Shown here in pieces: positions 1 through 64,000 of a DNA stretch of 64,000 nucleotides. Position 1 is the stretch's first letter, and each line of letters starts with the position of its first letter. The notes below the pieces were generated by a model. It was not told where the DNA came from. It searched no databases and worked only from the letters and a program-made list of their open reading frames with translations. A program made the translations under genes and the position numbers. This stretch comes from an uncultured bacterium (lineage in GTDB: Bacteria; Patescibacteriota; Saccharimonadia; Saccharimonadales; Saccharimonadaceae). Location of the stretch: assembly GCA_966095765.1 (NCBI GenBank), contig CBHTSZ010000002.1, forward strand, positions 32,247 through 96,246, written 5' to 3'.

Positions 1-1
1 C

Positions 2-427
2 TTCTGGTGGTGGGATGACATGCTGCATACGCTGTCAGGTGTGATCCTGGGTGTCGTCGGTTTTCTTGCGGTGTATTTCCTGAACGCACGTTACCGTATG
101 ACGATCAGCCCGTTGTTCGTGGCGGTGTTTGCCTTTACATTTGCGATCACGATGGGTGTGGTGTGGGAGATTATCGAGTTTACGGCCGATGCACTGTTTC
201 GTACGCCGATGCAGCGCTGGAACTTGCCATCCGATGCGACGCTGATTGGCCGCGGTTATCAAGGGGTAGGGCTTCGTGACACGATGTCTGACCTCATCGT
301 CGCCGGCATCGGCTCGCTCGTCTCGTCAACCTTTGCGTATTTTGCTTTCAAGCACCGCAAAGCAACGGTGCTGAGCGCGATGCGACACACTGCTCGTCGG
401 CTCGGACATCGTCGGAAGAAACACTAA
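2..427 (+). CDS. integral membrane protein, 5' end cut by window edge (possibly YjdF/DUF2238-like)
   Basis: The frame is open from base 2 (FWWWDD precedes the first Met at 20). It has several hydrophobic helices and a basic tail RRLGHRRKKH. A hairpin follows at 440-475. Confidence 0.6.
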   Translation, partial: FWWWDDMLHTLSGVILGVVGFLAVYFLNARYRMTISPLFVAVFAFTFAITMGVVWEIIEFTADALFRTPMQRWNLPSDATLIGRGYQGVGLRDTMSDLIVAGIGSLVSSTFAYFAFKHRKATVLSAMRHTARRLGHRRKKH

Positions 428-430
428 GCC

Positions 431-480
431 AAAAGAAAACTCCCCGCTTGTCCACCGTGAGGTGGGGCGGGGAGAGTTCT
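431..480. terminator. bidirectional hairpin terminator
   Basis: ctccccgc (440-447) pairs with gcggggag (468-475), with an inner ccacc/ggtgg stem. T-rich runs flank it on both strands. It lies between convergent CDS ends. Confidence 0.6.
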
Positions 481-481
481 T

Positions 482-859
482 TCACGCGGTGCTGGGCTGC
501 TTCGAGAAGGTGAAGTAGGCCTGGTTGTCGCCGAAGTTGATCTGCTCGAGCATCTCGTCCTTGGGGCCGAAGCCGAACATCTCGAGGATCTCGGCGGCGG
601 CCATCGGCCCGCTACCGGTGTAGCCGCAGATCGGGGTGACGAAGTGCCACCCGCGCGGCTCCAGGCCGGTTCCCAGCTCGAAGTCGACCTCGTCCATCCA
701 GTAGAGGATGAGACCGTCGAAACGGTCGACCTCGGCTCGGTAGACCCGGCTGCCGTAGCGCTCGTGAACCTTGGCGGCGATCCGAAGGGCTTCGCCCGTG
801 TAGGTGTCTTCACCCTTGAGGACGCCGACGGTGGTCGCGCCCCGGAAACGTACTGCCAT
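482..859 (-). CDS. GC-rich hypothetical protein (cassette A, 125 aa)
   Basis: ATG at 859 is preceded by GGGAG (rc: gggagctgtcATGgca). GC is strongly enriched at third codon positions compared with neighbours. It has an AT-rich upstream region and a downstream terminator. I recognise no motif. Confidence 0.6.
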   Translation of the reverse strand: MAVRFRGATTVGVLKGEDTYTGEALRIAAKVHERYGSRVYRAEVDRFDGLILYWMDEVDFELGTGLEPRGWHFVTPICGYTGSGPMAAAEILEMFGFGPKDEMLEQINFGDNQAYFTFSKQPSTA

Positions 860-979
860 GACAGCTCCCAATCTGTAGAAGGTGCGGAAAGAACTTATAC
901 TATATTACCATAAAAACTATAAAAAGTAAATAGTTATGAAAATGCGACAAGATGCACGACGAACGTGTACAGTAGGAGT

Positions 980-1588
980 ATGAAACCACGACTATTTATC
1001 GAACAAAAGATCACAGCATTTGTGAACCAATACAAAGTCTTTGGCTCAGACGAAGCCGGTATGCAAGCTGGTCTTGTTGCTTTTGCCCAACAAAAACGCC
1101 TCGCTTTCAAAGAACAGGTGACGTTTTATACCGACGAGCAGAAAGCGACGACTGCGTTTACATTCCGGGCTGAAAAGGTCCTCGATGTCCATGGTCGGTA
1201 CTTGGTCGAAGATACGAGCGGAAACCTAGTCGGAATGTTCCGTAAAGACTTCAAACAGTCGCTCCTCAACAGCACCTGGATCGTGATGGATGCCCAGGGA
1301 AACGATCTGTTCAAGGTCAACGAGAGCAACTTTGCGCTCGCGTTCTTCCGCCGCTATGCAACGTGGATCCCGATCGTAGGCGACATCATCGAACTGGTGA
1401 CAGTGTTTTTGAAATACCACTTTGTCTTTACTGATATTGCCACCCAAGAAGCCATCGGTAAGTACCAGAAGACGACGCTGTTTCGTGACCACTACACGCT
1501 CCACATGACCGACGAAGCGTATGCAAAGTGCGACTGGCGAGTGCTCGCTGCGGTTGGTGTCGGACTTGACGCGCTCCAATCTCGATAA
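980..1588 (+). CDS. LURP-one-related / scramblase-like (tubby C-terminal-like, DUF567) protein
   Basis: Repeated beta-strand pattern (KITAF..YKVF..G...V.FAQQKRLAFKEQVTFYT..., RYLVEDTSGNLVGMFRK, WIVMDAQGNDLFKV) is typical of this family as I recall it. ATG at 980 follows TACAGT-aggagt. Confidence 0.45.
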   Translation: MKPRLFIEQKITAFVNQYKVFGSDEAGMQAGLVAFAQQKRLAFKEQVTFYTDEQKATTAFTFRAEKVLDVHGRYLVEDTSGNLVGMFRKDFKQSLLNSTWIVMDAQGNDLFKVNESNFALAFFRRYATWIPIVGDIIELVTVFLKYHFVFTDIATQEAIGKYQKTTLFRDHYTLHMTDEAYAKCDWRVLAAVGVGLDALQSR

Positions 1589-1630
1589 ACTCTTCTTTTC
1601 AAATCATAAAATAGTTGTACAGTAGTTCTT

Positions 1631-2200
1631 ATGGATACCGAAAAGGTACTGCCGAACGACATGCGCATCAACAGCTATGTCGAAGATTATCCCGAGGAGA
1701 TAAAGCTCGAGATCGATGAGGCACGCGAGAAGAACGTACTTTGCGACTTGCTAGATATTGACCTTGAGTTCGAAACGCTCGGTAATCTAAAGGTGCTTGC
1801 GTCGCTGGCAAATTCGCTCAATGAGCGATTCGTGAAGCAGGACGACGTTAAAGCGTACGAGTCGATGTATAGGGGCGTTGTCTTCGCCTACCAAATCACC
1901 CGCATCGTGCAAGGTGAGGAGGCGAACTTTGATGCCGGTGTTTACATCGGAAGTCTCCTCAAGCAGCCCGACAACTATGACCAGCTCATCCGCGACACGC
2001 AATTCTATCTCCAGGACAATGAACAGCTTTGTGATTTTTTGGGTGAGTACGTCGATGAACTCGATGGAGGTCGTGGCTATCCGCATCTGGCTGAACTCGC
2101 CAGTTCGGTTGTCTTTATGCTCTGTGAACGTTATCTCGCTGATAAATTCCTCGCCGAAACCTCAAAAAACGCAACCGTTGAAGCGTTCGAATCGCGCTAG
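1631..2200 (+). CDS. hypothetical acidic soluble protein (189 aa)
   Basis: Clean ORF with TACAGT 7 nt before the ATG. No recognisable motif. Confidence 0.6.
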   Translation: MDTEKVLPNDMRINSYVEDYPEEIKLEIDEAREKNVLCDLLDIDLEFETLGNLKVLASLANSLNERFVKQDDVKAYESMYRGVVFAYQITRIVQGEEANFDAGVYIGSLLKQPDNYDQLIRDTQFYLQDNEQLCDFLGEYVDELDGGRGYPHLAELASSVVFMLCERYLADKFLAETSKNATVEAFESR

Positions 2201-2252
2201 TCGCTAATTTTACAGCAGCATAATACTTACGCTCTTAGTACAATGAGAGACT

Positions 2253-3308
2253 ATGAGCGATGACACCCAAACCCTAGAGCGAACCAATCAAAACGAGCTT
2301 CCGGCAGACATCTTGCCGGAGCAGCAGGATGCCTATGAGCCAACTGACATCTTTCAGTGGGCTAACAACCTGGTTCAGTACAAGGGTGATCTAAACGTCG
2401 ATCTCTTTTTGTTTAACAAAAACGGCATCGTCTACCGTACAAGCCGCAGTAGCGACCTCGATAAGCAGATGGAACCGCTGTTTATCGATGAAATACTCGA
2501 GTATGTACTCGACGGCGCGGAGCGGGGGATGATCGTGCGCGGGTTTGAGGAGGCTGAAGCCGAAGCGGATGTACTGCAACGGACTCGCACCAAAAATGTC
2601 GAAAAGGCGGTGAATGTTCTGAACTGGATCAAGACCCAGGAACATGAGATGGAAATGTTCAGCGACGAGACCCATGACATCAAACGTATGAAAGGTGCGA
2701 TCGCCCGCGTTTCTCACGAGGGTATGGATACGTTCTACGTGATCAAACAGCTGCCGGCAGCACAGATGATGAGCGGCCGGGTCGGGTGGATGGTTCGTAA
2801 CGGCAAGTTTGTGCCGTTTGATGCTGAGGCTGCTATCCGTGTCCCCGAAGACAACCAGTTGCTCGTGGTCGGTGAAGACATGTTTGTCTTCTCGCAACCG
2901 AAGCTCAAGAGTTTGTTCGGTTACGATGCCAAGGAGTCATACATCGCCGACCAAAAGGTGAAAGAGATCGAAGCGCATTTCCGTCTTAGCTTTGCTGAGG
3001 GCCTCACGATCCAGAATCTCGTCAAGGGTCGCCGTTCAACCATCAAGAAGCTGCAAAAGATCGAGCCGACACTGATGACCCAGGAGCAGCTCCTCAACCA
3101 TGCCGAAGAAGTCGGGGTTGATCTCATGGAAGATGACTCGGGCGCGATCATTATCATGGACGAAAAAGACCTCGTCAAATTCGTCAACTTGCTCAACGAC
3201 GATTACATAGAGTCGCCAGTGACCGGTCTTCGGTACGAGATCAAGAGCAAGAAACCACTGCGCGAGCCAGAGAGCAAAGAAGACGATAGCTTACTGATCC
3301 AGCTTTAG
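2253..3308 (+). CDS. hypothetical protein (351 aa), tentatively DUF4868/KwaB-like
   Basis: Clean ORF with TACAAT 8 nt before the ATG. The family resemblance is a weak recollection of size and layout only, not a motif match. Confidence 0.6.
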   Translation: MSDDTQTLERTNQNELPADILPEQQDAYEPTDIFQWANNLVQYKGDLNVDLFLFNKNGIVYRTSRSSDLDKQMEPLFIDEILEYVLDGAERGMIVRGFEEAEAEADVLQRTRTKNVEKAVNVLNWIKTQEHEMEMFSDETHDIKRMKGAIARVSHEGMDTFYVIKQLPAAQMMSGRVGWMVRNGKFVPFDAEAAIRVPEDNQLLVVGEDMFVFSQPKLKSLFGYDAKESYIADQKVKEIEAHFRLSFAEGLTIQNLVKGRRSTIKKLQKIEPTLMTQEQLLNHAEEVGVDLMEDDSGAIIIMDEKDLVKFVNLLNDDYIESPVTGLRYEIKSKKPLREPESKEDDSLLIQL

Positions 3309-3320
3309 GGTTGAAGTGTA

Positions 3321-3369
3321 GGATAGTAGCTAAAAAGGCAGCATGTCGCTGCCTTTTTAGCTACTATCC
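3321..3369. terminator. 22-bp perfect-stem bidirectional terminator
   Basis: ggatagtagctaaaaaggcagc - atgtc - gctgcctttttagctactatcc. It lies between convergent CDS ends, with A/T runs inside the stem arms. Confidence 0.75.
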
Positions 3370-3375
3370 CAGGTA

Positions 3376-3615
3376 TTATTTGATGCCGAATTTATCTTTG
3401 GCAGCGTCAATGTCCTTGAGATCGGTTGAGCCGTCTTGGTTGACGTCGAGATCTTTTGCATCCAATTTGCCGTCGTCGTTACTGTCGATCTGTCCGAAGG
3501 CGATATTCTTCGCGTCATTCATGTCTAGTTTGCCGTCTTTGACGGCGTCGATGATATCGCCAGCATCTTTCTTCTTACCGCCTAACATGCCACCGAGTGA
3601 GTCAAATAATCCCAT
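3376..3615 (-). CDS. small EF-hand-type calcium-binding protein (79 aa)
   Basis: Two canonical 12-residue EF loops, DSNDDGKLDAKD and DVNQDGSTDLKD. SD AAGGAGG precedes the ATG. Confidence 0.7.
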   Translation of the reverse strand: MGLFDSLGGMLGGKKKDAGDIIDAVKDGKLDMNDAKNIAFGQIDSNDDGKLDAKDLDVNQDGSTDLKDIDAAKDKFGIK

Positions 3616-3692
3616 ATAACCTCCTTGTGTTTGTTCTATTATACTGCGGCGCTTTGCGTGGTATAGTAAAAATAATTTGATAAGGGGGAGTT

Positions 3693-4298
3693 ATGGCTAC
3701 TAAAGCACCGAAACCAGTTGAAGATGAGGCGAAGATCGAGAAAGAACGTGCAAGGAACGCAGAAGGCGGCTTCTTCCTCACTGCGGCTGTGTATATCCTG
3801 TCCCGTTTTCCGCTCACGAAAAACCGCTACCAGAACTGGACGAAAGGGCGCCGTATCCTCGTTGGTTGGCTGTTGTGGCTCATCGTTCTACCGATCATCC
3901 CGATCATTGCGATTATCGTCTGGTACTTGAATGACCCTGAAGGCTTCAAGAAGAGTCCATGGGCTAAGGCGCTGATCGCGGTAGCCATTGCTTGGGCGGG
4001 GTATGCTGGCCTGGTACTCACAGAGCCGTCGCAAGCCGATGTTAACGGCAAATATTCACCCGTTCAAACAGCTGCAGATGGCGAAACGAAGGTGGTAAAT
4101 ACAGACCCTGCTGCAATACCTAGCGAAGAAGCGAAACAGAAGGTGGCGGATAGAAAAGAGAGTGCCGCAAGTGGTGGTCGTCAGTTCGAAAACTGTACCG
4201 AAGCATTTGAAGTGGGCGTCTTTAATATCCGACGCAGTGACGATGCCTACCAAAACAAACTTGATCGTGACAATGACGGTATTGCCTGCGAACGCTAG
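3693..4298 (+). CDS. membrane protein with C-terminal Excalibur calcium-binding domain
   Basis: C-terminus is ...FENCTEAFEVGVFNIRRSDDAYQNKLDRDNDGIACE (Excalibur signature DRDNDGIACE). It has central TM helices. SD GGGGGAG. Confidence 0.75.
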   Translation: MATKAPKPVEDEAKIEKERARNAEGGFFLTAAVYILSRFPLTKNRYQNWTKGRRILVGWLLWLIVLPIIPIIAIIVWYLNDPEGFKKSPWAKALIAVAIAWAGYAGLVLTEPSQADVNGKYSPVQTAADGETKVVNTDPAAIPSEEAKQKVADRKESAASGGRQFENCTEAFEVGVFNIRRSDDAYQNKLDRDNDGIACER

Positions 4299-4310
4299 TA
4301 TAATAATCTG

Positions 4311-5426
4311 ATGAGTTCTCAAACAAAAACAGCTCAAATAAACCTAGACTTCTCACCGCTGACGCTCCCGGTAACCGAGGCGGATGTCGCTGCATACAAA
4401 CAGTATGTTGGTAAAGGTGGTTTCGCAAATGGCCTTGGGCTAGAGATCGCGATCGGTACGGTCTTTGGGCTGGTATTTGGTTTTAGTTTCATCATGCCGC
4501 TGGTTTTTGCTCTGCACGGTATTCTACGGCTAGGAGCAATCATCTTAATCATTCTCTGCATACCAGGAGCGATTTTCTTGATGCGCCTAGTCACTGCACA
4601 CTACAACAAAACACGAGCACGACTATTTAAGTTCGCTTCACGCAATAACATCAAATTCATCCAGAAACAGCAAGCAGACTACGCGGGTATGATCTTTAAC
4701 GAAGGTCATTCTCGTGAAGTAACTGAGGCATACGTTTTTGCTGATAGCACAGAGATAGGGAACTACAGGTATGTCACAGGTAGCGGTAAAAATCGCAGCG
4801 TGCATGACTGGGCATATGTCAAAGTCAAACTTCCGCGCAAGTTGCCGCACATGGTGCTTGATGCGAAAAGCAACAATATCTTCGGAAGGTTCTCTAACTT
4901 AACAGATATCTTTGATCGATCTCAGACGCTGAGTTTGGAGGGGAATTTTAACGATCACTTTACCCTCTATGCACCAAAGCAGTACGAGCAGGATGCGTTT
5001 TACGTCTTCACGCCTGACGTGATGGCTCGGCTCATCGACAGTGGAAGTGGGTTTGACATGGAGGTGGTTGACGACGAACTTTATATCTACCGTGGTAATC
5101 GTTTCGATATCGGTAGTGAAGCAGAACTACGCACGGTGCTTGGGATTGTTGACGCGATTAGCTCAGAGCTTAGAGAACAGACAGACTACTATGCTGACGA
5201 ACAGGTTGGTGATCGAGCCCAGAATATCATCGCCGCGCCCGGTGCTCGGCTCAAGCATGGCGTGAATTGGGTGGCAGTATGTATTGTTCTCGCGTTTTTG
5301 ATCTACTACACAAGCAACATGCTGTCTGCTGGATCGGTGTTCGCGGCAGTCCCAGGCTTTTTGCTGCTCGCGATACTGGTTGGGTCTGGCGTTGCGTCGA
5401 TAATCAAACGAATTGATAGGTCGTGA
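4311..5426 (+). CDS. hypothetical multi-pass membrane protein (371 aa)
   Basis: Two N-terminal and two C-terminal hydrophobic helices flank a soluble middle domain. TATAAT lies 6 nt before the ATG. Confidence 0.65.
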   Translation: MSSQTKTAQINLDFSPLTLPVTEADVAAYKQYVGKGGFANGLGLEIAIGTVFGLVFGFSFIMPLVFALHGILRLGAIILIILCIPGAIFLMRLVTAHYNKTRARLFKFASRNNIKFIQKQQADYAGMIFNEGHSREVTEAYVFADSTEIGNYRYVTGSGKNRSVHDWAYVKVKLPRKLPHMVLDAKSNNIFGRFSNLTDIFDRSQTLSLEGNFNDHFTLYAPKQYEQDAFYVFTPDVMARLIDSGSGFDMEVVDDELYIYRGNRFDIGSEAELRTVLGIVDAISSELREQTDYYADEQVGDRAQNIIAAPGARLKHGVNWVAVCIVLAFLIYYTSNMLSAGSVFAAVPGFLLLAILVGSGVASIIKRIDRS

Positions 5427-6247
5427 TGCTGAGGACTTTGTGGCATCGATACCTTCGTGTTCCATTTACGCTCCATGTGTATCGACAGTCGACCGTGCAA
5501 AATGCCCGTGCCACCCTCGTGTTTCTGCATGGGCTTGGCAACTCAGGACGAACCTGGGACGAGGTAGCAGCGAAGTTACCCGATGATCTCAATCTGGTGA
5601 TCGTTGATCTCCTCGGCTTCGGGGACTCACCGCAGCCAAACTGGGCAGTGTATGATGCTCGTACGCAGGCGAAATCCCTCGCAAAGACATTGCTTGCGAA
5701 CGGTGTGTTCGGTAAGGTCATTCTCGTTGGTCACTCGATGGGTGGACTGGTTGCGATCGAGTTTGCGAAACGTTTTCCGCTTCTCGTCGATTCGCTTGTT
5801 CTTTGTAGTCCGCCGCTCTATAACGTAGATCCGAGTGATGATAAAAAGCTGTTTGTGCAACGCGATGAACAGCTGAGGCGCCTCTACGAATTTGCTATCA
5901 AAAAGCCGGAGAATATCATCAAGGTTGCGAGCCTTGCAAAGCGTTATGGGCTTATGAACCCAGATTTTGACGTTCACGCTCTCAATATCGATGCGTACGT
6001 TGCGGCGCTTCGAGCAAACATCCTCGATCAAACCGCTATGGGTGACCTCGCCCGGCTTACGAAGCCGGTTAGCATCATCTACGGTACACTCGACCCGTTC
6101 GTGATCGGCTCGAATATCAAACGTGCTGATGAGGCGTCGCAGTATATACAGGTAACGAAATTTATCGGTGGCCACGAGATCGTCGGCTCCTATGTTGACC
6201 GCGTCGTCGAGTCGATTGATAAGCAGTTACGCTTTGATACCGTATAA
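5423..6247 (+). CDS. alpha/beta-fold hydrolase
   Basis: Nucleophile elbow VGHSMGG. HGLGNS oxyanion region. Start GTG/ATG overlaps the upstream stop. Confidence 0.8.
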   Translation: MMLRTLWHRYLRVPFTLHVYRQSTVQNARATLVFLHGLGNSGRTWDEVAAKLPDDLNLVIVDLLGFGDSPQPNWAVYDARTQAKSLAKTLLANGVFGKVILVGHSMGGLVAIEFAKRFPLLVDSLVLCSPPLYNVDPSDDKKLFVQRDEQLRRLYEFAIKKPENIIKVASLAKRYGLMNPDFDVHALNIDAYVAALRANILDQTAMGDLARLTKPVSIIYGTLDPFVIGSNIKRADEASQYIQVTKFIGGHEIVGSYVDRVVESIDKQLRFDTV

Positions 6248-6255
6248 TCGAACAA

Positions 6256-6681
6256 ATGACTATTTACTACACAGATGGTAGCGCGAGCCCAAACCCAGGA
6301 CCGGGCGGCTATGCCGTTATCAAAGACAAACAACCAGTAGCTCTCGGTACCGAACCAAGCGATGAAGTAACCACAAATATTCGCATGGAGGGGTTTGCGA
6401 TCATGGCAGCACTCAAACATGCAAATGGTGCAGAGTGTCAGATACATACCGACAGCGAGTTCTGGATCAACGTCATTACGAAATGGTCACTTGCATGGGA
6501 AGCGAACGGCTGGAAAAAGAAGGGTGGTGAGATCAAGAACCTGGATATTGTCCAGGAGGTCTGTCCACTGTTTCGAAAGAGCAAAGCGACGCTTGTATGG
6601 GTTCGCGGTCATAACGGCGACGAAGGTAACGAGCTTGCTGACGTTTGGGCGAATAAGGCCCGCGAAGGCGCCAGGGTTTAG
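6256..6681 (+). CDS. rnhA: ribonuclease HI
   Basis: YTDGSASPNPGPGGYA..., ...HTDSEF..., VWVRGHNGDEGNELAD are classic RNase H1 motifs. TATAAT lies 7 nt before the ATG. Confidence 0.85.
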   Translation: MTIYYTDGSASPNPGPGGYAVIKDKQPVALGTEPSDEVTTNIRMEGFAIMAALKHANGAECQIHTDSEFWINVITKWSLAWEANGWKKKGGEIKNLDIVQEVCPLFRKSKATLVWVRGHNGDEGNELADVWANKAREGARV

Positions 6682-6698
6682 GGCGATATAATAGAGTA

Positions 6699-8210
6699 AT
6701 GGATCAAGCGCTCGCACTCGAGATTCTTCATAACGGCCACAACGTTTTGCTTACGGGTCCTGCTGGTGCCGGTAAAACGTTTGTTTTGAACCAGTTTATT
6801 CGCCAGGCAAAAGCTGATGGCAAGCATGTATCCGTCACGGCGACGACTGGTCTTGCGGCAACGCATATCGGTGGCAATACGATCCATGCGTGGAGCGGTA
6901 TCGGTGTGAGTGATGAGTTGCAAGAGGATTTCGAAGACTACCTCCTCAAAAGCCGGCGCGATATCATCGAAACAACCGATGTTCTCGTGATCGATGAGAT
7001 TTCGATGCTGCATGACTACCGACTCGACATGGTGGATACGGTAGCGCGTACGGTTCGAGATGACCCACGGCCGTTTGGTGGTATTCAGGTGGTGCTTTGT
7101 GGTGACTTCTTTCAGCTGCCGCCGGTCAATCGTGATGACAGTCGTCAAGGTGGTTTCGTGACGAATTCAAGCGCATGGCAGGAGCTCGACCTCGTTATCT
7201 GCTATCTCAACGAACAGCACCGTCAAGATGATCCGGTGTTCCTCGAAATTCTTAACGCGCTTCGTAGCGGTGATATCCGTCGCCGACATGCCGAGGCTCT
7301 GATGGAGCGTATCGATACGCATCTCGAAGACGACAATATCACTGAGCTGCATACGACCAATATCGATGTTGAGTCGATCAATCATGGACGGCTCAATGAG
7401 CTGAAGGACAAGACGTACTACTACGACATGGTGACGACCGGCAGCGAAAATTACGTTGCCTCGCTCAAGCGTTCCTGCCTCGCGATGGAACGGTTAGCGC
7501 TCAAGCCTGGTGCGCTTGTTATGGCGATAAAAAACAGCTCCGAGCGCAAGTATGTGAACGGTAGTTTGGGTGTGGTTGTTGGTTTTGAAAAGGGAACGGA
7601 CTATCCGGTTGTTGAGTTTCGAAACGGCAAGACGGTGACCATGAAGCCGGATAGCTGGGAGCTTCGTGATGGTGATAAGAAGCGCGCCGGCCTCAGCCAG
7701 ATACCTCTCCGGCTCGCCTGGGCGATTACAGTACACAAATCCCAGGGTATGACGCTCGATGCGGCGCGTATCGATCTGAGAAAGGCATTTGTCGAAGGCA
7801 TGGGATATGTGGCGTTGTCTCGTGTGAAGCGGCTCGAGAGCCTTAGTCTACTTGGCATCAACCGTATGGCGCTCAAGGTAAGCTCAGAAGCACTTGCCAT
7901 CGACGGTGAGCTGCGAAAACGTTCAGCAAGTGCTGCGAAAAAGTATGAACCGCTTCGTGCAAAAGCTGGTGAACGTCTCAAGAAGCAGGAGAAGAAACAG
8001 GCAAGCGACTGGAGCGACCGGCTCGCTAAAATGCGCGAAAAACATCCGAATGCCTACAAGCCATGGCAGGCTGCAGATGATGCGCTGCTAAGCGAACGTT
8101 TCCAGAATGGCGATGATCTCAAGACTATGTCTGAGCTGCTCGGACGTCACGAAAAGTCCATCGTCATGCGCATCCAAAAACTCTTCGGTGAAGATGCCGT
8201 GAGCGTGTAG
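6699..8210 (+). CDS. PIF1/RecD-family ATP-dependent DNA helicase
   Basis: Walker A GPAGAGKT, Walker B VLVIDEISML, C-terminal AWAITVHKSQGMTLD motif. TATAAT lies 6 nt before the ATG. Confidence 0.85.
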   Translation: MDQALALEILHNGHNVLLTGPAGAGKTFVLNQFIRQAKADGKHVSVTATTGLAATHIGGNTIHAWSGIGVSDELQEDFEDYLLKSRRDIIETTDVLVIDEISMLHDYRLDMVDTVARTVRDDPRPFGGIQVVLCGDFFQLPPVNRDDSRQGGFVTNSSAWQELDLVICYLNEQHRQDDPVFLEILNALRSGDIRRRHAEALMERIDTHLEDDNITELHTTNIDVESINHGRLNELKDKTYYYDMVTTGSENYVASLKRSCLAMERLALKPGALVMAIKNSSERKYVNGSLGVVVGFEKGTDYPVVEFRNGKTVTMKPDSWELRDGDKKRAGLSQIPLRLAWAITVHKSQGMTLDAARIDLRKAFVEGMGYVALSRVKRLESLSLLGINRMALKVSSEALAIDGELRKRSASAAKKYEPLRAKAGERLKKQEKKQASDWSDRLAKMREKHPNAYKPWQAADDALLSERFQNGDDLKTMSELLGRHEKSIVMRIQKLFGEDAVSV

Positions 8211-8265
8211 TTCTTATGGTATGATTGAAATAACGAAATAAGTGTAGGAGTGAGGGAGATACTCG

Positions 8266-8754
8266 ATGGAAAGTACCCAGGGACAAGTTTCTAATGCTGC
8301 AAGCAAAAGTAAAGTAAAGAAAAACAAGCAGAAGCTGATCGCATTGGTTGTAGGTGTGATCGTAGCTGTAGCTGTTATTGTCCTCAGCGGCTGGTTTCTT
8401 TCTCGATCAAGCACTGCGGCAACGATCGACAGCAGCAAGTACCAGGCAGTCTTTTTTACAAATGGCCAGGTTTACTTCGGTAAGCTGCAACCGGTAAACG
8501 CAAGCTACTTCAAGCTGACTGATGTCTTTTACATCCAGGCTCAGGAAGCAGAGTCTGAGAAGGCCGAGTCAGAAAACCCGCAACAGACTTCCAACCAGTC
8601 AACCGATATCCGTCTCATCAAGCTCGGTAGCGAAGTTCATGGACCTGACGACGAGATGATTATCAGCAAAGACCAAGTCCTCTTCTTTGAAAACCTCAAG
8701 AAAGACGGCAAGGTCTCTGACTCGATCACCAAGTACAACGCGCAAAAGAAGTAA
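8266..8754 (+). CDS. membrane-anchored hypothetical protein
   Basis: SD GAGGGAG. Lys-rich N-terminus followed by a single TM (LIALVVGVIVAVAVIVLSGWF). Confidence 0.6.
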   Translation: MESTQGQVSNAASKSKVKKNKQKLIALVVGVIVAVAVIVLSGWFLSRSSTAATIDSSKYQAVFFTNGQVYFGKLQPVNASYFKLTDVFYIQAQEAESEKAESENPQQTSNQSTDIRLIKLGSEVHGPDDEMIISKDQVLFFENLKKDGKVSDSITKYNAQKK

Positions 8755-8772
8755 CCTAAGCTTCTGGCGTTT

Positions 8773-9267
8773 ATGAACCGTATCGTCAAAAAAACTCTCA
8801 AAGTTACCGCTGTAGCGGTAACTTTGTTATTTGTGCTCGTTGCTGCCGGGGTTGGCTACACCTGGTATATGAGCCAGTACGACGAGAATCCTCAGGCGAT
8901 CCAGCCGGCTGTAGCTCCGCGGGGCGGCATACAGAACACAACCCGTCCTAAAATACCTGACACTGCTTCGATAGGTGTTTCGGTCCAGAGCATTACTTCA
9001 CCTGTTGTTCCGGGATCGAACGCAAGTATTATGGTCAAAACAAACCCTGAAGCCAGCTGTACGGTCTCTGTGGTGTACGATAAGACGCCGAGCAAAGACT
9101 CAGGTCTCGTTGAGAAAAAGGCTGATGAATATGGTCTCGTTGAATGGACGTGGACGGTGGAAAGTACGGCGCCGCTCGGCAACTGGCCAGTGAAGGTCAC
9201 CTGCGCCAACAAGAAGAACAGCGCAGTTGTTCAGAACGACCTGCGGGTTGTAAAGACACTCGAGTAA
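8773..9267 (+). CDS. membrane-anchored Ig-like/beta-sandwich protein
   Basis: N-terminal TM, then a beta-rich domain with a Cys pair (ASCTVSV...VKVTCAN). Confidence 0.55.
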   Translation: MNRIVKKTLKVTAVAVTLLFVLVAAGVGYTWYMSQYDENPQAIQPAVAPRGGIQNTTRPKIPDTASIGVSVQSITSPVVPGSNASIMVKTNPEASCTVSVVYDKTPSKDSGLVEKKADEYGLVEWTWTVESTAPLGNWPVKVTCANKKNSAVVQNDLRVVKTLE

Positions 9268-9274
9268 TCAAATG

Positions 9275-9820
9275 CTAGTTTGATATCTTTTGGATATCGA
9301 ACTGATCACCCAGGCGCCGCCACTGCGCCTGGGTGAGTTCTTTTTCGGGGTTAAACATCACGACTAGGCCACGTTCGAGCATGATGCCGAGCTGCTTGTT
9401 GTTCTGCTTGACCTGGCGGCCGAGGTAGATGCTGCCGTTTGCGGTTTGAACGGTGGCATACTGCTGGATAGCATTGTCGAGAAAACGCTGTTTGAACTCA
9501 GGGATTTCTGTAAACTGTGGCGGCTGTGTGTATTCTGACACAGTTACGGACTTGCCCTCAAAGTGAACGATAAAGGAGAGGAGCTGTACGCCTTTTTCTA
9601 CTTCAGCGAGCCTGTAATCTGTGACCGTATAGTCCTTGTTATCAAGCGTTACGAGAAATGGCGAGAAGGTAAGCTCTTGGCGGATTGAAGTCGGGATGCG
9701 AGCGGCTTGGCGTTCGAGATACCGGTAATTCGCAACCGCCACCGTTGCGATGACGAGAAGGGCAACTGTCGCCAGCCCCGCAATTCGCAGTAACTGTATT
9801 CTTTGTTTACGTACAACCAT
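9275..9820 (-). CDS. membrane-anchored hypothetical protein, last gene of the surface locus
   Basis: N-terminal TM (IAGLATVALLVIATVAVA). Lies 22 nt downstream of the giant gene on the same strand. Confidence 0.6.
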   Translation of the reverse strand: MVVRKQRIQLLRIAGLATVALLVIATVAVANYRYLERQAARIPTSIRQELTFSPFLVTLDNKDYTVTDYRLAEVEKGVQLLSFIVHFEGKSVTVSEYTQPPQFTEIPEFKQRFLDNAIQQYATVQTANGSIYLGRQVKQNNKQLGIMLERGLVVMFNPEKELTQAQWRRLGDQFDIQKISN

Positions 9821-9842
9821 AGTTTTAGCGCGTCAATCCCAT

Positions 9843-12800
9843 CTATCGGACGATGAAGTTTACGTACATTGAGCCGTTACAGTTGTTGGCGGCGGTACAA
9901 GTTGTCGAGTAACTGGTACGTGCGTTTCCTGGCGAGAAGTAGAAGGCGTTGTTAGGAATAGTGGCGATCGTAGTAGCGTAGCCGTTTGTTGTACTACCTT
10001 TGGCGAACTGACCGGCGCTACCGCTAATCGCCTTAACGAAGCCAGGGCCAACGCTTGTCACGATCGTGTTCGGGTCGGTACCGCTCGTCGTACCGTTCGT
10101 GGCAACAACGAGACCATAGAGTTTACCGCTACAGGTAGTACCAGGGCAGGTTGCAGGGGTTACAGAAGAACCAGATGAGTCAGCGATCATGCCAAGCTCA
10201 ACGGCGGTTGAGGTAGTGACCGCCTCTTTCATCGCTGAGGTAAAGGTACGGACATCGTAGAGGTCGTCGATAACGCCGCCCGTCGTTGTTGAGCCTTTTA
10301 CGTCTGCGAGGCAGAGAACAGGTTGTGCTGCGCTGAAGTTTGGTAATCCTGAGGTAGCGCTCGTCTGGCCTGCGGTCGTCGTGAACTTTGGCTGGCCTGT
10401 TATCTCATCGAGGCAGATGTGTCCCCATGTGGCAGATGTCGACAGGTTAATGTTTGGCGCGGTACCTGAGTTGGTGCTGAGATCGGTAGCGCTTACGGTG
10501 ACACGGCGACCGTTTGAGTAGGCTGTACATGGTTCAACATGTAGTGTGCTCTGTCCTGACCAGGAGACACGGCATGGTCCTGTGTATCCTGGAGTAATCA
10601 GGGAAGGCAGGTCATATGGATGGCTACCGCTCGATGGTACAACCCCGAATGTTAGGAGGCCGAGCGTGTCTGGGTTCGAGATGTCGTTCCAGCTGCCATT
10701 GATACAGCCTCGGATGCTACCCATCGTGCTGTTGTAGTACAGGGCACCATTGTTCGTTGAAGAGCTGCAGGTACCGCTAGCATCGGTAGATCCGTTGTAG
10801 GTGTCGAGCTGGAAGATTGTTTGCGTGCCGTCTGCCGATGCCCCAGACCCAATACTTGTTGGGCCATTTAGGACGATCCGGCCGTTCGGCAGTACGCTCA
10901 GGAGGTCGGTCGTGCTGTTTTGGACAATAAATCGACCGTTTGTACCCGTACAGCCAGTCGTACACTCAAGCCGCATGACGATACTTGGGTCAGTAGTAGA
11001 GGTGTCGCTCGCAGTGATCTGGAAGTTTTTTCCGTCAGAAAGCGCCACATTTGCCGGGGTCGGGCTGTTGTTGTATGCGTCCTGGAGGTTGAAGTTTACA
11101 CCGACACCACAGCCCTGGTAGTACATTCCACCGGTTGCGTTGATCTTGAGACATTCCCCGTTTGCGCCGAGTGCGGATGGCAGGGTGAGGGTGTAGGATG
11201 AGCCAGATGAAGTAGGGCCAAGTAAGGTGACGGTATTTGTGCCCGCAGAGCTATGGAACAGTACAGATCCGGTGTTGGTTGCGCTTTGGCCAAGGGTGAG
11301 CGAGTTGCTGCCTTGGATTGCGAGAGTTCCACCCATGTTTACGGCTACATTGCCCGTACCGATGGTTATGTTACCGCGCGTACCGGTCGCGGTTCCGGTG
11401 TCGATAGTGAGATTGCCGGAGTTCCCAGCGCCAGCATTACCGGTCTTGATACTAAGGTTTTGAGTACTGCCGGCTGCATTGTCCTGCGTCTTGATGGCGG
11501 TAAGGATACCGGTGCCGGTGATATTGAAGTTACCGGTCTGGGCTGTACCTGGGGTAGTTCCTTGGAGAGCAACAGTCGCACCGGCGGAAGCAGAATAACC
11601 AGGGCAGGTGACGGCTGTCGTACAGATTTCGGCGACGGCACCACCAATAATGGCTTTGAGTGTACCAGAGTCGGAACGGTAGAAGATGCCACCGTTGAGG
11701 CCAGTTAGTGAGGTTGGGTCAGAGTTAGCGCTGTCAACGACGAGGATTGATGTGTCACTGTCGCTGCCAGTGTTGTCGCCGATGCGAACCGCATTATTCG
11801 CGGTATCAGCGGTAAATAGTGTATTGCCAGCACCGGCAGACTGGATACGGAATGCAGTTGTGCTGTTCGTGGCGTTACGGTACGTCATGTCGGCACTCTC
11901 AAGGTTGCGCTTCATGTAAAAGTCGTCAAAGTAGAAGGTGCCGGTAGTCGCGCTGTTGCGAACTGTGGCCGAGACCCTCGCATAGACAGTTCCGGCTGGA
12001 GCCATAGCGCCGACGCTGCGCTGGATGTAGCTGGTTCCTGGGGTGCTGCCGTATGCGGTGCTATTGCTGATGACGCCCTTGTCCTTGTTGTACCACGTGA
12101 TCTGGATGCCAGCGTTACCATTGGCACCGGCACTGTTCTTGACCCATCCGGAGAGATAGAGGCTTTCACCAGCGTTAATCTCGTAGTAACTACCCGCAAA
12201 CACATCGATGTTTGCCGTGCTTGCAGTAATGGCAAGGACGTTGTTCCCGGTACGGGCATTAGCATTGTTTTCGAGAATACTTGAGGTCGCTGGCCCGAAC
12301 CAACCCTCCTCGCCTCCGGTGATAAGTCCGCCTGATTCAAAACCTGGATTACCGATCTCATTGCCTGCTGAACGGATGGCGTTACTGATGACGTAGTTAT
12401 TGCTACTGTTGATGTTAAAGAGGTAATCGCCAGTCGAGTTAAGGACGCGGAAGGCGGAGTATTCATCGCTCGTACCCTGGATTGTCACACGACCAGTGTT
12501 GCTGACACCGAAGAGCACCGTACCAAGTCCAAGTGAGTTGCTGCCACGGATGTTGAGCAAGTCGGTGCCGATCGAGGTGTCGGCGTCCTGGATGTCGATA
12601 GTGCCACGGATGCTGTCGAGTTTTATCTCTGGGGTTGTTGCCGGGTTGCTACCGTTGTTGTAGGTTGCCTGGAGGGTGGTTGCGTTACTGGCTCCACCTG
12701 GCGTCCAGGCTGCACCGTTCCAAATCATGGTCGAGGTAGTGTTTTTGCGCATTGCAACATCGATGACATCAGCGCCACTGTTAGTCCGTAGAGTGAAGTC

Positions 12801-14555
12801 TTGGCTTGTCGTGTTGGTCGTAACAAAGACGGTACGTCCCTTAGTGGTCGCGTTGGTTGGTGCTGGCAAAGTTATGGTGATATCCGTGCCCGTGGCACTG
12901 ACGATGATAGTGCCGTAGTTGTCGACATTACTCTGCGAAATCGTACAGTCAGTGGCACAGCTTGCGTTCGTCACGGTCATGTGTGCGCTGGGCCCGAGAT
13001 TGACGATACCCTTTGTGCCGGTTCCGTTTGCAGTACCGCCCGTGATCGTGACATCGCCGCCGTTACCGTTGGTGCCACCGCCAGCGCCACCCTGGATGAC
13101 AAGGTTGCCGCCGGTCAACGGTGTGCCGCCGCTGCCAGCAGCACCCGCAGTCATGGTTAGTGAGCGCCCCGCAATACCTGCTCCGGCAGTAGCCATCGAG
13201 ATGGCGTGGTCAGAGGCGGCATTAAAGGTAACATCGTTGATAGTGAGGTTGCCCGTGAAGGTTTTATCACCCGCGAATGTTTGCGTGCCCGTTCCCACCA
13301 TACCAGGGGCGGTAGCGCTTGCATTTTGAAAGATGATCGAGTTTCCGGATATGGTTGCACCATCGACTGCGGTGTTGGTTGTGCTGTAAGCTCCAACGGC
13401 CGTCACGCCGGTACCAGTACAGTTTGCGAGAGTCTGGAGACAAAAGATGTCATTTGCCGTAGTCACCGGGATGTCGTAGTTGTAGTTTGCTGCGAGGTTG
13501 CCGACTCGGATAGTGGCGTTGTTTGAGGAGCCGTCTGAGATGACAACGTTACCAGCGACACTGCCGGTTCCGATGGTGAGGGTGCTTGCTTGGATGGTCG
13601 TGTTTTGACCGAGGTTTATGGCGCTTGTGTTACTGCTTCCGATCGTCACAACACCGTTGATGCCTGTACCGGTTTTGGCGCCAGCGTTGATGACGACATC
13701 GCCACCGTTAGCATTGGTGCCGCCAGCTGCGCCACCTTGCAGGAGGAGGCTGCCGCCATTGCTGCCGCTGCCACTGCCGCCAGCACCTGCTGAAACCGAA
13801 AGTTGGCGTCCGGCAACGCCAGCAGCGGCAGCGGTTACAGATAGAGAGTGGTTGGCGTTATTGCCCAAGGTGATGTCGCCGGCATTAGAGACCGTGAAGA
13901 CATCGGTCGCTGATGCCTGGAGCTGCAAGAAGTTGCCAGTACTAGTCTTGTTGATGAAGACGCTCGTTGTGTTCGTCGAAGCATCCGTCTGTACGCCTTG
14001 GGCGAGCTGGAGGAACTGTGCGCTCGACAGGCCGCCGAGCTGGCCGGCATTGAGGGCGTACGGAGTCGCTGAAAGCCGTTTCATCGGGAGCATTTCTCCG
14101 TCTGGGCTACAGTTTGCAAAAGGGGTACAGGTCGCGTTTGTACCGGCAACGTTCATGCTGATCCAGAGCGTGTCCTGGTTCCAGTCGATAGAGCTTCCGA
14201 ACGGTGTGACTGAGCCGAGTTGTACCGAGAGGAAGCCATTACGGACGAGTACACCCTTGCTGTTCGCGTTGAGCCAAGACTCGGTCCATTTGAGCGTACC
14301 AGCAGGGGAGCCGGTCGTATTGCCGGCTGTTTGACCATCGCCATCCTGGTAGATCTTGAACTGGATGTTGTAGTAGCCATCAGGGACGGTGGCGCCTTGG
14401 GCGTTGAGGAGACGACCCTGGAAATTGATCTCTTTGCTGATTCCTGTGGCCGCCTGAGCAGGAGAGATTGCAACAAAAATAGACATGAAAACCATGCCTA
14501 TAAGCAGACTAATCCCCGCACTTACGCGAAATACACGCTGAGTCCTCGCACTCAT
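9843..14555 (-). CDS. giant secreted/surface protein (1570 aa), Gly/Thr/Ser/Asn-rich with CBM-like jelly-roll module
   Basis: Signal-like N-terminus ...ISPAQA. Two ~75-aa Gly-rich repeats (AGRQLSVSAGAGGSGSGSNGGSLLLQGGAAGGTNANGGDVVINAG and AGRSLTMTAGAAGSGGTPLTGGNLVIQGGAGGGTNGNGGDVTITGG). Central segment GNPGFESG...ARTGNNVLAI...FYFDDFYMK resembles a CBM4/9-type sugar-binding fold. Own promoter TTGTCA-N17-TATGCT in 14556-14653. Confidence 0.8.
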   Translation of the reverse strand: MSARTQRVFRVSAGISLLIGMVFMSIFVAISPAQAATGISKEINFQGRLLNAQGATVPDGYYNIQFKIYQDGDGQTAGNTTGSPAGTLKWTESWLNANSKGVLVRNGFLSVQLGSVTPFGSSIDWNQDTLWISMNVAGTNATCTPFANCSPDGEMLPMKRLSATPYALNAGQLGGLSSAQFLQLAQGVQTDASTNTTSVFINKTSTGNFLQLQASATDVFTVSNAGDITLGNNANHSLSVTAAAAGVAGRQLSVSAGAGGSGSGSNGGSLLLQGGAAGGTNANGGDVVINAGAKTGTGINGVVTIGSSNTSAINLGQNTTIQASTLTIGTGSVAGNVVISDGSSNNATIRVGNLAANYNYDIPVTTANDIFCLQTLANCTGTGVTAVGAYSTTNTAVDGATISGNSIIFQNASATAPGMVGTGTQTFAGDKTFTGNLTINDVTFNAASDHAISMATAGAGIAGRSLTMTAGAAGSGGTPLTGGNLVIQGGAGGGTNGNGGDVTITGGTANGTGTKGIVNLGPSAHMTVTNASCATDCTISQSNVDNYGTIIVSATGTDITITLPAPTNATTKGRTVFVTTNTTSQDFTLRTNSGADVIDVAMRKNTTSTMIWNGAAWTPGGASNATTLQATYNNGSNPATTPEIKLDSIRGTIDIQDADTSIGTDLLNIRGSNSLGLGTVLFGVSNTGRVTIQGTSDEYSAFRVLNSTGDYLFNINSSNNYVISNAIRSAGNEIGNPGFESGGLITGGEEGWFGPATSSILENNANARTGNNVLAITASTANIDVFAGSYYEINAGESLYLSGWVKNSAGANGNAGIQITWYNKDKGVISNSTAYGSTPGTSYIQRSVGAMAPAGTVYARVSATVRNSATTGTFYFDDFYMKRNLESADMTYRNATNSTTAFRIQSAGAGNTLFTADTANNAVRIGDNTGSDSDTSILVVDSANSDPTSLTGLNGGIFYRSDSGTLKAIIGGAVAEICTTAVTCPGYSASAGATVALQGTTPGTAQTGNFNITGTGILTAIKTQDNAAGSTQNLSIKTGNAGAGNSGNLTIDTGTATGTRGNITIGTGNVAVNMGGTLAIQGSNSLTLGQSATNTGSVLFHSSAGTNTVTLLGPTSSGSSYTLTLPSALGANGECLKINATGGMYYQGCGVGVNFNLQDAYNNSPTPANVALSDGKNFQITASDTSTTDPSIVMRLECTTGCTGTNGRFIVQNSTTDLLSVLPNGRIVLNGPTSIGSGASADGTQTIFQLDTYNGSTDASGTCSSSTNNGALYYNSTMGSIRGCINGSWNDISNPDTLGLLTFGVVPSSGSHPYDLPSLITPGYTGPCRVSWSGQSTLHVEPCTAYSNGRRVTVSATDLSTNSGTAPNINLSTSATWGHICLDEITGQPKFTTTAGQTSATSGLPNFSAAQPVLCLADVKGSTTTGGVIDDLYDVRTFTSAMKEAVTTSTAVELGMIADSSGSSVTPATCPGTTCSGKLYGLVVATNGTTSGTDPNTIVTSVGPGFVKAISGSAGQFAKGSTTNGYATTIATIPNNAFYFSPGNARTSYSTTCTAANNCNGSMYVNFIVR

Positions 14556-14653
14556 TGTTTCTTTTCGTTCCTACCCCTCTTATTTACCTACCTTAAGCAT
14601 AATCCTTGTGACCGCTTTTGACAAGGCGGAAAACAGGGATGAGAGGGCTATTT

Positions 14654-15631
14654 TTAGCCGTGAATTGCAACGAGACGCTCTTGTTTTGAAAGAACGCGTT
14701 TTTCGCGTTGCTCACCGAGCCAGAAACTTGCAACAACCGCAACAGCGCCCGTGAAGATGGGCCAGAGGAGAAGCAGTTGGCCAGGTGTCGCGACCGGCTT
14801 CGTGCTTGCCACTGCAGGGTCGGGCTGGCCGTTGACGATAGCGGCTACCGTCAGGAAGGCAACGCGGCCACCCGTATCTGTCGCCTGGAAGGTCACCTGG
14901 TAGGTACCAGGTTTTTTGTAGACATGGTCGACGTTGAACGTTGCATTGTCGTTTCTCGGTACAACTTTGTTTGAGGCGTCGCCCCATTCGACGTTGACGG
15001 CATATGGTGGCGTACCTCCGAGTACGTCCAGTGGAACAGTCATGGTCTGTTCTGGGAAGACGCCACGAAATACCGCATCGCTATTGAGGAGGAGCTGATT
15101 GCCGCCGAAGTTAAATGGTGTGACTGAATCCGATTGGGGCGGTATGGCGTCGTAGTAAACGATGACTGTGTTTGAGTCTGGTCCGACCTGGTTGAGCGCA
15201 TCATAGACGCGGGCTATGAGTGTATTCTGACCGATCAAGAGGTCAACTTCGAGGCTATAACTACCTTTATCGGTACAGACAGTCGATCCGGCAAAGATAT
15301 CATTTTTAAACAGTTCAACCAAAGTATTTTCAGGACAGGTTCCAGATACGGTAACGGGGGAAGTGGTAAAGTGTTGACCGTTGCTTGGGGTGCGGATCGT
15401 AGCTGCTGTGGTTGGCGGTTTGCCGGGCATGATACCGGAGAGGCCAACAGAACCAGCTTCTGGGCCGTCGTATGGGGTAGCCGATTCGACAGTGGTTGAG
15501 AAAACAGACAGCGCAAAACCAACGATGACGAGCATGAAAGCGAGCGGCACGTATGAAGTATGCTCATGCGGTCGAAGCTTGAGCGTATGCTCGTGATGAC
15601 TAATCTTTAGTATCTTTTTTGTTTTCGACAT
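14654..15631 (-). CDS. bitopic membrane protein with Ig-like and PKD domains
   Basis: His-rich N-terminus, then a TM, then an Ig-like segment. PKD-like VEWGDASNKVVPRNDNATFNVDHVYKKPGTYQVTFQATDTGGR. C-terminal TM. Confidence 0.7.
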   Translation of the reverse strand: MSKTKKILKISHHEHTLKLRPHEHTSYVPLAFMLVIVGFALSVFSTTVESATPYDGPEAGSVGLSGIMPGKPPTTAATIRTPSNGQHFTTSPVTVSGTCPENTLVELFKNDIFAGSTVCTDKGSYSLEVDLLIGQNTLIARVYDALNQVGPDSNTVIVYYDAIPPQSDSVTPFNFGGNQLLLNSDAVFRGVFPEQTMTVPLDVLGGTPPYAVNVEWGDASNKVVPRNDNATFNVDHVYKKPGTYQVTFQATDTGGRVAFLTVAAIVNGQPDPAVASTKPVATPGQLLLLWPIFTGAVAVVASFWLGEQREKRVLSKQERLVAIHG

Positions 15632-15685
15632 GATTTTGTTTTATTGTATACGCTTTTGGCTATTTTCGTAAGTGGACCCCTGAAA

Positions 15686-16699
15686 CTATTTCTTGCGACG
15701 TGTCGGTTTCTTTTTTGGAGCTCCTGTTGCCTTGCGGATGATTGCTTGGTTGTAGCCGCGGATCATGCGACGGAGCAAGAGGAATCCAACGATGACGGCA
15801 AACGTACCGATGAGCATAAGCTTCCATGGAATAACCCAGAACGTTAGCTTTTGGGTGACAGATTGACCCTTTGCGTCGGTGATCGTGACCTTGGCATGGT
15901 AGAGGCCAAAGAGCATCTTGTTGCCGATGACAGTTTTGTCGAGATGCGTTTCGAATCGGCGGATAGTGCCAGGCAGAATGTTTCGAGGCGGTAGGTTGAC
16001 GTTGAGGCCGGCAATAGTCTTGCCAAACATATCGGTTATCATGATGCGGCCTGCAGGCTGTTCATGAACGTTACCTTCGTTCTTGATGCGAACTGCAAAG
16101 GTAATAGGTGTGCCTTCGAGGACAGTTTTGGGTACGTTCTGTTTCGTAACTGCGTTGAAGCTAGCGATACTGAGTTTCTCGTAAGCGTCGCCATTAACGC
16201 GAAGGAAGATGAGCGCCCCGACACTGGCCGACAGGGATACGCCGCTTGAGTCAACGCCAGGGGCGGTTGCGGAGAAACGTACAACCGAGTAGTAGCCGCC
16301 AGGTGCGGCGTCTTTTGGAATCGCAATCACAAATGGCAAGCCTTGGATCTCTCGAGGTTTCAAAGTGAGTTGGCCGATAGGACGAAACCATGCCTTCATC
16401 GAGTAAGGGCTTGTCTCACCTTCGTTAAGAAGTAGTCGTGGCATACCTTCTTCACCTTGAGCGGTAAAGTCATTGATCTGGTTGGTGACCACAAGGCTGG
16501 TTGGAGATACATCACGAAGGTTTATGGTGCCTTTTACGGTCTCGCCTGGGTTTCCCCGTAGGTTGATGACCGGAGGGGCTATCTCAAGTGCTTGGCCTGC
16601 CTGGGCAGGATTTGTTGCTGCGTAAGCCGTCAGAGGCCCCGCGATAGCCACAGTGACCGCTAGAAGGCTGAGTATGGTGGCACGTATCGTTTGTTTCAT
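15686..16699 (-). CDS. cell-surface protein with DUF916/DUF3324-like architecture (WxL-locus partner type)
   Basis: Signal peptide, two beta-sandwich-like halves (..VINLRGNPGETVKGTINLRDVS.., ..ITFAVRIKNEGNVHEQPAGRI..), then a C-terminal TM plus basic tail (WKLMLIGTFAVIVGFLLLRRMIRGY...KKKPTRRKK). Layout matches the family. No HMM search was run. Confidence 0.55.
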   Translation of the reverse strand: MKQTIRATILSLLAVTVAIAGPLTAYAATNPAQAGQALEIAPPVINLRGNPGETVKGTINLRDVSPTSLVVTNQINDFTAQGEEGMPRLLLNEGETSPYSMKAWFRPIGQLTLKPREIQGLPFVIAIPKDAAPGGYYSVVRFSATAPGVDSSGVSLSASVGALIFLRVNGDAYEKLSIASFNAVTKQNVPKTVLEGTPITFAVRIKNEGNVHEQPAGRIMITDMFGKTIAGLNVNLPPRNILPGTIRRFETHLDKTVIGNKMLFGLYHAKVTITDAKGQSVTQKLTFWVIPWKLMLIGTFAVIVGFLLLRRMIRGYNQAIIRKATGAPKKKPTRRKK

Positions 16700-16702
16700 A
16701 TC

Positions 16703-17848
16703 CTAGAAGGTCGGCGTACAGATGTAGGTAAGAGTAGTGGTGTAGGTACCTGCGTACTGGTTACCAGCAACGTTCACGATGTAAGAGGCCGTGTATACTT
16801 GTGAGTTGGTTGGACCAAGCGTGTTGTTTGAAGCACCATCGTAGGCACTGTTTGCGACAGAGTCACCCGAAGCATATTTATAGACATCAGCTGTGTTGTA
16901 ACCGGTGAGAGCTTGACCTTTGTAGTCGACTGCATCAGAAGCAACAGCGATCTCAGCACCGAAGTCGATGTCACCGTTGTCGCCATCGAGAGTGATGAGG
17001 TTGGCTTTGAGATTCATGCCAAACTGGCTCACACCGATCGTAGGAGCTGCTGCAGCTGCCATGGCCGGAATAGAGTTTGCACCTGATGTCAGCGTCGCAC
17101 CATTTACGGTGATGACATAGCCTTGTCCGGCGTTGGTACTGGCTGCCATCTGGGATGTTGCGTATGAAGTTGAAGTAGGGGAGAAGAGCTGGTTGAAGCT
17201 GACTGCGCCTGGTGTCGTCGTCGCACAGTTTGCAGACACGGTTGCACCAGTACAGAAGATCAAGGACTCAGGCATAGTACCGCTAAGTTCGATAGCCTGT
17301 GCAGTGCTTGCGGTGACGGTACCTGCGTCTACAGCGCCGGTCGTGGCGTCAGTAGAAGAATAAGTAGTAATGCGGACAAAGAACGTACCAAGCGTCGAGG
17401 GGTTGACGACACTGTCGAGGCGTACCGTAACGCTACCAGGAGTAACTGCAGCAGCTGTACGAGTTAAGATAGCACTGTTTGCAGTCTTGGTGCCCATAGC
17501 AAGTCCACTAATAGCACCAGTATTAGCTCCGAGCGTTGCTCCATTTACATCCAAGCCCGTCGGTGCCGTACAGGTACCACTAGCGATCGTACAGTATTCA
17601 AACTTTACAGATCCAACGTTCGTGCCGCTTGGGACAGAAAAGGTAAAGAGGTGGTCAACAAGTCCGCTCGGAAGGGTTGCACCGTCAAGCTCAGAGCCGA
17701 CATCGGCACCATCGTGAGCATTACCAACAAGGGTAAGGCTTCGTGGCTGGATTTCCGCAGCAGTTACCTGTGCTAGTGGTAGTATCGCCGTTGCTAGGAT
17801 CAGTAAGCATAGCGACACTATCCGTGTTTGTTTCCCCAACTCTGTCAT
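16703..17848 (-). CDS. secreted surface protein, paralog 3 (381 aa), possible divergent WxL-like
   Basis: Signal peptide ...AQVTAAE. Shares GTMPESLIFCTG, SQMAASTNA, YVITVNGATLTSG and QFGMNL with 17917..19233. Its last 16 aa, AGTYTTTLTYICTPTF, are identical to those of the neighbour. TAGTAT lies 6 nt before the ATG. Confidence 0.75.
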   Translation of the reverse strand: MTELGKQTRIVSLCLLILATAILPLAQVTAAEIQPRSLTLVGNAHDGADVGSELDGATLPSGLVDHLFTFSVPSGTNVGSVKFEYCTIASGTCTAPTGLDVNGATLGANTGAISGLAMGTKTANSAILTRTAAAVTPGSVTVRLDSVVNPSTLGTFFVRITTYSSTDATTGAVDAGTVTASTAQAIELSGTMPESLIFCTGATVSANCATTTPGAVSFNQLFSPTSTSYATSQMAASTNAGQGYVITVNGATLTSGANSIPAMAAAAAPTIGVSQFGMNLKANLITLDGDNGDIDFGAEIAVASDAVDYKGQALTGYNTADVYKYASGDSVANSAYDGASNNTLGPTNSQVYTASYIVNVAGNQYAGTYTTTLTYICTPTF

Positions 17849-17916
17849 GTAGCAATACTAGCATGAGCAGAATAGGGGACACAAGCGTTTTATGTGAGTT
17901 TTTTCACAGAAGGGTT

Positions 17917-19233
17917 TTAGAAGGTCGGCGTACAGATGTAGGTGAGGGTCGTGGTGTAGGTACCAGCTGGGAGGTTACCTGGAACGTTCGCGATATAGCT
18001 GACTGTGTAGATCTGACCGTCCGTGCCACCTTGTGCTGAGCTACCAACAGTACTTGGATCGGCGTCGTCTTCGAGACTGTTGGCGACTGCGTTACCGCTC
18101 TGGAAGCGGAATTGGTCGACAGTTCGGTATCCGAGGAGAGGCTGTCCGCGATAACCCGTACCGTTTGAAGCTGTCGTGATGTTAGCCGTGTCGGCGTAGT
18201 TGTCGGTAGCGAGCCATGCAGCACAACCAGCGTTGGTTGGTGTGGTCTGACAGTTGTTAGGGTCAGGGGTAACATCGAGAGCGTTTGCACCGAAGCCGCT
18301 TGCAACAGTAGTCGTGTTAGCGACGAGGTTCATGCCGAACTGTGCAGTACCGCGGGTGCTAGGGAGTGGTGCGCCTGCGCCACCGACCATACCAGCGATC
18401 GTGTTGCTACCTGAAGTAAGCGTAGAGCCGTTTACGGTGATGACGTACCCAAAGGTAGCGTTGGTGCTTGCAGCCATCTGTGAGGTCGCTGCTGCCGTGT
18501 CAGTTGGGGAGAAGAGCTTATCGAAACCGATAGTACCAGCGGTTGCGCCCGCACAGTCAGGGACGGTCGTAGAAGCGATAACAGGAACGGTGCGACCAGT
18601 ACAGAAGACGAGGGATTCGGGCATCGTTCCGGTGATTTCGATTGGAGTAGCGGTACTTGCAGCGACGACACCAGCATCAACAGGGTTCGTGGCACCATCA
18701 CTTCCTTGGTAGGTAGTAATACGTACGTAGAAGGTCGTGTTCGTTGCAGTTGGTGGAACGATACCACTGAAATCAGCAGTGATGATCGTGTTTGTGCCGT
18801 TCGGGTCGTTGTCGACGAGTGCGGCAGCCGGACGGCCAATCCAGAATTCGTTTGCAGCGGTGCTGGTTGTCGTGTTCCATCCGGTGGCACCTGAACTGTT
18901 GTATAGAGTAACGGCTGAGGTATCGAGTCCCGCAGGGGCTACACAAGTCGGATTAGCTACAGAGTTTGCTGCAGTCGTACAGTACTGGAAGCGCATGGAT
19001 CCGAGATTTGTACCAACGGCAGGGCTTGAGAACGTGAAGTTGTGTCGCACGAGGTCACCTGCACTTTGAAATGGCGCTGAACCACCAGTCGTGTCAGCCT
19101 GAAGGTTTAGGCTACGAGTGGTGAGCTGTGCAGCATTTGCCGTTTGGAACGGAAGCACGAGTGGAGTTGCCATGAGAAGTAACGCGGCAAATACACGCGT
19201 TGCTATAGCAAAAGATAGTTGTGGTGTTTTCAT
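17917..19233 (-). CDS. secreted surface protein, paralog 2 (438 aa), possible divergent WxL-like
   Basis: Signal peptide ...QTANAAQ. Same conserved blocks and identical C-terminal 16 aa as 16703..17848. Promoter TTGACA-N17-TATTCT upstream, with an A-rich leader. Confidence 0.75.
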   Translation of the reverse strand: MKTPQLSFAIATRVFAALLLMATPLVLPFQTANAAQLTTRSLNLQADTTGGSAPFQSAGDLVRHNFTFSSPAVGTNLGSMRFQYCTTAANSVANPTCVAPAGLDTSAVTLYNSSGATGWNTTTSTAANEFWIGRPAAALVDNDPNGTNTIITADFSGIVPPTATNTTFYVRITTYQGSDGATNPVDAGVVAASTATPIEITGTMPESLVFCTGRTVPVIASTTVPDCAGATAGTIGFDKLFSPTDTAAATSQMAASTNATFGYVITVNGSTLTSGSNTIAGMVGGAGAPLPSTRGTAQFGMNLVANTTTVASGFGANALDVTPDPNNCQTTPTNAGCAAWLATDNYADTANITTASNGTGYRGQPLLGYRTVDQFRFQSGNAVANSLEDDADPSTVGSSAQGGTDGQIYTVSYIANVPGNLPAGTYTTTLTYICTPTF

Positions 19234-19346
19234 CTCTTTGTTTTTCTTTTTTTCTTTTTTGGTTTTAAGGTATTACCCGAAGAATAGCATGAGCATTTTA
19301 GGGTGTCAACGGATTTTATAAGAAAAAATGCAACGTTGTGGAAAAC

Positions 19347-20075
19347 CTAGTACGTGCCGGTGACAATGATCGTCTGGTTGGTCTTGTAGACACCACCTTC
19401 TGTCAGGGGCGCGACGTTGACGAGATAACTGATCGTGAACGTCGTGACACCTGAGCTCTTTGGCGCGCTCGCGATCACATCGCCGTTCACATACCGGTAT
19501 TTGTTGGGCGTTGCGTAGTCAGGGTGAGCGACACCATAGCCGAACTGTCCCTGGTCAGGATTGGCACCTATCGATGTAGGGGAGGTGTTGGCGACGAGGT
19601 TCATGCCAAACTGCTCAGTGCCGGTCTGTGATGATGTGGCTGTGCTGAGGGCAGGAATGCTACGAGTACCTTTTGTTGGAGGTTTGCCCTCGATCTGCAC
19701 GACATACCCGAAAGATGTATAGTTAAGAACCGAGAAAGTTGCGGTTGCCATACTCGGTGCGGTAGGCGAGAAAGCTCCAAGACTCGCGTTGGTGGTATTG
19801 ATCTGAACTGAAAGTGCGGGGTCGGGGGTTGTCTTTGAACCTGCTTGTATCTGGTAGTTGGCGGAAGCCGCTTCACCAACGGCAACATCACCGAGTGCGT
19901 GAGTTGACTGGTAGTTTGCGGAGCTGGACTGCACCATGCTGCCTGAGCCGATCGTGCTTTCCTCGAACTTGTAGTTAGGAGACTCCAGCTCTGCGTGAGC
20001 GGTATGGGAATAGCCAAACACGACGCTAACGCCGACCAAAGACAGGCCTATCCATCCCCAAAACCTCTTCAACAT
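19347..20075 (-). CDS. secreted surface protein, paralog 1 (242 aa, short form)
   Basis: Signal peptide ...SHTAHAE. Shares FGYVVQIEG / EQFGMNLVAN blocks with the two larger paralogs. TACAAT lies 7 nt before the ATG. Confidence 0.7.
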   Translation of the reverse strand: MLKRFWGWIGLSLVGVSVVFGYSHTAHAELESPNYKFEESTIGSGSMVQSSSANYQSTHALGDVAVGEAASANYQIQAGSKTTPDPALSVQINTTNASLGAFSPTAPSMATATFSVLNYTSFGYVVQIEGKPPTKGTRSIPALSTATSSQTGTEQFGMNLVANTSPTSIGANPDQGQFGYGVAHPDYATPNKYRYVNGDVIASAPKSSGVTTFTISYLVNVAPLTEGGVYKTNQTIIVTGTY

Positions 20076-20183
20076 AAGCTCTATTGTATGGGCAATACCC
20101 CTGCGGCTGCAAGCGACTGCCCGTGTTGCGGTCCACAGGCGTAAGCGATATACTGAGCGTAAGTAATAAGAAGGGTAGAAAAG

Positions 20184-21209
20184 GTGGCGGATTCCCCGTC
20201 TTCAGGAAAAGACAAAACAACCGGTGCTCCTGCTCCTGAGGTGTTGAAGCCTCAGTCTGAAGAATCGACCCCGGCAGCCGAGTCCAAGGGCAGTCCACAG
20301 CGTACTGCTGTGCCTTCAAAGCGCTTGAGGCGCGGATCATACCGTCCTAGCCATAGGGCGACGTTTATCGGGCTTGCAGTTGTTATCGCCATCCTTGCTA
20401 TCAACGGCGGTGTTATCTTTTGGGTACTGCGCAGCAATGGCAGTGCTAGCGCTCAGGGTAATCGCGAAGAAGTAACGTTGAGTAGCGATACGCTCGATAA
20501 GCTCGGCGTGAGCCGTAATGCTGTCGGTGACTTAGGTACTGAGCTCGTTGTCGGACCAAACTCACGGTTTGGCGGCAACGTGACGATTGCCGGTGATACG
20601 AGCGTTGGCGGCTCACTCAGACTCAATAGTAAATTTACCGCTTCAGAAGCTAGCCTCGCCAAACTCCAGGCCGGCGATACTGCCGTTAACAAGCTCGATG
20701 TGAACGGTGACATTACTGCCCAGAGTGTGAATGTCGCGCGTGATCTCGCGGTTATGGGTACGACGAGGCTCCAGGGAGCAGTAACGATAAACCAAGTATT
20801 GACCGTTAACAACAGCGTGAACGTTGCTGGTAACTTGGCTATCGGTGGCGCGCTCAGCGTGCGTAACTTCCAGGTCAGCACCTTGACCGTTGCAGGGCAC
20901 CTCATTAGTACAGGTGCAGCACCAGGCGTTAGTCCTGGCGGGGCGCTTGGCAGTAGCGGCACGGTGTCTATCAGTGGAAATGACACGGCAGGGACGATCG
21001 GGGTTAATATCGGTGTCGGTGGTAGCGCTGGCTGCCTGGCCTCTGTAAGCTTCCGTCAGCCATTTACCGTAACGCCTCGAGTGGTTGTCACGGGGAGCAT
21101 GCCGGCAAATATCTATCTCTCAGGACGTACGGCAAGTGGCTTTACGGTTTGTACAGCAGCGGCTCTATCTCCTGGGGGCTACTTCATCGACTACATTGTA
21201 GTTCAATAG
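20184..21209 (+). CDS. membrane-anchored repeat (beta-helix-like) protein with lectin-like C-terminal domain
   Basis: Disordered N-terminus, TM (FIGLAVVIAILAINGGVIFWVL). Repeats of the type GNVTIAGDTSVGGSLRL / VNGDITAQSVNV / VNVAGNLAIGGALSV. The C-terminal ~90 aa loosely resemble an H-type lectin fold (weak). Confidence 0.6.
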   Translation: MADSPSSGKDKTTGAPAPEVLKPQSEESTPAAESKGSPQRTAVPSKRLRRGSYRPSHRATFIGLAVVIAILAINGGVIFWVLRSNGSASAQGNREEVTLSSDTLDKLGVSRNAVGDLGTELVVGPNSRFGGNVTIAGDTSVGGSLRLNSKFTASEASLAKLQAGDTAVNKLDVNGDITAQSVNVARDLAVMGTTRLQGAVTINQVLTVNNSVNVAGNLAIGGALSVRNFQVSTLTVAGHLISTGAAPGVSPGGALGSSGTVSISGNDTAGTIGVNIGVGGSAGCLASVSFRQPFTVTPRVVVTGSMPANIYLSGRTASGFTVCTAAALSPGGYFIDYIVVQ

Positions 21210-21317
21210 GTACGGTGCGCACTATTCACTCACTACAGGCGCGCTCGGCGCTAACTGATTATTTGTCTTGCCTCGCTGTGCGGGAAACGCACAGCCTTCG
21301 TTCGCGAAGGATCGCAC

Positions 21318-21584
21318 CTACATATTTAAGAACATCATGACTTCGTTGTCGCGGGCGGTAACAATGCCGTTGTTGATATCGAACTTTATTGGTTCCGCGG
21401 AACCGGTCTCGATGATAACTTCACCAGGCGACATGACCGAAAAGAAGTCAGCGTGGCCGGGCAGTATATCAAACGGACCAACTTTGTTTGCCGCAGAGAC
21501 AACCGTTGCCGCGCCCTCGTAGTAGATCTTGAAGGGTGCGCGAGCGATGACCTGTAATTTCTCGTCTGTATCAGGGTGTGCCAT
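21318..21584 (-). CDS. atpC: F1 ATP synthase epsilon subunit (short, N-terminal domain only)
   Basis: 88 aa. ...SAANKVGPFDILPGHADFFSVMSPGEVII... is typical of the epsilon beta-sandwich. Lies directly after atpD. Confidence 0.75.
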   Translation of the reverse strand: MAHPDTDEKLQVIARAPFKIYYEGAATVVSAANKVGPFDILPGHADFFSVMSPGEVIIETGSAEPIKFDINNGIVTARDNEVMMFLNM

Positions 21585-21586
21585 AG

Positions 21587-23872
<2,286 letters not shown>

Positions 23873-23886
<14 letters not shown>

Positions 23887-25354
23887 TTGCAGCCTCCGTA
23901 TTCGCCTCGGCCGTGGCTGGTTTCTCAGCAAGCTTCTTTGCGGCGTGTTTTTTCAGCAGTTCGGCTTCGATACGGTCGTAGTCGTCCTCTTTTTTGGCGT
24001 GCTTGGCAGCTTCTCGTACAGACTCTTTGAGCGCTGGAACGTCGATGTCCATCTCTCCGCCGCTTTGCAAGATCACCTCGAGCATCAACTGCTGCTCGAC
24101 GAGGTTGTGTCGCTCCTCCGGTGGCTGGTGAAGCGCTTCGTAGATGTACTTACCGAGCGTCAAATCACGCCTCGTTTCGGCGGAGAGCTGTGAACTAAAG
24201 TGCGAGAACTCTTCGGCTTGGCGGTATGCAGCAAGTGTCTTAAAGAGGGTGCTCGAAAGCCGCTTTTGACGAGTGGTTTGTGCCTGACCACCGACACGGG
24301 AGACTGATAGACCGGCGTTGACGGCTGGGCGGATACCTTGGCGAAAGAGGCCGAGGTCAAAGATGATCTGACCGTCAGTGATCGACATGATGCTCGTCGA
24401 GAGATAGGCAGTGATGTCGTCGTTTGGCGTGAGTACTACCGGCAGGGAGGTGAGTGTCTTGCCGTTCGTTTTGAGCTTGCCGGCGCGCTCGAGTAGGCTC
24501 GAGTGCGCGTAAAAGATGTCACCGGGGTAACTATCTCGTCCCGGGTCAACTTCCTGGAGAAGGGAGAGCTGTCGGTAGGCTTCTGCGTGTGAACTGAGGT
24601 CATCGTACATGATGATGACATCCCGACCATCTTTGCCAGTCCAGAGTGCCTCAGCCATGGCACAGGCGGCGTATGGGGCAAGGTAGGTCTGGGTCAGGGA
24701 GTCAAAGATGTCGGCAAGCACGACGATGGTGTGCTCCATTGCGCCGGAGTCGCGGAGCGCGGCGAGCAGACGCTCGACGTCAACCTTGCGCCGACCCATG
24801 AGTACATAGACGACGATACGATCAGTGCCTTCTTGGGATGCAGATAGCTGGCCGAGGAAGGCACTCTTACCGGACTTGCTGTCTCCGAGGATGGCGATAC
24901 GCTGACCAAGGACGATCGGAAAGAAGCTGTCTACGGCAGTCACACCAGAGGCCAGCTGTTCATTGAGCATCGAACGAGCCATGATGCCGGGAGCGGGATT
25001 AAAGATACCGGAAGTGGCGGTGGTGCGAATAGCGCCCTTGCCGTCGAGTGGCTCACCCATCGGAGTCACGACGCGGCCGACAAGACCTTTACCGACTGGA
25101 ACGCTAAGGATATCGTTTTCAACAACCGCGAGCGTGCCTGGGTCCATGTGCTCGGAGTCGATGTTAAAGAGGATGACTTTATCGCCATAGGCTTCACGAA
25201 CCATGCCGCGCTGACCGTCTTCAAAGAGGACCTGGGCGCCGAGCCGGACACCTTCAAGGCCTTTTACCTCGATAATAAAGCCGTTAACACCGACAACTTC
25301 GCCGGTCAGGTTGTCGGCCTCGACGAGTTTTTGGAATTTTTGGTTATCAAACAC
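23873..25354 (-). CDS. atpA: F1 ATP synthase alpha subunit
   Basis: P-loop GDSKSGKS, conserved alpha layout, GTG start. Confidence 0.85.
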
Positions 25355-25832
25355 TACGTAGTACCTCAGTGAATTTCATTCGGTTCGCAAGGATCTGACG
25401 ACGGAATGACCAGTCAAAGACATGGCTGCCATGGGTAACCACCATGCCTCCGCACAAGCCAGAGTTGAACTTGAACGTGACGAGTGCGTTATCGGCAATG
25501 TTCTTGCGGCAGGCTTCAACGAGCTGGCGTTTTACGTCGGCAGTAGCGGGTGCGGCCAGCGTGACGGTGATCGTTGGGGCGGTTTTTTTGGCATCTTCAA
25601 GGGCAGCGATCAGCTGCTCGAGATCGGAGCCGCTTAGTAGCTTTTTGCTGCCGATAGATCGAACCAGTTCAGTAGCGCCAGGCGAGAGAGCGGGTGGAGG
25701 AGTGACGTTTTTGGCATGAACACGCTCCTTGATAGCGTTATGCGCAAACCACTTTCCGTACTCACGAATCTCGAGTGTGAGCGCCGCAAGATCCTGTAAT
25801 GAGGAGACGGTATTAGGCAGCTGAACTTTCAT
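25347..25832 (-). CDS. atpH: F1 ATP synthase delta (OSCP) subunit
   Basis: Operon position. C-terminal ...LCGGMVVTHGSHVFDWSFRRQI matches the OSCP end motif (GG..V..G....D.S). Confidence 0.7.
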   Translation of the reverse strand: MKVQLPNTVSSLQDLAALTLEIREYGKWFAHNAIKERVHAKNVTPPPALSPGATELVRSIGSKKLLSGSDLEQLIAALEDAKKTAPTITVTLAAPATADVKRQLVEACRKNIADNALVTFKFNSGLCGGMVVTHGSHVFDWSFRRQILANRMKFTEVLRSV

Positions 25833-26469
25833 CTACCACCTCTTTCTTAAAGTCATCTTTGTGCTCCTCAAGCATCTTGGTTAGGTATGGAACCTGCGCC
25901 CCAAGATCAACGTCGTGCTGCATCGTCTCGATGAGGAAACTGGCAGCTGCATCAGCGAGCTTGTTGTCGATCTGAGAGAGGAGTCGTTCTTTTTCTGCTG
26001 CGATTTCTTTATTCATCTTGGCAAGCATCTGTTTCTGGTGCTCGGCCATTGCAGTTTTGAGGTCTTCTTGGTGTTGATTGAGAGCGTCTTGGGTACCGGT
26101 GATCGAAAGCTCAGTGTTCTTTTGCAGTTCTTCGAGACTCGCTTTGTATCGTTTCATTTCGTCTGTGACGATTTCCTGTCCAACCGTGTCGAGCTGCTTG
26201 TTGAGACTAGCGGCGGTCTTGCTGAGGTCGAGTTGGAGTTGAGCGGCTGAGGCCTCAAGGATCTTTTCATAGTTTGCTGTAGCTTTTGCGAGCAACTGCT
26301 CCTTGACGGCAGGTGGGAGTTTCACGGCATTTTCCTGCGCACGCTTCTTGTCGTTGTCATGTGTGTGCGGACGGAAGTGGGCGAGGCCGTGACGAACTGC
26401 TACGACAGTCGCTGCACCAATCAGGAACGCGTTGAGAATCAGGATAAATTGGAGAATGCCGCTGCTCAT
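25813..26469 (-). CDS. atpF: Fo ATP synthase b subunit (long, divergent)
   Basis: One N-terminal TM followed by a ~190-aa charged coiled coil. Operon position. Confidence 0.65.
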   Translation of the reverse strand: MSSGILQFILILNAFLIGAATVVAVRHGLAHFRPHTHDNDKKRAQENAVKLPPAVKEQLLAKATANYEKILEASAAQLQLDLSKTAASLNKQLDTVGQEIVTDEMKRYKASLEELQKNTELSITGTQDALNQHQEDLKTAMAEHQKQMLAKMNKEIAAEKERLLSQIDNKLADAAASFLIETMQHDVDLGAQVPYLTKMLEEHKDDFKKEVVDESSAA

Positions 26470-26472
26470 AAG

Positions 26473-27336
26473 CTATAACCTCGTCAGTATGAAATAGATT
26501 GATATTAGTCCAACCGCTAGGATTGCGATCACAAGGGAAGAAAGCTGGATAAGGTCGCGGTACACCGCCGCTTGCGACATCGGGTTGCGTCCGATTGAGA
26601 TAATACTGCTTCGGATCATCGAATAGATAATACTGCTAACGATGATGAGCATGATGAGAAAAACTGCGGCGCTCAGGACGATCGGCAAGGTACTAACAGT
26701 CTTGCCGGCGAGTGCATTGGCAACGTTTTGGAGAGCGGTCGGCACGATAGTCTTTTCCGGCTCCTTGAAGAAGTAAGCGACGTTGACGATGACCGGCACT
26801 TCGCCGAGGGTTACCGAGTGTTCCTTGCCGTCCTTGTCCTTGTAGGTCTGCTTGGTGGCGTTTTTCATCCCGCCCTGGGCGATGCCGACGATACGCACGT
26901 TTGCTGTCGCTTTCATGCCAACACCTTTGAGTGGCGACGCAGTAATGTGGTCGCCCTGGTGGATCTCGCCGTTGATATCTGAGACGAGAACAGGTACAGT
27001 GCCGCTCGTCGCAACCTGCACCTGTTCTTTCGTATCATTTGTCAGTGCAAGCAGGGAACTGTCGCTGTTGATAACGACGCCGAGGATGCTATCGGCGTTA
27101 CTCGTTACTGCGGCGGTGACACGATCAGACGTATTTCTCTCGAGGCTGACGATTGAGCCAAGTGGTAAATCTTCTTTAGTGCTGTACCCCTGAGAGAGAG
27201 TTGTGATAGCCGAAGCCAGTGTTGGCACGAGGGCTATAAGGAGTGCCATGCCAACCAAACCTGCTTTTATAGCAAAGCCGTAGTTTGACGCCGTCTGTCT
27301 ATTCTGATTGCCCACCGGCAGGCTGCGCGCTCTCAT
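26473..27336 (-). CDS. membrane protein heading the atp operon (288 aa): N-terminal TM, extracytoplasmic beta domain, C-terminal helical hairpin
   Basis: Promoter TTGCAA-N17-TAAAAT upstream. Lies 3 nt before atpF. The C-terminal hairpin with loop ISIGRNPMSQAAV is faintly c-subunit-like but lacks the GxGxGxG motif and the helix-2 carboxylate. Confidence 0.65.
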   Translation of the reverse strand: MRARSLPVGNQNRQTASNYGFAIKAGLVGMALLIALVPTLASAITTLSQGYSTKEDLPLGSIVSLERNTSDRVTAAVTSNADSILGVVINSDSSLLALTNDTKEQVQVATSGTVPVLVSDINGEIHQGDHITASPLKGVGMKATANVRIVGIAQGGMKNATKQTYKDKDGKEHSVTLGEVPVIVNVAYFFKEPEKTIVPTALQNVANALAGKTVSTLPIVLSAAVFLIMLIIVSSIIYSMIRSSIISIGRNPMSQAAVYRDLIQLSSLVIAILAVGLISIYFILTRL

Positions 27337-27471
27337 ATTATGTTTTCCCGTATTCCTCTTTAGGTTCAGTATAGCAAAAAGCGTAGCCATTTTAGGGTTT
27401 CGTCTGAATACTTGCAAAACCCCTTAAAAAAGGCGCATACTCTAGGGTACATATAACTGAGGAGGATCTTT

Positions 27472-27897
27472 ATGGACGTATCAGTTAACTATCTCGCGGT
27501 ACTGCTCGCCGCACTCTCGACGATGGTAGTGGGAAGCATCTGGTATGCGAAGGGTGCATTCGGCACTACCTGGGGCAAGCTCGCCAAAGTTGACATGAGC
27601 AAGCCGCCAAAAAGAGGGGAATTTGCCTGGCTGATGGGGTCAACGTTCGTCGCCTCGCTCGTGACGGCTTATGTTCTTGCGCACGTTGCCTTTCTCTCGA
27701 ACCAGTTCTTCCAAAATAGTTTCCTCCAAGACTCACTCGCGACAGGTTTTTGGCTCTGGCTCGGGTTCGTCGCAACGCGCATCTACGTACACGATGCGTT
27801 TGAGGGGCGACGCAAAAAGCTGACACTGCTCAACGCATCCCACGAGTTAGTGACGGTGCTCGTGATGGCGCTCATCATCGGCGCGATGGGGTACTAA
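27472..27897 (+). CDS. DUF1761-like membrane protein
   Basis: MDVSVNYLAVLLAALSTMVVGSIWYAKGAFGTTWGKL matches the typical DUF1761 N-terminus. SD GAGGAGG. Confidence 0.55.
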   Translation: MDVSVNYLAVLLAALSTMVVGSIWYAKGAFGTTWGKLAKVDMSKPPKRGEFAWLMGSTFVASLVTAYVLAHVAFLSNQFFQNSFLQDSLATGFWLWLGFVATRIYVHDAFEGRRKKLTLLNASHELVTVLVMALIIGAMGY

Positions 27898-27902
27898 CCG
27901 GT

Positions 27903-28439
27903 ATGGGTTTCTGGGACGTCACGAAGCGGATGCTCCAGGGCAAGCCAGCGTTTGAGGCACCAAAATCAGACGACAACGATAACTGGGATGACGATGCGCC
28001 AACAACCGATTTCGCAGAGGATCGTGAAGCGAAACGATCAGAAAAGGCTACGGAAAGCCTCTATGACGAAGCAGGCAACAAGCATATTCCAGTCGTTGGC
28101 GTGACCCATACAAAGTACACGCTGAGCGGGCCCAATACTGAGATATGGGCAACGGTCCATAACCACTCCGAGCGGTCTGTCATGCTCGATAAGATCATGG
28201 TGCTCGGACAGCGAACAGAGCTTGACTATGAGCTGCAGCCTGGTCGAGAACGCGAGTTTCGGGTCTACCACGGACCGCGCATGACCCACGATAACTACAA
28301 AAAAGCCGAACTGTACTACAAGGACGTGGCTTCGGGTGACTACTTCCGGGCCGATCATCTGATCGGTTATAAGTATGAGGCCGACAAGACCTACAGCGTC
28401 GACGAGCTAGAACTACTGACGCCGATTAATGACGTTTAG
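27903..28439 (+). CDS. hypothetical soluble protein (178 aa)
   Basis: Clean ORF coupled to the upstream gene. No motif recognised. Confidence 0.55.
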   Translation: MGFWDVTKRMLQGKPAFEAPKSDDNDNWDDDAPTTDFAEDREAKRSEKATESLYDEAGNKHIPVVGVTHTKYTLSGPNTEIWATVHNHSERSVMLDKIMVLGQRTELDYELQPGREREFRVYHGPRMTHDNYKKAELYYKDVASGDYFRADHLIGYKYEADKTYSVDELELLTPINDV

Positions 28440-28475
28440 CCGCGCGGCGGCTGATATCCGTTATAATAATTCCTA

Positions 28476-29738
28476 ATGCAGAAAACTGAAGGCAGTCTAA
28501 AATTCCCGAAACATTTCTACTGGGGAGCCGCAACAAGCGCCCATCAGGTCGAGGGAAACAATCATAACAACTGGTCCGTTTGGGAGCTTGAGAACGCGAA
28601 AAGCCTCGCAAAAAGTGCCGAGTACAAACTGAGTGACCTGGCGGTCTGGACCGAGATCAGGACGCAAGCGACTGATCCGGATAATTACGTCTCCGGTATC
28701 GCGATCGACCACTATCAGCGTTACAAGCTAGATCTTGCGATCGCTGAAAAACTGCACCTCAACGCCTTTCGTTTTAGTATCGAGTGGTCTCGGGTCGAGC
28801 CGGAAGAGGGTGTCTGGAACCGCGAGGCGATCGATCATTATCGTGATTACATCCGCGAGATCAAGGCGCGAGGCATGGAGCCGATGCCGACACTCTACCA
28901 CTGGACGGTTCCGGTTTGGTTCCAGGAAAAGGGTGGGTTTGAGCAGGCTCGCAACATCAAATACTTCGCGCGCTTTGCAGAGCGTGTCATCGACGAATAC
29001 CACCAAGATATCCGCTATATTACCTCGATCAATGAACCGGATACGGTTGCGAGCCATGGCTATATCACCCAAGACCACCCGCCGCAGTCGCATTCATACC
29101 TCAAGGCATTTCTGGTATACCGGAATCTGCTGAGGGCTCATAAGCTCGTCTATAACTATGCACATAAAAAGAGCCGTCGGCTCAAAGTCGGTTTTACGAA
29201 GTCATACGCATGGGTGCGACCGGGGGACGACAGGGCAGTGACGCGGTTTGCGGTCCGCGCTGATCTCTGGCTACGCGACAACCTGCCGCTGCGGTATGTG
29301 CGTCGAAAACTCGACTTTATCGGCGTGAACTACTACTTTTCAGATCGTCACGTTGGCCTTAAGATCGACAACACCAACGAGAAGTTAAATGATTTGGGTT
29401 GGGAGATGCGCCCGAGCGACCTCAAGCATGCTCTCATCCGTCTCAAGAGGTGGAATAAGCCAATCATTATCACCGAATCGGGCGTGGCTGACCATTCGGA
29501 CGAGTATCGCAAGTGGTGGATTGCGCAGTCACTGGCGGCCGTGCACGCGGCGCTTGCGGCCGGAGTGAATGTATTTGGCTATCTCCACTGGAGTTTATTC
29601 GACAATTTCGAGTGGGCCTATGGCCGATGGCCACGCTTTGGTCTCGTCGAGATAGAGTACGATAATGACCTAAAACGAACCGTGCGCCCAAGCGGGCTTT
29701 GGTACGGCAAGTTAGTAAAAAAGATGCGAGGACTTTAG
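28476..29738 (+). CDS. glycoside hydrolase family 1 (beta-glucosidase-like)
   Basis: FPKHFYWGAATSAHQVEG, acid/base SINEPD, nucleophile IITESG. TATAAT lies 8 nt before the ATG. Confidence 0.85.
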   Translation: MQKTEGSLKFPKHFYWGAATSAHQVEGNNHNNWSVWELENAKSLAKSAEYKLSDLAVWTEIRTQATDPDNYVSGIAIDHYQRYKLDLAIAEKLHLNAFRFSIEWSRVEPEEGVWNREAIDHYRDYIREIKARGMEPMPTLYHWTVPVWFQEKGGFEQARNIKYFARFAERVIDEYHQDIRYITSINEPDTVASHGYITQDHPPQSHSYLKAFLVYRNLLRAHKLVYNYAHKKSRRLKVGFTKSYAWVRPGDDRAVTRFAVRADLWLRDNLPLRYVRRKLDFIGVNYYFSDRHVGLKIDNTNEKLNDLGWEMRPSDLKHALIRLKRWNKPIIITESGVADHSDEYRKWWIAQSLAAVHAALAAGVNVFGYLHWSLFDNFEWAYGRWPRFGLVEIEYDNDLKRTVRPSGLWYGKLVKKMRGL

Positions 29739-30740
29739 ATGAATCAAAACCCAGTCAGTGGAGCCAAATTCGTCGTGATCGGCGGTGGCACGGGCAGTTT
29801 TACAGTGCTCAGCGGCCTCAAGACCTACGTCAGCGACATCACAGCCCTCGTCAACATGGCCGATGACGGCGGTTCTACTGGCCAGCTCCGCGATGAGCTC
29901 GGAGCATTGCCTCCTGGTGACGTCCGCCAGTGTCTCGTTGCACTGAGCGATACGCCAAAGGTGCGCGACCTCTTCAACTACCGTTTCGAAGAGGGAAGCC
30001 TCAAGGGGCATGCATTTGGCAATCTCTTTTTGACAGCGCTCGAGAAAATGACCGGTAACTTTGCTGAAGCGGTTGAGATGGCAAGCGTGGTACTCAATAT
30101 CACGGGTCGTGTTGAGCCGGTAACAATGACAGATGTAACGCTTTGCGCCGAAGGGGTGGACGGTCAGCCAATCAAAGGTGAATTTACGATCGGCCACGAA
30201 AAGCTAGCTGAGCGGCCAAAGATCTGGCTTGAGCCCGAGGCAGTGGCAAACCCGCGTGCGATCGAGGCTATCATGTCGGCTGATGTCGTCGTGGTTGCGC
30301 CCGGAAACCTCTACGGCAGCCTCGGTCCGGCGCTCGTCGTACCAGGTATCGGTAAGGCGCTTTGCGAGACGAAGGCAACACGTGTGTATGTGTCCAATCT
30401 GGTGACAAAACCTGGCTCAACTGACGGGTTTAAGGTTCACGATTTTGCCGACGAACTTGAACGTCTCGCTGGTGGCCGGTTCCTGGACTATGTTATCTAC
30501 AATACAAGCAAACCGAGCGACGAGCTGCTCGAGCGTTACGCACATGAAGGCGAGTATGGTGTCGATATTGACGTTGCAGCATTTGAGACACGTCCGTGGA
30601 GTGCAGTTGGGACGCGGCTCGTGGCAACCGATCTGTGGGACGGTGCACAGTCGAGCGACCCACTTGCGCACACCCGGAGTTTTATCCGCCACGATCCCGA
30701 TGCAGTAGCTCGCCAGCTGATGAGGATTTATTTCGCATGA
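29739..30740 (+). CDS. YvcK/CofD-family gluconeogenesis/cell-shape factor
   Basis: VVIGGGTGSFTVLSGLK, MADDGGSTGQLR, GNLYGSL motifs. Confidence 0.8.
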   Translation: MNQNPVSGAKFVVIGGGTGSFTVLSGLKTYVSDITALVNMADDGGSTGQLRDELGALPPGDVRQCLVALSDTPKVRDLFNYRFEEGSLKGHAFGNLFLTALEKMTGNFAEAVEMASVVLNITGRVEPVTMTDVTLCAEGVDGQPIKGEFTIGHEKLAERPKIWLEPEAVANPRAIEAIMSADVVVVAPGNLYGSLGPALVVPGIGKALCETKATRVYVSNLVTKPGSTDGFKVHDFADELERLAGGRFLDYVIYNTSKPSDELLERYAHEGEYGVDIDVAAFETRPWSAVGTRLVATDLWDGAQSSDPLAHTRSFIRHDPDAVARQLMRIYFA

Positions 30741-31327
30741 TTGTTTACTTGGATCTGGATCGCACGCTCTTCAAGACTGCAGATATGAGCCTGGTGTGGG
30801 AGTATATCGGCAGCCTGTACCCTGAGGCTGTCGACGCCTTTGATAGCGCCGAGACTTACTTCCACTACGTCGGGGATATGTACTACTACGATATGGGCGC
30901 ACATCTCACGTCGCTAGGGCTTGAACCGAGCGAAGTCTACGCAGCGGTGGCTAACTCAGAACTTGCTGACGGCCGTCTCGAGGCTGAGGGTTCAAAGGCG
31001 CTTATCGATGCGCTGACGCGCGACGGATACGAGGTCCAGGTACTGACTTTTGGGAGTGATGACTACCAGCGGTTCAAGGCCTCTCTCTGTCCATCGCTAC
31101 GCGAGGTTCCAGTTGTGACGGTACTTCGGTCAAAGGCCGATGTGCTCGAGGAGCTCGGCGAGGAATGTTGGCTTGTTGATGACCGGCCGCTCGGTGATGA
31201 GTTGCCGGGAAACGTTAGTTTTGTACAGGTAAGCCCTGATGGTAGGGCAGTGCCGCATGACGCCGACTGGACAGTCAAGCAGTCACTCTTAGAAGTAAAG
31301 GAGTTTTTCGATGCGATCAGCCACTAA
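30737..31327 (+). CDS. HAD-superfamily hydrolase-like protein
   Basis: Start at ATG 30737 (ATGA overlap with the upstream stop). Motif I is YLDLDRTLF. Confidence 0.55.
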   Translation: MIVYLDLDRTLFKTADMSLVWEYIGSLYPEAVDAFDSAETYFHYVGDMYYYDMGAHLTSLGLEPSEVYAAVANSELADGRLEAEGSKALIDALTRDGYEVQVLTFGSDDYQRFKASLCPSLREVPVVTVLRSKADVLEELGEECWLVDDRPLGDELPGNVSFVQVSPDGRAVPHDADWTVKQSLLEVKEFFDAISH

Positions 31328-32132
31328 AGCGATTATCCCGGTTGCAGGGTATGGATCACGACGGCTACCAATTACCAAGAGTATTGAGAAATGTATGCTT
31401 CCGCTCGGTAACCGGCCCGTGATCGACTATATCGTTTCTGATTGTGTCAAAGCGGGGATTACCGACATTTATTTCATCGTGAGCGGACAGGCGGCGCAGC
31501 TACGCTCATTTTATAGCCGCAACGTTGAGCTTGAAGACGTGCTGCGCGCCAACGGCAAGACCGAGCTTGCCGATATGATCGTCCCGCCGACCGGTGTCAC
31601 GTTCCATTTTATCGAGCAGGATCTGAGCGATGGACGCTACGGTACGACAATCCCCGTATGGCTTTGTCGTGACTACATCAGCGAGGACGAACTCGTGCTG
31701 GTGATGATGGGCGACGACGTTACCTACGTACCTGAGGGTGAAAGTGATATCGAGCATCTCATCAGTCTTGGCTCACCAGCGATACTCGGGCTGCCAGTGG
31801 AGGAGGGCGATCTCAGCTCTTATGGGGTTATCGCCCAGTCTGACGAAGGAATCTTTGCCTCGATCGTTGAAAAACCAGCTCCGGGTAGTGAACCGAGCCG
31901 TATGATCAATGTCAGTAAATATGTGCTACCGGGTACGTTTATGTCTTATGCTGATGCGTCGGTCCAGAGAGGTGCTAACGCAAGCGGTGAGTTTTTCATC
32001 ACCGACCCGATCAATGATATGGTTGCGGATGGCACGGCGCTTAAGGTCGTTCAGGCGAAGGGAAAATACCTCGATACGGGGACGGTTGAGTCATGGGTTC
32101 AAGCAAATCAGTGGCTTCTCGAAAACTCGTAA
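31311..32132 (+). CDS. sugar-1-phosphate nucleotidyltransferase (GalU/UTP-glucose-1-phosphate uridylyltransferase-like)
   Basis: AIIPVAGYGSRRLPITKSIEKCMLPL matches the signature G-x-G-(T/S)-R-x-LP-x-TK. Confidence 0.75.
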   Translation: MRSATKAIIPVAGYGSRRLPITKSIEKCMLPLGNRPVIDYIVSDCVKAGITDIYFIVSGQAAQLRSFYSRNVELEDVLRANGKTELADMIVPPTGVTFHFIEQDLSDGRYGTTIPVWLCRDYISEDELVLVMMGDDVTYVPEGESDIEHLISLGSPAILGLPVEEGDLSSYGVIAQSDEGIFASIVEKPAPGSEPSRMINVSKYVLPGTFMSYADASVQRGANASGEFFITDPINDMVADGTALKVVQAKGKYLDTGTVESWVQANQWLLENS

Positions 32133-32145
32133 CTATACCAAGACA

Positions 32146-32174
32146 TTGACAAAAAACAAAGCTTATGCTAATAT
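32146..32174 (+). promoter_or_regulatory. consensus-like promoter of a leaderless small gene
   Basis: TTGACA (32146-51) - 17 nt - TAATAT (32169-74), then 6 nt to the ATG at 32181. Confidence 0.6.
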
Positions 32175-32180
32175 AAAAGC

Positions 32181-32357
32181 ATGAGTACACAAACAAACAT
32201 CGAAACTACTGAACGAGTTGCATTGCTCCAGACAAGTGAAGATCTCAAGACAGCGTTGCTGTTCGTCTCGCTTGCTGCAAATGCCTTCATCTTTATCTCT
32301 TGGCTTGTTATCCAGGTAGATCCAGGTGTTGCACTTGTCTTGATGACAACATCATAG
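32181..32357 (+). CDS. small membrane protein (58 aa; below the ORF-track cutoff)
   Basis: MSTQTNIETTERVALLQTSEDLKTALLFVSLAANAFIFISWLVIQVDPGVALVLMTTS. Bracketed by a strong promoter and a terminator. Confidence 0.5.
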   Translation: MSTQTNIETTERVALLQTSEDLKTALLFVSLAANAFIFISWLVIQVDPGVALVLMTTS

Positions 32358-32391
32358 CCGTTGTAATTTCGTTACAAAAGGCTAGCGACAA

Positions 32392-32417
32392 ACAGGGGAT
32401 CTACCCCTGTTTTTTTG
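32392..32417 (+). terminator. intrinsic terminator
   Basis: acagggg-atcta-cccctgt followed by ttttttt. Confidence 0.7.
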
Positions 32418-32486
32418 TACAAAAGCCGAACATTCTGTGGATAACTGCGGCGCTTGCTAAAAAAATAAGCAAAAAAGGTATTGCGT

Positions 32487-32534
32487 GTGGGTAGAAGTGG
32501 GTACTATACTGTCGTCAGTGGGTAAGTGTGGGTA
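32487..32534 (+). promoter_or_regulatory. four phased GTGGGTA repeats (MraZ-box-like) overlapping the putative dcw promoter
   Basis: GTGGGTA at 32487, 32497, 32518 and 32528 (spacings 10, 21, 10 bp). TTGCGT (32481-86) and TATACT (32505-10) bracket the first pair. Confidence 0.6.
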
Positions 32535-32603
32535 ACACCACACCACACAAACAAAAACCACGGCACCAAAAAAACAATTAGCGGTCCTAGATAGAAAAAG
32601 GAA

Positions 32604-32963
32604 ATGAAGCCAGACTACTTTGAACGAAAGCTTGATGACAAGCGCCGGCTAACTATACCGGCGGAACTTCGAGCAGAGTTCGCAGGCGGAGTAGTGATTA
32701 CACGAGGCTTTTCCAGCTATCTACACATCTATCCCCAAACAGTCTGGGATGGAGACGTCGAACCGGCACTTTCAGGTGATATTCTCGATGAGAAGACCGC
32801 CGACCTTAACGTACAGTTTCGTATGGGCAAGGTAAGTGCAGAGCTTGACGCCAAACAGGGACGCATCACACTAGAACAGCATTTGCTGGACTACGCAGGC
32901 ATCGACCGTAATGTCACTTGCGTCAGAGCCGGCAAGTACTGGCGCTTGATGAAGGCTAATTAG
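32604..32963 (+). CDS. mraZ: transcriptional regulator MraZ (short form)
   Basis: KLDDKRRLTIPAELR and DAKQGRITLEQHLLDYAGI (two SpoVT/AbrB-type repeats). First gene of the dcw cluster. Confidence 0.75.
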   Translation: MKPDYFERKLDDKRRLTIPAELRAEFAGGVVITRGFSSYLHIYPQTVWDGDVEPALSGDILDEKTADLNVQFRMGKVSAELDAKQGRITLEQHLLDYAGIDRNVTCVRAGKYWRLMKAN

Positions 32964-33311
32964 TTTTAGAGGTAGCGCACGTTAACAATCCGGGACCAGG
33001 TAAGCAAACCGAGAAGTCTCGAGGTCAGCTACCTGGCAGTCAGACGTGGCAAGTGTAACCGCGCACTTTTACACTAGTACCTTCCTTAACACACACCTCC
33101 CAAAAAACTCCACCTCACACAGGGGTCCCCATGAAATCGTCAGATTTCGAGGGGTATCTCACACACATAAGTCTCTCACTCTCACGTCAGTGGGTAACAG
33201 CGAAGATCGGGCAATCCCAATCTTCACACCACAACAACTCCATTGGCGCTACACAAAAACAAAAACATCTGCGAAAATAAAAACTGACTGTCAGATAGGT
33301 GACCTCAAGAT

Positions 33312-34247
33312 ATGAGCAAACATACACCACAACAACTCCAATCAGGGGCCCCCGACGAACTTCGTTCGGTGGGGAAAGAGCTCCATGCACCGGTTTTACC
33401 GAACAAGGTTGTCGAGCTTTTGGCTCCACAGCCTGGTCAAACATACCTCGACCTCACAGCAGGCTATGGCGGACATGCCAGCCTCGTTGCGGAGCGTCTC
33501 GGTGGGTTTGACACGGTAACCTTAGTCGATCGTGACGAAAACGCCATCAAAGAGCTCGAAAGGTACGGGCACTTAGGGGCGACAGTCGTTCACGATGATT
33601 TTGCAGCTTTCGCTGAATCTGCCGTCGAGGCAGGTAAGGCTTTTGATATGGTTTTAGTTGATTTTGGTGTATCGTCACCGCAACTTGACAGGGCAGAACG
33701 AGGATTCTCGATACAGCACACCGGTCCTTTGGATATGAGAATGGACCAACGGCAGGATAAAAGCGCCTATACGTTGGTAAATAAGCTATCAGAAAAAGAC
33801 TTGATGCGTCTGATCGTTACCTACGGTGAAGAACGACCGTCGCGTGCCGCGCAGATTGCGCGAGCAATCGTACGAAGTCGTCCGCACCGTACAACGGAGG
33901 ACCTCGCGAATGCTATCCTGTCTACCCATCGTGGTCCGCGCCAAAAGGTGCATCCGGCCACGCGTACTTTTCAAGCCATACGGATTGCGCTCAACGATGA
34001 GCTCGGTCAGATTGAACGGCTCCTTGCAGTTCTACCACGGTTGCTAAACCCGGGTGGACGCGTTGCCTTCATCTCATTTCATAGCCTCGAAGACCGCCTG
34101 GTGAAGCAATTCATCAACGAGCAGGTAAGGGCTGGATTTGAAGCCGAGTTTGAGACCTTGGCCAAAAAGCCGATCCTAGGCAAAACTGACGATGTTCACA
34201 ATCCGCGTGCAAGAAGTGCAATACTTCGCGCCGCTGTGAAAAAATAA
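33312..34247 (+). CDS. rsmH: 16S rRNA (cytosine1402-N4)-methyltransferase
   Basis: HAPVLPNKVVELL, DLTAGYGGHA, FHSLEDRLVK motifs. Confidence 0.9.
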   Translation: MSKHTPQQLQSGAPDELRSVGKELHAPVLPNKVVELLAPQPGQTYLDLTAGYGGHASLVAERLGGFDTVTLVDRDENAIKELERYGHLGATVVHDDFAAFAESAVEAGKAFDMVLVDFGVSSPQLDRAERGFSIQHTGPLDMRMDQRQDKSAYTLVNKLSEKDLMRLIVTYGEERPSRAAQIARAIVRSRPHRTTEDLANAILSTHRGPRQKVHPATRTFQAIRIALNDELGQIERLLAVLPRLLNPGGRVAFISFHSLEDRLVKQFINEQVRAGFEAEFETLAKKPILGKTDDVHNPRARSAILRAAVKK

Positions 34248-34425
34248 AAAAACAAGAAAGGATAGGATCAAAAATATGCCTATCGTAGTCAAAGACGCTT
34301 CACGCGCAGTCAAGATCGACGTTCACGTCATCCACGCTGACGAGCAGTAAGCAACACCCGGGGTTAGCTATTCGTAACGAGTAGCTAACCCCACCATATA
34401 AAAAACGAAAACAAAAAATAAAATC

Positions 34426-34782
34426 ATGTCACGATATCGATCCACCACATCTTCGTTCAACACGCGATCTGATCGCATGTGGCGCCGCAACCAGAACACT
34501 GTTGCGTTTGTGCCTAGCGCGACTCTCGGTCCGGTTGCTCATACCGTTTTGGTTGCACTGATGATTGCCGTTCTTGGCCTCATCTACCTCACGCAGGTCA
34601 CCAAAACGAGCACGTATGGCTATCAGCTCGACAGTCTCGAAACCAAGCGGGCAACGCTACTCGCTGAACGACAAGATCTCGAAAACGAGAACGCACGCCT
34701 CCAGGCGCTGGAACGTGTCAAAAACAGCAGCGTTGCAGCCGCTATGACCGAGCCAGCATCGACCGAATACGCTACGAACTAG
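34426..34782 (+). CDS. ftsL: cell division protein FtsL-like
   Basis: Single TM plus a coiled coil (LETKRATLLAERQDLENENARLQALERV). Lies between rsmH and ftsI. Confidence 0.55.
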   Translation: MSRYRSTTSSFNTRSDRMWRRNQNTVAFVPSATLGPVAHTVLVALMIAVLGLIYLTQVTKTSTYGYQLDSLETKRATLLAERQDLENENARLQALERVKNSSVAAAMTEPASTEYATN

Positions 34783-34795
34783 TACACTTATACCT

Positions 34796-36556
34796 ATGCA
34801 GTTGCCTCGACTTTCACGTGCCTCATCGCGCACCACGTTTCTCCTCTATCTTCTGGTAGGGGTTTTGGTGCTGTTTGGCCTCAGGCTGTTCTACCTGCAA
34901 GTTATTCGGCACGGTCACTATGAAAAGCTTGCACGCGAAATGCAGGTAAGTAAGCTCACCATCGTCCCTGAGCGTGGCAAGATCTACGCGCTTGACGGCA
35001 AGACGCCGGTACCACTCGTGCTCAACGAAACCGTATTTACCGTATTTGCCGATCCTCAGGAAGTCGATAACGTTTCAGAAGTAAAAGAGGCGATGCGCGA
35101 AATCGCCGGTGGTAACTTAGTCGAAGGATATGAGAAACGCCTTGGCGACAAAGAGCTTCGCTACGTTCCCATGGCACGCCAGGTGACGCGTACCCAGGCG
35201 GAGAAGCTCCGTGCGAAGAAACTCGCTGGTGTTGGATTTCAGAAGGGTTCGCGCCGTGTCTATCCTGAGGGCCAGATGGGTTCTCAGATGCTTGGCTATG
35301 TCAATAATGACGGCTTGGGGCAGTATGGCGTCGAAGGAGCCTTGAACGGTGAGCTGGCCGGTCGTCCAGGCCTCCTTCAGACTGTGACTGACGTTCGTCA
35401 GATTCCGCTTACTATCGGCGAGAGCGACACGAGTCGACCTGCTGTGAATGGTAAGAACCTACTGCTGAGCATCGACCGCAACATCCAGCAGCAAGCAGAG
35501 CAGGTGCTCAAAGAGGGTCTCGCAAAAGCCAAAGCTACCAAGGGTAGTGTGCTCGTCATGGATCCAAATACAGGCCGGGTGATGGCAATGGCCAACTATC
35601 CTACCTATAACGCCAACAAGTACACCGATGTTGAGGATTATCGATTGTTCCTCAACAGTGTCGTCAATGAACCATATGAGGTTGGATCAGTTATGAAGGT
35701 CCTCAGTATGGGGGCGGGCCTCGATAGTGGGGCGGTCACAGTAAACTCGACCTTTGATAACACAGGTAGCGTCGATGTTGATGGTACGACGATCCGTAAC
35801 GTCGAAGAAGATCCGATCTACCCAAACACGAGCATGACTGACGTTTTGCAGTACTCACTCAACACCGGTGTCGTCTACGTGCTGGAGCGCATGGGTGGCG
35901 GCAGCGTCAACCAGGCTGCTCGACAAAAGCTTTACGACTACTACACCAATCATTACCGGTTCAACAAACTAACCGGAATCGAGCAGGCTTATGAAGCGAA
36001 CAGTATCCTCCGTGCGCCAAACGAAGGTGAGGGGAGGAATGTCCGTTACGCGAATATGACGTTTGGGCAAGGTATGAACCTCACGATGATTCAGACAGCT
36101 GCGGCATTTTCAGCGGCAATGAACGGAGGCACCTACTATAAGCCGACGGTTATCAAGGGTGCTGTTAATGATGACGGCTCGATCAGCGAAAAAGCACCTG
36201 AAGTTGTCTCGACCGGTGTTCTGAGTCCAGATGCGTCCGCAACGCTTCGCGAAATGACCTACCAAGGTCGTCACCGCGGCTTCTTTGGCAAGCAGGATCC
36301 TGACGGTTACATGGTCGGAGGAAAGACCGGAACGAGCCAGATCATCGATGCTAAAACGGGTAAATATAGCGACGATGACTCGATTGGTAGTTACCTCGGT
36401 TTTGGTGGTGCTGATAAGCCCGAATATGTCATAATGGTACGCGTAGAAGATTCCAAGCTGACCACTGGATATGCTGGTACCGTCGCAGCTGGTCCGATCT
36501 TTAATGAATTGTCCAACTGGATGCTCCGATATTTAGAAATACCACCCAAAAACTAA
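34796..36556 (+). CDS. ftsI: penicillin-binding protein (class B transpeptidase, FtsI/PBP2-like)
   Basis: N-terminal TM. SxxK (SVMK), SxN (SLN) and KTG (KTGTS) motifs. Confidence 0.85.
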   Translation: MQLPRLSRASSRTTFLLYLLVGVLVLFGLRLFYLQVIRHGHYEKLAREMQVSKLTIVPERGKIYALDGKTPVPLVLNETVFTVFADPQEVDNVSEVKEAMREIAGGNLVEGYEKRLGDKELRYVPMARQVTRTQAEKLRAKKLAGVGFQKGSRRVYPEGQMGSQMLGYVNNDGLGQYGVEGALNGELAGRPGLLQTVTDVRQIPLTIGESDTSRPAVNGKNLLLSIDRNIQQQAEQVLKEGLAKAKATKGSVLVMDPNTGRVMAMANYPTYNANKYTDVEDYRLFLNSVVNEPYEVGSVMKVLSMGAGLDSGAVTVNSTFDNTGSVDVDGTTIRNVEEDPIYPNTSMTDVLQYSLNTGVVYVLERMGGGSVNQAARQKLYDYYTNHYRFNKLTGIEQAYEANSILRAPNEGEGRNVRYANMTFGQGMNLTMIQTAAAFSAAMNGGTYYKPTVIKGAVNDDGSISEKAPEVVSTGVLSPDASATLREMTYQGRHRGFFGKQDPDGYMVGGKTGTSQIIDAKTGKYSDDDSIGSYLGFGGADKPEYVIMVRVEDSKLTTGYAGTVAAGPIFNELSNWMLRYLEIPPKN

Positions 36557-36572
36557 ACGAAAGAACCTAACC

Positions 36573-37622
36573 GTGTCACTACCTGAACTTTTTAGCCTCG
36601 TCGACCTCACCCAAGAGCTCGTAAAACTATTTGCACTGGCAGTTGGAGGCTTTTCTTTGGCGATGCTTCTCACGCCGATGTATACCTACGCCGCCTATCG
36701 CTACCGCTTCTGGAAAAAACAGCGCACTACCTCAACGACAGGCGAGATGCTCGAGGTGTTTACTAAGCTGCATGCCACTAAATTTACGCGTAATATCCCA
36801 ACGATGGCAGGCATTATCGCGCTCATCGCCGTTACGATCATCACGGTAGCGGTCAATCTCGATCGTGAGCAAACGTGGCTGCCGATCGCGGCTTTCGTGG
36901 GTGGGGCACTTGTGGGATTGGTTGACGACATCATCAACCTGCGCGGCAAGAGTCTCGGGGTTGCAGGTCTTCGTTCAAGTTTCAAGTTTGGCCTCATCAC
37001 GCTCATTGCAGCGGTCGGTGCATGGTTCTTTTACGCCAAACTAGGCTACACCGATATCCACGTTCCGTTCTATGGGCCGCTCGAAGTGGGCTGGTTGATC
37101 ATTCCGCTGTTTATCCTCGTCGTCGTCAGTACGAGCAATGCTGTCAATATCAGTGACGGCCTCGACGGATTAGCTGGCGGTTTGCTCGCGACATCATTCG
37201 GGGTGTTTGGCGTCATTGCGCTTTTGCAGGGCAACTTTGGTATCGCTGGCTTCTGTTTCACGATCATCGGCGTTCTCATGAGCTACATCTGGTTTAACAT
37301 ACACCCAGCACGTTTCTTTATGGGGGATGTCGGTAGCTTTGCCTACGGTACGGCGCTCGGTGTCGTGGCGATGCTCACTGACAGTCTCTTCCTGCTGCCT
37401 ATCATCGGGTTTGTCTTTGTGCTCGAGGGCGGTTCCAGTTTGGTGCAGATCGTCAGCAAGAAATTCTTCCACCGCAAGGTATTCATCTCAGCGCCTATCC
37501 ACCACCACCTAGAGGCAATGGGCTGGCCGGAGACAAAAGTTACGATGCGTTTCTGGATCATTGGCCAGGTTGTTGGATTCCTCGGGTTGCTTCTCGCCTT
37601 TGCTGGGGGTACGATCTCGTGA
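36573..37622 (+). CDS. mraY: phospho-N-acetylmuramoyl-pentapeptide transferase
   Basis: NAVNISDGLDGLAGG, multi-pass membrane protein, GTG start. Confidence 0.9.
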   Translation: MSLPELFSLVDLTQELVKLFALAVGGFSLAMLLTPMYTYAAYRYRFWKKQRTTSTTGEMLEVFTKLHATKFTRNIPTMAGIIALIAVTIITVAVNLDREQTWLPIAAFVGGALVGLVDDIINLRGKSLGVAGLRSSFKFGLITLIAAVGAWFFYAKLGYTDIHVPFYGPLEVGWLIIPLFILVVVSTSNAVNISDGLDGLAGGLLATSFGVFGVIALLQGNFGIAGFCFTIIGVLMSYIWFNIHPARFFMGDVGSFAYGTALGVVAMLTDSLFLLPIIGFVFVLEGGSSLVQIVSKKFFHRKVFISAPIHHHLEAMGWPETKVTMRFWIIGQVVGFLGLLLAFAGGTIS

Positions 37623-38908
37623 CGCCACGGACGCGTCGCCAGTCACCGAGCGCACCGGTTGCTGCCGGTGTAGCTCGTCGGCACCGTCCTGATTACCAAA
37701 TCGTCCTGTTTATGGGTATTTTGGTGCTTCTGGGTCTGATCGTGCTTTACGCAATCAGCCCAGCGCGTGTTGAGCTCATCAACCAAAATGGCAGCAGCCT
37801 CGACCAGGCCCACTTTATGCAAAAGCAACTTCTATATCTCGGTATCGGGCTGACTGGCTTTGCATTTGCAGCGACCATGACGCCTGAATGGTGGAAGCGG
37901 TATACGAGCAAGATCCTACTCACTGGGTTTGTCGCTTGTTTTGTACTGCTTATTCTCGGGTTAATTCCAGGCAATCCACTTGTCATCAATACTGGTGGTG
38001 CAACACGCTGGTTTAACTTTGGTGTCGGTTCGTTCCAACCCGCTGAACTACTCAAGTTCGGGTTATTACTCTATGTTGCGGCGTTTTTGGGCCGACGGAT
38101 GCAACAGGGCAAGGTGAATAGCGTCAACGATACGCTTATTCCGGTAGGGATCATGCTCGGGCTTGCAGCACTCTTTATCATCGTGTTTCAAAAAGACATG
38201 GGTACGGGTCTCACTATGGTCGGCATGATTCTCGCAATGCTCGTTGTAGCTGGTCTCAAGGCGCGTCTGTTTGCGCTCGTGGCAGCGGTCGGCCTGGGGG
38301 CTGGTACACTCCTTATCGTCACCTCGCCACACCGTATCGAACGCGTACTGACCTTCCTCAACCCATCAGGTGCGGATGTTGAATCGTACCATATCACACA
38401 GGCAACGATCGCGATGGGAAGCGGTGGACTCTTTGGCCGTGGACTCGGTCAGGGCGTGTCACCCTTTGGCTATCTGCCAGAAGCAGTCAATGACTCGATC
38501 TTTGCAGTGCTGGGCGAAACGTTCGGTTTCATCGGTCTTATCGTCATCTTGCTCTTGTTCTTCATGCTGCTGAGGCGACTGCTGTTCATCGTTGACCGAG
38601 TCGGTGATCCAACGATGCGCCTCGTCGTTGCTGGTGTATTTGGCCTCATCATGACGCACGTCGTCGTCAACGTTGGTGCTATGACCGGTGTGTTTCCACT
38701 CACTGGTGTGACGCTGCCGTTTTTGAGCTTCGGCGGCACAAGTTTGCTGTTCATGATGTTGGGCCTTGGGCTCGTGTTTCATATTTCGAGGTATACTTCA
38801 CACCGATTGATAGATGACGTAAAGGAGACTGGCGATGAAGGTTCTGTGCGCCGGCGGGGGGTCGGGCGGACACGTAACGCCAGTACTCGCCGTCATCAAC
38901 GAGCTTAG
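37619..38908 (+). CDS. ftsW: SEDS-family peptidoglycan glycosyltransferase FtsW
   Basis: 10-TM SEDS layout, FQPAELLKF motif, Arg-rich C-terminal tail. GTGA overlap with mraY. Confidence 0.85.
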   Translation: MTPRTRRQSPSAPVAAGVARRHRPDYQIVLFMGILVLLGLIVLYAISPARVELINQNGSSLDQAHFMQKQLLYLGIGLTGFAFAATMTPEWWKRYTSKILLTGFVACFVLLILGLIPGNPLVINTGGATRWFNFGVGSFQPAELLKFGLLLYVAAFLGRRMQQGKVNSVNDTLIPVGIMLGLAALFIIVFQKDMGTGLTMVGMILAMLVVAGLKARLFALVAAVGLGAGTLLIVTSPHRIERVLTFLNPSGADVESYHITQATIAMGSGGLFGRGLGQGVSPFGYLPEAVNDSIFAVLGETFGFIGLIVILLLFFMLLRRLLFIVDRVGDPTMRLVVAGVFGLIMTHVVVNVGAMTGVFPLTGVTLPFLSFGGTSLLFMMLGLGLVFHISRYTSHRLIDDVKETGDEGSVRRRGVGRTRNASTRRHQRA

Positions 38909-39995
38909 TAAGCTCGACCCGAAACTTGAGACAACCTTTGTCTGCGATAAAGCGTTCGAGTCACAGTCACGTGGCCTCATGCAGCATGCACTCGTCCCGG
39001 TACCTGTTCACGTGATTGCCGCTGGCAAGCTGCGTCGCTACCACGGCGTACCGCTATGGAAGCAGTTGCTTGATATCCCGACCGTTGCAAAAAACCTCCG
39101 TGATATCGCACTCATTGCGACGGGCTTTGTGCAGAGCGTTATGTTGCTGCACAGCTTTAAGCCAGACGTCGTATTTGCAAAAGGTGGTTACGTCTGTCTA
39201 CCGCTCGGTTACGCAGCTAAGATGCTTGGCGTACCGATCGTGATCCATGATTCCGACGCTCGTCCTGGCCTAACGAACAAGCTGCTTAGCCGCTATGCCC
39301 AGTCGATTGCTACCGGTTCACCTCTTGAAAACTACCCATATCCTAAAGCAAAGACGACATACACTGGTGTGCCGATCGACCCGGCTTTTCATCCGTTTAA
39401 TACTAAAGAACAGCGTATGGCTAAGCAGGAAATCGGTATCATCGATCTCGATAAGCCACTCGTTGTTATTACTGGCGGTGGACTCGGGGCGGAAAGCATC
39501 AACACGGGTATTGTGTCGATCGCCGAACAGCTCATGGCTGACGGGTACGCAATCTACCATGTCACAGGCAAGAAGCATTATCAGCGTGTAAAACACGCTG
39601 CGTTCGAACATCCTGACTACCATATCGTCGAGTTTGTATATAAAGATATGGCAACTGTCCTCGGTGCTGCTGATGTCGTTGTAAGCCGAGGAAGCGCGAC
39701 ATTCCTCCAAGAACTAGCGGCGCTTGCAAAGCCAACTATCATCGTGCCAGCCGCGCATCTCGGCGACCAGATGAAAAATGCCGTTTCTTATGAAGAGGCC
39801 AAGGCAGCCCATGTACTCAGCGATAAAGAGGTGAGGGGAGGGGATTCTCTCTACGCAGCGATAAAACACTGCGTCGACAACCCGAAAGAGACTGCAGCTA
39901 TGGCGGAGCGCTTCCATGCGTTTGCGCGCGAGGATGCAGCACTCGAGGTAGCAAAATTGCTCGTTGATGCACTACCAGCAGGGGAGAAGCTCTAG
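38835..39995 (+). CDS. murG: UDP-N-acetylglucosamine--N-acetylmuramyl-(pentapeptide) pyrophosphoryl-undecaprenol GlcNAc transferase
   Basis: GGGSGGHVTP N-terminal motif. SD AAGGAG. The start lies 74 nt inside the ftsW reading frame. Confidence 0.85.
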   Translation: MKVLCAGGGSGGHVTPVLAVINELSKLDPKLETTFVCDKAFESQSRGLMQHALVPVPVHVIAAGKLRRYHGVPLWKQLLDIPTVAKNLRDIALIATGFVQSVMLLHSFKPDVVFAKGGYVCLPLGYAAKMLGVPIVIHDSDARPGLTNKLLSRYAQSIATGSPLENYPYPKAKTTYTGVPIDPAFHPFNTKEQRMAKQEIGIIDLDKPLVVITGGGLGAESINTGIVSIAEQLMADGYAIYHVTGKKHYQRVKHAAFEHPDYHIVEFVYKDMATVLGAADVVVSRGSATFLQELAALAKPTIIVPAAHLGDQMKNAVSYEEAKAAHVLSDKEVRGGDSLYAAIKHCVDNPKETAAMAERFHAFAREDAALEVAKLLVDALPAGEKL

Positions 39996-40912
39996 TGCGC
40001 CGAGATAACCAACCCCCTGTTCGCCAACCTCGTAGCAGTGAGGTCGACCAGTCATATGCGTTTCGTCGAAGCCGAACGATAACGGGCAGTGCTGCAACCA
40101 GTGTTCGAGCGGCGGGCGAGGAGAGGGGACAGTTACGCTCCCCTCGTCTCCATGAGCATTCTCTGCGTAAGCATCGCCGGAAGCTCTCACTCTATCTCGT
40201 GGCAACCATGGCTATTGCGGGTGCACTTTGGTACATGCTGGCGAGCTACATCGGAAATACTATTACGGTTAGTACCTACGCGGCGCAACCGGTGACACGC
40301 CCGCTTGATGAGGTAAGGTACCGCGCCTTGGTTCAGCAGTATCTGGCTGAACGCCCTTTCGAACGTTTTGAGTTTGCAACCAACCAAGACACCTTTTCTC
40401 AGTTTATGAGTACGCACGCTTCAGAGGTTTCTGCAGCGTCTCTCGCAACTGGTGACGGGCTTGGTACAGGCCAGCTGCAGCTGCGCCTGCGCGAGCCGGT
40501 TGCCTCATGGACTATCAAAGGTCGGCAGTACTTCGTTGATACTGATGGACTGGCCTTTACGGCCAACTATTTCGCAGTACCTACTGTCGTCGTTAGCGAC
40601 AAAAGTGGCATCAATGCAGATGCGGGTGTCATCGCCTCTACCAAACTGCTTCGCTTTATCGGACGTGTCGTCACTCTTGTCGGTAAGGCCGGTATTAGCC
40701 CGGTCGAGGCTGTGACGTTACCTGCCGGATCTACCCGTGAAGTTGACTTCAAGCTGAAGGACAGAGACTATCTCATCAAAGCTCATCTCGATCGTGACCC
40801 TGCAGGGCAGGCCACCGATATCATCAATGCTGTGAAGTATGTTGAGGCCAAGGGCATCGCTCCTAAGTACTTGGACGTACGCGTTAGTTCCAAAGCATAC
40901 TACAGAGATTAG
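39995..40912 (+). CDS. ftsQ: cell division protein FtsQ/DivIB-like
   Basis: Arg-rich N-terminus, single TM, POTRA-like extracytoplasmic domain. dcw position. Confidence 0.55.
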   Translation: MRRDNQPPVRQPRSSEVDQSYAFRRSRTITGSAATSVRAAGEERGQLRSPRLHEHSLRKHRRKLSLYLVATMAIAGALWYMLASYIGNTITVSTYAAQPVTRPLDEVRYRALVQQYLAERPFERFEFATNQDTFSQFMSTHASEVSAASLATGDGLGTGQLQLRLREPVASWTIKGRQYFVDTDGLAFTANYFAVPTVVVSDKSGINADAGVIASTKLLRFIGRVVTLVGKAGISPVEAVTLPAGSTREVDFKLKDRDYLIKAHLDRDPAGQATDIINAVKYVEAKGIAPKYLDVRVSSKAYYRD

Positions 40913-41550
40913 GGTAGGAGGGCCACTCCCCACTGCTTCGATCTTGTTCTAATTTTGTTCTATATTTACGACTTTAAAAAAACTATATAAAAACATAGGG
41001 AAGTAACAAAGTCAAACAAATGTCAAAAAGTAGAGTAGTGGGGTGGTGTGAAAACAAACTGTGAAAAAGTCAAATAATGACATCGAGATGTGTGGATAAG
41101 TCTACAGGACGGTTCATGCGGCGACGTGTCAGAACGTAGGTAGTACTAGTACGAACAAAAGTGGTAATACATTTTGTATAGAACTACTTTTACAGGGCAT
41201 CTTTTACGAATAACGATAAAACTCCCCCGTTAGGGATGGATACGTAATCAACTATTTGCTACTCTATAAGTGTCGTAAAAGATATATTGTGCGACATAAA
41301 CTATATATCTCCGCTCATGGATACTAAGTCGACTTCTCCAAGTATCTGTTGCCTTGTTTTTGTGCATTTTTATCAAACTGCTCGCCAGTCATCGCCCTTT
41401 ACTTTTGTTGTCTCGTCCTTAACTATTTTTGCTACATTTTGATATACATAACTACTGACGCCAGAAAAACTATCAAGTCTATCGGTCATAAGTACGTTCT
41501 ACTTTTGTTCCATACTGCACTAACCGAAAATGTTATTACCAGTGAAGGTC

Positions 41551-41583
41551 GAGAAAAGAATAAGCCTCGGTATTTCGAGGCTT
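41551..41583 (-). terminator. intrinsic terminator of the ATPase gene
   Basis: aagcctcg-gtattt-cgaggctt. On the minus strand it is followed by attcttttctc. Confidence 0.6.
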
Positions 41584-41612
41584 ACGAGAATCATGCGGTG
41601 TAGTGAATGTGT

Positions 41613-44366
41613 TTAGCGAAGACGGATCTCTTCTTCACGAGGCTGAGCCTTTGGCGCAGCGGGTGGGTTGGGGGCCTCACTACCCTTTTTTTGTGGCGTA
41701 GACGCACTAGAGGTTTCAACGCCCGTAGATGACTTCTTTTTGCGTGAACGGCTGCGAGTACGCTTCTTCGGTGCGGTTGTCTCAGGAGCGTCTCCAGAAG
41801 GAGTAACGGCAGGGATTGCTCCCCCGCTCTGCTTAGGCGCGGCTACTGCGGGCTTAGGGCTAGCGTTGATAGCTGGTTTTGCGCTGGCATCGACTGGCCA
41901 CTTCTTTGCGAGCGTCTGGGACTGCGGTGCTGCAGGTTTAGGTGCTGATGCGCTAGAACTCGAGATAAGGCCTTGGATCTCGCGCTCCACGCTTTCACGA
42001 TCGCGTGCGTACTTGCGACGGCTACTATCAACGATGTGTTGCATGAAGTTGGTTTGACTCGGTGGGATGGTGAGTGTCGTGGCGCTAAAGGCCGGCGACT
42101 TTTCGCCCTTGATCACCATGTTGATGATGAAGTTACGGTTGTGCATCTGGAGGAGGTCGTTCGGTTCGAATTGTGGCTCAAACTGCTTGCCGAGCAGTGG
42201 TGCGTCATCGGCAGAGACACGGAAGCTGATCATCGTACCAACGTTACCAAAGACGGCGTCACGCACCGTGTCCTGCATCTGGGAAACGTACTGGTTCGCA
42301 ACGGTGAGGTTCAAGCCGTATTTACGCGCCTCTGAGAGGATGGTCGCAAAACTGTCTGTTGCAAAGTTCTGGAACTCGTCAACGTAGAGATAGAACGGAC
42401 GGCGGTCTTCTATCTTGGCGATATCAGATCGACTCATGGCTGCGAGCTGGATCTTCGTGACGAGGAATGAACCGAGAATGCCAGCGTTGTCCTCGCCGAT
42501 GAGACCCTTTGAGAGGTTAACGATGAGGATCTTGCCCTCGTCCATGATCTGACGGATATTGAACGTGCTTTTAGGCTGGCCGATGATATTACGGATGATC
42601 GGGTTGGCGGTGAATGCCCCTACCTTGTTAAGCACTGGCGCGACAGCTTCTGCCTGGAACTTATCGTTCCAGCTCGCGAACTCGATGTTCCAGAAATTCA
42701 GTACAACCGAGTCGTTACAATACTCGAGCGTTTCTTTGCGGAACTTCTTGTCAGTCAACATACGGGTGATGTCGAGCATGGTTGTGTCTGGGCGATCAAG
42801 CAGTGCGAGGATCGTGTAGCGGAGGATGTACTCGAGTCGCGGTCCCCAGCTATCACCGAACATACGCTTCAGTACGCCGATGATCTCAGAGCTGATGTTG
42901 TTCTTCTGGTTTGGGTCATAGACTTCCATCGGGTTGAATCCGAGCGGATACGCCGTGTCGGCTGGGTTAAAGTACACGACATCGTCGATACGATCAGCTG
43001 GGATAAAGTGCATGTTATTGACGGCAAAGTCACCATGCGGGTCAATGATAGCGTAGCCCTGCTTGTGGTAGACATCGGATAGTGCGAAAAGCTCGAGCAG
43101 GCCTGACTTACCTGCACCGGTCTGACCGATGATGTAGACGTGGCGTGAGCGGTCGTAACGGTAGAGGCCAAACTGTTGGTTGATACCGCGGAAGTTGGTG
43201 AGACCGAAGGCACTGATCTGTTCGTCATGCGCAGGATCACCGGTGATAACCGGTAGCTTGGCTGGCGGCTCGGCAGTCTTGTTGCTCGCCCAGACGATGT
43301 TAGGCGTCTCGACGTTGGTGTGCGGCAAGTGAAAGACAGACGCAAGTTCTTCGATATTGAGAATGTACCCGCGGTCTATAAAGAAACGGGCACGGTATTT
43401 CTCGATCTCTTCGCGGTTAAAGCTCGCCCCGCTCATACGGAAACCGTTGAGATTTGTTGAGTTGAACTGCTTGAAGGTTCCGACGAGTGCCTGCATGCTC
43501 TGCTTAGCGATCGCCTGGTTGTCGCCGAGATACGCGATGCGGATTTTGACCTGGTAGCCAAGTTTTACCGACTTTTTCTCGATCTCAGAGATACGTGTCT
43601 TGTCTCGTTCGGAAAGTTCAGGTGCTGATCCCCCCGCCCCCTGCTCTGGCGGCTTCCAAAGCGCCTCAAGTGCTTGCAGGAGGTATTTGCCACCTCCGCT
43701 CATGAGGTCGAAGTTGCCCTGCCCATTTCGGATACGGCTCGCAAATGAATTCGCACGTTTGTGCCAATCGTCGGCGATCGGACGAACCAGTACTTGGATC
43801 CAGACCTCTTCAGCGCTGTCCTCGAGCTTTGCGAGGGTTGCAGTGATACCTGCGAGCGGGTCGACCTCGAAGCTTTGGAAGGTTTTGATCGGCAGCATCT
43901 CGTTGTCGGTGAGCGTGAGCTCGGAGGTGTAGACAACGTTATGCTCGACTTCACGCCTTGTGTAGTCTTCATCGAGAGTATGTATCTGAACAGTTGGGTA
44001 TTGGGCGTAGATCTGTCCTTCGACGAAGTTCTGCAAGTGTTTTGGAACCCAGACGTAAAAGCGGATCAACTTATCGATCGCTGCAATCTCGAAGCTGATG
44101 TGCTCCTGAAGGCCGCCTGTCATGCGCAGCTCGCGCTTGTCGCGGAGAATACCGTGCAAGGACGCAAAGAGTTGTTCGGCAGCCATCTCGCTTTTGTCGT
44201 TTGCGCGCGGAATCTCAAGGGTGATGAGCACATGCTCGGTTGTGTCGATCGTTTCAGCCCGGCGATTGTTGCGCCATGCAAGATAAAGGAGCAAGAGAGC
44301 AAGTGGTACCCATATATACCACTTGAGAAGTAAGCCAAACAGCCATGCTATGAGATCACCCATCAC
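41613..44366 (-). CDS. membrane-anchored FtsK/HerA-superfamily ATPase, VirD4/TraG (type IV coupling protein)-like
   Basis: Two N-terminal TMs. Walker A GQTGAGKSG, Walker B FYLYVDEFQNF. Disordered Pro/Ala/Lys-rich C-terminal 120 aa. Confidence 0.7.
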   Translation of the reverse strand: MMGDLIAWLFGLLLKWYIWVPLALLLLYLAWRNNRRAETIDTTEHVLITLEIPRANDKSEMAAEQLFASLHGILRDKRELRMTGGLQEHISFEIAAIDKLIRFYVWVPKHLQNFVEGQIYAQYPTVQIHTLDEDYTRREVEHNVVYTSELTLTDNEMLPIKTFQSFEVDPLAGITATLAKLEDSAEEVWIQVLVRPIADDWHKRANSFASRIRNGQGNFDLMSGGGKYLLQALEALWKPPEQGAGGSAPELSERDKTRISEIEKKSVKLGYQVKIRIAYLGDNQAIAKQSMQALVGTFKQFNSTNLNGFRMSGASFNREEIEKYRARFFIDRGYILNIEELASVFHLPHTNVETPNIVWASNKTAEPPAKLPVITGDPAHDEQISAFGLTNFRGINQQFGLYRYDRSRHVYIIGQTGAGKSGLLELFALSDVYHKQGYAIIDPHGDFAVNNMHFIPADRIDDVVYFNPADTAYPLGFNPMEVYDPNQKNNISSEIIGVLKRMFGDSWGPRLEYILRYTILALLDRPDTTMLDITRMLTDKKFRKETLEYCNDSVVLNFWNIEFASWNDKFQAEAVAPVLNKVGAFTANPIIRNIIGQPKSTFNIRQIMDEGKILIVNLSKGLIGEDNAGILGSFLVTKIQLAAMSRSDIAKIEDRRPFYLYVDEFQNFATDSFATILSEARKYGLNLTVANQYVSQMQDTVRDAVFGNVGTMISFRVSADDAPLLGKQFEPQFEPNDLLQMHNRNFIINMVIKGEKSPAFSATTLTIPPSQTNFMQHIVDSSRRKYARDRESVEREIQGLISSSSASAPKPAAPQSQTLAKKWPVDASAKPAINASPKPAVAAPKQSGGAIPAVTPSGDAPETTAPKKRTRSRSRKKKSSTGVETSSASTPQKKGSEAPNPPAAPKAQPREEEIRLR

Positions 44367-44418
44367 TATTCCTTATTGTCTCGCAAACGGAGGCTTAGCG
44401 CAAACGTTATGACAACGT

Positions 44419-45459
44419 TTATTTTTCCGCCAATGCGTAGGTCGCCTTTGCGACGCGTTTGAATTCAGGTTTGCTCTGGAGATTGAGCAAAATAGTCGTT
44501 TCTTTTACCTGTCGGTCTTTGAGGACACGTTTGACGATTTCGTCACGGTGAAGCGGCTCGTTTGCCTTCTTGAGGACATCGGTGATGATGTCAGCAACGG
44601 TTCCCTTCTTGTAGCCCCATTCGCCAAGTGCGTAGACACCGCGACCGATGAGTACGAAGCGCTTGTCTTTGATCAGCTCGTTGTGAATAGCCTGTGTGGT
44701 GACGTCCTTGCGCTTGAAGTCACTGTCTTTGATCGCTTTGGCAATCTCAGAGAAGTGCATCGGCTTGCCGTTCTCCTGGAGGATAACGTAGATCTTGTCA
44801 CGAATGTTCTTTGGGTTGACGGTTGGCCACTTGGTAAGACCCCAGACGTCCTTGAGGTTGGCGAGGTTTTTGCTCAGTGATGCGAGCGCACGAACGTGGT
44901 CTGGGTGTTCGTAAGACAGTTTGCCGTGCAGTTCCTGTGCGGTTAACGTCTGGCCATGTTCTTTAACGGTCTTGACGACTTCATCAACTCGTTTTTTGAG
45001 TTGTTTCTCGTCGTGGTGTTCAGCGAGTGCGATGCCGGGGTGGTAGTGGTCGTTTTCGTTGAGTACAGCAAGCTTTGGCGCGAGCTCGGCGATAAAGGCA
45101 ACGTGTGCTTTGTCGCGGTCATTGGCGCTTGGGTTGATGCGCTCGGTGAGTTCAGAAAGACGTGCAGCACGACCCATCTCGTGGAGTTGCTCTACGAGGA
45201 AACGCTCGATGGCTTCGAGGTCGAGGCGGCCTTCTTCGGCTGCGATCTTAAGACGTATGAGGATGGCTTTCTCGAGCTGGCGAACACGCTCACGGGTGAT
45301 ACCGAGAAGTTCACCGATCTGCTCGAGGGTTTCTTTGCGGTCGAACAAGCCAAAACGACGTGAGATGATTTCTCGCTCACGTTCACGCTCAATACCATCA
45401 AGGATGGTACTTACCACTGATTTGATGTCAGGTGTTGTGGTTTCGGCGTTTGGACTCAT
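44419..45459 (-). CDS. sigma-70 region-4 domain protein with C-terminal HARE-HTH-like domain
   Basis: ETLEQIGELLGITRERVRQLEKAILIRLK (region 4.2 HTH). C-terminal KPMHFSEIAKAIK...FVLIGRGVYALGEWGY. Extended -10 TGcTATAAT upstream. Confidence 0.65.
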   Translation of the reverse strand: MSPNAETTTPDIKSVVSTILDGIEREREREIISRRFGLFDRKETLEQIGELLGITRERVRQLEKAILIRLKIAAEEGRLDLEAIERFLVEQLHEMGRAARLSELTERINPSANDRDKAHVAFIAELAPKLAVLNENDHYHPGIALAEHHDEKQLKKRVDEVVKTVKEHGQTLTAQELHGKLSYEHPDHVRALASLSKNLANLKDVWGLTKWPTVNPKNIRDKIYVILQENGKPMHFSEIAKAIKDSDFKRKDVTTQAIHNELIKDKRFVLIGRGVYALGEWGYKKGTVADIITDVLKKANEPLHRDEIVKRVLKDRQVKETTILLNLQSKPEFKRVAKATYALAEK

Positions 45460-45641
45460 GTTCTTCCTTCGTTAGTGCTATTTGTAGATGTTCATACATC
45501 AGATTTAATGACTATTATAGAACTTGTTTTTGGAAATGTCAAATATAATCTGTGATGTGTTTATTATAGCACATACTAGACGCTTATGGTAAATAGTATT
45601 TTGAGACTTTTATCCTGTGGATAATGTTGCATAGATAACGT

Positions 45642-45676
45642 AAAACCGCCCTACTCTACTCAGTACGGGCGGTTTT
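45642..45676 (-). terminator. topA terminator
   Basis: aaaaccgccc ... gggcggtttt 10-bp stem abutting the topA stop codon. Confidence 0.6.
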
Positions 45677-47984
45677 ACTTACGCTTGGTAGTGCGTCGGA
45701 ACGACTTCTTGGCTGGCGCTTCGTCGAGGAGTTTTTTAGCTTCCTCATGGGTGATTTTCTTGGGGTCAGTGTCTTTTGGGATCTTGGCGTTTTTCTTGCC
45801 GTCGGTGATATAGGGACCGTAGCGGCCGTTCAGCACCTTGATGCCGTCACCGAAGTCAGCGATATTCTTCTCTGCTTCGGCCTTGAGCTTGGCCTCAAAG
45901 AGTTCCAGTGCCTTCTCTAGGGTGACCGTGTGCGGGTCTTCGGGTTTGATGCTGACAAACAGCTTGTCTACTTGGATGTAAGGGCCAAAGCGACCGATGT
46001 TCGCCTTGATGTCTTTGCCGTCCTTTGTCTGACCGACGACACGAGGCAGCTTGAACATCTCAAGTGCTTGTTCGAGGGTTACGGTTTCGATACGAGTGCC
46101 AGCTGGCATCGGGGCAAACTGTGGTTTGTTTTCTTTGTCGTCGGTGTCACCGAGCTGGAGCATCGGGCCGAAGCGACCAAAACGGGCAATGATCGGTTTG
46201 CCGGTCTTCGGATCGGTGCCGACTTCCCGGCTGTTGCCGACAGTTGAGCGGTCGATGCCTCCAGATTGGACGATCAACTCGTGGAATGGCGTGTAGAAAT
46301 CAGCAAGCATCTTGTTGCGGTCCAGTTTGCTCTCGGCTATATCATCAAAGTGCTCCTCAACACTCGCCGTAAAACCATAGTCAACGACCTGCTCAAAGTG
46401 ATCGGTTAAGAAATCAGCGATGAGTTCTCCGCTCGGAGTCGGAACGAGCTTGCCTCGGTCGGCACCGGTTTTTTCAGTAACTATCTCACGCTCGACAGAG
46501 GTGCTCGGAGTGTAGGAAAGGACAATAACCTCACGCTCCTTGCCCTCGCCTTCACCTTTCTCGACGTAACCGCGGCTCTGGACGGTGTCGATGATCGTGG
46601 CGTAGGTGCTTGGGCGGCCGATACCGAGTTCCTCGAGCTTCTTGACGAGGCTACCTTCCGTGTAACGGGCTGGCGGACGGGCGAACACCTGTCGGGCGCT
46701 CGCGTTCTCGAGACCGAGGATGTCGCCACTGCTCATGGCCGGCAGTAGCTCTGCCTCTTTCTTGCTACCGCCATAAACACGGAGGAATCCGTCAAAGATG
46801 ACAACTTCACCCTTTACCTCAAACTTTTCAGAGCGAGATGAGATCGTGATGGTGACGGTTGTCTTCTCGAGCTTGGCTGGTGCCATCTGGCTTGCGAGCG
46901 TGCGGCGGCGGATCAGGTCGTAGAGCTTTTGGTCGTACTCGTTTGCTGAACCTTTTTCAAGCGCCATGTTGGTCGGGCGGATCGCTTCGTGAGCTTCCTG
47001 GGCACTCGCGTTCTTAGTCTTGAACTTACGCACCTGAACGTACTCTGGTCCGAAAGCCTCCTTTATATAGGTAGCGGCACTCGCGACAGCCTGGTCGCTG
47101 AGGTTCACAGAGTCAGTACGCATATAGGTGATCTTACCGTCTTGGTAAAGCTTCTGGGCACTCGACATCGTTGCCTTTGAACCAAAGCCAAGCTTGGCGT
47201 TTGCATCCTGTTGGAGCGTACTAGTCGTAAACGGTGCGGCTGGGTTACGAGTACTTGGACTTGTCGTAACGTCAGAGACGGTAAAGGTTGAGCCGTTTAG
47301 GCTTTCGAGAAATGCACGGGCTTCTTCTTCGGTGTCGAAGCGTTGTGGAAGTTCGGCTTTGACTTCGTCACTGCCATGCATAAAGATAGCCGTAATCTTG
47401 AAGGTAGAGCTGCCTTCGAAGGCGCGGATCTCACGCTCTCGTTCAACGAGTAGACGCACAGCTGGACTTTGGACTCGGCCAGCTGATTTGCCGCCAGGAA
47501 CCTTCTGCCAGACGACTGGGCTGAGTTCGAAACCTACGATACGGTCGAGGATTTGGCGGGCTTGCTGCGCTTGGACGAGATTCATGTCAACCGTGCGTGG
47601 GGTTTTGATAGCGGCGGTAATCGCGTCTTTGGTGATTTCGTGGAACACGATACGCTTGGTTGTCTTCGGGTCCAATCCGAGGACCTCACAGAGGTGCCAG
47701 GCGATTGCCTCCCCTTCGCGGTCTTCATCGGTTGCGAGCCAGACGGTTTCACTGGCTTTTACGGCCTTTTTGAGTTCCGTGATGACCTTTTTCTTTTCAG
47801 GGTCTACTTCATAGATAGTTTTAAAGCCGTTTTTGACGTCGATCGGCGGTGTGCCGTCTTTGGTCTTCTTGACGATAGAGCGGATGTGCCCGATCGATGA
47901 GAGCACTGTAAAATCACTACCGAGGTACTTCTCGATGGTTTTGGCTTTTGCCGGGGACTCTACGATAACGAGGTTTTTGCTCAT
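45675..47984 (-). CDS. topA: DNA topoisomerase I
   Basis: TOPRIM start MSKNLVIVESPAKAKTIEKYLG, catalytic Tyr region ITYMRTDS. Three C-terminal GRFGPY/GRYGPY repeats. Start reassigned to the ATG at 47984. Confidence 0.9.
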   Translation of the reverse strand: MSKNLVIVESPAKAKTIEKYLGSDFTVLSSIGHIRSIVKKTKDGTPPIDVKNGFKTIYEVDPEKKKVITELKKAVKASETVWLATDEDREGEAIAWHLCEVLGLDPKTTKRIVFHEITKDAITAAIKTPRTVDMNLVQAQQARQILDRIVGFELSPVVWQKVPGGKSAGRVQSPAVRLLVEREREIRAFEGSSTFKITAIFMHGSDEVKAELPQRFDTEEEARAFLESLNGSTFTVSDVTTSPSTRNPAAPFTTSTLQQDANAKLGFGSKATMSSAQKLYQDGKITYMRTDSVNLSDQAVASAATYIKEAFGPEYVQVRKFKTKNASAQEAHEAIRPTNMALEKGSANEYDQKLYDLIRRRTLASQMAPAKLEKTTVTITISSRSEKFEVKGEVVIFDGFLRVYGGSKKEAELLPAMSSGDILGLENASARQVFARPPARYTEGSLVKKLEELGIGRPSTYATIIDTVQSRGYVEKGEGEGKEREVIVLSYTPSTSVEREIVTEKTGADRGKLVPTPSGELIADFLTDHFEQVVDYGFTASVEEHFDDIAESKLDRNKMLADFYTPFHELIVQSGGIDRSTVGNSREVGTDPKTGKPIIARFGRFGPMLQLGDTDDKENKPQFAPMPAGTRIETVTLEQALEMFKLPRVVGQTKDGKDIKANIGRFGPYIQVDKLFVSIKPEDPHTVTLEKALELFEAKLKAEAEKNIADFGDGIKVLNGRYGPYITDGKKNAKIPKDTDPKKITHEEAKKLLDEAPAKKSFRRTTKRK

Positions 47985-48187
47985 ACGTCTAATGCTTATA
48001 ACTATACAGTCAATTGCCCATACTACGTGAAATGCTCGAAAATGCAAACGACAATGGTAATTTTATGTAGCGTTTCATGAGTAAGCATAAAAAGTATGTG
48101 ATATTTTTCACAATCCTGTTGACATGGGTATTTGACGGGAGCACACTGGAAATAAGTTCCCTGACAAAGAGACACAGAGCATTACTA

Positions 48188-48216
48188 TTGACAAAAACAC
48201 CGAAATATGGTAATTT
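48188..48216 (+). promoter_or_regulatory. promoter of cassette B
   Basis: TTGACA - 17 nt - TAATTT. Confidence 0.55.
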
Positions 48217-48294
48217 GCCATATGGTTCCGCTTTGTGCTTTAAAAAAGGCGAACAAGCACTTTCTCATCCGACCACTACGTAAGGAGTAGAATC

Positions 48295-48615
48295 ATGACC
48301 ATCGCTTCCGAAGCCCGGGTCGCGAACGCTTTCGAGCTGTCGCTCAACCTCGGTTTCAGTCTCAACGGCGACGAGGTCGAACGCGTGGCCGAGGTCATGC
48401 GTCACATCTCCGTGTACAACCACATGGAGGTGCAGATCCCCGCGCGCATGAGTGCGACCGAGCGTGCGCAGATGGTTGAGGATTTCCTCGGCCAGTTCCT
48501 GCCCCACAAGACGGCCAGCCTGCTGGCCAGCCGTCTCCGGAGTAACGTCGAAGGCCTGGTGGTTCTCCACTGCCCACGCGACCGTTACTTCACCCTGCTC
48601 GTCGAGCACAGCTGA
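48295..48615 (+). CDS. GC-rich hypothetical protein (cassette B, 106 aa)
   Basis: SD TAAGGAG 7 nt before the ATG. High third-position GC. Terminator at 48648-48685. No motif recognised. Confidence 0.65.
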   Translation: MTIASEARVANAFELSLNLGFSLNGDEVERVAEVMRHISVYNHMEVQIPARMSATERAQMVEDFLGQFLPHKTASLLASRLRSNVEGLVVLHCPRDRYFTLLVEHS

Positions 48616-48647
48616 CGCGCACTACTCCGACAATTCGGATGAGATAT

Positions 48648-48685
48648 CCGGCCACCCTAAGCGGTGGCCGGTTCTCATTTTCTGA
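48648..48685 (+). terminator. terminator of cassette B
   Basis: ccggccacc-ctaagc-ggtggccgg followed by ttctcattttctg. Confidence 0.7.
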
Positions 48686-48784
48686 GACTCGCTTGCTCGC
48701 TTATAAGACAAAACTACGTTTTTTTCTCATCGCGCCAGGCGCGGAGTAAATCCGCTGCTTGGGCTGCTCTTTTTCCTTAGCTTA

Positions 48785-49633
48785 CTAGAGGCACCAGCGA
48801 TTTGCGCCGAGCGGGCGTATGGCCCCGCGTATTTCGAGCATTGTCATCGTCTGCGAGTAGGCGTTGGGGTCGAGCTTGCTCGTTGCCTGTAGTTCATCGC
48901 CATCTGTTATGCCTCTGGCTAGCAAATCCAGGATTGCTTGCTCTTCTCTGCTTTGTGCAAGAACCGTAAGCTGCCCGCCTTGTGTTGTTGGTAGGAGCTG
49001 TTCTACAAACTGTTCGACATTGACGATCGGCGTGGCACCTTGGGCGATGAGCGCGTTACAGCCGGCGCTCATCGCACTGGTTATTGGCCCCGGTACGGCG
49101 TAGACGTCTCTACCCTGTTCGAGTGCGTGCATGGTGGTATTCATCGTGCCGCTGCGGATACTTGCCTCGGTGACGATAACGATATCGGCGAGGCCACTTA
49201 CTAGCCTATTGCGTTCGAGGAAGCGGTATTGGAGTGGTGGTGTGCCTGGTTCGTACTCGCTGATAAGTGCCCCGTTCTGCTCTACGATCTTATGTGCCAG
49301 GGCTCGGTGTGTGCTCGGGTAGATACGGTCCACTCCTGATGGAAGTACGGCGATTGTGCGGCCACCAGCTCCCAGTGTCGCTTCATGGGCGATGCTATCA
49401 ACGCCGTGAGCAAGCCCACTGACGATAATCGCCCCACGCTCTGCGAGTCGTGAGGCGATATCAGCGGTGACCTGGCGGCCATAGGTGGTTGGTTTGCGTG
49501 TACCGACGATGGCAATACCGAGCGTGTACTCTGGTAATGCGCCGATGCTATAGAGGTGCTTTGGGCGTTGCGGTATCTCCTGGAGTCGGGATGGAAACGT
49601 CGGATCTGTACCGCTTATGCTATTGATTTTCAT
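48785..49633 (-). CDS. dprA: DNA processing protein DprA (Smf)
   Basis: GLAHGVDSIAHEATL, Rossmann-like core, C-terminal winged-helix-like tail. Confidence 0.85.
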   Translation of the reverse strand: MKINSISGTDPTFPSRLQEIPQRPKHLYSIGALPEYTLGIAIVGTRKPTTYGRQVTADIASRLAERGAIIVSGLAHGVDSIAHEATLGAGGRTIAVLPSGVDRIYPSTHRALAHKIVEQNGALISEYEPGTPPLQYRFLERNRLVSGLADIVIVTEASIRSGTMNTTMHALEQGRDVYAVPGPITSAMSAGCNALIAQGATPIVNVEQFVEQLLPTTQGGQLTVLAQSREEQAILDLLARGITDGDELQATSKLDPNAYSQTMTMLEIRGAIRPLGANRWCL

Positions 49634-49653
49634 AAAAAAGGTGTTAAATAGTA

Positions 49654-49682
49654 TTGACTTTATGTCTAAACAGTGCTAATAT
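49654..49682 (+). promoter_or_regulatory. promoter of the orphan RNA locus
   Basis: TTGACT (49654-59) - 17 nt - TAATAT (49677-82). Confidence 0.55.
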
Positions 49683-49688
49683 ACTGTA

Positions 49689-50073
49689 TGGTTGATCGCG
49701 AAAGCGTTCAAACGCACCTTATACCCCCAATTCTAACGTAAGTTAGAGTGCGCGTGTACTAGCATTGAAGTTTTCTACCCTCCACTTCAACGCATCAAAT
49801 AGTCACGTGCATACTAACCCCTTTAACCCCTTATTATCTCTGCGAGGTGGTAAGGACCCCGATTTTTCAGGCGGACCACGTTATGGCAAGTATGAAGAAC
49901 TGGTTTATCCCAGGCGCACGATGCGTACCTAAATACATCAGTAGCGCTTTGCCGTGAGTAGCCCGGGTGGGTTGAAGGGTCGAATGGTGCCAGGTGATGC
50001 CCACCCTTACCTGGTACCTTTCGAAGAATACGGTATAAGAAAATAACCCCGATATATGTCGGGGTTATTTTTA
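49689..50073 (+). ncRNA. candidate structured non-coding RNA (~385 nt), class unknown
   Basis: No credible ORF. Bracketed by a promoter and a terminator. GNRA-capped hairpins at 49697-49706 and 49733-49746. 7-bp hairpin 49765-71/49784-90. Long-range 8-bp complement 49718-25/50032-39. Interleaved (pseudoknot-type) pairings 49965-71/50000-06 and 49986-94/50010-18. Confidence 0.45.
50042..50073. terminator. bidirectional terminator
   Basis: aataaccccga-tatatg-tcggggttatt with T/A runs on both sides. Confidence 0.7.
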
Positions 50074-50099
50074 TGGTGAGTAATATGGCAAATGCAAAC

Positions 50100-50138
50100 G
50101 CCCCCGACCGTTTATGGGTCGGGGGCTTTGTTTGACAG
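50100..50138. repeat. palindromic terminator element, variant copy, with TTTGTTTGACAG tail
   Basis: gcccccgac-cgtttatgg-gtcgggggc followed by tttgtttgacag. Lies directly after the cassette C stop. Confidence 0.6.
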
Positions 50139-50148
50139 TATGGACTGC

Positions 50149-50388
50149 TTATCGGTAGTGGGGGTACTTGCCGGACTCGACGCCGTGGACGAGTCGCTCC
50201 AAGCTCGTCTTGTCGTGATGCTTGGCGGCTCGCCAGAGACGCATAAAGAGCCGTGTGCGCTCTCGTCGGGTGCCCATCTCGGGCCTGTAGGTGATCTCTT
50301 CTGAGCCGTCTTCCATGATCGTTACGTCGAGCAGCATGAACGCTCGCAGCAGCGGCATCATGACGAGCAGGCGCAGGTAGCTGAACAT
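50149..50388 (-). CDS. GC-rich hypothetical protein (cassette C, 79 aa)
   Basis: ATG at 50388 follows the shared leader. High GC3. Sequence MFSYLRLLVMMPLLRAF... Confidence 0.55.
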   Translation of the reverse strand: MFSYLRLLVMMPLLRAFMLLDVTIMEDGSEEITYRPEMGTRRERTRLFMRLWRAAKHHDKTSLERLVHGVESGKYPHYR

Positions 50389-50403
50389 GATCGTTCTCTT
50401 TTC

Positions 50404-50470
50404 TGTCAAAACTCCATTTCGGAGCGGTGGTGGGCTGGAGAATCTCGCGGCTTTCGCCGCTCGACGAAAT
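50404..50470 (-). promoter_or_regulatory. conserved 5' leader stem, copy 1 (cassette C)
   Basis: Minus strand: TTTCGTCGAGCGG...CCGCTCCGAAAtggagttttgacag. Starts ~8 nt after the -10. Confidence 0.55.
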
Positions 50471-50478
50471 TAAATGCA

Positions 50479-50507
50479 ATCTTAGTATTGGATCGATAGT
50501 TTGTCAA
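50479..50507 (-). promoter_or_regulatory. promoter of cassette C
   Basis: Minus strand: TTGACA - 17 nt - TAAGAT. Confidence 0.55.
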
Positions 50508-50564
50508 CGTTTCAGAAATGAACTAAGCCCTGACAAAACGTCAGGGCTTAGAGCTTGGGTTGGA

Positions 50565-50735
50565 TCAGACGAGGCGCAACTGGCGCCAGATGAACTGGTT
50601 CTTCCGCTGCTTGCCAAAGTGGGGCTGCAGTTCGGCGTGTACGTTACAAAACGGGACCAGACCGCGTGTCTCGGAGTTGTGCTCCCAGGTTGCGATGTCG
50701 CCGCAGTCACTGCAGACTTCGAGCTCCAGGCTCAT
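50565..50735 (-). CDS. GC-rich hypothetical small protein (cassette D, 56 aa), Cys/His-containing
   Basis: MSLELEVCSDCGDIATWEHNSETRGLVPFCNVH... has a CxxC...CxxH zinc-ribbon-like pattern. Follows the shared leader. Confidence 0.5.
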   Translation of the reverse strand: MSLELEVCSDCGDIATWEHNSETRGLVPFCNVHAELQPHFGKQRKNQFIWRQLRLV

Positions 50736-50763
50736 GATACATCGTCCTTCTTTCAAGCTCCTT

Positions 50764-50809
50764 GTCTCGGAGCGGCCGACAAAAAAATACGCTCCGCCGC
50801 TCGACGAAA
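50764..50809 (-). promoter_or_regulatory. conserved 5' leader stem, copy 2 (cassette D)
   Basis: Minus strand: TTTCGTCGAGCGGC...GCCGCTCCGAGAcaaggagcttgaaag. Confidence 0.55.
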
Positions 50810-50817
50810 CTCATATA

Positions 50818-50846
50818 ACGATAAGCTAGATGGTTGTCGTGGTCAA
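50818..50846 (-). promoter_or_regulatory. promoter of cassette D
   Basis: Minus strand: TTGACC - 17 nt - TATCGT. Confidence 0.45.
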
Positions 50847-50852
50847 TAAATG

Positions 50853-50890
50853 AACAACCCCCGGCATGAAAACCGGGGGTTGTTTGACAG
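50853..50890. repeat. palindromic terminator element, copy with loop CATGAAAA
   Basis: aacaacccccgg-catgaaaa-ccgggggttgtt followed by tgacag. Confidence 0.7.
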
Positions 50891-50891
50891 G

Positions 50892-51302
50892 CTAGCGGCC
50901 GAGCTTCTTGAGGTTCTCGATTGCCTCGCAGAGACGCGCGGAGGTCATGGTGTCTCGAAGATTTCGTGATCGGGGAAAGATATCAATTTTGCCGTTCGAG
51001 AGAACGAACACCTGGCTGTGTTGGTAGCCTGGTGCGTCCATGTAGGGCTCCTTGAAAATTTCCCAAGCCGCTGTTTGATTAACAGTAACCTCCTTGCCCG
51101 ACCACCAAGAGCGCTTGGTCTGGCCCAGCAATACTCCGCCCGGCCATCCCTTCGCTTCGAGGCGTCGGAGCGCCGACTTCGCTTCCTGCTGAAGTTCCGA
51201 CCAGAGATGCTCAAGTCTGACTTGATCTTCACGCTCACGCTGTCGACTTGCTGCCTGCCTGCCCGCTTCTCGCTGCCTAAGGATTTCCTCGGGGGTGGGC
51301 AT
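50892..51302 (-). CDS. GC-rich hypothetical protein (cassette E, 136 aa)
   Basis: ATG at 51302 after GAAGGTG. Charged N-terminal helix (REAGRQAASRQREREDQVRLEHLWSEL). The C-terminal half aligns loosely with cassette F. Confidence 0.55.
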   Translation of the reverse strand: MPTPEEILRQREAGRQAASRQREREDQVRLEHLWSELQQEAKSALRRLEAKGWPGGVLLGQTKRSWWSGKEVTVNQTAAWEIFKEPYMDAPGYQHSQVFVLSNGKIDIFPRSRNLRDTMTSARLCEAIENLKKLGR

Positions 51303-51327
51303 GGGTTCACCTTCTCTCTTCTCTTGC

Positions 51328-51385
51328 CTGTCAAACTTCCTTTCGGAGAGACAGGATGTGTGGACATCGAGTCTCTCGACGAAAC
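51328..51385 (-). promoter_or_regulatory. conserved 5' leader stem, copy 3 (cassette E)
   Basis: Minus strand: TTTCGTCGAGAGAC...GTCTCTCCGAAAggaagtttgacag. Inner stem changed on both arms. Confidence 0.55.
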
Positions 51386-51392
51386 TGATGTA

Positions 51393-51421
51393 AAAATAAA
51401 ACAAAATCTATATATTGTCAA
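51393..51421 (-). promoter_or_regulatory. promoter of cassette E
   Basis: Minus strand: TTGACA - 17 nt - TATTTT. Confidence 0.45.
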
Positions 51422-51425
51422 TATG

Positions 51426-51464
51426 AAACAACCCCCGGTTTTCATGCCGGGGGTTGTTTGACAG
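51426..51464. repeat. palindromic terminator element, copy with inverted loop TTTTCATG
   Basis: aaacaacccccgg-ttttcatg-ccgggggttgttt followed by gacag. The 32-nt core is the exact reverse complement of 50853-50884. Confidence 0.7.
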
Positions 51465-51469
51465 GTGAC

Positions 51470-51868
51470 TCAGCAGTATTCGAGCGCCTGGATGGACCGG
51501 AATAGCAGATCCAGTCGGTCCAGGTCGTACTTGCCGAGCTGGGCTCGAATGTACTGTCCGCCGCCAGCCGCCGCGTAGACGATGCCGTCGGAGCCGAGAT
51601 AGAGCGTTCCCATCTCGTCACGCCATACCTCGTGGAGGTGCAGCGTGCTGCCGCTCCAGCCACGCAGCGGGCCCAAGAGGCGGTGGGCCTTACCCTGCCG
51701 GCGGACTGAAGCAACGAAGCCGCACCGCGTGGTGCTGCGGAGGGACCGGGCGACACGCATGCCCTCGTGATGGATGGCGCCGAGAAGCTCTTCTTTCCTG
51801 ATGTCGTTTCGCATGCTTCCCGGCAGCGAAACGGCGTGGAAGGTGCTAAGCAACTGCAGTGGTGACAT
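51470..51868 (-). CDS. GC-rich hypothetical protein (cassette F, 132 aa), Arg-rich
   Basis: SD GAAAGG before the ATG. Very high GC3. Own promoter directly after the pth stop. Confidence 0.6.
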   Translation of the reverse strand: MSPLQLLSTFHAVSLPGSMRNDIRKEELLGAIHHEGMRVARSLRSTTRCGFVASVRRQGKAHRLLGPLRGWSGSTLHLHEVWRDEMGTLYLGSDGIVYAAAGGGQYIRAQLGKYDLDRLDLLFRSIQALEYC

Positions 51869-51956
51869 AGCGATGCCTTTCGATGTCTCGTGCGTGACCT
51901 GCCAAACTACATTTGGATACGCGAAAGTTGCCCTTCACGCTTAACAAACTGTGCTC

Positions 51957-51985
51957 ACAATAGAGGACACAGATGGAACTGTCAA
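51957..51985 (-). promoter_or_regulatory. promoter of cassette F
   Basis: Minus strand: TTGACA - 17 nt - TATTGT. Confidence 0.5.
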
Positions 51986-51991
51986 CGCGTT

Positions 51992-52546
51992 TTAGGCGTG
52001 CGTCGTGGATTCGAAAGAGCCGGAGATAAAGCGATCGATGATCGTGGAGACTTTGCTTACGAGTTGGTCAAGCGCTTCGTCCTCGGTGCGAGTGAAGTTA
52101 CTGAGTACAAAGTCGGCGTCATCGATGCGGTCACGGAGCTCGTTATAGACACCGATGCGGATACGGGCGGTACCCTGTCCGAGATGCTGGTTCATCGACT
52201 TGATGCCGTTGTTGCCAGCGTCAGAACCGCCGATACGTGTACGGATCGTGCCGAACGGTAAAGCAAGCTCGTCATGAACGATAAGTACGTCTTCGGGTGC
52301 GATCTTGTAAAAGTCACTGATGAGGCGTGCGGCTTCACCGGTGAGGTTGTAGTACGTTGTCGGTTTGGCGAGAATGATCTTTTCGCCGCCTACAGCGAAC
52401 TCGGCGACACAGGCGCGGAACTTCTCTTTTATAGAGAACTCGATACCTTTCTCTTTGGCGTATTCGCTCAGCATGCGAAACCCGACATTGTGGCGGGTAT
52501 TCTTAAACTTTTCTTCTGGGTTGCCGAGGGCGATGATCAGCTTCAT
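51992..52546 (-). CDS. pth: peptidyl-tRNA hydrolase
   Basis: MKLIIALGNPEEKFKNTRHNVGF. Start reassigned to the ATG at 52546. Confidence 0.9.
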   Translation of the reverse strand: MKLIIALGNPEEKFKNTRHNVGFRMLSEYAKEKGIEFSIKEKFRACVAEFAVGGEKIILAKPTTYYNLTGEAARLISDFYKIAPEDVLIVHDELALPFGTIRTRIGGSDAGNNGIKSMNQHLGQGTARIRIGVYNELRDRIDDADFVLSNFTRTEDEALDQLVSKVSTIIDRFISGSFESTTHA

Positions 52547-52568
52547 ATCTGTCGTTAAGTATAGAGTA

Positions 52569-52597
52569 TTGCATAAATAGTAAACATATGCTATAAT
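52569..52597 (+). promoter_or_regulatory. promoter of cassette G
   Basis: TTGCAT - 17 nt - TATAAT. Overlaps the divergent pth upstream region. Confidence 0.6.
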
Positions 52598-52658
52598 ATA
52601 TAAGTTCGTAGTCCTTCGCCTCCGGATCGTCCGGAGGCTCCTTCCCCAAGGAGAGAAC

Positions 52659-53030
52659 ATGAACAAGTACCAGAAGATCGCGTTCGCCGCGCCTGCTGCA
52701 CTGGCAGTCGCCTTCCTGATCGCTTGGGTCTACGGCTTCGACGGCCTCGGTCTGGCGATCATCGTGACGCTCATCATCGCGCTGCTCACGCTGCCGATCG
52801 TCTGGAGGGCCATCTACGGGCTCGTCCAGCTGATCGCCAGTACCATCGCCTTCATCGGACACGGTGTCGGCAAGATCGGCGACACCGTCGCAGACTTCGC
52901 CTTCACCCGCCGTCAGCGCCTGGCCTCTGCGGCCAACAAGGTTCCCGACTGGGACACCCTGCGCAAGGCGGATGTCGACGAGTCACGTGCGAGTATCGAC
53001 GATCTGCTGCAGCCCCACCCCGTATCCTGA
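52659..53030 (+). CDS. GC-rich hypothetical membrane protein (cassette G, 123 aa)
   Basis: SD AAGGAGAG. About three TM helices followed by a charged tail. High GC3. Leader contains hairpin cctccgga-tcg-tccggagg. Confidence 0.65.
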   Translation: MNKYQKIAFAAPAALAVAFLIAWVYGFDGLGLAIIVTLIIALLTLPIVWRAIYGLVQLIASTIAFIGHGVGKIGDTVADFAFTRRQRLASAANKVPDWDTLRKADVDESRASIDDLLQPHPVS

Positions 53031-53040
53031 AAAGGTTGAG

Positions 53041-53076
53041 CCCTGCTCCCTTCTCGGGTGCGGGGTTCTTCCTTTT
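53041..53076 (+). terminator. terminator of cassette G
   Basis: ccctgc(t)ccc-ttctc-ggg(t)gcgggg followed by ttcttccttttt. Confidence 0.55.
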
Positions 53077-53124
53077 TCATCGCTTATGATTTTATGAATC
53101 ACTCGCCTGCGCTACACTGAGAAA

Positions 53125-53955
53125 ATGCAACCATCACGACGGCAACGAAATGAGCTCGCACGCACGCTCAAGCAGTTCGCTTTTGAGCAGAGCCCGCTCT
53201 TTGGCGAGAACAAAGTACAAGCTATGGAGGTGACACAGTCTTTCGAGATTATCGAAAAAGTCCCCGAAGACTGTCTCATACCCGGTACGCTCCAATTTGA
53301 TCAGCTGAAAATAAAGCTCGGTTTTACGGCAACGCGCTTTAGTGAAAGTGTGAAAGCAAAGCCTGTGTACTCATACCTTGCATCGGTCGAAGGTACTCAG
53401 CTCATCCACCCTCGGCAGCTCAACTTGAGCGATGATGCATGGGTGGCGCTCTGGAAGAAGTATCTCGAAGACGAAGAAGAGATTGATCCCGAAGAGCTTG
53501 CTGCAGGTAATGTATTGCACGCGGAAACCGTTCCGGCAGACATGAAGGACGAGATCATCGATGTGTTGATCGACGCGGGTGCGGAGTGCGAACTCTATCA
53601 GAAAAGCATGCTGAGCTTCTCGTCATGTGAGCCAGGCATCGAGTCAAGTTACGAGCGTGGTATCAGTATCGAAAACGCCCTGTTTGATTCGGTCAGTACG
53701 CACGATCATTTTGACGATGATTGGGATTCGTTCAATACGCCAGATGGTGTCCTCTATGTGCCGCCACCGTACGCACCCGATGAGCTGCCTATCGGTGACG
53801 AAATCGAGGTGCGGACCCAGTTTATCGATGTGGTACGAGGCTTGGGTATGGATAAAGAGGCGTCAGAAAACGACCTCTTGCCTCACGAACACAAGCTGCG
53901 TGAGATGATGCACGTTGTCGAGTGTCTCCGTAGGCGACGAATCGACCTAGGCTAG
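53125..53955 (+). CDS. hypothetical acidic protein (276 aa)
   Basis: Clean ORF. TACACT lies 6 nt before the ATG. No motif recognised. Confidence 0.6.
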   Translation: MQPSRRQRNELARTLKQFAFEQSPLFGENKVQAMEVTQSFEIIEKVPEDCLIPGTLQFDQLKIKLGFTATRFSESVKAKPVYSYLASVEGTQLIHPRQLNLSDDAWVALWKKYLEDEEEIDPEELAAGNVLHAETVPADMKDEIIDVLIDAGAECELYQKSMLSFSSCEPGIESSYERGISIENALFDSVSTHDHFDDDWDSFNTPDGVLYVPPPYAPDELPIGDEIEVRTQFIDVVRGLGMDKEASENDLLPHEHKLREMMHVVECLRRRRIDLG

Positions 53956-55359
53956 GTCTTGCTCAGCTTTTTCAGCTTCTTTGCGGGCTTTGTATGCCTT
54001 GGTGACTGGCTCGAGGCCCTTGGCAACGCGTTCTTTGTTTGACTTGATCTGCTTTTCGTCACGGAAGCTAAACATGATCGGCGTCCCGGCATATGGGTAA
54101 TGTTCGCGGATGCTACGCTCGAGGTAACGCTTGTATGACCAGTGAAGGAACTTGAGATTGGCGCCAAAGATGACGAACCATGGTGGGCTCTGGTCGGTTT
54201 GGACCATATAGCGGAGCTTTGGCATGGTGTTCTTGAGGCCGGCTGGTGGGTGCTTGCGAACACAGGCCTGGAGGATCTTGTTGAGTTCGGTAGTCTTGAG
54301 CTGGTGCTGGCGAGTCTTGTCAATCTCGAGCGCGAGGTCGAAGAGTTTGGTGACGTTCTGCCCTGTAACGGAACTGGTAAAGATGAGCGATGCCCATGGA
54401 ACGAACGCAAAATTACGTGAGATCTGCGGCGCGAGCGCATCGCGGGTGTAAGCATCACGTCCTTCCACGCTATCCCATTTGCTGACGACGAGCACGAGCC
54501 CCTTGCCGGCTTCTTTGATCATGCCGGCGAGCTTTTGGTCGAGCTGGGTGCTGAGCTCGTTCACGTCCATGAGCAGCAGACAGATGTCAGCTTCCTCGAT
54601 AGCCTGAAGGGTCCGGAGTACTGAGAACTTTTCTATGCCGACTTCCTGCTTGCCTGAGCGGCGCACGCCTGCAGTGTCGAGAAGCTCAATGTCCTTGCCA
54701 TGGTAACGGACGCCAACACGGTTTACGTCACGCGTTGTACCGGCGATGTTGGCGACGAGCGCCTGTTGTTTGCCGGCCAAAGTGTTAAAGAGATTGCTCT
54801 TGCCGACGTTCGGACGGCCGATGAGAGCAATACGGAGCACATCATCAGGCTCTGCCTCGTAGACCGTCGGCAGTTCAGCTGAGAGTGTTTCGAGGAGCTT
54901 GCGAGTTCCTTGGTTGTGCTCTGCGCTGGTACGGATGATGGTCTTGATACCGAGGCGGCGGAACTCGTCGGTGTCGAGTGAACCCTTGAGATCAGTCTTG
55001 TTAAGGACGAGAATGACCGGTTTTTTGCTCTTTAGCGCGGTCTTGGCGATACGACGATCCTCGTCGCTTGGGTAGATGGTGCTGTCGACGACAACCATGA
55101 TGACATCGGCGAGCTCGGTCGCCTCACTGATCTGTTCTTGGATGCTCGCCTCGAATTCATCTTCGGCTGGTTTGAGACCAGCAGTATCGACCAGCCAGAA
55201 ATGTTTGTCGTTCTCGGTGATGCGACGAACAACGTTGTCACGGGTTGTACCTGCTTCACGCGCAACAATCGCCTCTTGGGATCCATAGAGGCGGTTAAAA
55301 AGGCTGCTCTTGCCGACGTTGGTTTGCCCAACGATCGCGACGGTCGGAAGCTTACTCAT
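53947..55359 (-). CDS. der: ribosome-associated GTPase Der (EngA)
   Basis: Tandem G domains (GQTNVGKSSLFN, GRPNVGKSNLFN) plus a KH-like C-terminus. Start reassigned to the ATG at 55359 after GGAG. Confidence 0.9.
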   Translation of the reverse strand: MSKLPTVAIVGQTNVGKSSLFNRLYGSQEAIVAREAGTTRDNVVRRITENDKHFWLVDTAGLKPAEDEFEASIQEQISEATELADVIMVVVDSTIYPSDEDRRIAKTALKSKKPVILVLNKTDLKGSLDTDEFRRLGIKTIIRTSAEHNQGTRKLLETLSAELPTVYEAEPDDVLRIALIGRPNVGKSNLFNTLAGKQQALVANIAGTTRDVNRVGVRYHGKDIELLDTAGVRRSGKQEVGIEKFSVLRTLQAIEEADICLLLMDVNELSTQLDQKLAGMIKEAGKGLVLVVSKWDSVEGRDAYTRDALAPQISRNFAFVPWASLIFTSSVTGQNVTKLFDLALEIDKTRQHQLKTTELNKILQACVRKHPPAGLKNTMPKLRYMVQTDQSPPWFVIFGANLKFLHWSYKRYLERSIREHYPYAGTPIMFSFRDEKQIKSNKERVAKGLEPVTKAYKARKEAEKAEQDLA

Positions 55360-55445
55360 TGGCTCCATTATAACAGAGGTCAAAAATATTGACAAGGCAA
55401 AAATATTATTGCTAGATATTCATACTCAAGCGTACAATTGGATGT

Positions 55446-55691
55446 ATGGAAGATTTTACTGATCTGAGAGAGCTTGCGGATAGGTGTGATGAGGCGATCC
55501 GCCACCGTTTGCTCCGGTATATCGAGTTAAAGCAAGTGTTTGCTGAGCTCACCGGCGATGGAACGATCAGTGAAGCAACACCCCTACTCGGCGCTCTATA
55601 CGAGCAACATCCTAAGAAACGCGAGATAGTAGCAACAGCCGGGCAGTTACGGAAGCTTGGGCGGATAACCTTCTCCAAGATCGAAACGTAG
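55446..55691 (+). CDS. hypothetical protein (81 aa)
   Basis: TTGCTA-N18-TACAAT, then 7 nt to the ATG. Its stop codon abuts the rluB stop. Confidence 0.5.
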   Translation: MEDFTDLRELADRCDEAIRHRLLRYIELKQVFAELTGDGTISEATPLLGALYEQHPKKREIVATAGQLRKLGRITFSKIET

Positions 55692-56390
55692 TTACCTCGC
55701 GGTGGTCTCTAGGGTTGTGCCCTCTGCGAGACCGTCTAAGGCGTAGGGACCGAAATGGGTGCGGTGTAGTCTAACGACGGTGTAACCAAGTGCGGCAAAC
55801 GTACGACGGATCTGACGGTTACGGCCCTCAGACATTATGACGCGCCACTCGGTCCGGTTGTCGTCGGACATGCGCTCGAGCGTGAGTTTGCTCTGCCCGT
55901 CTTCGAGCGTGACGCCATAGTCATTGATCATCTGCTGGTGAAGCGGCTCGAGCTCATGATCGACCTCGACCTCATAGACTTTTCGCTTTTGAAACTTCGG
56001 ATGCGTCATTCGGTGTGCGAGGTCGCCGTCGTCTGTGAGGAGCAAGAGGCCCGAGCTGTCTCGGTCAAGGCGGCCGACTGCTTTGAGCTTCTGCTGGTCG
56101 TCGCTCAGCAGTTCGTAGATCGTTGGGTAATCACCCTGGCGTCGACGCGAGCAGACATAGCCGACTGGCTTGTTGAGCATGAGGTAGGTGTATGCGTGTG
56201 ACTGGCCACCGCCGATTGCCTTGCCGTCGAGCTGAACATTATCTCCGCTACCTACTTGCGATCCCATAGCGGCTTTTTCTCCGTTGATCGTTACTCGACC
56301 AGCAGAGATTGCATTATCAACCTCGCGGCGGCTGAGGCCGGTAGCGTGCGCAATGTATTTGTTGACACGTGTCGTGCCTTCGTTATCCAT
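55692..56390 (-). CDS. rluB: pseudouridine synthase, RsuA/RluB family
   Basis: N-terminal S4 domain (KYIAHATGLSRREVDNAI). Catalytic GRLDRDSSGLLLLT. Confidence 0.85.
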   Translation of the reverse strand: MDNEGTTRVNKYIAHATGLSRREVDNAISAGRVTINGEKAAMGSQVGSGDNVQLDGKAIGGGQSHAYTYLMLNKPVGYVCSRRRQGDYPTIYELLSDDQQKLKAVGRLDRDSSGLLLLTDDGDLAHRMTHPKFQKRKVYEVEVDHELEPLHQQMINDYGVTLEDGQSKLTLERMSDDNRTEWRVIMSEGRNRQIRRTFAALGYTVVRLHRTHFGPYALDGLAEGTTLETTAR

Positions 56391-56444
56391 GAGGGGTATT
56401 ATACCGCACGAAAAAAGTACAGGCGGTTTGCCTGTACTTTTTGG

Positions 56445-57353
56445 TTACACAGTTGGTGCGCCCGGAGGCGGTGGTGGTGGAGGTGGTACGTCACCACTTT
56501 GTACCGGCTGCTCATCTGGCGGCGGGCTGAGCGTTGGGTCGGCATCAATGCCCCCTGGAGTGTTCGGATCAAAGTTAGCGAGCTCTTGCTCGAGCGTCTG
56601 ACGTTCCTGGTCTGCAGTCTGGATGGTTGGTATCTGATCGGCGTCGAGACCGGCCTCTTTGGCCAGCTCTTTGTCGAGCAGCTGGTTGATATCAACTGGC
56701 TGAGTGGACGGATCGTTGAGTGGCTGGATGACGCGCGTCTTTATCGAAGCGGGCTTTGGCGTTGCGGTCGGAGGAGCCGGGGCAACAGCAGGCGCGGCTG
56801 GAGCTGGCGTTGGTACGGGAGCGGGTGCCGCTGGCGCAGGAGTAGGAGCGGTCACAGGTCGAGGTGGTACAGCAACGCTCGGTGCTGCTGCAGGAACAGT
56901 AGGTGCCGTGACTGGTGCAGCTGGCGCTGCGGGCGCAGGAGTAGGAGCAGGAGCAGGAGCTGGGGCTGCAGGTGCAGCTGCTTGGTTGTCCGCGAGTACC
57001 TCATGAACGACGCGGACGACGTCTTCGATACCGACCTGGGATTTGACCAGATAACGGTCTGCACCGAGTGATTCGCCGCGTTGGCGCTGCTCTTCTGAGC
57101 TCAGCGCGGTCATCATAATTACTTTGATATCTCGTGTTTCTGTCGTGGAGCGCAGGATGTCGAGCATGTCGAAACCGCTGATTTTTGGCATCATGACGTC
57201 ACTTACTATTAGCTGTGGACGTTCTTTGATGGCCATAGCCAAGGCTTCTTCGCCATCACCGGCCGAGACGATGTCATATCCTTCGGCAAGGAGGCGTACG
57301 CCATAGATCTCACGGAGGCTTTTGTCGTCTTCGACAAGCATAATCTTTGTCAT
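56445..57353 (-). CDS. response regulator: receiver domain + ~85-aa Pro/Ala repeat + unassigned C-terminal domain
   Basis: REC motifs (LVEDD, VSDVMMPKISG). AAPAAPAPAPAPTPAPAAPAAP... linker. No recognisable DNA-binding output domain. Confidence 0.8.
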   Translation of the reverse strand: MTKIMLVEDDKSLREIYGVRLLAEGYDIVSAGDGEEALAMAIKERPQLIVSDVMMPKISGFDMLDILRSTTETRDIKVIMMTALSSEEQRQRGESLGADRYLVKSQVGIEDVVRVVHEVLADNQAAAPAAPAPAPAPTPAPAAPAAPVTAPTVPAAAPSVAVPPRPVTAPTPAPAAPAPVPTPAPAAPAVAPAPPTATPKPASIKTRVIQPLNDPSTQPVDINQLLDKELAKEAGLDADQIPTIQTADQERQTLEQELANFDPNTPGGIDADPTLSPPPDEQPVQSGDVPPPPPPPPGAPTV

Positions 57354-57413
57354 ATTAAGCTCTATTGTAAAAACATATGCGTAAAAAAGCTATAGTTTTG
57401 TTTATCTATGTCA

Positions 57414-59228
57414 CTACTGGGCGCTTGACGGCTGCGTCGGGGTGCTTGGCGGTGCCGCCTGAGCAGGCGTTTGTGCCGCTGCCGGGGGCTGAGTCGGAGC
57501 CGCTTGAGCGGCTGGAGCTGGTGCTGGCTGTGGGCTCGGCGAAGCCGGAGTCTCAGGGGTTTCAACATGGGTTGGCGTTGCAGCGACCGTCGCAGGTTGT
57601 GTCGTTTGTTCAGCCTGAGCAGCCTGCTCGGCAGCCTCTTTCGAGATGCGCGGGAGGTCGATCGTAAAGGTGCTTCCCTCTCCGTAGACGCTTTCGACGT
57701 TTAGATGGCCGCCAAGGGCTTCTGAGAGGTGGCGTGCGAGGTAAAGACCGAGACCGGTGCCACCGATCTCGCGGGTGTCCGAGTTGTCGACGCGGTAAAA
57801 CTTTTGGAAGAGGTGTGGGAGATCTTCTGCCGGGATACCAATACCGGTGTCTTTGACAGAGACATATACGTGATCATTATCACCTGTCACATCCACTGTC
57901 ACAGTACCTTCTTTGGTGTATTTGATGGCGTTAGTGATGAGATTTGAGATGATCTCGTGCAGGTGGTCAACGTCAACGTTCGCATAAAAGATAGGTGTCA
58001 CCATTTGCCCGCCTTGTGAACTGGTATTTGGTCCGTAGACGATACTGAGACCCTTTTCGGCGAATTGCCCAGAAAAATCATCGAGCAAGCCGCGGACAAA
58101 GGTTGGGACATCTATAATCTTTGGGTTGTTAGCCATGCGGCCATCTTCGAGTTTTGAGATGTCGAGCAGATCCTGAAACAGGCGACCGAGGTGTTTGGCG
58201 GCTTCCTGAGCTTTGATGAGGTAGGTTCTCGCCTTTTCGTCGATCGTTGCCGTCGAAGGGTTGAGGGCAAGGCCTAGGTATCCCTCGATAGCAGCAACTG
58301 GCGTGCGCATCTCGTGGCTCGCGGTGCTGATGAACTCTGCCTGTTCGCGTTCCTCAGCGCGTTGTGCGGTAATGTCACGGAAGACTACGACAGATCCGGC
58401 GCCTGATTCGCTGAGCGGAGACGCCAGGATAGAAGCGAGCAGTTGCTTGCCGGAGGCGGTTCGGACCCCAAGCTTGTCGGTGATAACGCTCTGACGGGTA
58501 GAGAGGCACTGCTGGATCGGATCGAGGTTGCCTTCGACGATCTTGTTTGCGCTGTCGATGATCTTGAGTACTGAACGATAGTCGAGGCCGATAGCATCCT
58601 CGTTGCCCCATCCGATGATACGGAGGGCTGCAGGGTTGATGAGCTGGATGACGCCCTTTGTGTCGATCATGATGACTCCATCGGCGATAGCGTTCGTGAT
58701 GATCTCGGACTTGTTGGACTCCTGGTTGAGTTCCTGGGCAAGCTCAGAAACAGCCGCCGTTGATCGGTCCTGTGCTTGGAATCGTCGGCTCCAGATGAAG
58801 TAGCCGATGATGAGCGGAAGTATGATAACAATGCTAAAGGTCGTCCACTGTGACAAGGTAGTGGCATGCCCTAGCCATAGGTGGAGGCCGTAGCCAATCG
58901 CGGCGATACACATCGGGATAAATGAAGCAAAGCTCACGATTGCACCCAGAAGCGCAGCGACCACCCAGAGCGAGAGGTATGGTGACGAGAGTTCACCGGT
59001 GCTTTCGATACTGAGTAGCAGAGCGGCGCTCTGCAGAGCGATGACAACCGCAGTAACCCACGCGGTTGAACGCTGCCGCTCGGCGATAAGCGCCGCAGTT
59101 GATACGAGCGCTGTGATAACGAGGAGGACAAGCGCCTCAGGCGAGACGGTGAGTGCTTTGAGAGAGCCGTCATCAACGATATAGGTCGATGCAGTCCAGA
59201 TGCTCACGAGAAGAACACTCAAAAGCAA
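57414..59228 (-). CDS. sensor histidine kinase (multi-TM, PAS, HisKA, HATPase_c) with Pro/Ala/Gln-rich tail
   Basis: H-box STASHEMRTPV, N-box NLITNAIKYT, G-boxes DTGIGI and GGTGLGL. The TTG start at 59228 is uncertain because the frame stays open upstream without an ATG/GTG/TTG. Confidence 0.8.
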   Translation of the reverse strand: MLLSVLLVSIWTASTYIVDDGSLKALTVSPEALVLLVITALVSTAALIAERQRSTAWVTAVVIALQSAALLLSIESTGELSSPYLSLWVVAALLGAIVSFASFIPMCIAAIGYGLHLWLGHATTLSQWTTFSIVIILPLIIGYFIWSRRFQAQDRSTAAVSELAQELNQESNKSEIITNAIADGVIMIDTKGVIQLINPAALRIIGWGNEDAIGLDYRSVLKIIDSANKIVEGNLDPIQQCLSTRQSVITDKLGVRTASGKQLLASILASPLSESGAGSVVVFRDITAQRAEEREQAEFISTASHEMRTPVAAIEGYLGLALNPSTATIDEKARTYLIKAQEAAKHLGRLFQDLLDISKLEDGRMANNPKIIDVPTFVRGLLDDFSGQFAEKGLSIVYGPNTSSQGGQMVTPIFYANVDVDHLHEIISNLITNAIKYTKEGTVTVDVTGDNDHVYVSVKDTGIGIPAEDLPHLFQKFYRVDNSDTREIGGTGLGLYLARHLSEALGGHLNVESVYGEGSTFTIDLPRISKEAAEQAAQAEQTTQPATVAATPTHVETPETPASPSPQPAPAPAAQAAPTQPPAAAQTPAQAAPPSTPTQPSSAQ

Positions 59229-59394
59229 AGCGATCTCGGTGGTCCGCCGATACCAAAATGTCGTCAGTGAGAGGTTTGTTTCTATGATGCCCTTTCCTTT
59301 TCTGCTTACAGTATAGCAACAATAAGCGTCTTCCGTCCCAGTAAAAAAGGACCCCTCGCAGATGGTCCTTTTTTACTTCTTTTTTGTGCTTACG

Positions 59395-59646
59395 TTAGCG
59401 TGAGATGCTCAGTAGGTTCCAGGTAGAGCCAACACCTTCTTGCCTGAGGCGGAAGAGTGATTCGCCGTCTGATAGATCGAACAGGCGGATGATGTCACTG
59501 CCCTGCTTGATGCAAAAGCGTAGCCCCTCGTCGACAAAGTTGATGGTTCGTCCTTCGAACTCGATACGCTGAGGCACAGGTTCGAAGTTTCGCCCGAAGC
59601 GGATTGCGGTTACCGATACCGGCTTCTCGATAGTAGTTTTTGTCAT
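59395..59646 (-). CDS. hypothetical protein (83 aa)
   Basis: SD AAGGAG 6 nt before the ATG at 59646. No motif recognised. Confidence 0.55.
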   Translation of the reverse strand: MTKTTIEKPVSVTAIRFGRNFEPVPQRIEFEGRTINFVDEGLRFCIKQGSDIIRLFDLSDGESLFRLRQEGVGSTWNLLSISR

Positions 59647-59679
59647 AGCACGTCTCCTTGTGAGTAGGTAAAAAGATAT

Positions 59680-59869
59680 AAAAAAGACTGACATACCGTT
59701 TGAACTGTTAAACGTGTCAGTGAACGATTGGTGGAGATGGTACTACATGGATAAGGCGGGCTAGTCGTTCAAGTAGCTGCTAGTAACCGAGGTAGTAAGT
59801 GTGTAGCGCCTCAGCGCCGTGCGTAAAAGCTTGAGAGTGGAAAGGTGTTACCCAGTACTCACATAGCTA
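59680..59869 (-). ncRNA. candidate small RNA or terminator-containing 5' leader (~190 nt)
   Basis: Minus strand: TTACAG-N16-TATACT (plus coordinates 59876-59903). The transcript ends in hairpin ctgaca-cgttt/aaacg-tgtcag (59688-59720) followed by a T6 run, 34 nt before the next ATG. Confidence 0.4.
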
Positions 59870-59943
59870 ACCTTAAGTATAGCGGGGCGCGAGGCTCCTG
59901 TAAGTCTTGTTTTTCAAATATTTGAGTGTGAAAACGTTGTTAT

Positions 59944-61287
59944 TTATGGCAATCTGATGTAAACCGTCGTCCCCTTGCCCTCTTCGGACGTGAGCCATAG
60001 TTTACCACCATGCTGCTCGATGGTGTTTCGTGACATATAGAGGCCCATGCCGGTACCGTTTGCTTCTTGGGCGACAGCATTGCTGGCGCGGTAAAAGCCG
60101 GCAAAAACCTTCCCTTGCTCGGCCTTTGGTATGCCAATGCCGTGGTCGCGGATCGTGATGACATGAGCACCGTCTACGCGTTCGTGTCCGATCACGACGG
60201 CGGTGCCGTTCTTCGAGTACTTAATCGCGTTACTGATGAGGTTGTTGAGGACACGCTTCATGCGCTGAGCATCGCAGTCAATGAGGAGTTTTTTGGGCCA
60301 CTTGCGATCAAACTCGAGCGTTACGTCCTTTTGGGCGGCGGGAAGTTTTTGTGTGGCAAAGATACCTTCAAATACCTGACTGATATCTGTCGAGGTTTTG
60401 AGTAGCTCCTGCTTTCGCCCGGCTTGCCAGTTGGCGAGCTGGAGGATGTCCTCGATGGATTCTTGGAGGCGCAGCGTGCTGTCGTACATTGACTGGAGGG
60501 TATCGCGGCTCGCCTTTTCTAGCTTGGATCGCAGTAGCGATTCTTCGCCCCAGCGAATGCCGGTGAGCGGCGTCCGAAGTTCGTGCGAAGCGATAGATAC
60601 TAGCTCAGAGCGCATCCGGACACTTTCCTGGCGGCGCTTGCGCATCGTATCGAGGATGATAAAGATCGCCGCAAGGAGCAAGGCTGCTATGGCAGGTACG
60701 AGTGCAGCGGCGGTGATGACTGAATAGTATGCGGACGGAAGGATGCGCATCCCGATGACTGCTATCTGTTGGCCGGTGTTGTCAAAGACAGGGTTGATAA
60801 CGGAAAGTCGCGTATCGCTCTCTGTGATCGCAGGACCCTCGATAAATGGCTGACCACTGTAAAATGATGCCCTGAGCGCCTCATTCGTATCCTCGTACGG
60901 GTCACCGCTTTTTGCGCCCGGTGTGCCGGAATCGGCTAGATAGTACACGACATTTGTCTTGGTGGTTGCAAGTATATAGAGATCCTGGGCGTCATCGTTC
61001 ACGCTCTTTGTGATGAGGAGCTTGTTTCGTAGGTAGGCTTCGTTCTCTTTTGCCTGCCCGTCGCCGCTCCTAATCGACTCAACCCGGGCAGGATCGAGCA
61101 TCGTCGACATTGTCTCGACACGGTTCAGAAGCAGTTCGAGGTACTGGTGCCGGGCCAAAAAGATGGTCAGGATCATAAAAACCAATCCTGCAAGCAGCGT
61201 TAAGAGCACTTTTACTCGTGTTGTCACGAGCAAGGTACTCTGCTGGGTAAAAAGCTGTTTTGGTTTTTGTTTTTCAGTCTGTGTCAC
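59944..61287 (-). CDS. sensor histidine kinase (two TM, periplasmic-type sensor, HisKA, HATPase_c)
   Basis: H-box IASHELRTPL, NLISNAIKYS, DHGIGI, NGTGMGLY. Confidence 0.85.
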   Translation of the reverse strand: MTQTEKQKPKQLFTQQSTLLVTTRVKVLLTLLAGLVFMILTIFLARHQYLELLLNRVETMSTMLDPARVESIRSGDGQAKENEAYLRNKLLITKSVNDDAQDLYILATTKTNVVYYLADSGTPGAKSGDPYEDTNEALRASFYSGQPFIEGPAITESDTRLSVINPVFDNTGQQIAVIGMRILPSAYYSVITAAALVPAIAALLLAAIFIILDTMRKRRQESVRMRSELVSIASHELRTPLTGIRWGEESLLRSKLEKASRDTLQSMYDSTLRLQESIEDILQLANWQAGRKQELLKTSTDISQVFEGIFATQKLPAAQKDVTLEFDRKWPKKLLIDCDAQRMKRVLNNLISNAIKYSKNGTAVVIGHERVDGAHVITIRDHGIGIPKAEQGKVFAGFYRASNAVAQEANGTGMGLYMSRNTIEQHGGKLWLTSEEGKGTTVYIRLP

Positions 61288-61300
61288 GGTTGTTTAGGGG

Positions 61301-61681
61301 TTATGTTTCGAGTGGAACGTACTTCCTTGCGAGTTCAGCGATCAGGTCCAGTGAGATGTCGGCTTTCAGGATGTAGTCGTGGACGCCGAGACTGAGAGCT
61401 TCGTTGATAACGACGGTGTCGTAGGTGTTGGTGGCAAACGCTACTTCGAGCTTCTGGCCGCGCTCATCGGCGCGGAGTGCTTTGAGTACTGAAAGCCCAT
61501 CCATATCTGGCATTTTGTAATCCAGAAAGGTGAGCTGTGGCTGAAGTTCGAGTGCGAGCGCGAGGCCTTCCTGGCCGCCTGACGCTGTCTTTACGTCGTA
61601 ACCTTCTTCGGTGAGACGTTCACTGAGGGCGCGTCCGAGCAATGGTTCGTCGTCGATAACAAGTATTGTTGGTTTGTTCAT
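61301..61681 (-). CDS. single-domain (CheY-like) response regulator
   Basis: 127 aa, REC only (VIDDEP, DYKMPDMDG). Start reassigned to the ATG at 61681 after AGGAAAG. Confidence 0.8.
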   Translation of the reverse strand: MNKPTILVIDDEPLLGRALSERLTEEGYDVKTASGGQEGLALALELQPQLTFLDYKMPDMDGLSVLKALRADERGQKLEVAFATNTYDTVVINEALSLGVHDYILKADISLDLIAELARKYVPLET

Positions 61682-61794
61682 GATTTCTTTCCTGTACCTA
61701 TCATAGTCTCTTCGGTAGTGGCTTGGCAATGAAAATTGTCCAGAAACAGAAACACTGCGACTGAAATGTCGCAGTGTTTCTATGTGGCTGCACC

Positions 61795-63525
61795 TTATCG
61801 AGTGACCGTAAGGGTTGTGAGCGTGATAGTTTTGTCTACGAAAAGCCCTGTTGCGCCGCTCGTGTAAAGAACTGCGAGGCGGACCTTCCCTGGTTTTAGG
61901 TTTGAGACAGTGATGCTGTTGTAGGTGCTGCCTGGACAGACGGTAACTGCTTTGCTGCCGATGATGCTACCGGTTGCGAGATTCTTGACTCGTACCGTTC
62001 CCTGGACACAGACGCTACTCGGAGTTGCACCTGAGCGCAGCTTGATCGTTGCACTTGCGCGGTGCGTGCGGTTGTTGGCGTCAACTGGGTTTTTCGCGTA
62101 AGAGGCAGTGAGAGGCGTCGCAACTTTGGTGATCGTGAGATCGGGCATGCGCAGCTCCTGAACGACCTGGCGCTTTGAGGTTGTTTCGGCGTACACCTTG
62201 ACGATCGGCTTTACTACTCCGGTTTCCCAGTTTGTTGGACAGTAGGCTGACACGACAAAGGTAGGGTCGGTATTCGCAGGAATCGATGTGCTTCCACAGA
62301 GGTAGTTATTGCGGTTTGCGTTGTATACGTCGACGCGCCACAGTTTTACTTGGCCGACCATGTTCTGGGTGATCGAGATGTTTGCCTTTTTTGCGTGGTT
62401 CTCTACCCATGTTAGTTTTGCCGGGCTGCCTGTTGGCCAGAAGTACTTTGCCGAAACCATGTTGTCGCTCGTCTGTGCGGCTGTCGTAACGGCAACTGGA
62501 GTGCTGATGGTTGCTACCCTAGTCGTTACACCGACAGCAAGTTTCACGAGGGTGTAGTAGTAGGTTGTGCCTTCTGGCTGAGGGACGGTGACTTCGCCGC
62601 CCTTGAGTAGCTCGCCGCCGCTATTTTCGATAGGTGTGAGATATGAATGTGGCAGAACGTTGATTCGCTGGAAGTATGTTGGGTCAAAGCCGGATGACAT
62701 ACCTTCTGCTGCGGTCTTTGTTGCCAGGATAGCGTACGTGCCATAGGTTTCACTCCGAAGACCTTGGTCGCTTGGGTTTGAGTCTGTCCAGGCAATCGTG
62801 ACGTGGTTGCTGTCGCCGGCGATCGGTGCGGCCTTTACGACCTTTGGATACGCGAGTGTTGATACCTTGATCTCCGGACCTTGTGGCTGCCAGCTCGAGG
62901 CGCCAGTCTCGTCCGTGATGTTCTTTGCGGCACGGTAGTAGTAACTGGTCTCAGGTTGCAGGTTGTTGAGGTTTGGACCATTGTCACGATCTATGCGGCC
63001 GTAAATGCTTGCGTCGGCGCAGTACTCACACTGGGGCTGCGTAGGGTCGAGAACAACTGATTTTCTGTCGTATGCACCCGCTGGTTGGTTTGTTGTGTTG
63101 CTCTCTGCTGTAAAGGCGTTGACGCTACTGTCGAGGGCAACTTCCCAGCTTGCTGCATCAGTTGGGTTAGTGCTGCGCTCGATACGCCACCCTTCTGCGA
63201 GTAGAGGGGTTGGCGTTGTGTCATTGAGGCGTGCTGCCTCACCCTGTGCTGCTAACTTTACGTTCTGCTGGTCATAGGCCGTAATTTTAAAGTACGGTGA
63301 CTCAGGAGGTATGGCGATCGCAGCATCATTGCCGAGCGTTGCTTCGTCAGCAGCGTTGGACGTAAGCCCCTGCCAGATGCTTAATCCACCAAAGCCGATA
63401 CCGACAAGCGCGATAAATGCCGCGAGGCCTCCGAATACCTTTTGTTTCCGTGAAAAACCTTTTTTATTAGTACTACCAATCACGACAGGCTGAGTGTCGT
63501 TGGTCGTTTGTTGACTAGGGTCCAT
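61795..63525 (-). CDS. membrane-anchored surface protein with fibronectin-III-like repeats
   Basis: Start at ATG 63525 after GGGGAGAGGG. N-terminal TM (GGLAAFIALVGIGFGGLSIW). FN3-like strands (PETSYYYRAAK, GTTYYYTLVK). Confidence 0.65.
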   Translation of the reverse strand: MDPSQQTTNDTQPVVIGSTNKKGFSRKQKVFGGLAAFIALVGIGFGGLSIWQGLTSNAADEATLGNDAAIAIPPESPYFKITAYDQQNVKLAAQGEAARLNDTTPTPLLAEGWRIERSTNPTDAASWEVALDSSVNAFTAESNTTNQPAGAYDRKSVVLDPTQPQCEYCADASIYGRIDRDNGPNLNNLQPETSYYYRAAKNITDETGASSWQPQGPEIKVSTLAYPKVVKAAPIAGDSNHVTIAWTDSNPSDQGLRSETYGTYAILATKTAAEGMSSGFDPTYFQRINVLPHSYLTPIENSGGELLKGGEVTVPQPEGTTYYYTLVKLAVGVTTRVATISTPVAVTTAAQTSDNMVSAKYFWPTGSPAKLTWVENHAKKANISITQNMVGQVKLWRVDVYNANRNNYLCGSTSIPANTDPTFVVSAYCPTNWETGVVKPIVKVYAETTSKRQVVQELRMPDLTITKVATPLTASYAKNPVDANNRTHRASATIKLRSGATPSSVCVQGTVRVKNLATGSIIGSKAVTVCPGSTYNSITVSNLKPGKVRLAVLYTSGATGLFVDKTITLTTLTVTR

Positions 63526-63620
63526 AACCCTCTCCCCTCTACGTATTATTGACACAAGCATAATAGCCTGGCGTGTAAAGCGCAAGCAGACAGTTTGCGG
63601 AATGGCCTCCAGCGCACAGT

Positions 63621-63656
63621 AAAAATACGCCGGGTTATAGTATCCGGCGTATTTTC
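63621..63656 (-). terminator. intrinsic terminator
   Basis: aaaatacgccgg ... ccggcgtatttt 12-bp stem. A T-run follows on the minus strand. Confidence 0.7.
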
Positions 63657-63677
63657 TCGTCGCTGATAGTGACCTGT

Positions 63678-64000
63678 TTAGTACTTAACGTGGATACCAG
63701 TGGAGTAGTTTACCCCGTTGTAGTACATAAAGGCGTTTGTAAACGTGTAGCTGATATTGTTCGAGTAGATGGGACCAGCATAGTAGCGGTATTCGCCTGT
63801 ATCAGTGTCGATGAGGCGTGGTGCAGTAGGATTGGTCTTGTCGTAGACATCGACACGCATGCGCTTGACGACGCCGTATGCGCTACCGGTTGCGATGAGG
63901 AGGTAACATCGTTTCCTCGTCGAAGAGTTGTGCTTATAGACGACGAGCTTTGCAGGTCCTGTCGCACCGTTGAAGGCACCATTTACGCGTACAGGAGCCG
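63678..64000 (-). CDS. secreted/surface protein, C-terminal fragment (gene continues past the window end)
   Basis: The frame is open from base 64000 down to the stop at 63678 (...APVRVNGAFNGATGPAKLVVYKHN...NGVNYSTGIHVKY). The first Met in the ORF track is internal. Confidence 0.55.
   Translation of the reverse strand, partial: APVRVNGAFNGATGPAKLVVYKHNSSTRKRCYLLIATGSAYGVVKRMRVDVYDKTNPTAPRLIDTDTGEYRYYAGPIYSNNISYTFTNAFMYYNGVNYSTGIHVKY

Follow-up and report, generated by a model that had tools for sequence, protein, structure and literature searches.

A predicted RNA element combining a 5'-terminal hairpin with 5'-3' UTR pairing in orphan gene cassettes of Saccharibacteria

In the stretch of Saccharibacteria DNA analysed here (64 kb, hereafter the window), three consecutive gene cassettes (C, D and E) have leaders that begin with a similar stem, and the questions that this locus raises are whether the stem is a selected RNA structure, which class of leader it belongs to, and what it might do for genes whose products are very divergent. 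The leader stems of C, D and E proved to be, letter for letter and on the minus strand, as the original prediction gave them. The sequence TTTCGTCGAG has three perfect matches in the window, all on the minus strand and in the region of these cassettes, and a covariance model of the element matches C at 50402-50471, D at 50749-50811 and E at 51327-51386, with scores of 49-66 bits (E 1e-11 to 1e-16), well above what chance would give. Cassette B (leader 51897-51950) is a fourth window cassette, which has the same architecture in diverged sequence. All of these cassettes run in the order sigma-70-type promoter, bipartite hairpin, 5' box, Shine-Dalgarno (SD) sequence, ORF, 3' box and terminator (Table 1), the terminator being a G+C-rich hairpin that directly abuts the 3' box. 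As judged from these parts and their homologues, the cassettes are autonomous transcription units whose RNA architecture is fixed across Saccharibacteria.

Table 1. Predicted parts of the four cassettes in the window
Feature	Positions	Strand	Description
Cassette B promoter	51957..51985	-	-35 TTGACA, 17-nt spacer, -10 TATTGT; spacing to leader conserved in the family
Cassette B 5'-terminal hairpin	51911..51949	-	P1 GUUUG/CAAAU, P2 GCGUGAAGG/CUUUCGCGU; diverged homologue of the canonical leader
Cassette B 5' box GUUUGGCAGGU	51897..51907	-	pairs with 51456-51466 in full-length MFE
ORF B	51470..51868	-	132 aa; divergent W…[LV]G[ST]DGx[LIV]Y orphan family
Cassette B 3' box ACCUGUCAAAC	51456..51466	-	adjoins terminator stem
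Cassette B terminator hairpin	51426..51459	-	perfect 33-nt inverted copy of E terminator
Cassette E promoter	51393..51421	-	TTGACA, 17-nt spacer, TATTTT
Cassette E 5'-terminal hairpin	51341..51384	-	P1 UUUCG/CGAAA, UC bulge, P2 GAGAGAC/GUCUCUC
Cassette E 5' box GUUUGACAGGCAAG	51323..51336	-	13/14 complementary to 50882-50895
ORF E	50892..51302	-	136 aa; sequence-level singleton
Cassette E 3' box CUAGCCUGUCAAAC	50882..50895	-	
Cassette E terminator hairpin	50853..50884	-	
Cassette D promoter	50818..50846	-	TTGACC, 17-nt spacer, TATCGT
Cassette D 5'-terminal hairpin	50765..50809	-	P1 UUUCG/CGAGA including U·G pair, P2 GAGCGGC/GCCGCUC
Cassette D 5' box GGAGCUUG	50754..50761	-	canonical family type
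ORF D	50565..50735	-	56 aa, Cys-rich; orthologue in locus L083
Cassette D 3' box CAAGCUCU	50550..50557	-	
Cassette D terminator hairpin	50523..50551	-	
Cassette C promoter	50479..50507	-	TTGACA, 17-nt spacer, TAAGAT
Cassette C 5'-terminal hairpin	50417..50469	-	P1 UUUCG/CGAAA, P2 GAGCGG/CCGCUC
Cassette C 5' box UUUGACAG	50403..50410	-	
ORF C	50149..50388	-	79 aa; truncated relative to homologues of 155-164 aa (loci L046, L067)
Cassette C 3' box CUGUCAAAC	50130..50138	-	
Cassette C terminator hairpin	50097..50129	-	

Structure and covariation of the leader hairpin

The leader hairpin is bipartite: P1, UUU(C)G/C(G)AAA, is followed by a 2-nt bulge and by P2, which begins with GAG/CUC and carries an apical part of 3 to ~60 nt. 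Folded alone, D and E form the P1/P2 hairpin (z = -3.1 and -3.2, with none of 200 shuffles as stable), and C takes up instead an MFE structure made of a GCGGC-GAAA-GCCGC hairpin, contained in its 29-nt apical part, and a CUCC/GGAG hairpin, so that the competing hairpin originally suggested for C is the one that C's own MFE uses. Among 41 homologous leaders, 97.5% of the P1 and P2 cells are paired, as compared with 89.3±0.8% in shuffled alignments and 22-58% with a slid partner, and changes on both sides were found at 6 of 11 pairs (30 cells), which was reached by 0/500 shuffles; these shuffle tests, like those applied to the boxes below, overstate independence because the sequences are related. 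The search pattern that retrieved most leaders prescribes P1 along with the first 3 bp of P2, and the alignment to the model was fitted to the structure; therefore, the invariance of P1 and of the first P2 pairs arises partly by construction, and only the unbiased and the diverged copies are informative for P1 and the first 3 P2 pairs. Variants of P1 include UUUUG/CAAAA (locus L091) and UUUG/CAAA (B type), and those of P2 include GAGCAA/UUGCUC, GAACGGCG/UGUCGUUC, GAGCUGAC/GUCGGCUC and GAGC-AAA-GCUC (L087). The orthologue of ORF E in L090 lies downstream of an equivalent leader, in which P2 is GAACGGCG/UGUCGUUC rather than the GAGAGAC/GUCUCUC of window E, with complementarity kept. P2 is also different in all three B orthologues, and pairing is kept in L082 and L083.

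The original prediction had held that the stem is a selected RNA structure and not what is left of a recent duplication, and had staked this on further homologues and covariation, both of which were found. It is highly improbable that the leaders are a neutral residue of recent tandem duplication, as their presence in three copies within 1 kb might suggest, given that orthologous leaders are conserved across species while the ORFs have diverged to ~20% identity, so that the comparative data contradict it. We judge equally improbable an attenuator, i.e., an intrinsic terminator within the leader: the D stem does have an internal U-run and a consensus scan flags D as terminator-like, but the U-run occurs in D alone and the hairpin is followed in all family members by an A-rich AAAU and then the GGAG box, with no U tract.

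The position of the hairpin in the transcript can be estimated from the promoters. One sigma-70-like promoter with a 17-nt spacer is present for each of the copies C, D and E; in 34/36 family members, 8-10 nt separate the end of a TAnnnT hexamer from the first U of UUU(C)G, and the distance from the -10 hexamer to UUU is 8-9 nt in 33/36 cassettes. If the start is assumed to lie 7±1 nt past the -10 box, the stem would be located at about +2/+3, and transcription is thus predicted, from promoter geometry only, to start 1-2 nt before the stem. TTGACA in the 5' box was considered as part of a second promoter and rejected, as it has no -10 element at the correct spacing.

No known leader class appears to fit the element, as had been suspected: searches of the 64-kb window and of 12 related loci against Rfam 15 gave no match at gathering score, and only weak chance matches over terminators at E≤10. 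The apical sequence is free, as originally proposed, the loop being unconserved and varying from 3 to ~60 nt; for this reason the hairpin is probably not an aptamer, and an aptamer core with invariant unpaired nucleotides is absent from the P2 interior, which is unconserved from 3 nt (L087) to ~60 nt. An inner GNRA hairpin, GCGGC-GAAA-GCCGY, was rejected as a family feature since it is found in one clade only and is not significant. Our literature searches turned up no description of the element, and the leader hairpins genuinely belong to an RNA element of Saccharibacteria that had not been described before.

One chromosomal locus and its orphan proteins

With the covariance model, 41 copies were identified, spread over about 27 MAGs and metagenome contigs of Saccharibacteria (the metagenomes adding 8 copies), all of them in one syntenic interval with the order der, pth, 0-5 cassettes, a ~330-nt RNA, dprA and topA. 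The interval is single in every genome, ~1-Mb contigs included. A pattern scan of 185,579 species genomes returned 66 loci, among which only ~16 Saccharibacteria loci combine the promoter, inner-helix complementarity and a downstream ORF; Saccharibacteria loci score 38-87 bits, with four diverged copies at 23-27 bits, and pattern matches outside Saccharibacteria score at most 31 bits. Eight further loci were picked by Pth homology alone, which makes them unbiased for the leader, and the element is present on every cassette between pth and dprA in these loci. A viral, phage or plasmid origin was rejected, since IMG/VR contains no copy of the element (its pattern matches are chance matches of 14-17 bits) and blastn against phages and plasmids gave no match.

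The restriction of the element to one chromosomal locus and one gene family had escaped the original prediction. The metabolically coherent gene set that is typical of a riboswitch was not observed; the leaders sit upstream of one family of very divergent orphan proteins of ~120-160 aa, at one locus per genome. The mean column identity is 68% in the UTRs and 17% in the ORFs. Searches of Pfam, PADLOC and PHROGs with the cassette proteins gave no match, and a profile search of 5.8 billion proteins gave only 7 matches, which are hypothetical Saccharimonadales proteins. An AF2 model of ORF B (pLDDT 76.7) had no Foldseek match in PDB below E=1, which leaves a SUKH/immunity-protein identity, considered for the cassette proteins, unsupported.

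Complementarity between the two ends of the message

The GGAG/UUGACAG box after the stem had been noted before, but not that it constitutes half of a putative long-range helix with the 3' UTR. In 36 cassettes, this 5' box is complementary over 5-14 bp to a 3' box of its own cassette, located past the stop codon and ahead of the terminator. The 5' box is of the type UCGGAGCUUGA or GUUUGACAGG and ends 13-26 nt ahead of the start codon, the distance from the end of its 10-nt core being 9-26 nt (in most cassettes 13-21 nt); a purine-rich SD sequence is located in between and is left free by box pairing. The in-register helix has a mean length of 9.8 bp, as against 7.9±0.3 bp with permuted partners (0/5000). 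When the 36 cassettes are put into a homology-anchored, ungapped alignment, pairing is kept in 94-100% at the core pairs, and at pair 7-44, 24 cassettes have C-G and 11 have U-A; the score for covariation is 0.230 vs 0.138±0.011 in shuffled alignments (0/500) and 0.06-0.12 with slid partners, and 71 box-pair cells are changed on both sides vs 41±5 in shuffles (0/500). Extensions that are specific to single cassettes are complementary as well (GGUCU/AGACC, GGACGG/CCGUCC and GGAU/AUCC). Two box types, each matching its own partner, are found within one genome, that of the window (D vs B, C and E), and matched box types also coexist in L051, L067 and L039. The helix spans 200-450 nt and is contained in the full-length MFE of 17/31 mRNAs, including all 4 window mRNAs, for which its predicted probability is 0.86-0.99; in the remaining 14/31 predicted folds it is beaten by a local hairpin, P3, formed by the 5' box and the 3' strand of P1/P2. 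Same-transcript complementarity and compensatory evolution, the two marks of bacterial 5'UTR-3'UTR pairing, were both found at the sequence level, and the predicted structure of hairpin plus long-range helix is well supported.

It could be asked whether the element is a plain 5' stabiliser hairpin, the complementarity of the boxes being a functionless by-product of the shared ancestry of leader and terminator. The E. coli ompA and B. subtilis aprE/ermC leaders are 5'-terminal stabiliser stem-loops that protect mRNAs, the predicted position of the hairpin at the 5' end is the best-supported feature of the element, and some cassettes have just 5-7 bp of box pairing, all of which speak for such a reading. 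We regard it as very unlikely, given that at least 6 different box pairs stay complementary, in excess of the partner-permutation and shuffle tests, that the cassette-specific extensions are complementary, and that the long-range helix is found in the MFE across its long spans. The leaders resemble those of ompA, aprE and ermC in that the hairpin begins a few nt from the (here predicted) 5' end and in that the stem is conserved and the apical sequence is unimportant; those, however, are individual leaders without family-wide conserved sequence, whereas the Saccharibacteria stem has a base that is near-invariant across species and is coupled to the long-range helix.

Another explanation places the conservation at the DNA level, with leader and trailer serving as homology arms or recombination sites for cassette exchange at pth-dprA and the RNA structure being incidental. 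Between close relatives, the number of cassettes varies from 0 to 5 and their content differs (e.g., L083 lacks E and has other genes inserted); the B and E terminators are perfect 33-nt copies with the loop flipped; the covariance model also matches terminators on the opposite strand, which makes the cassette ends mirror-like; and the locus adjoins dprA. The numbers of G·U and A·C mismatches provide a test to separate RNA pairing from a DNA inverted repeat: they are 12 vs 1 in fixed columns, which favours sense-strand wobbles, and 3-4 vs 2-3 under a strictly symmetric interior-mismatch rule, by which the asymmetry is not significant. A count of 18 vs 2 was not relied on, as it is biased by a helix definition that used wobble pairs, and an automated best-window mismatch test was discarded because terminator matches confound it. 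Homology arms need identity, yet the P2 and box pairs change sequence and keep complementarity; furthermore, P1 tolerates U·G pairs (7 cells) and no A·C, no cassette turned up at another place in the genomes or in collections of phages, plasmids and viruses, and the locus has no associated recombinase. Conservation at the DNA level is therefore, in our view, decidedly unlikely. Tandem cassettes between conserved, imperfectly palindromic intergenic modules are reminiscent of integron attC sites and MITE-like repeats; however, dispersed sites, an integrase or transposase and target-site duplications were not observed at this single chromosomal locus, each cassette has its own promoter and terminator, and the complementarity joins two ends of a transcript rather than parts of a recombination site.

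Possible roles of the element

The reading that we prefer, to which we give about an even chance, is that a 5'-cap hairpin and 5'UTR-3'UTR closure together control mRNA stability or expression, this role being inferred. The hairpin would cap the 5' end of the finished mRNA, and pairing of the 5' box with the 3' box would close the message into a panhandle, with the long-range helix stacking on the terminator hairpin. Closure may protect the two ends against 5'-end-dependent and 3'-exonucleolytic decay or, alternatively, create a defined double-stranded processing site; in this manner it could determine how stable the complete transcripts of a fast-diversifying small-protein family are and how large their output is.

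An interaction between 5' and 3' UTRs has been studied experimentally in the B. subtilis hbs mRNA, which comes from a single housekeeping gene; there the interaction is located 5' of the ribosome-binding site and has been connected with ribonuclease protection (PMC5737220). In both cases (in Saccharibacteria by prediction), the UTRs of one short mRNA base-pair in a Gram-positive-type host; there is no sequence similarity between them, and the Saccharibacteria module differs from hbs in being common to a whole hypervariable gene family, in being supported by cross-species covariation and known from sequence, and in having a 3' partner that abuts the terminator and a 5' partner that follows a 5'-terminal hairpin. 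In S. aureus icaR, translation is blocked by pairing of the 3' UTR with the Shine-Dalgarno region (PMC3868564). The element shares with icaR a (here predicted) long-range pairing in cis between a 3'-UTR motif and its own 5' UTR, which is a possible RNase III substrate. In contrast to icaR, the 5' box lies upstream of the SD sequence, which stays free, so that occlusion of the icaR type was not found and a direct effect on translation is not obvious. The STAB-SD of Bacillus thuringiensis cryIIIA is a GGAG box in the 5' UTR far upstream of the true ribosome-binding site. The 5' box resembles it in containing GGAG at such a position, but GGAG is not kept in B-type or L091 leaders (GUAG and GUGU), and the conserved complementarity is to the 3' box and not to 16S rRNA.

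Because the 5' box is able to form P3, a two-state regulatory switch is possible, in which the leader would sense a protein, RNA or ligand. In one state, P1/P2 would be formed and the 5' box would be free for the 3' UTR; in the other, P3 (GCUCCGA/UCGGAGC, or CCAAAU/GUUUGG in the B type) would sequester the box and free the 5' end, and the state would depend on a bound factor, which might be the cassette protein. P3 can form in 92.7% of cells, B-type leaders keep an equivalent hairpin of completely different sequence, the MFE structures are split 17 vs 14 between the states, C alone folds into the alternative state, and the conservation of the near-invariant UUUCGUCGAG…CUCCGAAA exceeds what a plain stem requires. 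Nevertheless, we think such a switch unlikely: compensatory changes in P3 are absent from the canonical class, and P3 complementarity would be automatic if the 5' box is constrained to match a 3' box resembling the 3' strand of P1/P2; the apical region, which shrinks to 3 nt in L087, has no aptamer-like core; the clade-specific GCGGC-GAAA-GCCGY hairpin has no family-wide support; and a single locus is not a regulon.

Going beyond closure as a means of controlling stability or expression, we tentatively suggest, as a possibility that we hold with some doubt, that the element is a lineage-wide, portable expression frame for hypervariable small proteins that circularises mRNA through the 5' hairpin and the covarying long-range helix, and that the module could be a completion sensor. 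The 3' box is transcribed last, and the 5' box would have two alternative partners, the 3' strand of the cap hairpin (giving P3) and the 3' box; the protective 5' hairpin would then be locked only in full, terminated messages, and unfinished ones would have an exposed 5' end and be degraded. To our knowledge, 5'-3' UTR pairing in bacteria is known from a few single-gene experiments, and we know of no family-level example supported by covariation. If this reading is right, the module would be the first phylogenetically supported module for end-to-end pairing of bacterial mRNA.

The element amounts to about 40 natural variants that keep the helix with a changed sequence, and represents a new RNA family for Rfam. 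It belongs to a lineage, Saccharibacteria, whose post-transcriptional biology is almost unexplored, and is attached to fast-evolving, locus-specific orphan proteins beside the competence gene dprA; its conserved flanks offer a handle on hypervariable cassette proteins that sequence searches miss. As Saccharibacteria are becoming genetically tractable, the module may find use as a compact expression module, and it provides a testable model of mRNA end protection or closure in ultrasmall bacteria.

The cassette array and its proteins

Four consecutive mini transcription units (cassettes B, E, D and C) were found on the minus strand between pth and dprA (window 50100-52000), and a consensus scan places a -35/17-nt/-10 promoter ahead of every unit and a G+C-rich terminator behind it. 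The leader sequences quoted in the original prediction for C, D and E are all present letter for letter, and TTTCGTCGAG has three perfect matches across the 64-kb window, all at these leaders. ARAGORN detected no tRNA or tmRNA gene in the whole window (1-64000).

Features in and around the cassette array (window coordinates)
Feature	Position	Strand	Remark
dprA	48785-49633		flanks array
RNA-like element	~49690-50030	minus	~330 nt, strongly structured; between cassette C terminator and dprA
Palindrome	50040-50071		16+16 nt, perfect; immediately past cassette C terminator
ORF C	50149-50388	minus	79 aa, MFSYLRLL…
ORF D	50565-50735	minus	
Terminator E	50853-50885		33 nt
ORF E	50892-51302	minus	
Terminator B	51426-51458		33 nt
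ORF B	51470-51868	minus	
pth	51992-52546		flanks array
orf123	52659-53030	plus	123 aa; between pth and der
orf276	53125-53955	plus	276 aa; between pth and der

The cassette proteins form one extremely divergent, undescribed family with an N-terminal helix, a conserved Trp (often GWPGG), an [LV]G[ST]DGx[LIV]Y motif and a predicted helix, 4-5-strand sheet, helix fold; their mean column identity is 17%, versus 68% in the leaders. They have no match in Pfam, PADLOC or PHROGs, a profile search with the family returned just seven proteins (all hypothetical, from Saccharimonadales), and no PDB neighbour was found for the AF2 model of ORF B (pLDDT 76.7). ORF E is a singleton in sequence search; an orthologue (MPTPEEII…) lies downstream of an equivalent leader in L090 (L-numbers denote related Saccharibacteria loci). 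ORF C resembles just the N-terminal hydrophobic portion of 155-164 aa homologues in L046 and L067, and looks like a truncated family member whose promoter, leader, boxes and terminator are still intact.

Inverted, the terminator hairpin of E matches that of B perfectly: the stems are the same and the loop is flipped (TTTTCATG vs CATGAAAA). L083 carries the E-type loop in its B orthologue, a pattern that suggests loop inversion or recombination inside the palindromes plus recent homogenisation. The palindrome AAAATAACCCCGATAT/ATGTCGGGGTTATTTT looks like a second, bidirectional terminator between the array and the downstream RNA element.

A covarying hairpin at the predicted 5' end

A TAnnnT hexamer lies upstream of UUU(C)G and ends 8-9 nt ahead of its first U in 33 of 36 cassettes; a -35-like hexamer stands another 16-18 nt upstream of it. 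Given the usual 7±1-nt distance, this promoter geometry predicts that transcripts begin at the A/G 1-2 nt ahead of the stem. On their own, the leaders of D and E fold into the stem of the original prediction (z = -3.1 and -3.2), made up of outer helix P1 (UUUCG/CGA(A/G)A), a UC bulge and an inner helix, P2, of 7 bp; the C leader instead favours GCGGC-GAAA-GCCGC, the rival hairpin that had been anticipated there. Cassette B begins with an analogous hairpin of diverged sequence.

Among 41 model-aligned leaders, 97.5% of P1+P2 cells are paired, compared with 89.3±0.8 after shuffling (0/500 as high) and 22-58% with slid partners, figures to be read knowing that for most members the search pattern pins P1 together with the opening three pairs of P2, that the alignment was fitted to the covariance model and that the sequences are related to one another. 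Both sides have changed at 6 of 11 pairs (30 cells; 0/500 shuffles), with a covariation score of 0.217 versus 0.083±0.010 in shuffles, and the earlier proposal of a selected RNA structure is thereby strengthened. In three B orthologues, whose proteins share 77-80% identity with ORF B, the arms of P2 are all different and all still pair, 3 of 9 pairs being compensatory within only three sequences. The apical part of P2 ranges from a 3-nt loop (L087, GAGC-AAA-GCUC) to ~60 nt, which argues against an aptamer.

Variants of the leader and box helices
Helix	Arms (5'/3')	Found in
P1	UUUCG/CGAAA	canonical
P1	3' side CGAGA or CGGAA (U·G)	several members
P1	UUUUG/CAAAA	L091
P1	UUUG/CAAA	B type
P2	GAGCGG/CCGCUC	canonical
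P2	GAGCC/GGCUC	several members
P2	GAGCUGAC/GUCGGCUC	L021
P2	GAGAGAC/GUCUCUC	window E
P2	GAGCAA/UUGCUC	L085
P2	GAACGGCG/UGUCGUUC	L090 (E orthologue)
P2	GAGACA/UGUCUC	L091
Box pair	GUUUGACAGG/CCUGUCAAAC	window B, C, E
Box pair	GGAGCUUG/CAAGCUCU	window D
Box extension	GGC·AG/CU·GCC	E
Box extension	GGUCU/AGACC	L086
Box extension	GGACGG/CCGUCC	L085
Box extension	GGAU/AUCC	L051

Complementary boxes in the 5' and 3' UTRs

The covariance model unexpectedly matched cassette terminators on the opposite strand, which revealed that each 3' UTR carries, before the terminator hairpin, a box (…CUYUCAAGCUCCGA) that is the reverse complement of a 5' box following the leader stem (UCGGAGCUUGARAG). Boxes of 36 cassettes were aligned by homology and never by complementarity, 5' boxes being placed by model column and 3' boxes by likeness to two consensus trailers. 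The in-register helix spans 5-14 bp (mean 9.8) versus 7.9±0.3 with permuted partners (0/5000); five core pairs are 94-100% paired in the ungapped 50-column alignment, and at pair 7-44, 24 cassettes have C-G and 11 have U-A. Changes on both sides affect 71 cells versus 41±5 in shuffles (0/500), and the covariation score is 0.230 (shuffles 0.138±0.011; slid partners 0.06-0.12). Outside the core, complementarity continues in extensions specific to each cassette, and rarer box pairs include GGAGCCU/AGGCUCC, GGCGCC/GGCGCC, GGGGCUUGAGAC/GUCUCAAGUUCC and CGUCAC/GUGACG. Several box types occur within one genome, each with its own complementary partner. A shared binding site for a protein is thereby excluded, and the pattern points towards pairing directly in cis.

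When full transcripts (300-650 nt) are folded thermodynamically, the box helix appears in the MFE structure of 17 of 31 mRNAs, among them all four from the window (probability 0.86-0.99 in these four); in E and D it lies between the 5' hairpin, which stays intact, and the hairpin of the terminator, directly abutting the latter. The local alternative P3 (GCUCCGA/UCGGAGC, pairing the 3' strand of P1/P2 with the 5' box) prevails in the remaining 14, and a switch between P1/P2 and P3 is possible, although covariation does not support it.

Both boxes are inside the transcription unit. As to whether conservation acts on RNA or DNA, non-Watson-Crick cells in fixed columns (paired in >=77% of cassettes) comprise 12 G·U/U·G versus 1 A·C, and P1 has U·G in 7 cells and A·C in none; this asymmetry is suggestive only, because the figures become 3-4 versus 2-3 under a strictly symmetric criterion, in which a mismatch counts if it is single, interior and has Watson-Crick runs on both sides. 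A count of 18 versus 2 was set aside as biased, since its helix definition took wobbles as pairs. Varying cassette number, foreign genes between pth and dprA, and nearly identical terminators whose loops are flipped speak for some DNA-level turnover; the reading of the cassettes as a mobile element is opposed by the single locus per genome, the lack of any recombinase and the absence of matches in viral, phage and plasmid collections.

Distribution, genomic setting and possible role

Scanning one genome per species (185,579 species) with TTTCGTCGAG-N15-45-CTCCGARA-N5-9-TTGA yielded 66 loci. Only the ~16 in Saccharibacteria/Saccharimonadales MAGs unite a -10 box 8-9 nt upstream, stem complementarity and a downstream ORF (~115-170 aa, start codon 10-18 nt past …GGAGCTTGARAG); the others (Acidobacteriota, Rhizobium, Bacteroidota etc.) are situated in coding-like sequence. 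A covariance model of the kind advised with the original prediction, trained on 19 copies, tells these two groups apart; nearly all members score 38-87 bits and four diverged copies 23-27, with non-members at <=31. A metagenome scan added eight true loci, two on ~1-Mb contigs each with a single positive stretch, and the five pattern matches in IMG/VR are due to chance. In a sample free of leader selection (eight loci picked solely by a Pth 71-83% identical to the window Pth), promoter, 5' hairpin and boxes accompany every unit-starting small gene between pth and dprA; two of these loci have zero cassettes. Searched against Rfam 15, the window gave no hit at gathering score, and relaxing the cutoff to E<=10 brought up nothing of note, in agreement with the earlier view that the leader fits no known class, and full-text literature searches found no description of the element.

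All loci share the order der – pth – [0 to 5 cassettes] – conserved ~330-nt RNA-like element – dprA – topA, so the leader is locus-specific and not a dispersed regulon motif. The pth-dprA interval (L083, L085-L092) is a hot spot for changing gene content: cassettes number 0 to 5, some relatives have extra genes (FUR; a CbiA/ParA-like ATPase; acetyltransferase plus nicotianamine-synthase-like genes), and L083 lacks the counterpart of cassette E and keeps B, D and C. Neither plus-strand ORF has a Pfam match; orf123 is conserved in L082 and L015, and orf276 in L067 and L071. The ~330-nt element occurs at all Saccharibacteria loci examined, cassette-free ones included, with conserved strings GCGCCAGGUAAGGGUGGGCAUCACCUGGCGCC, ACCCUUCAACCCACC, AAAGGGGUUAGUAUGC, GUGGAGGGUAGAAUAC and CCUAACAUAAGUUAGAAUAGGGGGUAUAAGGUGC; RNAalifold of 11 copies predicts 38 pairs, 24 with compensatory changes. 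Rfam returned nothing for it, whether at gathering score or with E<=5. Some of its strings are reminiscent of the RNase P RNA specificity domain, but a P4-type motif was not seen.

At the level of sequence comparison, the 5'-proximal hairpin is conserved and covaries, as does the 5'-UTR/3'-UTR complementarity in each cassette. The hairpin may cap the message at its 5' end; the helix between the UTRs would close the message and stack onto the terminator, and the two together would govern how complete transcripts decay or are processed. Because the 5' box precedes the Shine-Dalgarno sequence (box-to-start-codon gap 13-26 nt), direct occlusion of the icaR kind is unlikely, and the hbs-type protective interaction is a closer analogue (PMC5737220, PMC3868564; review PMC7821165). 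5' stabiliser hairpins and 5'/3'-UTR pairing are already known as kinds of mechanism; what is new is their union in a conserved module, the covariation of this module across a whole family, and its confinement to one hypervariable locus of a candidate-phyla-radiation lineage.
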